Source: a virus. From it: a DNA stretch of 36,388 nucleotides. The notes under the pieces were generated by a model. It saw only the letters and a program-made list of their open reading frames with translations. It had not been told where the DNA came from and did not search any database. Position numbers and translations under genes: made by a program. The stretch is taken from UHGV virus genome UHGV-0085232. The stretch is one strand, 5' to 3'. Of this stretch, positions 1 through 36,388 are shown piece by piece; positions within the stretch are counted from its first letter, which is position 1; every line of letters begins with the position of its first letter.

Positions 1-20
1 TAAATGCATTTAATTTTTGA
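1..20 (+). CDS. int: C-terminal end of the integrase (joins 35374..36388 across the circular junction)
   Basis: Last base C(36388) + TA AAT GCA TTT AAT TTT TGA gives ...ETTNKLNAFNF*, in frame with ATG 35374. Confidence 0.85.
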
Positions 21-21
21 C

Positions 22-44
22 CTGTTGTCAGAGCGTTGTCAAAC
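22..44 (+). repeat. Putative integrase arm-type sites, left arm of attP
   Basis: CTGTTGTCAGA (22-32) and CGTTGTCAAAC (34-44), same motif as the triple repeat at 207-239. Confidence 0.7.
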
Positions 45-78
45 GCTTTAAAACAGCTTAACCATGCGGATAAAATCA

Positions 79-103
79 GGTTCGATTCCCGTCACTAGCT
101 CCA
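79..103 (+). mobile_element. attP core = 3' end of a tRNA (T-arm, acceptor strand, CCA), most similar to tRNA-Thr
   Basis: GGTTCGATTCCCGTCACTAGCTCCA has the T-loop motif and CCA end but no tRNA 5' half; lies just downstream of int. Isoacceptor inferred from the acceptor stem only. Confidence 0.85.
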
Positions 104-112
104 AAGTTTAAG

Positions 113-153
113 ACCGCATAAATGCTTGAAAGTATAGTGTTTATGCGGTTTTT
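113..153 (+). terminator. Hairpin plus T-run after the att core (would terminate the restored host tRNA in the prophage)
   Basis: ACCGCATAAA...TTTATGCGGT inverted repeat followed by TTTT. Confidence 0.6.
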
Positions 154-165
154 CTTTACTTTTAA

Positions 166-205
166 ACATAACTGTATATAACTAAATATAACTCAATATA
201 ACATA
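166..205 (+). repeat. Four 10-bp-period direct repeats, candidate Xis/RDF binding sites
   Basis: acataactgt atataactaa atataactca atataacata, between the core and the arm sites. Confidence 0.6.
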
Positions 206-206
206 A

Positions 207-239
207 AACTGTTGTCAAACTGTTGTCAAACTGTTGTCA
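207..239 (+). repeat. Three perfect 11-bp tandem repeats, putative arm-type sites of the right arm
   Basis: AACTGTTGTCA x3 at 207, 218 and 229. Confidence 0.8.
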
Positions 240-260
240 AAATCGGAGCGCATATGATAC

Positions 261-301
261 AAAAAAATGAGGGAGCGTATTTAATTGTACACTCCCTTTT
301 T
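261..301. terminator. Probable bidirectional terminator after the endolysin
   Basis: GGGAGCGTA...TACACTCCC stem with an A-run before and a T-run after. Confidence 0.6.
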
Positions 302-303
302 AC

Positions 304-1131
304 TTATTCCGCCCGTCTGATATAGTCGCAGCACTTTCTCGCCAGCCAATAACTATTGGTGTCGTTTTTGAGTTTTTGCAGCCAATAATCCTTTTGCGTG
401 AGGATTCCTCTGTGTTCCAGCTCCCACACAATATCGTTTATGCTCTCAAGCTCGGGTGCGATTCTGCTCGGGATTTTGCCCATGCGCCGTATGTAGTTTA
501 CACATCCTTTTGCAAGGTAGTATGCATTTTCGTCCTCGTCCAGCTTTTTAAGCCAAAGCGCTTTATTGGTGAGAATCCCGCGGTATTCAAGTTCCCATAC
601 AATATCATTGACCGTTTTCAGATCCCTCGGAACTTCCGTCTTGACATCGTCGGGAATGAATCGTATTACACATATCAAGCCTTTGTTTTTTAGCTTTGCA
701 GTGCTTTTCTGGCTGTATCTCATACGGCAGTAATCGCGCATATTTTTGACAGTACCGCCGATACCCGAGCCATGCCCGAAACACTGACCGTTTCCGATAT
801 ACATCTCTACATGACCGACCCCTTCGGTACGTGCGTTATTCGTACCGCGAAAATACATCAGATCGCCTTTTTGCATTTTGGATTCGTCTGGTATACCGTT
901 TGTGATTGTGAGGGCTACACGCTTACCGAGCTTTGAATTTATCTGTGCCTCGGTATTCGTGCCGATATTCATATTAAATAATTTCTTGTACCAATACCAT
1001 GTTGTGCCGGAGCAATCGCCGTAACCTTTTTCAATTAAGGTTCTTTTGTTTACGTCCTGTGAATATTGGTTTTTCTGTTTTCTTGTGAGCGCCGAATTAA
1101 CCAGCTGATTTCTCTTTTCCTGTGCCGTCAT
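304..1131 (-). CDS. Endolysin, NlpC/P60-type peptidase with two C-terminal ~46-aa repeats
   Basis: GDCSG, GDLMYF and GHVEMYIGNG motifs; last gene of the lysis module. Confidence 0.85.
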   Translation of the reverse strand: MTAQEKRNQLVNSALTRKQKNQYSQDVNKRTLIEKGYGDCSGTTWYWYKKLFNMNIGTNTEAQINSKLGKRVALTITNGIPDESKMQKGDLMYFRGTNNARTEGVGHVEMYIGNGQCFGHGSGIGGTVKNMRDYCRMRYSQKSTAKLKNKGLICVIRFIPDDVKTEVPRDLKTVNDIVWELEYRGILTNKALWLKKLDEDENAYYLAKGCVNYIRRMGKIPSRIAPELESINDIVWELEHRGILTQKDYWLQKLKNDTNSYWLARKCCDYIRRAE

Positions 1132-1336
1132 TGTTTGATTCCTCCTTTTTGCCTATGGCTTTCCAGTCAATCAATCCTTCTGCCGCGAGGTAAGCTACAA
1201 CAGCGGTACAAATAGTAGTTGCACCTTCTGCTGTTTGACCATTTAAAATAAGTAATATGCCACCTGCGACTCCTGCCACAGATACCATAAACTTACGACT
1301 CGACAATTTCTTCAGAGCTTTCTTCAATATTTCCAT
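1097..1336 (-). CDS. Holin (2 TM)
   Basis: KKLSSRKF then hydrophobic helices and YLAAEGLID; SD AGGAG before ATG 1336; next to the endolysin. Confidence 0.7.
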   Translation of the reverse strand: MEILKKALKKLSSRKFMVSVAGVAGGILLILNGQTAEGATTICTAVVAYLAAEGLIDWKAIGKKEESNNDGTGKEKSAG

Positions 1337-1568
1337 CTTTTTTATCTCCTTTCGCAAATATACGTTTTAAACATAAAAATAACAGTTCACCGCCGAATAC
1401 CGCATGATTGGCGGCGATTAACCCCTGTGTGTCATACTTGTCCTTATCGGCAATACACATTCCCCAGATCTGCATGAGTATTACCTCGGTTATGCAGATA
1501 CAGACAATTACCTTGCTGAATAAGCCTTTATTTTTCCGTTTCTTTTTCTTCTTTTTAGGCATCGTCAA
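1293..1568 (-). CDS. Membrane protein of the lysis module
   Basis: Basic N-terminus and two hydrophobic segments; overlaps its neighbours. Confidence 0.6.
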   Translation of the reverse strand: MTMPKKKKKKRKNKGLFSKVIVCICITEVILMQIWGMCIADKDKYDTQGLIAANHAVFGGELLFLCLKRIFAKGDKKDGNIEESSEEIVES

Positions 1569-1899
1569 TCACCCTTTCGGTTGGCATAGCCAATACCTTG
1601 TTATACAGTCCTGTCGCAATATCATTTCCATGCAAGAGATGATACGCAGAATACACACGTTCTATATTTTCCTTTTCATATATCGGACAGTACCCTCTGT
1701 CAAGGGAACGGTTATATGTATTTACAATGCTGTTTCTAAGCAGAGCTTGTACACCCTCGCAAAGAGCGTCATTCTTTATCTCCTGCTCTTTTTGTCTTTT
1801 GGCGAGTATTTTATACCCCCAACCGCAAAAGGCGGCAATAGCCATGAAAAACCACTCTACCCAATGCTCGGTGATATGTGTTAATACTTGTTGGAACAT
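1555..1899 (-). CDS. Holin-like protein (one N-terminal TM)
   Basis: TM segment then LLRxxI...Y..YH.L.GN pattern common before Firmicutes phage lysins. Confidence 0.6.
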   Translation of the reverse strand: MFQQVLTHITEHWVEWFFMAIAAFCGWGYKILAKRQKEQEIKNDALCEGVQALLRNSIVNTYNRSLDRGYCPIYEKENIERVYSAYHLLHGNDIATGLYNKVLAMPTERVIDDA

Positions 1900-2162
1900 T
1901 ATTCTTCCTCCTGTACACCCGGGTCAACATCTTCATACTCATGCACGGTATACACTGCCGTTATACAGTCCTCACCGTCAAGATACTTGCAGGTCAGATA
2001 TTGATTCTCGCCAACCTCTGGCGGATTGTCCGAGAGCGGCTTATATCCTGCCAGCCTGAGTGTTGCCTCGTCGGGGTTTGCGTGTATTGTGTTGTCGTAG
2101 ATAATAAACCCGTTTTTGTATTTTTTGATTGTGTTCTCATCAATAAATTTGTAAAATTCCAT
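1899..2162 (-). CDS. Hypothetical tail-associated protein (87 aa)
   Basis: SD GAGGAGG; TAATG coupling to the next gene. Confidence 0.65.
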   Translation of the reverse strand: MEFYKFIDENTIKKYKNGFIIYDNTIHANPDEATLRLAGYKPLSDNPPEVGENQYLTCKYLDGEDCITAVYTVHEYEDVDPGVQEEE

Positions 2163-2165
2163 TGT

Positions 2166-2963
2166 TTATTCCTCCTCATTCGTATAATACGTGATTTCTG
2201 CGCTTGCGGGCGCGTTTTCGGTGTTACATTCCAATATGGTCGTGCCTTTATATGTCGGTATCTTCGGCAAGCTTACGCTCGTTTTGGTGTCGTCTGCGTG
2301 TATGATTGCCTGTGCGGTGTAGGATATGTAATCTTCTGCCGTCAGCGGTGCAGGTAAACTGATTGTAGTTGTAACCGGTGCATGATACGGCTCATATTCG
2401 GTAGCTGCGGCAGCCTCTTCAATTTGGACATTGGATATTATAACATCCTGAGTTACACCGGGATCGGCGTCATTCGTAGCCTTGTAAAAATAAATTTTGC
2501 CGGCAATATCCTTTTCGGTAGGTGTATATGCCTGCCCCCAGCGCCACACTTTTGCAGAACCGTTCAGGTAGACGAAATTACCGCTTGACGATGTGGTGTC
2601 GGCGGTTATTACATATGTTTTACCCGCCTCCATGTTTGTGACGTCAGCAACCTTACCTTGATTATGTCCTCCGCGCGGTCGGGAGGCAGAAAAGTACATA
2701 CCGCCATGCTCCGATTTGTAATCGATACATTTTGTAATATCAAACACATTCTTACCGCGTGTCACAATCGGGATATTGTATTTGCCGTCCGACAGGTCAC
2801 CGACACCGTCCGTATTCCCGTATATCTTATACCCGACTGTGCAGTCATTATCCACACACCCGGGCAGAGTGACGGGGAACGTCCCCGTCTTGGTTGCCTT
2901 TATGCCCTTGATTTGGTTTACGATTGCCATAAATGCACGCTTTTTCATCAATAAGTGGTTCAT
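2166..2963 (-). CDS. Tail fibre or receptor-binding-associated protein
   Basis: GKNVFD...NVQIEE..ATEYEPY framing a beta-rich insert, as in Firmicutes siphophage tail modules; position. Confidence 0.6.
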   Translation of the reverse strand: MNHLLMKKRAFMAIVNQIKGIKATKTGTFPVTLPGCVDNDCTVGYKIYGNTDGVGDLSDGKYNIPIVTRGKNVFDITKCIDYKSEHGGMYFSASRPRGGHNQGKVADVTNMEAGKTYVITADTTSSSGNFVYLNGSAKVWRWGQAYTPTEKDIAGKIYFYKATNDADPGVTQDVIISNVQIEEAAAATEYEPYHAPVTTTISLPAPLTAEDYISYTAQAIIHADDTKTSVSLPKIPTYKGTTILECNTENAPASAEITYYTNEEE

Positions 2964-3688
2964 GCGTTCGCCTCCTGATTACTCGTTGCCACCTTGTAGC
3001 CGTTAACCAAGCCTACAATATAATTGCCGCCGTTATAGTAGAATACTATATCATAGTGCATGTTGGCAGAGGGCTTGAAAATAGACTTGTTATCGTCCGA
3101 GATAAAGCAGTCTGTCCCGATCCATTGGATAATACCTGTCGAGGTATAGCTTACATGAGTAGGTGTTGGACCGCTGTTAAATACCAATCCTTCGATGTAG
3201 TCTTTATCGTACTCGCCGTTTGGAAAATCTATAGCCAGTGTTGTAATGGCTTCCGCTATAAGCCTGTACTCTGTATTATTTTCGCCAACAGTAAATGGGA
3301 AAGCCTCTGGTGGATGTTCTTCAATTGTTGTTTTTTCTTGCGCATAATCAACTACGGCTTTTACAGTGGGATAGCAAAAGGTTTTAGCATCTTCACCTAT
3401 ATCCATTGTGGAAACTTTATATATCGCCAGTTCATATCTATTATCCATTTCAGATGCTGACAATAAATTCCCAAGCTTTTGTTTATCCTCGATCGTATAA
3501 TCATTGCTCGATAAGCCTTTTCCCTCGACTTTATCAACCTTATCCGCCAAAGCCGCCGTAACGGCTTTATTCTGCACCGGATTTTCGCTTGTTGCCGACA
3601 GTTCACTGTCTACAGTGATTTTCTTTCCGCCGCTCGATACATTGATATTCGGCGTATTATTTTTTACGCTTATTTTAATCTCTGCCAT
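2960..3688 (-). CDS. Tail fibre-like structural protein
   Basis: DSELSATSENPVQNK and KVDKVEGKGLSSNDYT fibre motifs; start ATG 3688 coupled to the upstream TAA. Confidence 0.7.
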   Translation of the reverse strand: MAEIKISVKNNTPNINVSSGGKKITVDSELSATSENPVQNKAVTAALADKVDKVEGKGLSSNDYTIEDKQKLGNLLSASEMDNRYELAIYKVSTMDIGEDAKTFCYPTVKAVVDYAQEKTTIEEHPPEAFPFTVGENNTEYRLIAEAITTLAIDFPNGEYDKDYIEGLVFNSGPTPTHVSYTSTGIIQWIGTDCFISDDNKSIFKPSANMHYDIVFYYNGGNYIVGLVNGYKVATSNQEANA

Positions 3689-3999
3689 TAATATGCACCC
3701 CATTTCACACGGAACTCGCCCGATATTACCGTTGTAACGGTGCCGTCAGGCTCTTGTATTTTTATTTTGTAGATATAATCGCCCTCGCTTAGCTTTTGCC
3801 TGTCGCTTTCGGAAAGAGTAATCTCAATCACTCCGCCCGATGCCGCAAAACGCTTATCGATGACGTCCTCCGCCGTTTCGTCCGATTTTATAATAATTTC
3901 CGCATTTGTGCCGCTGTCAAAATCACTGTCAGACGAAATAGTCAGTTGAAAACTGTCATTAACCGAGTAGCTTATATCTGTACCGCTTATTATTAACAT
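3688..3999 (-). CDS. BppU-like upper baseplate protein
   Basis: All-beta ~103 aa ending YIYKIKI...G.F.V; SD GGAGG before ATG 3999. Confidence 0.55.
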   Translation of the reverse strand: MLIISGTDISYSVNDSFQLTISSDSDFDSGTNAEIIIKSDETAEDVIDKRFAASGGVIEITLSESDRQKLSEGDYIYKIKIQEPDGTVTTVISGEFRVKWGAY

Positions 4000-4015
4000 A
4001 GCTTTTCCTCCTTTT

Positions 4016-4780
4016 TTAAACAAACTGCAAGAGGTTGGTTCTCTCAAAAGTAGAATAATATAGACTTCTAAATTCAAATCCTGTTGCCGTACGGCGCATT
4101 CCTAAACCTCCGTCCGTCTGGTCTGACAGGTCAAGGGTTATCCAGTCACTGTCGGGTATATCATGTAAGTAGAGCCTTCCATAATGGTTATAATTATAGA
4201 TTCTTTTAAAATTAAAATTTTCGGGTATTTCGGGGTAGTCTGTCAGTGTGATTGTACCTGTTGTGCCTGTGTGAGGTATGTCGTTTACCCTAATATCCAA
4301 AAATACATTTTCTGTCGATTGTTCATAGCCTGCCGATTTAGACCTTGCCATAGTACGCAAATCGGTAATTGTCGTACCGTCCGAGCTGACCTGTGCCAGT
4401 TTCATATACTCAACTCCCGTTTCGGTCGGTATCTCCGCAACGCTCACAAGACTGCACGTACCGTTTGCGCTGTCGTATTTTGCCGCCACATATGCATTTG
4501 CAACAGCTGTTATGCTGACAGGTGATGTTATACGCAGTTTGGCACCGTCCGAAAACACTATAATTCCCTTTGCGATATTCACATTGCCGTTTGTCAGTGT
4601 CGGCTTGCACTTGTCAAGTGTACGCAGTACTCCCGATGTCACCAAATCGGCGGTTATGGCATTTAATGCGTCCACGCCGAATTTATTACTGCTAAATGCG
4701 CTGAACTCGGCATCGCCCAAATCAACAGCGATATTGTTTAAATCGCTTTGTGTAACCGGTTCATTAACTAAAAAAGCCAT
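4016..4780 (-). CDS. Baseplate or tail structural protein
   Basis: Follows the Gp37-like gene; LAQV...ITDLR motif. Confidence 0.6.
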   Translation of the reverse strand: MAFLVNEPVTQSDLNNIAVDLGDAEFSAFSSNKFGVDALNAITADLVTSGVLRTLDKCKPTLTNGNVNIAKGIIVFSDGAKLRITSPVSITAVANAYVAAKYDSANGTCSLVSVAEIPTETGVEYMKLAQVSSDGTTITDLRTMARSKSAGYEQSTENVFLDIRVNDIPHTGTTGTITLTDYPEIPENFNFKRIYNYNHYGRLYLHDIPDSDWITLDLSDQTDGGLGMRRTATGFEFRSLYYSTFERTNLLQFV

Positions 4781-4783
4781 TTA

Positions 4784-5752
4784 TCATTCCTCCTCATATT
4801 TTGTAACGGTCGGTTCTTCGCCGTAGCCGTTTTCTTCCCACATTTTCACACTGTTAATAACCATTTTAAACGTTTTACCGCGGTCCTGCAGACGTACTAT
4901 GTCGCCGATTTTGTAGTCTGTGCCGTAGTCAAGGTTTTTGGTTGTCAGCGTTATTTCATATTTCTGCCGCAGCTTTGCAAACTCTTTTTTTGCCTCCGTC
5001 AGTGTTGTTGCGCTTAAAACGGTATCGCGGTAGGTAACGGTTGCATCAAAATTATACTTAGGCAGGTGATCCCAATGGTTCTCATTTTCGGAATCACAAA
5101 ACCAGCCGCCGTCTATCTTATTTTTGTTATTGCACGTAATACTAAGGCTTGACACATTCAGATTGTTTTTCGATAATACAAGGTCGTTTTCGGCATGCTT
5201 AAAATAATGCATATTGTATTTTTGTGATTTAAAATCTGCAACTACATTATAGCCGCCTTTTATCAGATCAAGTGCGGTTTTGACATACTCATCACCTGCA
5301 AGGCGTTTATCAAAATTATACTTGATTTTGTCGGTAATATCAGCATTATTCTTAACTGTAAGCCAACGTATAATGTTATCTGTTGCTGACGGATGATTTA
5401 AAATCAACCCTATATTCAGCACTGACCACATAGAACTATTGCCGGTATATTCTTCTGTTCGTGTCGTTATCCTCCGCACAATCCCGTTTAAATGCTCACC
5501 GACTGCTCTGTATTCGTCATCATCTCGCAGGAAGCTTGTCAGAATCCCTTGAAATTTGCGCCATATAACGAGTATGCCGTTGTCGATGTTATCCTCTAAT
5601 ATATCTCCCGTCTCGCTGTCAAAAAATATGATGTCCAAACTTCCCGTACCGCAATAATCCTGCTGTGCGATTATGGATTTATACCGAGTTGACGGCAATA
5701 TCCGCAGGAGGTTAAAATTTAAATCGTAAAAATATATATCTCCGTCCGTCAT
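4784..5752 (-). CDS. Tail tip protein, siphovirus ReqiPepy6 Gp37-like
   Basis: N-terminal IYFYDLNFNLL and C-terminal YGTDYKIGDIV; follows Dit. Confidence 0.7.
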   Translation of the reverse strand: MTDGDIYFYDLNFNLLRILPSTRYKSIIAQQDYCGTGSLDIIFFDSETGDILEDNIDNGILVIWRKFQGILTSFLRDDDEYRAVGEHLNGIVRRITTRTEEYTGNSSMWSVLNIGLILNHPSATDNIIRWLTVKNNADITDKIKYNFDKRLAGDEYVKTALDLIKGGYNVVADFKSQKYNMHYFKHAENDLVLSKNNLNVSSLSITCNNKNKIDGGWFCDSENENHWDHLPKYNFDATVTYRDTVLSATTLTEAKKEFAKLRQKYEITLTTKNLDYGTDYKIGDIVRLQDRGKTFKMVINSVKMWEENGYGEEPTVTKYEEE

Positions 5753-6633
5753 ATCATCACCGCCCCGTAGTTATTATCGACATAGCACACACTTGCAAGT
5801 TCATACTCGGTATTTCCTGCCGTTGCCGTTATCTCAATTTCGTTATCGCCGAAATCAAGATACATCTCGCTTAAAAATGTATCATCGGTTATCTTGCCTG
5901 TAATGTTGCCGTTGACATCGCTTGTAATCTTGCGGTCTGCTGCGTCAAACGTGATTTTTTCGCCTTGTGCGGGGTTATAGCTTATCGTCATGCTTTTGCC
6001 TGTCGTGACGTTTTTTACAACCACACTGCACGATATCCCGCTTGTGGTATTCTGCACCGAGTTATTAACCACCTCGATTGTAGGATATACAACCGTATCA
6101 CCCTCATTTTTTACTATCGTGGTAGTTTCTTTTACCGTTGCAATACTGCCGACATCTAAATCTATCGCCTGTTTTCCGTCAAGTACGGCATTCGGGAACA
6201 TATCTGTACGCTTGGCAACGGGATAACGTTTCGGTGAGAGGGAGTGAAAATACGGATCCGCACAGTAAAACTGCAGTACAATCTTTTGCAGACGGTGATA
6301 TATAATGCTCTCAATCTCGGTTTGGTTAATGCATATAGCCGATATTTTGCGCCGTATACTGCCGATGAAAAAGCGCATTTCCAAAGGCTGTGCCAATATT
6401 CGGTAGAGCTTATATACATCGTCCTCAACGCCGTAAAAATCAAACGACATGGTGATTGTACGCGATTTGTCGCGCATATGCTTTATGTAATCTCCTGCAC
6501 CGCCCTCGAAAGCCTCTGTTTCAAGATCCTTTTCCGGGGGAGATAATCCCTCAATCTCCAGTAAGCGCGCGGTGGGGTGATTGCCCCCACCGATTTCAAA
6601 CGTGCCGCGCTTATTTGTCAATACCAATCTCAC
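5749..6633 (-). CDS. Distal tail protein (Dit)
   Basis: FYCADPYF, NEGDTVVYP and LDFGDNEI motifs; directly after the tape measure gene. Confidence 0.8.
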   Translation of the reverse strand: MRLVLTNKRGTFEIGGGNHPTARLLEIEGLSPPEKDLETEAFEGGAGDYIKHMRDKSRTITMSFDFYGVEDDVYKLYRILAQPLEMRFFIGSIRRKISAICINQTEIESIIYHRLQKIVLQFYCADPYFHSLSPKRYPVAKRTDMFPNAVLDGKQAIDLDVGSIATVKETTTIVKNEGDTVVYPTIEVVNNSVQNTTSGISCSVVVKNVTTGKSMTISYNPAQGEKITFDAADRKITSDVNGNITGKITDDTFLSEMYLDFGDNEIEITATAGNTEYELASVCYVDNNYGAVMI

Positions 6634-6645
6634 ATTTTATCCCTC

Positions 6646-9600
6646 CTAATTCATATCCCTGTAGTCCTGTTCGCGCTGGATCGCGTCCATCTGTCCTTTT
6701 GCGCTCTCATCTTTGGCAGTTATGTTGTAGTTGTTATTCGTCACAACCGTAACATCACCGCTTGTCGGTTTCCCGTCAGCAACAAAGCTTGGCAGATATT
6801 TCACCAATGCCGAGGCAACACTGCTGTTCATCTTTTCTTTGATAGTCTTTAACTGCTCTTCAAATCCTTCGCCGAAACGCTTAACACTGGTCTTGCCGAG
6901 CTCAAAAAAGGTGTCGGGTACTTCAAATCCCGCGTCCTTTAACTGCTGTGCGATTTCGGCAGCGGTGTCTTTGGCTGTCTGCACGGCATCGTCGGCATAC
7001 ATATCTTCCGAGCCTTTATTTGCAAGATCGAAATAACTTTTATAGTCCTCGATGTACTTCTTCAGCTCGTCATCGTCCATGTTTTGAAGAACCTGCATAA
7101 ACTGCATACCCTCATCACGTGACATATTTCGTATGTCGTCCAACAGCTCGGTCGGCATATCAACGCGGTTTTTCAGATTGTTAAAGGTATCAAAATAATT
7201 TTGTAGTTTTTGTTTTTCGAAGCTCCAGTTTGTTGCAACATTAAGTTTGACAGCTTCACCGCCGATTTTTAAACCCGGCTCATATGTCTGATACAGAGAA
7301 ACGGAATCGTATAGCTTATCACGCATGGATTTTTGTTTGTCCAAAACAGCATCAAGCTTTTCTGAAATTACACTTGAAAAATCAAGATTTTCGATTACGG
7401 TTTTATTAAAATCTTCCCATTCATCAGTGCCTTTTTCAAACCAGCGGTCGCGGTAACGTGTCATAGAATCATAATATTCTTTTGCACTGATAAGCCCTTT
7501 GGAATACAGCCATTCGATCCGATCTTGTTCTTTTTGGCGTGCTTTGTCACGCTCTTCTATTTCGTGATCGTAGTACGCACTTATTTTGGAACGGTATTCT
7601 TCACGATCGCGGTCACGGTTGGGATCGTAGTACATTTCGGTGAGCCGTTTATATTCCTCCCAATATTGTGATTCGGTGATATATCCCATCTTGCGCCAAA
7701 ACTCAATATTGTTAAAGCTTTTTTCGCGCTGATCCAGATAATTCTGTTCTTCCAAGTCGCGGCGTGCTTTTTCAATTTCACGCTGCTTATCCTTATCGCC
7801 TTTGTAGTATTTGTTATAGATAGCTTCTTTGCCGTTTATATACTGCTCGTCGGAGATAAGTTCCATGTCATGCTGATGTTGGAGAGCGTTTAATTCCTCT
7901 TCAATCTGCTTTTTGCGCCGATCCTCCGCTTCTTTTTGAGCCTTTTCGGCGGCTTGCTGTGCCGCTTTGGCATTATCCTCGGCTGTTTTTTTTGCCTCAT
8001 TTGCAACGGTCTGATTATTGTTTACAATGGTTTTTGTTGCGTCCCACCATTGCTGTGTATACTTCTTGACATAGTTGTCACGCCAATAGGTGACACTCTT
8101 CGTATAATCCTCCAAACTTATAGCGCCTAAGGAGAGGCTTAAGTCCATCTCTTTTTTCATCTTTTCGACGTCGGCGGATAGCTTGTAATTTGAATCTACT
8201 ATCTGTATATCAAGCGTGCCGGCAGATGTTAAGCCTATTCCGAGAGCTTGCCCTGCGGCTGCGGAGAGTGCTGCAATTGCGGTTGACGCCAATCCGCCCG
8301 CAGCGGACGCGACAGCCGATTCACCCGAGGATATACCGGCGGCAAAATTTGACGCAAGTTGTGAGCCTATTCCCATAGCCTCACTTGCTGCACTGCTCAG
8401 TTGATTTGTGCTGTCGTATGCCATATCGCCTGATACAGATACCGCCTCGGATTGACTGCCATTTATGCCGTCGGTAAACCCGTCAACAAAATCTTGCCCC
8501 GATTTTTCCGTTTCGCCGTCAAAGCTGTCGTTAAAACCGTCTATGGCATTTTCACCAAGCTTTTCACCTGCTTTTTTGATCTTGCCCTGACCTGAAAGGA
8601 GTGCATCTTCTAAGCCACCTGAGACATCACCGAACCGCAAGTCGATTGATATTGACGACATCGCGGTATTGCCGGAATAATTGTTCAGACCGCCTGCAAA
8701 GCCCGGTATCTTTACATTGGCACTGTTTAGCATTCGTTTGCTTTGTGCCGCCGTGTATACGGTATCGCCCTGATTCAGGTAAGTAAGAGCAGATGTGCCG
8801 CTGTCAACATATCTGAATGAGCCGTCTTTGGATTTTATCAGCTCGCGCCCTTTTTCGTTTACCACTGCCAAACCGCGCGGCGCGTTTTTTACGCCTGTGG
8901 CATAGCCTTTTTTCGCATTGCCTGTTGTAACAGTATTTACCGTTACAGTTATTGTTTTATTGCTTGGTAAATTACTTAAACTGGTGGCGAGATTATCGGT
9001 TTTACCTTTTGCATTTAATACTGCAAGCTTTAAATCATTGATACGTTGCTTGACATTTTCGACCGTTAAAGATTCTGTGTCGATGTCAGGAAAGGCTTTT
9101 GCAAGATTTTTAATACTTTCTTTTGTTAAACTGCCCTGTTTTTCCAAATCATCCTGTGCATTATTAAGGATTTTAAACTTTTCGCCGACATTTTCAAGCA
9201 TACTTCCTATAGGGGTTGCAAAGGTTGTAAGCTGCCCGATTAAATTATTGCCGTATTTGTCAGCTGCCTCAAGACCGGAATCGCCGATTACATCCTCATA
9301 TGCTTTGAGTTTATCGACGAACGGCTCTAATGATACATCAGCGCCGTACATAACCCCGTCAAAACCTGTAATATAACCGCCTGCATTTACTCCGCCCGCG
9401 TCCTCGTATTCCGATTTTTTATCAAGCGCAGTCTGTATAGCGTTGTCCAAAGCGGTTTTTGTGGATTCACTCGGCTTGTTCTGGAAATTTTGTAAGGCAA
9501 TCTCTACGCCTGTTAAGGCGTCTGTATACGCATAACCCAACTGCCCCAAAGCTTCTTTTGAGCCTTCGACGAACTTCTGCGCTGAGATATTCGGATCACT

Positions 9601-12240
9601 TAATTTCATTCCCAAATCATCAAGAGCAGAGATAACCCCGTCATAATTCTGATTGTTAAAATCAGTCATGGCATCCTCGTAGCCTGTGATTGTAGATTCT
9701 ATATTTTCGACCTTTGCTCTTGCGTTGTCAACAGCGTCAAATGCATCTTTATTTTTTTGCTCAAATCTTGACAATGTTGCTTCCGTGTTTTCCAAAGTGC
9801 GTGAATATGCGATCAGAGCCTCGTAAGCTTGGTCTTTGTTGACACCTTCTGAGTTCAACCACTTGCTATAAGCCTCATTATAGTTATCCTGCGCGATTTT
9901 TACCTCTTCTGTAAGCCTTTTTTGTTCCTTTAAGGCATCAGCCGCAAGCAGTTCGGCATCTGTCAAATCCTTTCGAGCTGCTATTTTGCTTTTCATAGCC
10001 TCGGTATAGTCCTCTTCATATGCCGATAAATATGCCTCGGCTTTCTTTGCCTCTATGGTTTGATATACACTGTCGCGCAATTCGTCATAGCTCTCAATCA
10101 GGTTGCCGTTCATGCCGTATTCCGTGCCGAGTGCGTCGTTCAGTTCGCCCAGAATAAACTGCGCTCTGCCTCTATTGGCGTCGCTGACTTCGCCGTTTGC
10201 GTCTGCAAGGCTGAACAATTCGTCCGCCAGATTTTTAGCATTGTCAAATTCCGCTTTAGATGCCATGATACTGTCGGCAAAAGCCTGTTTCCTGTCGTTC
10301 ATGGCATCTATATCTTCCTGCAAGCTCTGCGCGTGTTCCTCAACCGCCTCACGGTGCGCTTTTTCTGCCTCGGTTTCTTTTGTAATTGCCTTGTATGCCA
10401 AAATCGCCGCTCCTGCCACTGCGGTAAGCCCCGCAACAACTAATCCTGCCATACTGGCTTTTTCGGCAGCGTTATGCGCAATTTGTGCCGCTGTTGCAAG
10501 ATTTATTTGACGTGTCAAGACACCAAAAGCCAAACCGAGCGGTGTAATAGTTAATGTTTCCGCTGCATTGGATGCAGCAGATGCTTTACTGACCAAGGTA
10601 TAAGTTGCTGTTACAGCGCTAAGTGCCTGCAATTTGCCTGATATAGCTGTTACTACAGTATAGCCTTTAATAACCGCAAGAGCAGTACCGCCCACGACCG
10701 CCAAAGTTTCAAAATGTTCGCCGACAAAGCCTAATGTACTTATCAACGGAGGCAGTGCTACATTTGCAAGGTTAATTACAAGGCTTACGGTATTACCCAA
10801 TAAATTCCCTATATTTGCCAGTGCGCCCGATAAATCGCCGCCCGAGAGTGAACGTGTAAGCTCGGAAATCTTGCTTGCACCCTCGTCAACTGCGTTCTTT
10901 AACGGCTCTTGTATACCGTCATAAAATGCGATTGCAAGTCCTTCGGCGGCAGAGCCTAATAATGTCAGCTTGCCTTTGAGGTTGTCGTTCATGGTTTCTG
11001 CCATTTGAGCCGCCGCGCCGTCACAGTCTTTCAAATATCCGCTCAGCTCGTTCCAGCGTTCGCCTGAATTTTTCAAAAGCGCTGTCCCTGCCGCAATGGT
11101 ACGTGTGTCGAATATTTGACTCATTGCGTCTATCCTGTCTGCTTCGGACAGTTTTGAAAGGCTTTTGTTGAGATCTTGCAAAACGTCTTGCGCTGAACGA
11201 AGATTCCCTTTTGCATCTGATGTTTTAACGCCCAATGCCTTCATAGCTTTCGCAGCGCTGGAAGTCGGTGTATAAAGATTTTTAAGGGCGTTTCTCAATG
11301 CTGTTCCGCCCTCGGCTCCTTTTATACCGTTATCTGCCAATATGCCGAGTGCTGTGTTCATTTGCACTGTGTCCATTCCTGCAAGCTTTGCCTGACCGCC
11401 TGCAATCAATACCGCCTCGCCCAATTGCTGAACGCTTGTATTTGATTTTGACGCCGCCATAGCAAGCTGGTCGGAGAAATTATCCATATCCTTTATACCT
11501 AACCCCATAACAGCCATACTGTCGGTCAAAAGGTCGGAGGCATACGCTAAATCCATACCGCCTGCCGCCGCAAGGTTCAATACCTTAGGTAATGCTTCAA
11601 CCGATTCCTCGGCGCTGTAGCCTGCCAATGACAGATATTCCAAAGCGTTTGCGGCTTGTGTTGCGGAATATTTCGTTTCTTCGCCCATTTTTCTGGCAGC
11701 AGAGGATAACATCTCATATTCGTCCGCCGTTGCCATTGATATAGCCGAAACCGATGACATAGCCTCCTCAAAATCAGAACCCATTTTTAAAGACGCACCG
11801 ATTCCCGCAACAAGTCCTGTACCCACGGCTTTAGCCGCTTTAGATGCGCCGTCCTTTATTTTTTTAAAGGATTCGTCAAAATCCTTGCTTGCCGAGGTCG
11901 CTGACTTTTTAGCGCTGTTCTTTATTTCGTCAAAATCCTGTTTGACTTCTTTACCGGCACTGTCTGCGGAATTTTCAATTTTTTCGGCAGCTTTTTTACC
12001 TTCTGTTCCTACGTTTTCAAGGCTTTTCTTTACTGCATTACTTCCGCTTTCACCGGAACTTTTAATTTCAGCCCATGCTTTTTTCATGGCTTCTGATTGT
12101 GACATACCTTGTTTTCTAAATTCTGCCGCCAATGTAGATGCCGCCGATTTTGATGACTTTTCTATCTTTTTCATTCCCGACTCAAAGTCTTTGGTATCAA
12201 TCTTGGTATCAAAAAGCAAAGAGCCGTCAGTTTGTGCCAT
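6646..12240 (-). CDS. Tail tape measure protein (TP901-like core)
   Basis: ~1864 aa, helical and Ala-rich; FEEAMSSV..TKYSATQAA..GIKGAEGGTALRN core; start at MAQTDG. Confidence 0.95.
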   Translation of the reverse strand: MAQTDGSLLFDTKIDTKDFESGMKKIEKSSKSAASTLAAEFRKQGMSQSEAMKKAWAEIKSSGESGSNAVKKSLENVGTEGKKAAEKIENSADSAGKEVKQDFDEIKNSAKKSATSASKDFDESFKKIKDGASKAAKAVGTGLVAGIGASLKMGSDFEEAMSSVSAISMATADEYEMLSSAARKMGEETKYSATQAANALEYLSLAGYSAEESVEALPKVLNLAAAGGMDLAYASDLLTDSMAVMGLGIKDMDNFSDQLAMAASKSNTSVQQLGEAVLIAGGQAKLAGMDTVQMNTALGILADNGIKGAEGGTALRNALKNLYTPTSSAAKAMKALGVKTSDAKGNLRSAQDVLQDLNKSLSKLSEADRIDAMSQIFDTRTIAAGTALLKNSGERWNELSGYLKDCDGAAAQMAETMNDNLKGKLTLLGSAAEGLAIAFYDGIQEPLKNAVDEGASKISELTRSLSGGDLSGALANIGNLLGNTVSLVINLANVALPPLISTLGFVGEHFETLAVVGGTALAVIKGYTVVTAISGKLQALSAVTATYTLVSKASAASNAAETLTITPLGLAFGVLTRQINLATAAQIAHNAAEKASMAGLVVAGLTAVAGAAILAYKAITKETEAEKAHREAVEEHAQSLQEDIDAMNDRKQAFADSIMASKAEFDNAKNLADELFSLADANGEVSDANRGRAQFILGELNDALGTEYGMNGNLIESYDELRDSVYQTIEAKKAEAYLSAYEEDYTEAMKSKIAARKDLTDAELLAADALKEQKRLTEEVKIAQDNYNEAYSKWLNSEGVNKDQAYEALIAYSRTLENTEATLSRFEQKNKDAFDAVDNARAKVENIESTITGYEDAMTDFNNQNYDGVISALDDLGMKLSDPNISAQKFVEGSKEALGQLGYAYTDALTGVEIALQNFQNKPSESTKTALDNAIQTALDKKSEYEDAGGVNAGGYITGFDGVMYGADVSLEPFVDKLKAYEDVIGDSGLEAADKYGNNLIGQLTTFATPIGSMLENVGEKFKILNNAQDDLEKQGSLTKESIKNLAKAFPDIDTESLTVENVKQRINDLKLAVLNAKGKTDNLATSLSNLPSNKTITVTVNTVTTGNAKKGYATGVKNAPRGLAVVNEKGRELIKSKDGSFRYVDSGTSALTYLNQGDTVYTAAQSKRMLNSANVKIPGFAGGLNNYSGNTAMSSISIDLRFGDVSGGLEDALLSGQGKIKKAGEKLGENAIDGFNDSFDGETEKSGQDFVDGFTDGINGSQSEAVSVSGDMAYDSTNQLSSAASEAMGIGSQLASNFAAGISSGESAVASAAGGLASTAIAALSAAAGQALGIGLTSAGTLDIQIVDSNYKLSADVEKMKKEMDLSLSLGAISLEDYTKSVTYWRDNYVKKYTQQWWDATKTIVNNNQTVANEAKKTAEDNAKAAQQAAEKAQKEAEDRRKKQIEEELNALQHQHDMELISDEQYINGKEAIYNKYYKGDKDKQREIEKARRDLEEQNYLDQREKSFNNIEFWRKMGYITESQYWEEYKRLTEMYYDPNRDRDREEYRSKISAYYDHEIEERDKARQKEQDRIEWLYSKGLISAKEYYDSMTRYRDRWFEKGTDEWEDFNKTVIENLDFSSVISEKLDAVLDKQKSMRDKLYDSVSLYQTYEPGLKIGGEAVKLNVATNWSFEKQKLQNYFDTFNNLKNRVDMPTELLDDIRNMSRDEGMQFMQVLQNMDDDELKKYIEDYKSYFDLANKGSEDMYADDAVQTAKDTAAEIAQQLKDAGFEVPDTFFELGKTSVKRFGEGFEEQLKTIKEKMNSSVASALVKYLPSFVADGKPTSGDVTVVTNNNYNITAKDESAKGQMDAIQREQDYRDMN

Positions 12241-12269
12241 ATATATCACCTGCCTTTAATTTTTTGCAC

Positions 12270-12302
12270 AAAAAAACCACGTCTTTTAAAAAAACGTGGT
12301 TC
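12270..12302 (-). terminator. Intrinsic terminator, 3' end of the toxin mRNA
   Basis: AACCACGT...ACGTGGTT followed by a T-run on the minus strand. Confidence 0.7.
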
Positions 12303-12320
12303 TGCTGTATTAAATTTTTG

Positions 12321-12349
12321 TTGACAAAATAGGTTATAGGTGATATAAT
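12321..12349 (+). promoter_or_regulatory. Consensus sigmaA promoter of the antitoxin RNA
   Basis: TTGACA-17-TATAAT with extended TG. Confidence 0.85.
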
Positions 12350-12354
12350 AAAAA

Positions 12355-12452
12355 CACATTAAGAGTGATTGCCGGTGCAGTGGCGGTCATTCCTATGTGT
12401 TTTTTGAGAACGTAGAAAATGCCGCTTACCGCTTAGCCGAGCGGTTTTTTTC
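12355..12452 (+). ncRNA. Putative type I antitoxin RNA
   Basis: Between the + promoter and terminator ACCGCT-tagccg-AGCGGT-TTTTTT; long 5' hairpin; antisense to the toxin 3' UTR. Confidence 0.7.
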
Positions 12453-12458
12453 TTTTAA

Positions 12459-12524
12459 TTACTTATGTTTAATCAAAAGAACGATGTAAAAAGTAAATAT
12501 AACAATAATTGTCACATATTCCAT
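12459..12524 (-). CDS. Putative type I toxin, 21 aa MEYVTIIVIFTFYIVLLIKHK
   Basis: Single TM helix with basic tail; SD AAAGGGGG; own promoter; too short for the ORF track. Confidence 0.75.
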   Translation of the reverse strand: MEYVTIIVIFTFYIVLLIKHK

Positions 12525-12577
12525 TTCAGCATCGCCCCCTTTCGGGGAACAACCTTATCACTCTTAATGCTTTTTAT

Positions 12578-12607
12578 ATTATACCACACCATGTCATATT
12601 TTGTCAA
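12578..12607 (-). promoter_or_regulatory. SigmaA promoter of the toxin mRNA
   Basis: TTGACA-18-TATAAT with extended TG on the minus strand. Confidence 0.8.
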
Positions 12608-12611
12608 TATG

Positions 12612-13187
12612 TCACATCAGCTTGCTCAGCTCATCGGACATATCCCTGTCGATTTCCTCCTGTGTGCGGTTGTCGGGGAGTGCATACAAGTCTTTCATGC
12701 GCCGGTAGAAATGGCGCATTTTCTTGTTTTCTTCCTTGTTCAAATCATACGCACGGTATTCCATTATCTTTGATATTCTGTGCTCTTCGTTAAGATTGGC
12801 AAAGAGCGTCGTGAACTTGTGCCAGTGCATATCGCACTCGGAAAGGTCAATGCCGTACTGTGCCAAAAACGCAGCGTAAATATAGTCAAAGTCGTAGTAA
12901 TAACTGTAGCTCCTGACCGCCTTTTCGCCTGTTCCTTTCGTCTTTTTTTCGCTTTTTTGAGTACCGATATAAAAATCGAATAACCCTGTCATAAGCTCCG
13001 AAATATCCTCCGGGAGCGATTTTGTGTCCATAACGGCGCATATAAGAGGTACAATCTTTTTCGTGAAATCAACAGGCTCATCAAGTATATGCTCAAATTC
13101 AATCCACGCCCGAAAGCTTGTCTTTACGGGATATTTTTTGCCCGATACTTCAATGCTGTCCGGGAGGGGATATAACATTGTATTCAT
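12612..13187 (-). CDS. Tail assembly chaperone, A118 Gp15-like
   Basis: YIYAAFLAQYGIDL..MHWHKF..I.KIMEYR motif. Confidence 0.85.
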   Translation of the reverse strand: MNTMLYPLPDSIEVSGKKYPVKTSFRAWIEFEHILDEPVDFTKKIVPLICAVMDTKSLPEDISELMTGLFDFYIGTQKSEKKTKGTGEKAVRSYSYYYDFDYIYAAFLAQYGIDLSECDMHWHKFTTLFANLNEEHRISKIMEYRAYDLNKEENKKMRHFYRRMKDLYALPDNRTQEEIDRDMSDELSKLM

Positions 13188-13558
13188 CAGTTCATGCGCT
13201 TGGAGTTAAAGGGATTCTGGCGCAGTACGTTATATTTATCGCCTTTTTGACGTTCGAAATCCTCCGCAACGGCGCTTATGTAGACAACCAAGTCCATAAC
13301 GTCATGTACAGATATTGCTTTATCTGCAAAAATTATGCCGATTTCACCCTTGCCGAGTACGTTTTCAAGGTCTGCAACAACTGCCGTAATGATGTTTTTA
13401 ACATCTTTTTCGGTTGCCTCACCCATAACAAGCTTATCATTAAATTCAATCAGTTTTTTTCTTGCCGCGTTTACGTTTACTTCCGCCATAACGGGATCTA
13501 TTTCATATATTTTGTTTCCTGCCTCGATTTGTATGGTATTTTTTAATATTTCAAACAT
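13187..13558 (-). CDS. Tail assembly chaperone
   Basis: Between the major tail and Gp15-like genes; TGATG coupling. Confidence 0.7.
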   Translation of the reverse strand: MFEILKNTIQIEAGNKIYEIDPVMAEVNVNAARKKLIEFNDKLVMGEATEKDVKNIITAVVADLENVLGKGEIGIIFADKAISVHDVMDLVVYISAVAEDFERQKGDKYNVLRQNPFNSKRMN

Positions 13559-13596
13559 GATATTTTCGTCCTTTCAGAATTTTATTTCAAAAATAC

Positions 13597-13626
13597 GGCA
13601 AGGAGGGGAAGCCCCTCCCGATTGCC
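13597..13626 (-). terminator. Hairpin after the major tail gene
   Basis: GGCAA..GGAGGGG ctt CCCCTCC TTGCC then GTATTTT. Confidence 0.55.
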
Positions 13627-13627
13627 T

Positions 13628-14122
13628 TTAGTCTGCTTTAATTGTGCAGGTTTTCCAGCCGTCTGTGCTTTCAACGACTATGTTTTCAAAATCGCCGTTT
13701 GCTTTCATTGTACCCGAATAGGTGTATGCGTCTGTGCTGTCACCCTCACTGTCGGGAATGATTGAAAAGTTACGCGAAACGGCATTAAAGGAAGAGCCGC
13801 CCGATGTTGACGGTGACGAAAGGTCAACGACTACTATCTTTCTGATTGCTCCGTCAAAGGTAAGTTCACCGTCTGAAATTGCAACGATTTCTTTGTGTAC
13901 GGCATCGTCCGAAAATCTGTCAAATGCATATGATATAGACGGTGCATAGCCTGTCACATCACTTCTTTCGGCGTTTTCATCAACGTAACGTCTGGAATAT
14001 TCAACAGGATTTTTGGAAACCGAAAGCTCTGTAAAACCTCTCATTCTGGTGAGTGTTTTCGAGTCCGATTCTCCTATCTCCATAAATGCCACTTTGTCAC
14101 TTCTGTTTAAAATTTTATCCAT
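13628..14122 (-). CDS. Major tail tube protein
   Basis: GFTELSVSKNP.EYSRRYVDE...GYAPSI motif; position. Confidence 0.85.
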   Translation of the reverse strand: MDKILNRSDKVAFMEIGESDSKTLTRMRGFTELSVSKNPVEYSRRYVDENAERSDVTGYAPSISYAFDRFSDDAVHKEIVAISDGELTFDGAIRKIVVVDLSSPSTSGGSSFNAVSRNFSIIPDSEGDSTDAYTYSGTMKANGDFENIVVESTDGWKTCTIKAD

Positions 14123-14138
14123 TTAAAATCTCTCCTTT

Positions 14139-14564
14139 TTAATAAAATATTTTCTCTCTTACATATGTTAATTTCAACTGCATCTGAAAGCGTGCAGTCT
14201 TGGCATCACTGCCGATAAGATACGCGCTTGACTGTACCTCAATACGTGTTGCGGTATCGTTTCCCGAAAGTTTCGGGAGATTTCCGCGGTCGTTTTGTTC
14301 TTCGATCCAGTTTTGCATATCCTCGAAAAACTTTGCGACATTTTCGTTGTTTACAATGTTCGCATCGTAATCTTCACGACTTGCGAATATAAAAATAAAC
14401 TGCCTGAGCGAGCCGCCGTCCGAGTATCTTTTAACTTCGGGTATGCAGGGGACATTGTCAAGCGTATACTTGACTTTTGCGCCCTCCAGATAGTTCACAT
14501 TAATGATACCCTTTTTGGAAATCAGCGGACACGTCTTTAAAAATTCTCTTATTGCCGCAATCAA
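14139..14564 (-). CDS. Tail terminator / tail completion protein
   Basis: Position before the major tail gene; RQFIF.FASRE..W.EEQN..GNLP..AR.Q.Q..L.Y pattern; TTG start with SD. Confidence 0.7.
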   Translation of the reverse strand: MIAAIREFLKTCPLISKKGIINVNYLEGAKVKYTLDNVPCIPEVKRYSDGGSLRQFIFIFASREDYDANIVNNENVAKFFEDMQNWIEEQNDRGNLPKLSGNDTATRIEVQSSAYLIGSDAKTARFQMQLKLTYVREKIFY

Positions 14565-14581
14565 ATGTTATCCCTCCTTTT

Positions 14582-14953
14582 TTACTTGGCATCGGCACCG
14601 GCTTCACTCGCCGCACCGCTTAAAATATCACGCAGATGATCCGCTTTCATACGCTCAAACCATCGTTTGCCGCGCATACCGCCGCCGCGGTATTTAAGAG
14701 CATGACCGTTTTTCGATACGCCGTAATACTGGTACTTTGCATACGGTGTAACATATCTGACTTTACCACTGCCGATATTTGTATGTGTAATACCGCTGTC
14801 AATCAGCATACCTGTGTCTTTCGGAACATACGGATCACAAAAACGCAGTACGGCATTATCTACATACTGCTGTACCCGTCCGCCGCTCTCCAATCCGCGC
14901 TTTTGTAGGATTTCACCTGTGGTATTTATCTTAAATTCAAAATTCATTGACAT
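14582..14953 (-). CDS. Tail completion protein (Minor_capsid_2-like)
   Basis: YVPKDTGML, TPYAKYQYYG and GKRWFERMK motifs. Confidence 0.8.
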   Translation of the reverse strand: MSMNFEFKINTTGEILQKRGLESGGRVQQYVDNAVLRFCDPYVPKDTGMLIDSGITHTNIGSGKVRYVTPYAKYQYYGVSKNGHALKYRGGGMRGKRWFERMKADHLRDILSGAASEAGADAK

Positions 14954-14954
14954 A

Positions 14955-15269
14955 CTACTCACACACAACCCTCCAATGCTTGTTTATTCCGCGGCGGTTA
15001 TCCGATACCGCCATTACTTTCAGATCCGTCCCCGCGTCGGGTGCGGTATCCGTGTGCTTGCCGACACGTATGTAATCACCGACAAAAATCTTGACATCAT
15101 GCGTTGTTGGAATCCGTATGCTGTAGCTTGTTTGATGATAGAATCCGTCAACATCGTCATGCAGCATCTTGTCCGAGCCGTAAAAGCTGACTTGGGGGAA
15201 ATACTGCCTTGTATACCCCTCCAAATCGTCCCGAATATGCCATACCGTTATACTTTTGTTTGTAAGCAT
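14955..15269 (-). CDS. Head closure-type protein
   Basis: GDYI..G and V.DN.RG...HW motifs; position after the head-tail adaptor. Confidence 0.65.
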   Translation of the reverse strand: MLTNKSITVWHIRDDLEGYTRQYFPQVSFYGSDKMLHDDVDGFYHQTSYSIRIPTTHDVKIFVGDYIRVGKHTDTAPDAGTDLKVMAVSDNRRGINKHWRVVCE

Positions 15270-15270
15270 A

Positions 15271-15606
15271 TCAAAACCCCCTATACAGTAAATCCGTGTT
15301 TGAAAGATAGGTTTTGACAATATCCGAAAGCTTTGCACCGGTACGGCTGTTGTCGGTATAGCTTACCGAATAACCGTCGTTATTCTCGGAGGAAATACCC
15401 TCATGCGCAGTATCGGTTTGTAATTGCTCGGCAACGGCGCATACGCAAAAGCGGACATTATCGTCCGCTTCGCATATTCTGCCGAAAGTGAGGCGGTTTA
15501 ATACGGCGGCGGCTTTTTGCTCATAATGCAAAAACTCATTGTCGGTCAACAGCGGTTCGCGCCCGTTACAATACGTTGAATGATAAAATTCAAGGTCTGC
15601 ATACAT
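15271..15606 (-). CDS. Head-tail adaptor
   Basis: MYADLEFY, SENNDGYSVSY and C-terminal LLYRG. Confidence 0.85.
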   Translation of the reverse strand: MYADLEFYHSTYCNGREPLLTDNEFLHYEQKAAAVLNRLTFGRICEADDNVRFCVCAVAEQLQTDTAHEGISSENNDGYSVSYTDNSRTGAKLSDIVKTYLSNTDLLYRGF

Positions 15607-15624
15607 AATACCACCGCCTTCAAA

Positions 15625-16791
15625 TTACTTGCCGAACTTTGCAAGCACAATCTTTGACGCATTTGTCAAGCCTACACCGTAGTATTTTGCGGTTGTAATC
15701 TCGTGCGTCTGTGTTCTCGGTTTCCATTCGGCGTCGGTCTGCGTGTCCTTTTTGAGGAATATCGTCAGTGCCGGTGCTTCTGTTTCGGTGTACTCTGTTT
15801 CGCTGCTGTCCGGTTCAAGCTTGATAATCGGGCAGATGTAGCAAGCTGAAGCCGCAGATACACCCTGTGTTGTAGTTGTAACAGCAATTGTTCCCGATGC
15901 AGATGTAATGGAAACTTTCGGCTCGCCTGTGCCTTCCTTGCCCGATTTCTCGGTTAAGGTTACAACTCCGCCCGATGATGTTGCCGAATAGTCTGCGTTA
16001 GATGCAAAAGCGGTCTTAACGGCAGTTGCCGCAGCAGTAGCGGACGCGCCCGATGTGGTGTCCAAAGTAACATCGACACCTGCAACGGTAATCTTATCGC
16101 CGCTTGCAACGGTCCCACCGATTGTAACCTTGTATACGCCTGCAACGGCAGTCACTTCACCGCTTTCTTTTACCTTTGAGGATTTCTTTATCCAACACCC
16201 TGCAATCTTGCCGATTGCACCGTTTACCGCAACACCTGCCTGGAATTTATCGGCAGAGAGGAAATCGTCATCTTTTAAAAGTGACGCCTCCTGTCTCGGG
16301 TGGATAAACATTACCTTTTCCACACCGTCCTCTTCGTCCTCAAACTTTGTTACGGCGTCAACGATAGCGTCATAGCCGATAGGTGCGCTTGATTTGTTTA
16401 CTACCATAGGCGCAGTGTAGGCGGTTTCCAAAATGTCTGTATCAACCTTGCCGGCGATAGCCTTTGCAAGCTGGCTTGTAGCTTGTCCTATCGGATCGCC
16501 GTAGCCGCTGTTTACCGACTCTTCGGTAAGTCCGATAGCCTTCATAGCCTTTTTGATTGTAAATTCAGATGTCGTTGTAGACATATCCGAAAGCGCAACC
16601 TCCGCACCCTCTGCAACGTCTACCGCGTCACCCACATAATTCCAGCACGGATATTTAACCGTGTCGCCCGCAACACCCTGCAAGCTGTTGTCTACCTTGG
16701 CATAGGGTGTGATTTTAAGCTGTGCCGCGATTTTCGCGTCAATCATATCCCCCATAACCTCGGGGACTACCATTCTGTTTTTCTCTGTCAT
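15625..16791 (-). CDS. Major capsid protein (N4-gp56-family-like) with an internal ~100-aa insertion
   Basis: PEVMGDMI, GDTVKYP.W.YVGDA and SGYGDP motifs; follows the scaffold gene. Confidence 0.9.
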   Translation of the reverse strand: MTEKNRMVVPEVMGDMIDAKIAAQLKITPYAKVDNSLQGVAGDTVKYPCWNYVGDAVDVAEGAEVALSDMSTTTSEFTIKKAMKAIGLTEESVNSGYGDPIGQATSQLAKAIAGKVDTDILETAYTAPMVVNKSSAPIGYDAIVDAVTKFEDEEDGVEKVMFIHPRQEASLLKDDDFLSADKFQAGVAVNGAIGKIAGCWIKKSSKVKESGEVTAVAGVYKVTIGGTVASGDKITVAGVDVTLDTTSGASATAAATAVKTAFASNADYSATSSGGVVTLTEKSGKEGTGEPKVSITSASGTIAVTTTTQGVSAASACYICPIIKLEPDSSETEYTETEAPALTIFLKKDTQTDAEWKPRTQTHEITTAKYYGVGLTNASKIVLAKFGK

Positions 16792-16796
16792 GTTAA

Positions 16797-17393
16797 TCAA
16801 TCTCCTTTTAATTCATTATACAGTTCGGGACTTTCCGAATATATCTTCATGCGGTCGCCGTACCCCATTTTGGCGAACTGTTCTTTTGTTATTTCGCCGT
16901 TTGCCGGGGTTTTTGTTTCCTTTGTAAACTTTGGCGGCGGCGTTTGGGATTCAAACAGATAGTCGTTGTCCTTTCTGATTTGCTCTATCTGCTCATCTAA
17001 CCCCGAAAGCTCGTCATTTTCAAAGCTTATCTTGTCCATATCCAAAAGTCCCTTTAAGATTTTTGTGTTCTTTGCACCTGCACCCGACAGCGCTTTTTCG
17101 AGTGCCGATTCCATTTTGAACTGCGCAAATTCTTTCTGCGCGTCTTTCTTGCCGCGGTCATACTCATCTGTTTTTAACTTGTCAACGTCTATATTTTCAA
17201 ACTCAGAAAGCTTTTCTTGCTTGGCTTTTATGATACCGTCCTTTACGGCGATATCATCTTTCAGGTTTTTGTTCTCAATCTGCAAGGCTTGTCGGTCGGC
17301 TTTTAGAGTCTCGACTTCCTTGCCCCATTCTTTCTGAACCTCTGCAATAGCATTGCTGTCAAGTCCCAGATTCTTTAAAAATTCCACTTCCAT
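16797..17393 (-). CDS. Capsid scaffolding protein (Phage GP20-like)
   Basis: FLKNLGL, GAKN, GLDEQI and YLF motifs; coiled coil. Confidence 0.9.
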   Translation of the reverse strand: MEVEFLKNLGLDSNAIAEVQKEWGKEVETLKADRQALQIENKNLKDDIAVKDGIIKAKQEKLSEFENIDVDKLKTDEYDRGKKDAQKEFAQFKMESALEKALSGAGAKNTKILKGLLDMDKISFENDELSGLDEQIEQIRKDNDYLFESQTPPPKFTKETKTPANGEITKEQFAKMGYGDRMKIYSESPELYNELKGD

Positions 17394-17484
17394 GTTTATA
17401 TTCTCCTTTTTCGTATTAAGATTTTTTTAGGTGGAGTTCTGCCCACCCCGAAAATGACTGTTTTAGGTCTTATCATCTGACCAA

Positions 17485-17516
17485 TAAAAAAGCGTATATG
17501 TAAAAACATAAACGCT
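17485..17516 (-). terminator. Intrinsic terminator upstream of the scaffold leader
   Basis: AGCGTtTATG...CATAtACGCT followed by a T-run. Confidence 0.6.
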
Positions 17517-17541
17517 AAGGTGGCAAACCGCCTATTCTCAT
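17515..17541 (-). CDS. Putative leader peptide MRIGGLPP
   Basis: SD AAAAGGAGG 8 nt before ATG; stop codon overlaps the terminator stem. Confidence 0.5.
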   Translation of the reverse strand: MRIGGLPP

Positions 17542-17628
17542 TCCCAAATCCTCCTTTTTTCTATGCTAATCAAAAATAACAACCTGAATTTGTGTATAAA
17601 AAAAGAACAGCGTAAAACGGTTCTTGAT

Positions 17629-19155
17629 TTATTGAATTGTAGATACGTCAATTTTTCCGCTCATTAAATCGGGAAGTAATGCGTCCCTAAGCTCTGCCAA
17701 GTATTGGTTTTGCATAGTATTTAGCAATGCAATTTGATTTTTCCAAATCATTAGAAAATGTAGCAGTATATCAGGCATTAATTCTTTATCATTACACTTG
17801 AACATAAATTCATTCTTATTTTTAGTAAATTGAATATAATCTTCCACTTCAACATTAATTCCTATCGCTTTCATTCTCTCTTGTATTTGTGCTGAATTTT
17901 CCTTGCTCTCCTTGTATATTTCTTTATCAAATCCTAACTGCTTGGCAATGGTTTCATTTATAACTAATTTGCAAGCGTTTTGCATACGGCTTATATAATT
18001 TATATTATCTGCAATTTCTTGAAAATCTCGGTGTGTTTGTTCCCGTTCCTCAAACTCTATATATTTTGACGGTACTAAAAAATAATTATTTTGTGATATG
18101 ATTTCATTTGGAATGGTTGCTGAAAATTCCGGTTGACTTTGGGGAGCGTTTAATATTTTATTTATGTTTTCATCAGATAAAATATTAAATGTTTTTTTGT
18201 ATGTTCTGTTTGTGTGGCTTGTACCCCCGTATTGTCCGTTTTGTTCTCGTTCCTCTGTTATACAATTCTTTCTGCTGTCAATAAATTTAATAAATCCTTT
18301 ATTTTGTTTATGCTTATTTATAACTAATATGCACGTAGAAATGCTTGTAATTTCAAACATTTTTTCAGGCATAACTGCAACCGTTTCTATCAAATCTTTA
18401 TCTACAAAATATTTTCTTATTTCTTCTTCTGTTCTTTCGCTCAATATCCCGTTTGGTAAAATCATCACCGCCCTATCTGCTCGTGACAGACAATTAAATA
18501 CAAACGCCCAGTTTGCATTACCGGCAGGCGGGATTACCGGAAACATATTATTATTTTCCGATTGCATCGGCAATTTCCATTTAATGTTATAGGGTGGGTT
18601 GCTTATCGCAACATCGCACCTTTGCTTTTCTGCACTTTCTAATTCAGAAAAATCCAAGCATTCAGTAACAAAACTATATTTTTCTCCTTTTTTTAACTTA
18701 TATGCCTTTTTCTTTTCTCTTGTCAGTACATCGCAGTTTACAACATATCCGTTCGCATTAACCAATGCTAAATTAAACAATAAAAAAGGAATTACATTTT
18801 CATCTAATTCCTCGACATAAATGTTTTTTATATTATGATTTCTTATCATTTCAAGTGTCAGTGCTCCGCTTCCGCCGCAACAATCATAAACAGAGTAGCT
18901 TTCTCCTGCAAAAGCCGAAACAAGCTTACAAAGACTTTTAGGTGTGTAATCTTGTTTCTTTTCTGTTCTGTCTGCCTCATAATATTGCCATAACGATTGC
19001 AGCCAATCTTTTTTATCACTTAATATGTGTTTAAACTGCTCATATACGGTTGAGTTATTCTCAATTACGGTTTTCAGCAGTTTATTTCCTATTTCAGATG
19101 TGTTTTTACAGTCTAATATCTCAAATACTTTATTCTTAAATTCTAACAGTTCCAT
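17629..19155 (-). CDS. Orphan N6-adenine DNA methyltransferase, HsdM-like, with an HsdS-like C-terminal helix
   Basis: QDYTP, DCCGGSG (motif I), SNPPY (motif IV); ends LAELRDALLPDLMSGKIDV; start ATG 19155 after GGAG; visibly AT-rich. Confidence 0.85.
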   Translation of the reverse strand: MELLEFKNKVFEILDCKNTSEIGNKLLKTVIENNSTVYEQFKHILSDKKDWLQSLWQYYEADRTEKKQDYTPKSLCKLVSAFAGESYSVYDCCGGSGALTLEMIRNHNIKNIYVEELDENVIPFLLFNLALVNANGYVVNCDVLTREKKKAYKLKKGEKYSFVTECLDFSELESAEKQRCDVAISNPPYNIKWKLPMQSENNNMFPVIPPAGNANWAFVFNCLSRADRAVMILPNGILSERTEEEIRKYFVDKDLIETVAVMPEKMFEITSISTCILVINKHKQNKGFIKFIDSRKNCITEEREQNGQYGGTSHTNRTYKKTFNILSDENINKILNAPQSQPEFSATIPNEIISQNNYFLVPSKYIEFEEREQTHRDFQEIADNINYISRMQNACKLVINETIAKQLGFDKEIYKESKENSAQIQERMKAIGINVEVEDYIQFTKNKNEFMFKCNDKELMPDILLHFLMIWKNQIALLNTMQNQYLAELRDALLPDLMSGKIDVSTIQ

Positions 19156-19262
19156 CTTTTGCTCCGTTTCTTGTAACAAAAAAAGCACTTACTTTCGTAA
19201 ATGCTTGATTTATTTAGTTTTAAAATTTTTGCATTAAAAAAGCACCTAAACGGTGCCGTATA

Positions 19263-19442
19263 TTATGATTTCCTCCTGCATGAACCGAACCGCCAGCAGG
19301 CGCATTGTTTCCCTTTGCACTCAGTCGGCGTTTGCGATTCCTGTAAAGCGTGGGTTTCGGTTGTCATTTTGCCGTCCTCGCTGTATTCGTAATCGTATTG
19401 ATTTATCTGCGTAACTTTTAAATTAAACGGGCAATATTTCAT
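19263..19442 (-). CDS. Small Cys-rich hypothetical protein (59 aa)
   Basis: SD AAGGAG; MKYCPF...C..K.CA.W...C pattern. Confidence 0.65.
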   Translation of the reverse strand: MKYCPFNLKVTQINQYDYEYSEDGKMTTETHALQESQTPTECKGKQCACWRFGSCRRKS

Positions 19443-19489
19443 CGTTCTGCTCCTTTCGGGTATAAAAATACCGCCACTGACAGGCGGTA

Positions 19490-19648
19490 TCAATATTCAT
19501 GGTATTTGCAGTTTTTACAAATCTCTTTCCAGTTTTCTTTTTGCTTGTATTGGTCGGGAATACTTTCATCTCTCGTGTCGCGATTTTCCATGCAATCAAC
19601 CGGAGTGATTTTTTCATCTACAAGAGGACACAGTATTTTATTTTCCAT
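19490..19648 (-). CDS. 52-aa Cys-rich protein, probable orphan immunity protein
   Basis: SD GGAGGTG; MENKILCPLVDEKITPVDCMEN...WKEICKNCKYHEY; overlaps the stop of the upstream fragment; missing from the ORF track. Confidence 0.65.
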   Translation of the reverse strand: MENKILCPLVDEKITPVDCMENRDTRDESIPDQYKQKENWKEICKNCKYHEY

Positions 19649-19815
19649 ATTTTTTTAACACCTCCAACGCATCAATCACTTCTTTTTTAAATTCATCTTT
19701 CTTAAATGAGGTCCGAATATTTTTATCTTTAAGTCCTACATATGTTGCACCGTTCGTTCCATAATAATTTTTATATTCACCATTCCAACGAATTGCAATA
19801 AACTTCGATTCTCTG
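19638..19815 (-). pseudogene. Start-less open frame, probable orphan toxin C-terminal fragment
   Basis: RESKFIAIRWNGEYKNYYGTNGATYV...IRTSFKKDEF...LKKYGK*; no ATG back to the upstream in-frame stop. Confidence 0.55.
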
Positions 19816-19833
19816 TTGTGTATTACACTGTTA

Positions 19834-20040
19834 TCAAACAGTGCATCTATCCAATTGTTTGATTTTTGGTGAAAGAATTTCTTTTATATCCTTATTTTTA
19901 TTTTCTATCCAAATGGCATCGACTTCCGGCTCATTATCCTTTGCCGGTATATACGAAATACACGTTCCAACAATAACGGAATTATCTGTTAACGTAACTT
20001 TGTAGATTCTTCCAACCATATGCTCACTGAAATTAATCAC
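19834..20040 (-). CDS. Probable cognate immunity protein of the MuF toxin
   Basis: 68 aa, coupled to the toxin stop; beta-rich with DNEPE motif. Confidence 0.7.
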   Translation of the reverse strand: MINFSEHMVGRIYKVTLTDNSVIVGTCISYIPAKDNEPEVDAIWIENKNKDIKEILSPKIKQLDRCTV

Positions 20041-21776
20041 TAAATATCACCTCGCGATTTTAATATTTTCTTTTCCATTGATTTTATATCTTTTATAAGT
20101 GATGTTTTACTTGCTTTTTGAGCAAGTAATAAATTAATTCTATCCTCTTTTTCTGCTGCCGTTAATTTTCCCAACCAGCGTGTACATTCCGGAGTGTCAT
20201 AATACTCCATAGCCATTTTCCGTGCATATGTTTTTAATTCATGAATGGTCTTTGTTCTGAGTTGAGTGTGAGTAGGAACTAAATGCTGCCCATTCTTAGA
20301 TGAATGAATATGTGCAGTGTCTGTCAAGGTTTTGAATCCTCGTTTGGTATTTATATTTACACCTATTATATTGTCGGCAACGATTTGCTCTTTGTTTCCT
20401 ACCTTTTTACCTGTACCCGACTTGTTTTTTATTATATTCTCGATTTCTTTATTTGAAACCGTAACATAACTTTTTCCTGCAATGTAATTATTGCTACCGC
20501 GAATATGTTTATCTTGCTTGCCTTGATGCACCTTTATTATACCACCGTTATCTTTGCCTGTCAATCCCTTTTTATTCGCCCAAACCGCTTTAGAGCTTGT
20601 ACTTCTGCCGAAGTTCAGTATGCCGTTTTCGGTTTTTGCCGCAAATGCCTGCTCGCGGAATCTGTCGCGCCTGAGGTCGGTTTGCTTGCAGAAATCGCGC
20701 AGGGTTGCCTCCTGCCGTTTTAGTTTCATGCTCGATACGGTGAACTGTTTTTTTAAGCTTTCCGTTACTTTCGGATCCTTTGAGGTTTTTATCCCTTCAT
20801 CAAGCATAACAAGCTCCTGCTTGGTTTTCCGTATACCGCGCTCAAATCTGCGCTGCATATCCTTACCCTCTGAAACGAGCATTTCCTTGCCGTTGTATGT
20901 AACTTTCTGATTTGCCAATTCTTTTAAGTATTCATCGGTGTATGTGCGCTTGTCGCCCTCAAAGAACATATACCAGTTATGGCGGCAGTTTGGGCCCATG
21001 AATCCGTCAACGGCACCGTAGCCTATATCGTCAAGGGTGAGATAACCCTTTTGTCCCGAAAGGCTCACAATCTGCCCTTGCCACTCCGCGTGTGACGGTC
21101 GGGCATCGTAATGTGCGCTAAGCTCCATTAAATCCGAACCAATCTCATCGGCACGCATTTTTTGAAGTGTTCCGGCTGTCTGATTCACGCCCGTTAAAAC
21201 CGAACGCCGAACCGCAACGTCCATTGAACTGACCCAGCCGCTGGGATAGAGAACTTTAACGCCCTGCTGTGCGGCGGAAATAATGGCGCTCTTAATTGCC
21301 TCCTGATACGAAAATGCGCCGCTTGCCACCTGCATATGCGCAAGGTCACAAGCTGTCAGATACATATTTTGCGTTGTGATTGCCGTGGTTTTGGTAAGGT
21401 TTACTGCCTCGGTCGTAGTCTTTTTGAGTGCTGCGTCTATAATTTGGTGCATTTCGGGAGATATGTTTTTGATTATCTGCGGTTCATATCCGTTTTTGAT
21501 AAGGATTTCATCGTCATAGTCGAATACATCTGTCTGCATATCCTCAAAATCGGCGCAAATTTCACTCTCAAGCCTGCCTGTGTACTCAGCGACTGCCTTT
21601 GTTATGTCCTTGTAAATCATGCCGCACTCTTGCAAACGCTCTGTCTGCCATGACGCAGTGTCGGTTACTCCTGCTTTTACAATCCTGCGTGCAATATCTC
21701 TTAATATGCTCTCGGTCAATTCTTTGTGGACTTTGAGCATATCGAGCTTGTATTCAAGATATTCGGGCGTTATCAT
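20040..21776 (-). CDS. Minor capsid protein (MuF, Phage_min_cap2-like) with a C-terminal Ntox50-like RNase domain
   Basis: SAHYDARPSHAEWQG and GPNCRH MuF motifs; KQDKH...IHSSKNGQHLVP Ntox50 pattern; follows the portal. Confidence 0.85.
   Translation of the reverse strand: MITPEYLEYKLDMLKVHKELTESILRDIARRIVKAGVTDTASWQTERLQECGMIYKDITKAVAEYTGRLESEICADFEDMQTDVFDYDDEILIKNGYEPQIIKNISPEMHQIIDAALKKTTTEAVNLTKTTAITTQNMYLTACDLAHMQVASGAFSYQEAIKSAIISAAQQGVKVLYPSGWVSSMDVAVRRSVLTGVNQTAGTLQKMRADEIGSDLMELSAHYDARPSHAEWQGQIVSLSGQKGYLTLDDIGYGAVDGFMGPNCRHNWYMFFEGDKRTYTDEYLKELANQKVTYNGKEMLVSEGKDMQRRFERGIRKTKQELVMLDEGIKTSKDPKVTESLKKQFTVSSMKLKRQEATLRDFCKQTDLRRDRFREQAFAAKTENGILNFGRSTSSKAVWANKKGLTGKDNGGIIKVHQGKQDKHIRGSNNYIAGKSYVTVSNKEIENIIKNKSGTGKKVGNKEQIVADNIIGVNINTKRGFKTLTDTAHIHSSKNGQHLVPTHTQLRTKTIHELKTYARKMAMEYYDTPECTRWLGKLTAAEKEDRINLLLAQKASKTSLIKDIKSMEKKILKSRGDI
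20536..20564 (-). promoter_or_regulatory. Internal consensus promoter within the MuF-toxin linker
   Basis: TTGACA ggcaaagataacggtgg TATAAT (17-bp spacer, extended TG). Confidence 0.8.
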
Positions 21777-23131
21777 ACTTCGGGCACTCCTTCATTTTTT
21801 GCCGCGTTTGCCTTTGCCGTTTTTTCATCTTCGCCGAAATACCACATACGAAATTCCCATGCTTGCATTATCCCGGCTGAAACAAGCTGCATTTTCTCGG
21901 TAAATTCCACGCGCCTGTCCGCTACAATGCTGTCATCAAACTCGAATGAGATGTCATATTCACCCTGCGGCGCTAAAGAGTAGAGCGTTGCAAGTACGTC
22001 CATTGCATATATAAGGTCGGATAAAGCTGTTTTCAGTGCGTTTTGTATATCGCATACGTGTACATAACTGCGCTCTTTCGATGAGCGTATTTCCTCGGCT
22101 GTTTTGTCGGCATAGTTGACGTCCGAAAGTGTGCCGTAAGCAAGCCCGACGTTAAACTCAATCTTGCGGAGTATTGTATTCAACCCCGAAATTATGTTTT
22201 CTTCGCGAAGTGTCGGTGTCCAGTCCTCGAACAGTGATTCGTCTGCATTAAGCATACGGTATAAACGCTTGTTCGGTATTTCATATTTGCCTGTCGTGCT
22301 GTCTCTTTTGAGCGCCATATCATCAACGTATAACGCACGCTCGCCGCTCTCAAACTCCCATAAGAGCCGTGAAAACTGTATGTCGGCTTGCTTTATCAGC
22401 TCGATTGCCTTGGCATATACCGATACACCGATGTGTGACGCACCGTCAATCGGGTTTGCCATAGGCATTTTGAAATATGCAAATAAAGGCTTGTCTACTC
22501 CGTCAATAGAAGTGGTAGGAGAGAGATCCGCCCATTCTTCGACCTCTGTCAAAGATGTGCGCTTTCCTATATCGCTTTCCGATGTGCTGACGTATACGCG
22601 GTTATCTATCACATATTTGCTTTTCTCAAAGCGGTGGTATTCAAGGCGTGTGTAAATCTTGTTGCCCTTGTATTTCTTGTCCATGAAAACAGCCCCGGTA
22701 ATATCTCCGGAGCTGTTAAAACAGGTAGGAATAAAGCTGTCGGCTTGTACATAGTCCACGTTTATGTCCTTACCCGATATGTATGGTTTTAAGATGATAC
22801 CGCCCTTTGCACAGGCGTATTCGGTAACGTTTCTAAGGTCGGGGAGTATACGAATATACTGTTCATTCAGAAAATCCGCCCGTATACTGCCCGAAATCTC
22901 CGACTTCATCTCGACTGTCACAAGCCTTGCAAGCTCCGTTGCAATCGATGACGGCAGATTAAGGCTCTTTGTGTCCTCATCAAGCCAGTCGGCATGGTTT
23001 TTGTATAGCTTTGTCCATAGTGCTATGGCATAGTTCATCTTATCCGATATTGCTATATCGGTGTTTAATATTTTCTTTAAATCATCTTTGCGTATCGTTC
23101 TGATCACCCTCTTTAAAAAATCAATTATCAT
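21773..23131 (-). CDS. Portal protein (A118/SPP1 gp6-like)
   Basis: YTRLEYH, GVSVYA, GLAYGTLS and FDDSI motifs; follows the terminase. Confidence 0.9.
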   Translation of the reverse strand: MIIDFLKRVIRTIRKDDLKKILNTDIAISDKMNYAIALWTKLYKNHADWLDEDTKSLNLPSSIATELARLVTVEMKSEISGSIRADFLNEQYIRILPDLRNVTEYACAKGGIILKPYISGKDINVDYVQADSFIPTCFNSSGDITGAVFMDKKYKGNKIYTRLEYHRFEKSKYVIDNRVYVSTSESDIGKRTSLTEVEEWADLSPTTSIDGVDKPLFAYFKMPMANPIDGASHIGVSVYAKAIELIKQADIQFSRLLWEFESGERALYVDDMALKRDSTTGKYEIPNKRLYRMLNADESLFEDWTPTLREENIISGLNTILRKIEFNVGLAYGTLSDVNYADKTAEEIRSSKERSYVHVCDIQNALKTALSDLIYAMDVLATLYSLAPQGEYDISFEFDDSIVADRRVEFTEKMQLVSAGIMQAWEFRMWYFGEDEKTAKANAAKNEGVPEV

Positions 23132-24325
23132 TTAATCAAACCTTCTTCTCAAAATCGTATTGCAGAAATACCGCATATCGTCCATTGCGTGGTCGTTTTC
23201 TTTGATAACCTTGTCGGTCGTACTCTTATCGTCCCAACTGTATATTTGCAGTTCGCGTATACAATCGGCGCATGAAGAATGTATTTTGAGTTTGCCCGAG
23301 CCTATGAGCGAACCTGTTAAGCGTATGCCGTCCAATACATCGTTGTTTGCCTTTTTAACGTTAAATCTACCATGCCTGCGGATAAGAGTAATAAAACTTG
23401 CCGCCGAAGGATCAACAACAATGCACTCGATATTTGTATCTCCTGCCAATGCTTCAAGCTGTGCGTAGTATTCATCGTCTGTAAGCTGTCGGCGCTGTTC
23501 TCGGGAATTGAAATAATACTCTCTTATCCGAACAGCTGTTTGTTCTCTGTAATTTACGCCCCACAATCCCATAGAACACGGATTTATAGTTCCGTAGTCA
23601 ATGGAAATATAGTATTCGTCATATCTGTCCGCCACCGTGTCTACAACGTTTTTTGCTTTGTCGAACATAGGATATACAATACCCTCTGCCAATACCCATT
23701 TACCGAGAATAAAGCGGTCGTAAAATACCCCCTGATTCTCTTTTTTTATCTCTTCCACATACTGAGGGGATAGTGTAGTGTTATCATCTATCAGGAATTG
23801 TACAAGCAGCAGGTCAAGCTCATTCTCGCGGTCGATATATCCGACTTTAAGCCAATGATTCGGGCTGTCGGGGTTTGTGGTTGCGAAAAGCTTTGCATTT
23901 TCCTCCGAAAGACGGGATAAAAGCATACTGAAAAAATCCTCGGTGAAGAGTGTCAGCTCGTCACAATATGCACCCTGCAATGTCATACCTCGTATTTTGC
24001 TTTCTGCTCTGGCATCGTTCACGCCCTCTAAATATATTTTTCTGCCGAACAGCCAACCTTGCTTTTGCGACAGGGAATACTGAAAGTTTTTTCGCCCGAC
24101 AAGTGACTCCAATAAGTCAAGACAGTTACGTTTTAGAGATGTCAGCGTTTTTGCAACCATAAGATAGGATTTATCAATAGGGGAGACGGCCACCCAGAAC
24201 GCCCATAATACAAGGCTTATCCATGTTTTGCCGCTTCTTATGCTTCCATGCAGTATATTCAAGCGTTTTAGCCTGTTTTCTTTAAAAATCCGCATGAGTT
24301 CGGCTTGTTTTGCCGTATATATCAT
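23132..24325 (-). CDS. terL: Terminase large subunit (PBSX family)
   Basis: GSIRSGKT Walker A, AYCDE Walker B, TTNP, IDYG and DHAMDD motifs. Confidence 0.95.
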   Translation of the reverse strand: MIYTAKQAELMRIFKENRLKRLNILHGSIRSGKTWISLVLWAFWVAVSPIDKSYLMVAKTLTSLKRNCLDLLESLVGRKNFQYSLSQKQGWLFGRKIYLEGVNDARAESKIRGMTLQGAYCDELTLFTEDFFSMLLSRLSEENAKLFATTNPDSPNHWLKVGYIDRENELDLLLVQFLIDDNTTLSPQYVEEIKKENQGVFYDRFILGKWVLAEGIVYPMFDKAKNVVDTVADRYDEYYISIDYGTINPCSMGLWGVNYREQTAVRIREYYFNSREQRRQLTDDEYYAQLEALAGDTNIECIVVDPSAASFITLIRRHGRFNVKKANNDVLDGIRLTGSLIGSGKLKIHSSCADCIRELQIYSWDDKSTTDKVIKENDHAMDDMRYFCNTILRRRFD

Positions 24326-24696
24326 GATTCCCTCAATCCTTTCAAAAGCTCTGCGATTATGCCGGTATCATTTTCAGTCTCCGGCTTATCCAGTCCAAGC
24401 ATACGTGCCATTAACTCCAATGCTTTAATTTTATCCGTTGCCTTTATATTATCCACATCAAGGTCTACAAAGCCGATTGACTTTAGCTGGTCTATAATAT
24501 CACCGCGTGTAATTTCTGCGCGCTCCTGTCCTTCTTTTTGCCGCTTTTGTATATATTCCTGCAGTTCAGGTTTTCTCAGGTTTTCATCACCTATCGAATA
24601 GGCTGTTTTCTCCGAATATCCTGCCCGTATCGCCGCTTGTGTTGCGTTTAAATCAATTAAATATTCATCACAAAATTTTTTCTGTTTGTCGGTCAA
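24322..24696 (-). CDS. terS: Terminase small subunit
   Basis: KQKKFCDEYLIDLNATQAAIRAGYS signature. Confidence 0.95.
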   Translation of the reverse strand: MTDKQKKFCDEYLIDLNATQAAIRAGYSEKTAYSIGDENLRKPELQEYIQKRQKEGQERAEITRGDIIDQLKSIGFVDLDVDNIKATDKIKALELMARMLGLDKPETENDTGIIAELLKGLRES

Positions 24697-24877
24697 TCCT
24701 CACCACCTCACAAAATGTATTTACTGCATAGTCCCGCCCCGCTATAAATCAAACAGTATTCTATCCCTTTTATCCAAAATTTCAACGAAAAAAGCGCCCA
24801 TAAAAATGAACGCTTATTCCGATATTGTCAATACAAAACTATAAAGGAAGTATTTTTTTATACTTATCCACAATACT

Positions 24878-24906
24878 ATTTTACCACATATAGTGTCCCG
24901 TGTCAA
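24878..24906 (-). promoter_or_regulatory. Late promoter
   Basis: TTGACA-17-TAAAAT with extended TG; GACAC direct repeat; overlaps the stop of the late regulator. Confidence 0.7.
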
Positions 24907-25334
24907 GCATTTTCTTGAAATTTATACAAAATATTGTTTCCAAGTGCCTCTAATGCTTGATATTTTCTGTGTTTGCGCAGTAATTCAGGGGCTATACGTA
25001 ATCTTATCCCTATGTAGTTCCAATCCCTATATTCCAGATACCGCAATCGCAGCAGTTCCCGATATACGTAACAGTCCACCTGATTGATTGCAGTTTCGAC
25101 TTCGTGCCGTATGTCAATATATTCATCAATTGCCTGATTTATCATCTCGGCATAGTCCGCATATGCGACCATTTTATCCTCTGTAGCATTTGTTTGGCTT
25201 GTCTGTACTCGTTCATTGCCTGTATCAATCGCACCGCCACAAAGCGAATTTAAGGCTATTTGACGTTTGAATTTTAAATCTTCCACGCGATCATCGGCTT
25301 TTTTTACCCTCTGCAACCATTCTTCGACTGTCAC
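24903..25334 (-). CDS. Late transcriptional regulator (RinA/ArpU/DUF1492-like)
   Basis: LRLRYLE..W..I C-terminal HTH; last early gene before terS. Confidence 0.75.
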   Translation of the reverse strand: MTVEEWLQRVKKADDRVEDLKFKRQIALNSLCGGAIDTGNERVQTSQTNATEDKMVAYADYAEMINQAIDEYIDIRHEVETAINQVDCYVYRELLRLRYLEYRDWNYIGIRLRIAPELLRKHRKYQALEALGNNILYKFQENA

Positions 25335-25338
25335 TGTA

Positions 25339-25644
25339 TCACCCTTTCTTATATTTGGGACACTGCCTTACCATGTAGCTCCCCTCGATTTTTGTTGATT
25401 TTTTCGCCCTCCAACCTTTGACAGGCTTTAGTTTACTGCTCCAACGGCAATTTCCGCAGGCGTTTGCACAATCCCAACACAATGTATAATCTACACCCGG
25501 TATAGGTTTGCTTTTTGCCTGATTGACTTTTTCTTCATATGCCTTTTCCCGATGTTGTGCACAACAGTATCGCTGAAAATTACGTGTCTTGGCAAATCTC
25601 TTACCACAGTACGGGCATGTTTTTACATCGTCCACTTTAATCAT
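25339..25644 (-). CDS. Zinc-finger hypothetical protein
   Basis: CPYCG...YCC..H and LCWDC..AC..C.WS motifs. Confidence 0.7.
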   Translation of the reverse strand: MIKVDDVKTCPYCGKRFAKTRNFQRYCCAQHREKAYEEKVNQAKSKPIPGVDYTLCWDCANACGNCRWSSKLKPVKGWRAKKSTKIEGSYMVRQCPKYKKG

Positions 25645-25729
25645 CTCCCAACATCACAATACACATCAATCCTGCACCGGTAAAGAATCCGACTATTACG
25701 CCCAGTACGGTTAATATTATTTCGGTCAT
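25637..25729 (-). CDS. 30-aa membrane peptide (DUF3789-like)
   Basis: MTEIILTVLGVIVGFFTGAGLMCIVMLGDD; SD GGAGGAG. Confidence 0.55.
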   Translation of the reverse strand: MTEIILTVLGVIVGFFTGAGLMCIVMLGDD

Positions 25730-25735
25730 ATGTAA

Positions 25736-25990
25736 TCACTCCTCCGTCATTTCTTTTACGGTCCGATTTTCAAACTTTTTATAAGCGTCAAGATACCATT
25801 CTTTTTTGTCACCGTTATATGTAAGTTCATAATACATTCCGTCAAATAACGTGCTTGAAAGTAGATATTTCCAATTTTGTAAAGCCTTAGCTTTCCAAAC
25901 TGTAAACACTGAAAAATCGGGTGTTTCGTCAGATTTATCCAAGTGTTCTAAGATATATTTTTTTACTATTTGAATTGCTTTTTCGTCCAT
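25736..25990 (-). CDS. DUF6275-like protein
   Basis: VWKAKALQNWK..LSST..DGMYYELTYNGDKKE.YLDAYKK.EN. Confidence 0.8.
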   Translation of the reverse strand: MDEKAIQIVKKYILEHLDKSDETPDFSVFTVWKAKALQNWKYLLSSTLFDGMYYELTYNGDKKEWYLDAYKKFENRTVKEMTEE

Positions 25991-25991
25991 T

Positions 25992-26402
25992 TTATTTTTC
26001 CTCCGTCATTTCTTTTACAAGGTCGGGTATATCCGCAGTACGGATTACACCGTTTCGAGACTTGTCAATAATTAATTTTGCAAATTCCTTTATTGCCTCA
26101 GCCCCAATATCCTTTATTAACTTGTCATAATCATTAAGCGTATGTGTAAAAACCAGCGAATCGCCGATAGCAACACAATTACCGTATTCCTCATATGGAT
26201 TTTTCTGTTTTAATTCCACTTTCAACTTCTCAATCTCTTCCTTTTGGCGCTTGATGAGGTCAAGGGCTTCTTTGCGACACCTATTAACACACCCACCATT
26301 CCCTGGTTTATAAACTATATTACCATATGGACATTGGAAGCAATCGTCCCCATCATCAGTTGCGCAACACCCCAAAGCCTTTATAATCTGTTCATCTGTC
26401 AT
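25992..26402 (-). CDS. Hypothetical phage protein
   Basis: MTDEQIIKAL.CC...C..CPY...ALDLI.RQK.EIE and EAIKEFA motifs; SD GGAGG. Confidence 0.7.
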   Translation of the reverse strand: MTDEQIIKALGCCATDDGDDCFQCPYGNIVYKPGNGGCVNRCRKEALDLIKRQKEEIEKLKVELKQKNPYEEYGNCVAIGDSLVFTHTLNDYDKLIKDIGAEAIKEFAKLIIDKSRNGVIRTADIPDLVKEMTEEK

Positions 26403-26625
26403 TATGTGTATTCCTCCAATTCCGCATTTCACAATACATGAAATTTGCAATGTTTGCCAACACTTCTTTCAAAACCCAAACCCACACTATCGGAAATAAA
26501 ATAGATAAGAATGCTATTTTTTCAAGTGCGTTACGCCCCAATCTTCGTGTCTTTTTAGAACAATGCCACAGCCAAAAAACCAAAGTTAATACAGCTCCTA
26601 CTATATAACCTATCAAATAAATCAT
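26392..26625 (-). CDS. Hypothetical membrane protein
   Basis: Two TM segments; SD GAGGTG. Confidence 0.6.
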   Translation of the reverse strand: MIYLIGYIVGAVLTLVFWLWHCSKKTRRLGRNALEKIAFLSILFPIVWVWVLKEVLANIANFMYCEMRNWRNTHNDR

Positions 26626-26639
26626 TCTGTATCACCTCG

Positions 26640-26822
26640 CTATCCAAGCCTAATATACACACCGTTTCGGACGGTTTTTGTTCCTGTAATGTAAGCCACT
26701 TCGCTAATAATAACTCCATCATCATCGCCATAATTGTCTTCGGGATATAGTATCGTTACTTCTTCTTCGTCTGGGAATTTCTCAAGACACTTCTTTAAAT
26801 CATTTACTGTCATCTTCATCAC
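26640..26822 (-). CDS. Hypothetical protein
   Basis: MTV.DL...L..FP...EV pattern of small phage proteins. Confidence 0.6.
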   Translation of the reverse strand: MMKMTVNDLKKCLEKFPDEEEVTILYPEDNYGDDDGVIISEVAYITGTKTVRNGVYIRLG

Positions 26823-26906
26823 TCCAATCTAATTTCACACCGCACCATTCACAATAACGGTGATTCGTGTTCGCGTGTATCCATTTTCCGCAGTTTGGGC
26901 GATGTA

Positions 26907-27122
26907 TCAACCTTCATCTTCAAACAGCTCCTTTACTTTTTCGTATGTCAATATTCTCTTTGTTAATATTTTTCGCCAAAACTCATAACCTTTCTCTCGA
27001 TTACCTCCCATGCCATACAACAGTACAGATACACCAATACACAACTCTGCTATAAGTTCAGACCCATATCCTTCAACCTTGTATTTTTCGATTTTTTCAT
27101 CATCAATCCTTAACTCAATCAT
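26907..27122 (-). CDS. Hypothetical protein
   Basis: SD AGGAGG; in operon. Confidence 0.55.
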   Translation of the reverse strand: MIELRIDDEKIEKYKVEGYGSELIAELCIGVSVLLYGMGGNREKGYEFWRKILTKRILTYEKVKELFEDEG

Positions 27123-27126
27123 CACT

Positions 27127-27423
27127 TTACCTCCTTGTATCAATCCACTCACCGTTATCGTATCTTATCCCTGTCTCGACATATATCTGCTCTGCCAGTG
27201 CGTCCGTACTGACATCATGCTTGCTGACTGCCGTAATCAGCTTACTGTACTCTTGAATAAACCGTGCCAGCCGCTTATTCTTCCAGCCGTATGTTTCCAG
27301 CATAACATATACCGGTATAACACTTATTACGTCCAATACTGTCTTTGCGGCATATGCCTTAAGCTTATCATCATCTCTAAGGCGTTTGCGCTCCGCCTTA
27401 TCCTTTAACTGCTTTTTCGTCAT
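27127..27423 (-). CDS. Hypothetical protein
   Basis: YGW..KRL.RF...ETGI motif; SD GAGG. Confidence 0.7.
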   Translation of the reverse strand: MTKKQLKDKAERKRLRDDDKLKAYAAKTVLDVISVIPVYVMLETYGWKNKRLARFIQEYSKLITAVSKHDVSTDALAEQIYVETGIRYDNGEWIDTRR

Positions 27424-27436
27424 ACTTACCTCTCCT

Positions 27437-27697
27437 TTAGATTCTACCCTTTAAAATATCCTGTTCATATATCCTTTGGACTTTGTTTTGCGCCGTTATC
27501 GTATCTTGCCTGCTTAATGTTCCGACCTTGCAGTTATAATACGGATCAAGCAGCATACCTATCGCGTTCCACTCTGCCGGAGTGTATGCTTTTTCCTGTA
27601 CCGCCTCATCATACGCCGTGCAAAACTCGTCCATATCCTTTATATACATATCTGCGTATTTGCTCGCAATTTTTGTTATTTCGTTAAAATCAATCAT
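27437..27697 (-). CDS. Hypothetical protein
   Basis: SD AGGAGG; in operon. Confidence 0.6.
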   Translation of the reverse strand: MIDFNEITKIASKYADMYIKDMDEFCTAYDEAVQEKAYTPAEWNAIGMLLDPYYNCKVGTLSRQDTITAQNKVQRIYEQDILKGRI

Positions 27698-27730
27698 GTG
27701 TACCTCCTATCGGACACCAAAGATACCACA

Positions 27731-27903
27731 GGTTACCAATGGTTGGTAACCCTATTTTTGGCTTACCTGTGCGGTTTGTGGGGTGTGGTTACCAAATTAC
27801 CACTTTTTTGTATTTTTTTCTATAGGAAAATATTTTTTTAAATTTACGTGTTTTCTATATAAAGACCTTAATTTTTTATGGTAACTTTGGTAACTTGGTA
27901 ACT
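27731..27903. other. Putative replication origin
   Basis: GGTTACCA / TGGTAAC repeats in both orientations around an AT-rich tract (27803-27878), at the 3' end of the helicase gene. Confidence 0.7.
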
Positions 27904-29744
27904 TCCTCATCATCAAACGGTGTTTTCCCGTGGTACGGGATAAGCTCATCCTCTTTTGGGAGATTGTCCAATCTAAGCCATACGCACCGCCTGCTTAGCT
28001 TATTTATTTTCTTTACTTTCGATTTTCGTCCCGGCTCTGCCTCAATCAGATTATTTGCATATAGCCATGATAGTGTAGCTGTCGGATTATAGCCTGCCTC
28101 GCTTAAAATTGATTTAAATTTTGACATGATTATGTACGCATACCAACTATCTACCGCGCCCCAAATCTCTGCGTTTTCATTGGTTGTGGGGACAAAGTGG
28201 TTATTATTCATCGTCACCACGTCCAACAGATATTCATAGGCACGTTTTGCCTGAGATACGTCCGTTTTTGTTGCGAGATACGGCTTTATATCGTCAACGG
28301 TCAAGTTCTTCCCGTCGTTAAAAATGCAGCGTGTGGCGAAATAATCGGCGGTAAGGATAATCGATGCCGCAATTGATTGCTTATCCGTAGATTCGGATTG
28401 CTGCAATATTTTAGTGTATTCCTTTTGCTTGTCGCGTATTTCGTCCATTGTCTTATCGTTGCTGATATATTCCACGAATTTCCGACCTGCGTAGCCGTAA
28501 TTCTTTTTTATCGTTTCCGCAATATATACGGGATCGTCAAATATCTTGTCGGTATATTCAACATCAATTATTCTGTTGACAGCGCCGCCGCCCGAAGCAG
28601 TACTTGACAAAGGCATTTCCCCCGATGTAAGTATGCAGTTGCTCCATGTGCCGGTCTTTTGCAGACCGCCTGTTTTTGCGCCTCTTTGTCTGCCTACGCC
28701 CTCGGTAAGCTGATATATAGTCTTGTCGAAATCCTTTTTCTCCTGTACGATTTGCAGCTCATCAAGTATCAACGGCAAGCTGTTACAGAATGTTGCCGAT
28801 AACTCTTGCGCTACACCCGTACTGTTAAAACTATGTATATAGTCGCCCATGCGCGGATTTGCCCATACAGATGCTGCAACCATAAGCGCCACGGTTTTAC
28901 CTCCCTCGGTATTGCCCCATAAATGGACGAAAAAGGGAAGAGCGCCGCAAGGCTCTACAAGCACGCTTGCAAAGGACGCAGCAAGCATTATCCTTGCCGG
29001 TACACTGCTGCCATGCCTTACGATGTCAGCAACTTCAAGCCACTTTTCATATTTTCCGCAAGCCCTGACCGATTCGAAAAAATGCTTAAAGCTTGTTTCG
29101 CCGTCAAATACAAGATTATCAACATACGGCGAAAAATCATAATCATCAATCCACCCCAAGCGTCCTACACTGTTAAGCTCAGGAATCTTATCATAGTTCA
29201 GCGCCTCGATGTCGGTTAAATATCTCACCAAAAGGCGGCTGTTTTCCGAATTTACGGCGATACCGAAATCTGCAAGCTGTATAATCGATGAATTGCTTGC
29301 AAGAACCTTTTTATCAACAATGGTGCTGCGCCACCGTGTTCCTTTCCTGTATGCAATTTTCAGCTTCTCAGTGCCGGAATCTATATTATATAACCTTTGC
29401 ACCGGCATGATCGGGTGTGTGCAGGCAACGCCCTCGCCTCTGTATCCGTCATTTATGGTGACGCCGTAATCGTCACAGGTCCAATCTCCGCAATCCAGTG
29501 CAAATTCCTGCCCGGTAAAGTTTGTTGCGCTCAATCCGTATATATTTCCGTTTTTTGCACTTACATACGCTTTGTAAAGTGACTTGAAATTTTTCACTTT
29601 TTCAGCAGATGCCACCTCGTCCATTCGCTCGGTTAATTGCAGCGATTCAAATTTATTGCTTGCGTTTTCCTCCAGCCATTCATACGGTTTTGATGTAAAC
29701 AAAAAATCCTCTTTTTTAAATGGCGGTATTTGTTTTTCCTCCAA
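27876..29744 (-). CDS. DUF927-domain replication ATPase/helicase
   Basis: HLWGNTEGGKT Walker A, LILDE Walker B and G.GR.RG motifs; TTG start after SD GGAGGTG. Confidence 0.85.
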   Translation of the reverse strand: MEEKQIPPFKKEDFLFTSKPYEWLEENASNKFESLQLTERMDEVASAEKVKNFKSLYKAYVSAKNGNIYGLSATNFTGQEFALDCGDWTCDDYGVTINDGYRGEGVACTHPIMPVQRLYNIDSGTEKLKIAYRKGTRWRSTIVDKKVLASNSSIIQLADFGIAVNSENSRLLVRYLTDIEALNYDKIPELNSVGRLGWIDDYDFSPYVDNLVFDGETSFKHFFESVRACGKYEKWLEVADIVRHGSSVPARIMLAASFASVLVEPCGALPFFVHLWGNTEGGKTVALMVAASVWANPRMGDYIHSFNSTGVAQELSATFCNSLPLILDELQIVQEKKDFDKTIYQLTEGVGRQRGAKTGGLQKTGTWSNCILTSGEMPLSSTASGGGAVNRIIDVEYTDKIFDDPVYIAETIKKNYGYAGRKFVEYISNDKTMDEIRDKQKEYTKILQQSESTDKQSIAASIILTADYFATRCIFNDGKNLTVDDIKPYLATKTDVSQAKRAYEYLLDVVTMNNNHFVPTTNENAEIWGAVDSWYAYIIMSKFKSILSEAGYNPTATLSWLYANNLIEAEPGRKSKVKKINKLSRRCVWLRLDNLPKEDELIPYHGKTPFDDEEVTKLPKLP

Positions 29745-29746
29745 TT

Positions 29747-30283
29747 TTAACTCACCTCCATGCAATCTAATTCGTATTCGATTATAGACTGCTCATTGAC
29801 AGCCTTAACGTATGCGTCAAATATCTCATCATCAGGGGCGGCAGGCTTTAAGTTCCGTATAATAATATCGTTGCATACCCATTGATTGATAAGCCTGTCA
29901 TACTCGATTTCTTTACCTTTGCGCTCTTTTTGCTTTGCATTTATTGTTTGATTTAAATCGTTAAAACGTCTTTGAGTTTTGATTTTATCCCTGTATGACG
30001 ATTTGGTGGTCGCTACGGGCAAATTAAAATCATGTATAATTATCTCTGCCGCTTGTTTAAAATCCGCACCAAACAAATATTTGACAAAATCAATATTGCT
30101 GCCGCCGCGTCCGCAGCCGAAACAGTGCCAGCCCTTGTTTTCTTTATAGATTTTCAAAGACGCTGTTTTTTCCGAATGGAACGGACAGGTGATAAAGCCT
30201 GCCCGATTTATTGTAAATCCGTATCGTGTACATATATCCTGCATCGATACGCTTTGCCGTATCATTTCCGCCAAACTATTCAT
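29747..30283 (-). CDS. CHC2 zinc-finger protein (primase zinc-binding domain only)
   Basis: CPFHSEKTAS...WHCFGCG. Confidence 0.85.
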   Translation of the reverse strand: MNSLAEMIRQSVSMQDICTRYGFTINRAGFITCPFHSEKTASLKIYKENKGWHCFGCGRGGSNIDFVKYLFGADFKQAAEIIIHDFNLPVATTKSSYRDKIKTQRRFNDLNQTINAKQKERKGKEIEYDRLINQWVCNDIIIRNLKPAAPDDEIFDAYVKAVNEQSIIEYELDCMEVS

Positions 30284-30734
30284 TTTTTAAAAGCCTCACA
30301 ATCTCCGCCCCGGTATGTTGTTTGTCGCAAAAATGCCATTCGACACCGTATTTTATGGCGATTGTACGCATGACCTTGTATAATCTTTTGCCGTCCCATG
30401 CATACGGCGTTTTGTCAAGCTGCGGATTGTACCAGTTCTGCACGTCCTCAAGCGTCTGTATACCCTTTCCATGCTCGCACAGAATAATCAGCTTTATACC
30501 GAACTTATCGGCACGCTTTAATTCGCCGACAAATCTTTCATGCTGATGACATAGATTTGAGTATATTTCCCTCAAATCCTGTTTTCGGTCAACGATAACA
30601 CGCGGATTGTCCATATTCATATAATCACCGACAAACAGTTTACTGCTGCAATACTGTATGCCGCACTTATCGAAATGTGCAAGTATCTTTTTTATCGCAC
30701 GCGCTTTTTCTCTTGTATCAATTTGTATATCCAT
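30276..30734 (-). CDS. ERCC4-domain nuclease (likely resolvase)
   Basis: IDTRE, KLFVGDY and DRKQ motifs. Confidence 0.85.
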   Translation of the reverse strand: MDIQIDTREKARAIKKILAHFDKCGIQYCSSKLFVGDYMNMDNPRVIVDRKQDLREIYSNLCHQHERFVGELKRADKFGIKLIILCEHGKGIQTLEDVQNWYNPQLDKTPYAWDGKRLYKVMRTIAIKYGVEWHFCDKQHTGAEIVRLLKNE

Positions 30735-30748
30735 ACTTCATACCCCCG

Positions 30749-31156
30749 TTAAAATGGCAAATCGCTCTCGATAGGGACGGAAGTCAAATCATCAAAACCG
30801 GTTGGATCGCTTTGGGCTTGCTGTTTTGGCTGTCCGTTATTCTTTGAACCCGTAAATGTCACATTGTCTATTACTACCTTTACGGCACTTCGGGTTGTCC
30901 CGTTATCGTCCCATTTATCCACCTGCAAATGCCCGTCAATAACGATAAAATCGCCTTTTTTAAAATATTTGAACAAAATATCGGCAGTACCGCGCCATGC
31001 AGTACAGTTAAAGAAATCTGCGTCATACTCATCTTTGTTATTTTTGTAGTTGCGCTGTACCGCAATACATACATTGGCAACACTTGTACCGCTGTCAAGC
31101 GTTCTCATCTCAACCTCTGTTGCCAACCGTCCGCATAAACATACTTTATTCAGCAT
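30749..31156 (-). CDS. ssb: Single-stranded DNA-binding protein
   Basis: MLNKVCLCGRL OB-fold start and C-terminal DLPF. Confidence 0.95.
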   Translation of the reverse strand: MLNKVCLCGRLATEVEMRTLDSGTSVANVCIAVQRNYKNNKDEYDADFFNCTAWRGTADILFKYFKKGDFIVIDGHLQVDKWDDNGTTRSAVKVVIDNVTFTGSKNNGQPKQQAQSDPTGFDDLTSVPIESDLPF

Positions 31157-31913
31157 AATAGTCTAATTCCTCCATATCTATCGGTGCCGTCAGAACTTTT
31201 GTGTGCTTGCAATAATCGCAGTGTTCGCAGCGCTCGGGGAGTATATATCCCTCCTTGATTGCATTGTATCTTACGATATTTGACCGTATAAATTCTTTAG
31301 CAGCCTCGATGTTTTCCTGCGGTATCTGTATTATCGCAATATCAGGGACGGTTTCTTTGGTTGCCGCCGCGATGTAAAAGGGTAGGTTGTTACCCTCAAT
31401 CATCTGATAAAATGCCGCTTGTATGTCATATTCCCAAGCCTCAATAAAGTTTAATCTGCCCTTGCCGGCAACATATACCGGCTCAAAATCTTTCATGATT
31501 TTAAGGTCTACAATCTTCTTGCCGGGAAAATAACTGTCCATTTTTATCTTAACGGGTATACCCTCGATTTCGCCCGTTTTTATAACCTGTTTTTCGCCCG
31601 ACATAAAGTCCATAAATAGACTGTCACGCTCGATTCGTTGGATAATTGTGTCTGCTTTTCGGTATTCACTTTTTAACTCACCGTTTCGGGTGAAAATCTG
31701 CGGATTCTTTGCCTTGAAAACGTCCAACGTTCCCTCAAAGTGTGCGTCCACATATGACCCTACCAGTAATGATACAGTTTTCTCCCTCTCAAATTCGCCC
31801 ATGATTTCTGCCATAGCGGCCGCCTCGCATTTTTCAAACGCTTTAAATTGCGATGCACCCATATACATTTTTTGTGCCTCGGGCGAAAAGTAGTTTTCCT
31901 GTGTTAATATCAT
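31146..31913 (-). CDS. PD-(D/E)XK exonuclease (DUF3799/RecE-like)
   Basis: LT.ENYFS, K.KMD, IVDLK, Y.IQ.A.Y and C-terminal CEHCDYC. Confidence 0.85.
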   Translation of the reverse strand: MILTQENYFSPEAQKMYMGASQFKAFEKCEAAAMAEIMGEFEREKTVSLLVGSYVDAHFEGTLDVFKAKNPQIFTRNGELKSEYRKADTIIQRIERDSLFMDFMSGEKQVIKTGEIEGIPVKIKMDSYFPGKKIVDLKIMKDFEPVYVAGKGRLNFIEAWEYDIQAAFYQMIEGNNLPFYIAAATKETVPDIAIIQIPQENIEAAKEFIRSNIVRYNAIKEGYILPERCEHCDYCKHTKVLTAPIDMEELDYYAE

Positions 31914-33340
31914 AGGTAGTGTACCTCCATTTCATTGTCATTGGTTGTCCGTGTTGCAATAAACTGCAGCCCTTTTTCCTTGCATTTTTCATATAATTTC
32001 TGTCTGTTCTCATCGGATAATTTTTCGGCACCGTCTATCAGTATAATCTGTAATGCGTTTGGTTTTGAAAGAGCAACGTCAACGCAAAGACTTAATTGCT
32101 CACCCTCCGAAAGATTTGATACCGGCAAGCCGTGTATCAATGGTATTCCGTCCTCAACCGTGAATCCCTCGATCGGGATTGTAGCTGTCTTTAAGATTAT
32201 CCCCGGAAGATTTCTGGCAAGCTCGATTTTTCTCGTCAGCTCGTCTGATTCTCTTGTCAATTCTTCCGTTTCCTCCCGCATTTTTACCATACGCTTATAC
32301 TCATTCAGGTGCTTTATCATGTTCTCAGCCTCTTTGATTTCCGCCTCTAATTCAGTGCAGTCGGTAAGCTCCATGTCTGCATATTTATCGGCAACTCCCA
32401 AATCAGATTCAAGTTTTGATATTTTTTCGTTGTACTCGCTCATGATAACTGCTTTTTTATCTTCCAGCTTTTCGGGCAGACCGTTGAGCGTAACTTCCAG
32501 CGCCTGTATGTTCGCCTTAAGCTTTTCAATGTCTGTAAGGATTGTTTCACGCTCTGCCGAAATTGTTTTATCAAGCGCCGTTAATGCGATTTCCTTTTCC
32601 GCCTCAATTCCTCTGCGCTTACCGTCACCGCTTTCGCGAAATGTTTTTGCCCTTGATATTGTGTTGTTTTTTGTGCGTATTTCTTCAAGCTCGCGGTATT
32701 TTGCTCCTATGTCGTAATGTTCCCACATATCGGCATTGTAATTGTCAGGGATAGATTGAGCAATGTCATGAATAAAAGCGGTTTTGTTTCTTATATCACG
32801 GTTTATATCCTGTCTGTGGCGGAAATATTCGCCTTTTTCGGACTGTATGTCATTTAACACTTGCAGGATATTTTGTTCGTAGTTTATGCCCTTAGGAAGT
32901 TCGCCGAATTGTTCTACAATCCAGTTCAGATCCCAATCGAATTTTATCAAATCCAAAATTGTGCGGTTCTGATCCTGCTTTGACATCTGTGTAAACTCAA
33001 CAGGGTTTAATTGCAGAGGTGTAAAGATTTGTTTTAAAAAGCTTTCGGGACTTGCGACTTCTTTACCGCCCTCTTTTACCGACTTGTAATCGGCTTGCTG
33101 TGTACGTTTTTTTCTGTTTATGTAGAGTCCCGAGTCGGTTTCAATTATGATTTCACCTTCGTTTTCGCCCTTTTTGATGATATATTCACGGTCGGAGTTG
33201 TTTGTCAGTCCGTATTTTATAGCGTCGATAACAGAGGTTTTCCCGGCACCGTTTGTACCTGTCACTTCTATCGATCTTCCGTCAAGCTCTTGTTCGGCAA
33301 TCCCGAACAGGTTTTTAATCTTAATTTTCGTGGTTTTCAT
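31910..33340 (-). CDS. SMC/SbcC-like ABC ATPase with coiled coil
   Basis: GTNGAGKT Walker A, LSEGE signature and ILIDG Walker B. Confidence 0.85.
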   Translation of the reverse strand: MKTTKIKIKNLFGIAEQELDGRSIEVTGTNGAGKTSVIDAIKYGLTNNSDREYIIKKGENEGEIIIETDSGLYINRKKRTQQADYKSVKEGGKEVASPESFLKQIFTPLQLNPVEFTQMSKQDQNRTILDLIKFDWDLNWIVEQFGELPKGINYEQNILQVLNDIQSEKGEYFRHRQDINRDIRNKTAFIHDIAQSIPDNYNADMWEHYDIGAKYRELEEIRTKNNTISRAKTFRESGDGKRRGIEAEKEIALTALDKTISAERETILTDIEKLKANIQALEVTLNGLPEKLEDKKAVIMSEYNEKISKLESDLGVADKYADMELTDCTELEAEIKEAENMIKHLNEYKRMVKMREETEELTRESDELTRKIELARNLPGIILKTATIPIEGFTVEDGIPLIHGLPVSNLSEGEQLSLCVDVALSKPNALQIILIDGAEKLSDENRQKLYEKCKEKGLQFIATRTTNDNEMEVHYL

Positions 33341-33839
33341 TGTTCATACTCTCCTTTTTTCTTTTTTCTTCTGCGGCACAATCAGAGCATAATTTTTTGC
33401 CGTAGTTTCCCATTGTATATCTCGCCAGCTCCTCAACCGACAATCCTCCGTACGGTTGCAAGCTCTTTCCGCAGCATTCGCACTTTATTGCAACCGGTGC
33501 GGTTTGTGTCGGTATTTTGGGGGTTATCCTTAATGCATCTGATAATTTTCCAAAGGCTTTTACCTGCTCAAAACCAATCTCGATGCATTTTCCTTTTAAT
33601 TTTTCACTGTCTTTTGTCTTGTATAGCTTGGCAATTGTTTTTTTGTTTGTAAGATTCAGAATCATGGGTTTGACCTGCTCTTTAAAATGGCAGACCGTCA
33701 CACGCTCCTCGCGTCCTTGATTAACAACGTCCTCATCACATATATCATCAATCGTAACGACAATCTTTTTATTCGGGCGGTCGTATAAATCCCACGAACC
33801 GAGGAAATTTGGATTTTTTCCCATCAGCATAATGTCCAT
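33321..33839 (-). CDS. Hypothetical recombination-module protein with a C-terminal zinc ribbon
   Basis: KPMILNLTN motif; CECCG...LCSDC; lies before the ATPase/exonuclease/ssb genes. Confidence 0.7.
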   Translation of the reverse strand: MDIMLMGKNPNFLGSWDLYDRPNKKIVVTIDDICDEDVVNQGREERVTVCHFKEQVKPMILNLTNKKTIAKLYKTKDSEKLKGKCIEIGFEQVKAFGKLSDALRITPKIPTQTAPVAIKCECCGKSLQPYGGLSVEELARYTMGNYGKKLCSDCAAEEKRKKESMNNENHEN

Positions 33840-33840
33840 C

Positions 33841-34068
33841 TTATTTTCCCCCTCTTTTGGTGTCGGAATCTTTAAAACTTAACCGTACACAGTTTACTTC
33901 TGTCCTTGGGTATACAAATTTAATCATTTCCGATATTATATATTTTTTATCCATTCTTGTTTTGCCGGCAATATCAAGCACCATAGCCGCCGCCTCTGCG
34001 TCAATTCTTACGACCATGCCCTCTCTTGATACTGTATCTTCTGCAATATTAAATATTAATTTATCCAT
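33841..34068 (-). CDS. Small putative ribbon-helix-helix protein
   Basis: VVRID followed by two helices; SD AAGAGGTG. Confidence 0.55.
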   Translation of the reverse strand: MDKLIFNIAEDTVSREGMVVRIDAEAAAMVLDIAGKTRMDKKYIISEMIKFVYPRTEVNCVRLSFKDSDTKRGGK

Positions 34069-34083
34069 TTTTTAATTCACCTC

Positions 34084-34112
34084 TTGACTTTCCATGCGCT
34101 CTGTGTTATAAT
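34084..34112 (+). promoter_or_regulatory. Antisense sigmaA promoter in the early operon
   Basis: TTGACT-17-TATAAT with extended TG. Confidence 0.8.
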
Positions 34113-34118
34113 CAAGGT

Positions 34119-34176
34119 AAGTGGAACTCACCTCTTGTCCGTTGTCGTTGCGCATTTTTGACAACGGACTTTTTTT
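34119..34176 (+). ncRNA. Putative ~57-nt antisense sRNA
   Basis: Promoter, short single-stranded 5' part, perfect 10-bp stem GTCCGTTGTC/GACAACGGAC, then 7 T. Confidence 0.7.
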
Positions 34177-34429
34177 ATTCCCATTCCGGCACACATAATT
34201 CCTGTCCCGGATATATCGCGTAATCTTCCAGACTGTTCTTATTCGCGATAATCTGTACCGTGTGCCTGTAATCTATATTCTCCGGTGTGATTTTTTGCGC
34301 TATATCACACACCGTATCGCCGCAGCTTACAATGTACGTGTCGTACCCTGTCGGCTTGTCCCTTGTCCTCGAGCCTGCAATCAAGAGTGCTATCACTATG
34401 ACTGCGGCTATTGCTATGTATTTTTTCAT
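34175..34429 (-). CDS. TM-anchored LysM protein (YneA-like)
   Basis: N-terminal TM, then YIV..GDTV..IA...N......IYPGQ.L.VP. Confidence 0.8.
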   Translation of the reverse strand: MKKYIAIAAVIVIALLIAGSRTRDKPTGYDTYIVSCGDTVCDIAQKITPENIDYRHTVQIIANKNSLEDYAIYPGQELCVPEWE

Positions 34430-34463
34430 TGGTTGTCACCTCTTATTCCGCTATCTTCCTTTC

Positions 34464-34808
34464 TTACTCTGCTTTTTTAATCGGTATTATGTTCGGGCGT
34501 TCTTCCATTTCACCCTCCAGCGAATATTGCCCTTGCGTTTGCGCTGTCATCTCTATCAAACCGCTGTCTGACAAAAACAACGATGAATTTATCGGGAATG
34601 TAGGTTGTAAACTGCTCTTTACAACTGTTTGCATAACAATATGCTGCCTTGATTCATCGGGCAAAAGTTCCAGCGTGACCGTTATTTTTCTCTTTGCCCC
34701 TGCTTTGGTGTTGACATCGTTTATGTTTTCGACTACCTTTTGCAATTCATAGTTGATTCTCTCTGTTATAGCGCCCTGTGCACTATCAATTATACTTATC
34801 TCTTTCAT
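34464..34808 (-). CDS. Hypothetical early protein
   Basis: GAI.ER...EL.KV..NI.D.NT....KRKIT motif typical of phage early genes. Confidence 0.7.
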   Translation of the reverse strand: MKEISIIDSAQGAITERINYELQKVVENINDVNTKAGAKRKITVTLELLPDESRQHIVMQTVVKSSLQPTFPINSSLFLSDSGLIEMTAQTQGQYSLEGEMEERPNIIPIKKAE

Positions 34809-34820
34809 TGGTTTTCCTCC

Positions 34821-35036
34821 TTAACTCATGCTTGCCACATACCCGGCTAAGCTCCATAATGATACTTTGCCGGCTGATTCTTTGATTTTTTTTGCCTTTA
34901 ACAGCCGCCAAAACTGCTGATACGATATACCCAACACTTGCGCCGCCTCGGTTTTGCTTATTAACTCCGTAGCGATATTATGTTTTCTTTGCAGTATCTC
35001 ATAATAATCCCGTTGCCCGTATATTTCCCTCGGCAT
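34821..35036 (-). CDS. Excisionase-like HTH protein (71 aa)
   Basis: LISKTEAAQVLGISYQQFWRL; SD AAAGGAGG before ATG 35036. Confidence 0.7.
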   Translation of the reverse strand: MPREIYGQRDYYEILQRKHNIATELISKTEAAQVLGISYQQFWRLLKAKKIKESAGKVSLWSLAGYVASMS

Positions 35037-35056
35037 GATTGCCACCTCCTTTCAAA

Positions 35057-35143
35057 TTACCTGTGACGATTGATAATAATTAGTGCATTAATAATTAAAG
35101 ACGATACCGCAAACATAAGGGTAAGTGCTTCTAAATACGTCAT
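35057..35143 (-). CDS. 28-aa hydrophobic peptide, similar in pattern to holin-like type I toxins
   Basis: MTYLEALTLMFAVSSLIINALIIINRHR; SD GGAGGTG; first ORF of the early operon. Confidence 0.6.
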   Translation of the reverse strand: MTYLEALTLMFAVSSLIINALIIINRHR

Positions 35144-35314
35144 TTTGTTTCACCTCCAAATTTTTTTAACCCTTACAGGCGGTTGTTTGCGGCGACCGTC
35201 TGTTTCATTGTAGAACTGGACTTTAATTTCGCCGTCAATAACCAGTGTTACCGTGCCGCCGGCAAGCGAGCAGAGAGAGGTGAGTGTATATGATACACAC
35301 TAAATTGCAATTAC

Positions 35315-35343
35315 ATTGTATCATATGCACTCCGTTTTGTCAA
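35315..35343 (-). promoter_or_regulatory. Early (lytic) promoter
   Basis: TTGACA aaacggagtgcatatga TACAAT (17-bp spacer, extended TG). Confidence 0.85.
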
Positions 35344-35373
35344 ATATTTTTTGACGGAAAGGAGTATTTTTTT

Positions 35374-36388
35374 ATGAAATTAACAAAACGAAAGGACGGT
35401 AGATACTGCACGTCAAGAACAATTAACGGCGAAAGGGTGTTTTTTTACAGTTCCGAACAAACCGAAAAAAAGGCGGAGAAAGACATCGAAAATCAAATGC
35501 TTGCGTATACCGAAAAAAAAGAGGAAGGGAAATCTTTTAGGACAATCGCCGAAAATTGGGATAGCGAATACAGAAAACGCATTTCCGATATAAACTACCG
35601 CAAAAACACAAAAGCGGCTTATAAGCGCATTTTAGACTATTTTTCACCATACGGCGCTATAGATACAATTACATTGGTCGACATCAATCTGTTTTTAAGC
35701 CGTTTAATATCGCAGGGGTTTTACAAAAAAACGATAGCATGCCACAAATCTGTACTTGGTATGATTTTCCAATTTGCTGTTTTGCATGGGTTTTTACATA
35801 GCAATCCTATGTCGGATATTCGCTTGCCAAACAATCTTCCACGTTCCGAGCGGCAAATGCCGACAACGGACGATATAAGGGTTATAGATAGCCATTACGA
35901 GGGGTTTGATTTACTTCCTTATTTTTTGCTTTATACGGGATTGCGAAAATCCGAAGCGTTGGCATTATCTTATAAAGATATTGATTTTAAACGCAAAATA
36001 ATAACGGTAAATAAGCACCTTATCCACGATGGCAACAAGCCGATTATCGAGGACCGGACAAAAACTGTAAACAGCCGCCGAACCGTTGTGCTGTTGGATA
36101 GGTTGGCGGATAAACTGCCGCATAATAGGATTGGTTTGGTTTTTTGCAATGATGACGGCAGTCCTTTTACAAGCAAACAGTATGATTCCCAATGGTCAAA
36201 TTATCAAAAAAAATACGGTGTAAATATCACCGCACATCAATTGCGGCACGCATACGCTACAATGCTTTTTGAAGCAGGTGTGGATTTAAAAGATGCGCAA
36301 GACCTTATGGGGCACTCGGATATTAACCTTACACGGCAAATATATACGCATATTCGAGATGAGCGCAAATTAGAAACAACAAACAAAC
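35374..36388 (+). CDS. int: Tyrosine integrase (completed by bases 1-20)
   Basis: MKLTKRKDGRY arm-binding-type start; TGLRKSE, HQLRH, LMGH and IYTH catalytic motifs; SD AAGGAG. Confidence 0.95.
   Translation, partial: MKLTKRKDGRYCTSRTINGERVFFYSSEQTEKKAEKDIENQMLAYTEKKEEGKSFRTIAENWDSEYRKRISDINYRKNTKAAYKRILDYFSPYGAIDTITLVDINLFLSRLISQGFYKKTIACHKSVLGMIFQFAVLHGFLHSNPMSDIRLPNNLPRSERQMPTTDDIRVIDSHYEGFDLLPYFLLYTGLRKSEALALSYKDIDFKRKIITVNKHLIHDGNKPIIEDRTKTVNSRRTVVLLDRLADKLPHNRIGLVFCNDDGSPFTSKQYDSQWSNYQKKYGVNITAHQLRHAYATMLFEAGVDLKDAQDLMGHSDINLTRQIYTHIRDERKLETTNK

Follow-up and report, generated by a model that had tools for sequence, protein, structure and literature searches.

Organization of the Integrase Gene and the attP Region

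The DNA analysed here in full, hereafter called the window, is the UHGV-0085232 sequence of 36,388 nt, a complete tailed-phage genome with terminase, portal, capsid and tape measure genes. It represents a circle with the cut inside int: the tyrosine integrase gene, on the plus strand, starts with an ATG at 35374, runs to 36388 and continues through positions 1–20, where a TGA at 18–20 closes an ORF of 344 aa, the same length as in the homologues; the named relatives of this integrase come from uncultured gut Clostridia. The region 3′ of int contains, on the plus strand and in this order: two int-proximal arm-type repeats (23–43), recognised from the sequence and arranged in the same way in relatives; the att core (77–103), which is the 3′ end of a tRNA-Thr(CGT) gene, as indicated by its match to genome G568, and points to a G568-like host; a predicted terminator, T1 (110–162; hairpin of −20.6 kcal/mol and U-tract), which takes the place of the tRNA terminator; four ATAAC direct repeats with an exact 10-bp period (168–202); three int-distal arm-type repeats of 11 bp each (209–241), also recognised from the sequence; and, directly after them, the element CGGAGCGCATATGATACAA (244–262), which is followed by T2 (263–305), a bidirectional terminator of about −15 kcal/mol that ends the lysin gene. 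The ATAAC repeats, compared with the RDF site geometry outlined in PMC7498355, are candidate Xis/RDF sites and are separate from the element. The likely Xis is a 71-aa HTH_17-like protein encoded on the minus strand (34821–35036), whose homologues also occur in elements devoid of the attP copy. As a separate observation, T1 (110–152 in the window, and the corresponding stretch in relatives) includes a strongly conserved CCGCATAAA...TTTATGCGG found with many tRNA targets and in both core orientations; judged by sequence, this conservation exceeds the needs of a terminator alone.

A Motif Shared by attP and the int Leader

The initial annotation reported that 244–262 matches the reverse complement of 35316–35334, in the int leader, at 18 of 19 positions. 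This is correct, and the leader copy is the sole other match in the window at up to 3 mismatches; such a match is expected by chance 0.03 times, and two matches were found in none of 100 shuffled sequences. The third copy, at 35282–35297 on the plus strand, is likewise present and agrees with the leader copy at 15/16 positions and with the attP copy at 14/16. The proposed palindrome GTGYAT-atg-ATACA is perfect in the third copy only, and the attP copy, as read from the sequence, keeps three of the six arm pairs. The single mismatch between 244–262 and the leader copy falls inside the segment complementary to the Shine–Dalgarno sequence (anti-SD), and the attP element is predicted to be locally unstructured. 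An exact scan of viral contigs for the element gave 7 matches, and in no case could an att site or an int leader be made out around them.

An Antisense Promoter and Alternative Helices in the int Leader

The leader copy (35316–35334, plus strand; copy 2) has two roles, one on each strand. On the mRNA it carries the anti-SD CACUCC with a 5′ single-stranded toehold, and it was annotated as the anti-SD of int's own leader; in a predicted hairpin (35328–35365), CACUCC pairs with GGAGU and sequesters the SD at 35360–35365. On the minus strand it forms the spacer and the extended −10 of a sigma-A type promoter, TTGACA-17-(TG)TACAAT (35315–35343; 11/12 consensus positions). The same segment had been taken for an early or lytic promoter element; it belongs, rather, to a conserved promoter that reads antisense within the int leader. 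The third copy (35282–35297; copy 3) is the anti-anti-SD: it pairs with copy 2 in a covarying helix and is the target of a predicted antisense RNA. The terminator of this RNA survives by half in the window (35254–35279, minus strand), the other arm and the A-tract being missing at 35253/35254.

For the comparison of leaders, an alignment query retrieved 240 integrase loci, where a single-protein Int query of viral contigs had returned 0 matches; the set comprises 191 distinct leaders, 42 of which are at least 46% identical. An antisense sigma-A promoter just upstream of the start was found in 23 of these 42 close leaders and in 59 of the 191 overall, and a sense-strand promoter in only 1 and 3, respectively, with less than 1 in shuffled sequences. 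The A-tract and GC run that mark the antisense terminator accompany the promoter in 20 of the 23 promoter-bearing close leaders, and at locus L161 the terminator is intact (−20.3 kcal/mol). A promoter and a terminator on the opposite strand would thus delimit a short RNA over this leader, the terminator being shortened in the window.

Both the copy 3:copy 2 and the anti-SD:SD helices pair better within a leader than across leaders (0/20000 permutations each, the permutations ignoring relatedness). When copy 3 was held unpaired, which is the effect expected of an antisense RNA, the mean probability of an unpaired SD fell from 0.36 to 0.15, with a decrease in 15 and an increase in 1 of 23 leaders. 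The copy 3:copy 2 helix is the consensus fold of 17 close leaders; both partners have changed in 4 of its 14 pairs, and the covariation term is only −0.05. As modelled, the leader therefore contains mutually exclusive helices with covariation, one of which hides the SD. A covariance model built from a loose alignment had 0 base pairs and was left out of the results, and a strict leader pattern, too strict as designed, gave 0 matches in 5 genomes.

The same leader also precedes large serine recombinases and an unrelated tyrosine integrase, and hence is not an Int-specific site. The structured leader was found before large serine recombinases at L551 (G019; Pfam-checked), L540 (G654), L536 (G390), L554 (G695) and L550 (G696). 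Leaders of this antisense type are widespread among integrases, at the frequency given above, and lack an Rfam family: at the gathering threshold, the window, L161, L001 and L162 gave 0 Rfam matches, and only 10 sub-threshold ones. The leader may stand as an unnamed motif in the supplements of the RNA motif screens PMC8040213 and PMC5737381.

Two other arrangements were considered for this leader and discarded. Face-to-face promoters of the P2/186 kind would need a rightward promoter at the third copy, where TACACA is a poor −10 and the scan gave none. Autoregulation by Int through arm-like leader sites would require that these sites track the arms of their own element, and the scores of own and cross comparisons were not significantly different (6.07 and 6.13, respectively, 29 loci). 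The leaders of L098, L100 and L473 contain an exact reverse copy of their own arm repeat between the −35 and the SD; these three loci stand outside the 29-locus test, and among those 29 loci the arm-in-leader feature is not general.

A Missing cI Block to the Left of the Leader

A scan of 36 ORFs of the window revealed nothing resembling cI, and none lies between the 71-aa HTH gene and int. In a G568 prophage the same leader, at 91% identity, still has the terminator half that the window lacks and is preceded by 3.5 kb with cI (HTH_3 + S24), a ParE-family gene and hicA, and other relatives have cI/cro-like genes, as read from the translations, at the same place. Among the matches listed, contigs of all four runs (X1, X3, X5 and X8) differ from the window to the left of 35254, and three runs show there the end of hicA or an intact terminator arm; in one contig, 4117 letters foreign to the window separate 35054 from 35254. 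The window thus lacks about 3.5–4.1 kb at 35253/35254, the place of cI, cro and toxin-antitoxin genes in relatives. The leftward promoter at 35343–35315 is therefore not the native lytic promoter; that it faces the early genes in the window is due solely to the absence of about 4 kb with cI and half of the terminator. Judged by sequence comparison, the window appears to be a repressor-less deletion derivative with the antisense promoter pointing into the early lytic genes; the 35253/35254 junction is a candidate for a natural virulent deletion mutant or for an assembly chimera. Since the cI block was lost, the switch discussed below may be idle in this particular genome.

Further observations concern the early region itself. 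Among the matches listed, three of four runs carry a form of 34423–34803 that skips 379 nt and is devoid of a 114-aa early gene, and all four differ from the window at 34109, 34113 and 34114. At 34084–34175, a plus-strand promoter (TTGACT-17-TATAAT, 11/12) is followed by a hairpin and a T-tract; this short stand-alone unit is antisense to the early operon and adjoins the SD of a 75-aa gene.

Recurrence of the attP Copy in Relatives

Conservation of the copies was examined both with and without reference to the element. In an untargeted test of both ends on 16 loci with leader and att, an own copy was detected in the window and in L098 only (17 and 15, respectively, against a maximum of 12 in 240 cross pairs), the other 14 loci being no better than the cross pairs. 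An element-blind search with terminator and arms gave 33 sites in 18 genomes, reduced to 29 by dropping three in which int abuts the arm and one, which carries the element, outside the locus set. Of the 29 arms, 14 have the core motif in the 40 nt that follow the distal arm (controls: opposite strand 0, next 40 nt 0, shuffle mean 0.05), or in 8 of 29 with a stricter 17-nt score; several of the 14 are related remnants in the same genome, and so they are not 14 independent events. Thus, the expectation that the copies are conserved in related phages holds in that the attP copy recurs, but its distribution is clade-limited, with 14/29 unselected arms and 1/15 relatives in the untargeted test.

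When arm and element were combined in one pattern, a set of 164 genomes from a single host family yielded 17 sites, spread over 10 genomes (control 0), and a class-wide set of 401 genomes yielded 4 with the pattern. The same scan of viral contigs gave 12 matches, with an att layout in 1 of 8 inspected, and a scan with inverted arms gave 10 matches, 3 of them at att sites; among the lysin relatives (73 loci), the two inspected had no usable att ends. This recurrence at the arms of relatives, including inverted-core elements, overturned the idea that the attP copy is a scar specific to the window. As the initial annotation proposed, integration places the element at the far prophage end: this is seen in 7 relatives, and in the window the element lies on the distal side of the core. 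It has been kept even beside Xis repeats and arms that have diverged, at tRNA genes of at least 7 isotypes and in both core orientations, and it is degenerate at several host remnants, including the tRNA-Thr site of G568.

Such remnants are common in some hosts. In G568, G573, G390, G574 and G656, many tRNA genes are followed by a phage-type terminator and arm remnants (L394, L401, L405, L523, L528, L395, L402, L406 and others), and for most of these remnants the assembly yielded no integrase to match; G568 alone has at least 8 of them. L385 and L383 (G019), and L402 and L406 (G573), are apparent secondary-site integrations with split or partial tRNA cores, and the two in G573 abut serine-recombinase-like ORFs.

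The att Copy Follows Its Own Leader and the Direction of int

Leader and att copy could be matched in eight pairs, on the basis of a common core, a common contig or a split core; these are the window, two pairs in G008, and one each in G019, G568, G007, G224 and G695. Five of the seven relatives' pairs were matched across contigs by core sequence, and the six pairs beyond the untargeted test came from pattern searches aimed at the element. G693, whose leader is that of an element inserted at a different tRNA, and G656, whose contig ends before the junction, were left out. The att copies are more similar to their own leader than to mismatched ones (15.4 against 14.3 of 18; exact permutation p = 0.0024) and form stronger duplexes with it (−23.5 against −18.9 kcal/mol, p = 0.0001), though such tracking of own over cross can come from shared ancestry alone. 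They track copy 3 more weakly than copy 2 (p = 0.052). The G007 att copy, for example, has three letters in common with its own leader at which the window differs. Among the 11 differences within matched pairs, just 3, all of them among the 7 transitions, would still allow a G·U pair; with no such enrichment, wobble pairing provides no sign of RNA action.

In G007, G224 and G695, the core and the arms are inverted relative to int, and the copy still follows the far arm, in the sense of int. This orientation ties the element to the direction of int transcription, and not to the geometry of the intasome or to the tRNA promoter. A hairpin lies 3′ of the element in 7 of the 8 matched pairs. Action in trans of an RNA produced in the prophage by read-through from the tRNA gene was also considered; it would be possible with forward cores and fails for the three inverted-core cases.

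Proposed Pairing Across attP and Alternative Explanations

We suggest, at a probability of about one half, that 244–262 acts by positive 5′–3′ pairing of int mRNA across the intact attP, a reading that relies on sequence comparison and fold models. In intact phages, int would be read from the cI operon, and the pairing of copy 3 with copy 2 would leave the SD open. An antisense RNA of about 65 nt, by covering copy 3, would flip the leader to the SD-closed state and keep Int low in the lysogen. In the circular phage, the int transcript would read through attP and end at the 263–305 hairpin, and its attP tail would pair with its own leader, favouring int translation; integration would then separate the tail from the leader. 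Copy 2 lies outside the stretch covered by the antisense RNA, which the attP tail could therefore circumvent by way of the free UUGUAUCAUAU toehold.

This kind of RNA pairing was one of two models put forward by the initial annotation, and it has fared the better: it is favoured by the recurrence of the copy, by the likeness of each copy to its own leader and by an orientation that goes with int; against it stand T1, predicted to be strong, and the small SD release modelled in cis. In the dimer models, addition of the att RNA increased SD access in 8/8 cases, and shuffled att RNA (6 tested) did not, even if these folds force binding and the complementarity makes SD release partly automatic. 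When the whole circle transcript was folded, the element paired with copy 2 at a mean probability of 0.76; in cis, GGAGU opened only from 0.00–0.09 to 0.11–0.19. T1, between int and the element, is in this modelling the main obstacle to read-through for the orientation class of the window.

Among the alternatives, an unlikely one, which nonetheless survives best, is that the attP copy works as promoter DNA: having arisen by duplication of the antisense extended −10, it would direct transcription into the hairpin or hold RNA polymerase beside the arm sites. To judge from the sequence, the conserved core does double as an extended −10 consensus: its best-conserved part reads TRTG-n-TAYAA, 10 of 14 unselected matches end in the −10 T, the last arm repeat of the window reads TTGTCA 18 nt upstream, and −10-like sites are also found 3′ of the arms in two genomes devoid of the copy, G002 and G004. 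By contrast, the −10 T is absent in the window and in 5 of the 8 matched pairs (present in 3/8), the spacing from the arm ranges from 10 to 28 nt, and from a true TTGACA in the inverted elements from 14 to 23 nt; such a promoter would make little beyond a hairpin, and the tracking of leader spacer letters would be left unexplained.

It is rather less probable that one DNA-binding protein recognises both copies and links the antisense promoter to recombination, as Apl and Cox do. In the form given by the initial annotation, an operator shared by the lytic promoter and attP, this is unsupported, the promoter being that of the leader antisense RNA and no phage protein fitting the role, although a host factor may be the shared binder. 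The same columns vary in leader and att copies, the place beside the arm sites is fixed, Apl as described in PMC7498355 offers a precedent, and co-evolution with an element-encoded protein would also give tracking of own over cross. Set against this, no further copy with up to 3 mismatches was found in the window or in the examined stretches of G008, G007, G224 and G568, which included the cI/cro regions of G008, G007 and G568. With phmmer, which is insensitive for such short proteins, none of the 5 copy-bearing regions gave a homologue of the 75-aa RHH protein, and of 6 other regions one gave a weak match; the 71-aa HTH homologue occurred with and without the copy. Moreover, the 10-bp Xis-type repeats are apart from the element, the leader also serves a serine recombinase, arm-like leader sites do not track their own arms, and the orientation follows int and not the intasome.

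At a marginally lower probability, the RNA pairing could be real but negative, the 5′–3′ duplex being an RNase III substrate that destroys the read-through int mRNA, with the same sign as lambda sib. This would share the conservation evidence of positive pairing, and RNase III cuts both the icaR 5′–3′ UTR duplex (PMC3868564) and S. pyogenes int leaders (PMC5389636). However, the element covers the anti-SD and not the SD, whose access rises in every dimer model, and the duplex has at most about 19 bp, with mismatches. Finally, the copy could be an inverted duplication without function, its similarity maintained through common descent or through recombination between the conserved flanks of a swappable int-att cassette. 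This would agree with the absence of the copy in 14 of 15 relatives in the untargeted test, with its degeneration at host remnants, and with near-identical leaders on integrases only 45% identical, which indicate that flanks are exchanged, but it is the least probable of these readings, given the persistence of the copy beside diverged Xis repeats and arms, at 7 or more tRNA isotypes and in both core orientations.

Comparison with Known Systems

Positive pairing across attP would resemble lambda sib. In lambda, integration removes sib from int; here too, the element lies downstream of int and beyond the att core, is separated from int by integration, and would affect int only while attP is intact. 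However, sib folds locally at the 3′ side, is cleaved by RNase III and has a negative effect. The element is instead complementary to a 5′ leader 1.3 kb away, its predicted effect is positive, and the fold models gave no local 3′ RNase III structure lowering Int. Plasmid countertranscript control (pT181, ColE2/IncB types) also uses a strong antisense promoter in the leader. There, as predicted here, the antisense RNA flips alternative folds, but in our case the target is an integrase, and the override from the attP side has no known counterpart in those plasmids.

Downstream control by sib and its cleavage by RNase III are described in PMC5300877 and PMC5389636, and sib is also treated in PMC6379469. 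PMC5389636 reports antisense transcripts over the UTR upstream of the S. pyogenes prophage integrase genes int1/int3, a likeness to the antisense transcription predicted here over a Firmicutes prophage int leader; the difference is that the passage concerned assigns them no function and does not mention an attP-side copy or an SD switch. In Staphylococcus aureus icaR (PMC3868564), a 3′ UTR motif pairs with the 5′ region of the same mRNA and controls its translation. That motif pairs with the SD and represses, whereas our element would pair with the anti-SD, and recombination cuts its connection to the leader.

The occurrence of one motif at both att and promoter region recalls coliphage 186 Apl and P2 Cox. 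For Apl, PMC7498355 gives 5–7 short direct repeats with a 10–11-bp period at att and promoter; the shared motif here is instead single, inverted and of 17–19 bp, and periodic repeats occur at att only (ATAAC, 168–202), with no such array at the promoter. Nor do the copies lie at a lytic/lysogenic promoter pair, 0 being found in the cI/cro regions of G008, G007 and G568. Integrase expression is tied to att geometry also in KplE1, in which, according to PMC2951348, attL overlaps the int promoter and IntS represses it; here, by contrast, att is downstream of int, and the arm-like leader sites do not track their own arms. A literature search, in which most subscription papers were outside the scope, found no title or abstract opening describing a pairing between leader and attP. 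To judge from sequence and folds, the attP copy is real and conserved in its clade and would work like a retroregulation that depends on integration state, yet it conforms neither to sib nor to Apl/Cox.

Implications for Temperate Phages of Gut Clostridia

Temperate phages have to make Int once they have infected a cell and to keep its level low during lysogeny, which lambda achieves by CII and negative retroregulation. We tentatively propose, at somewhat less than even odds, that a family of phages and satellites of gut Clostridia sense their integration state by RNA alone, an antisense RNA closing the int leader and the 3′ tail from attP reopening it in the circle, as a positive, long-range retroregulation built on a portable leader common to tyrosine and serine recombinases. 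If true, this would be a protein-free coupling of Int synthesis to DNA topology, which would be usable as a sensor of recombination state.
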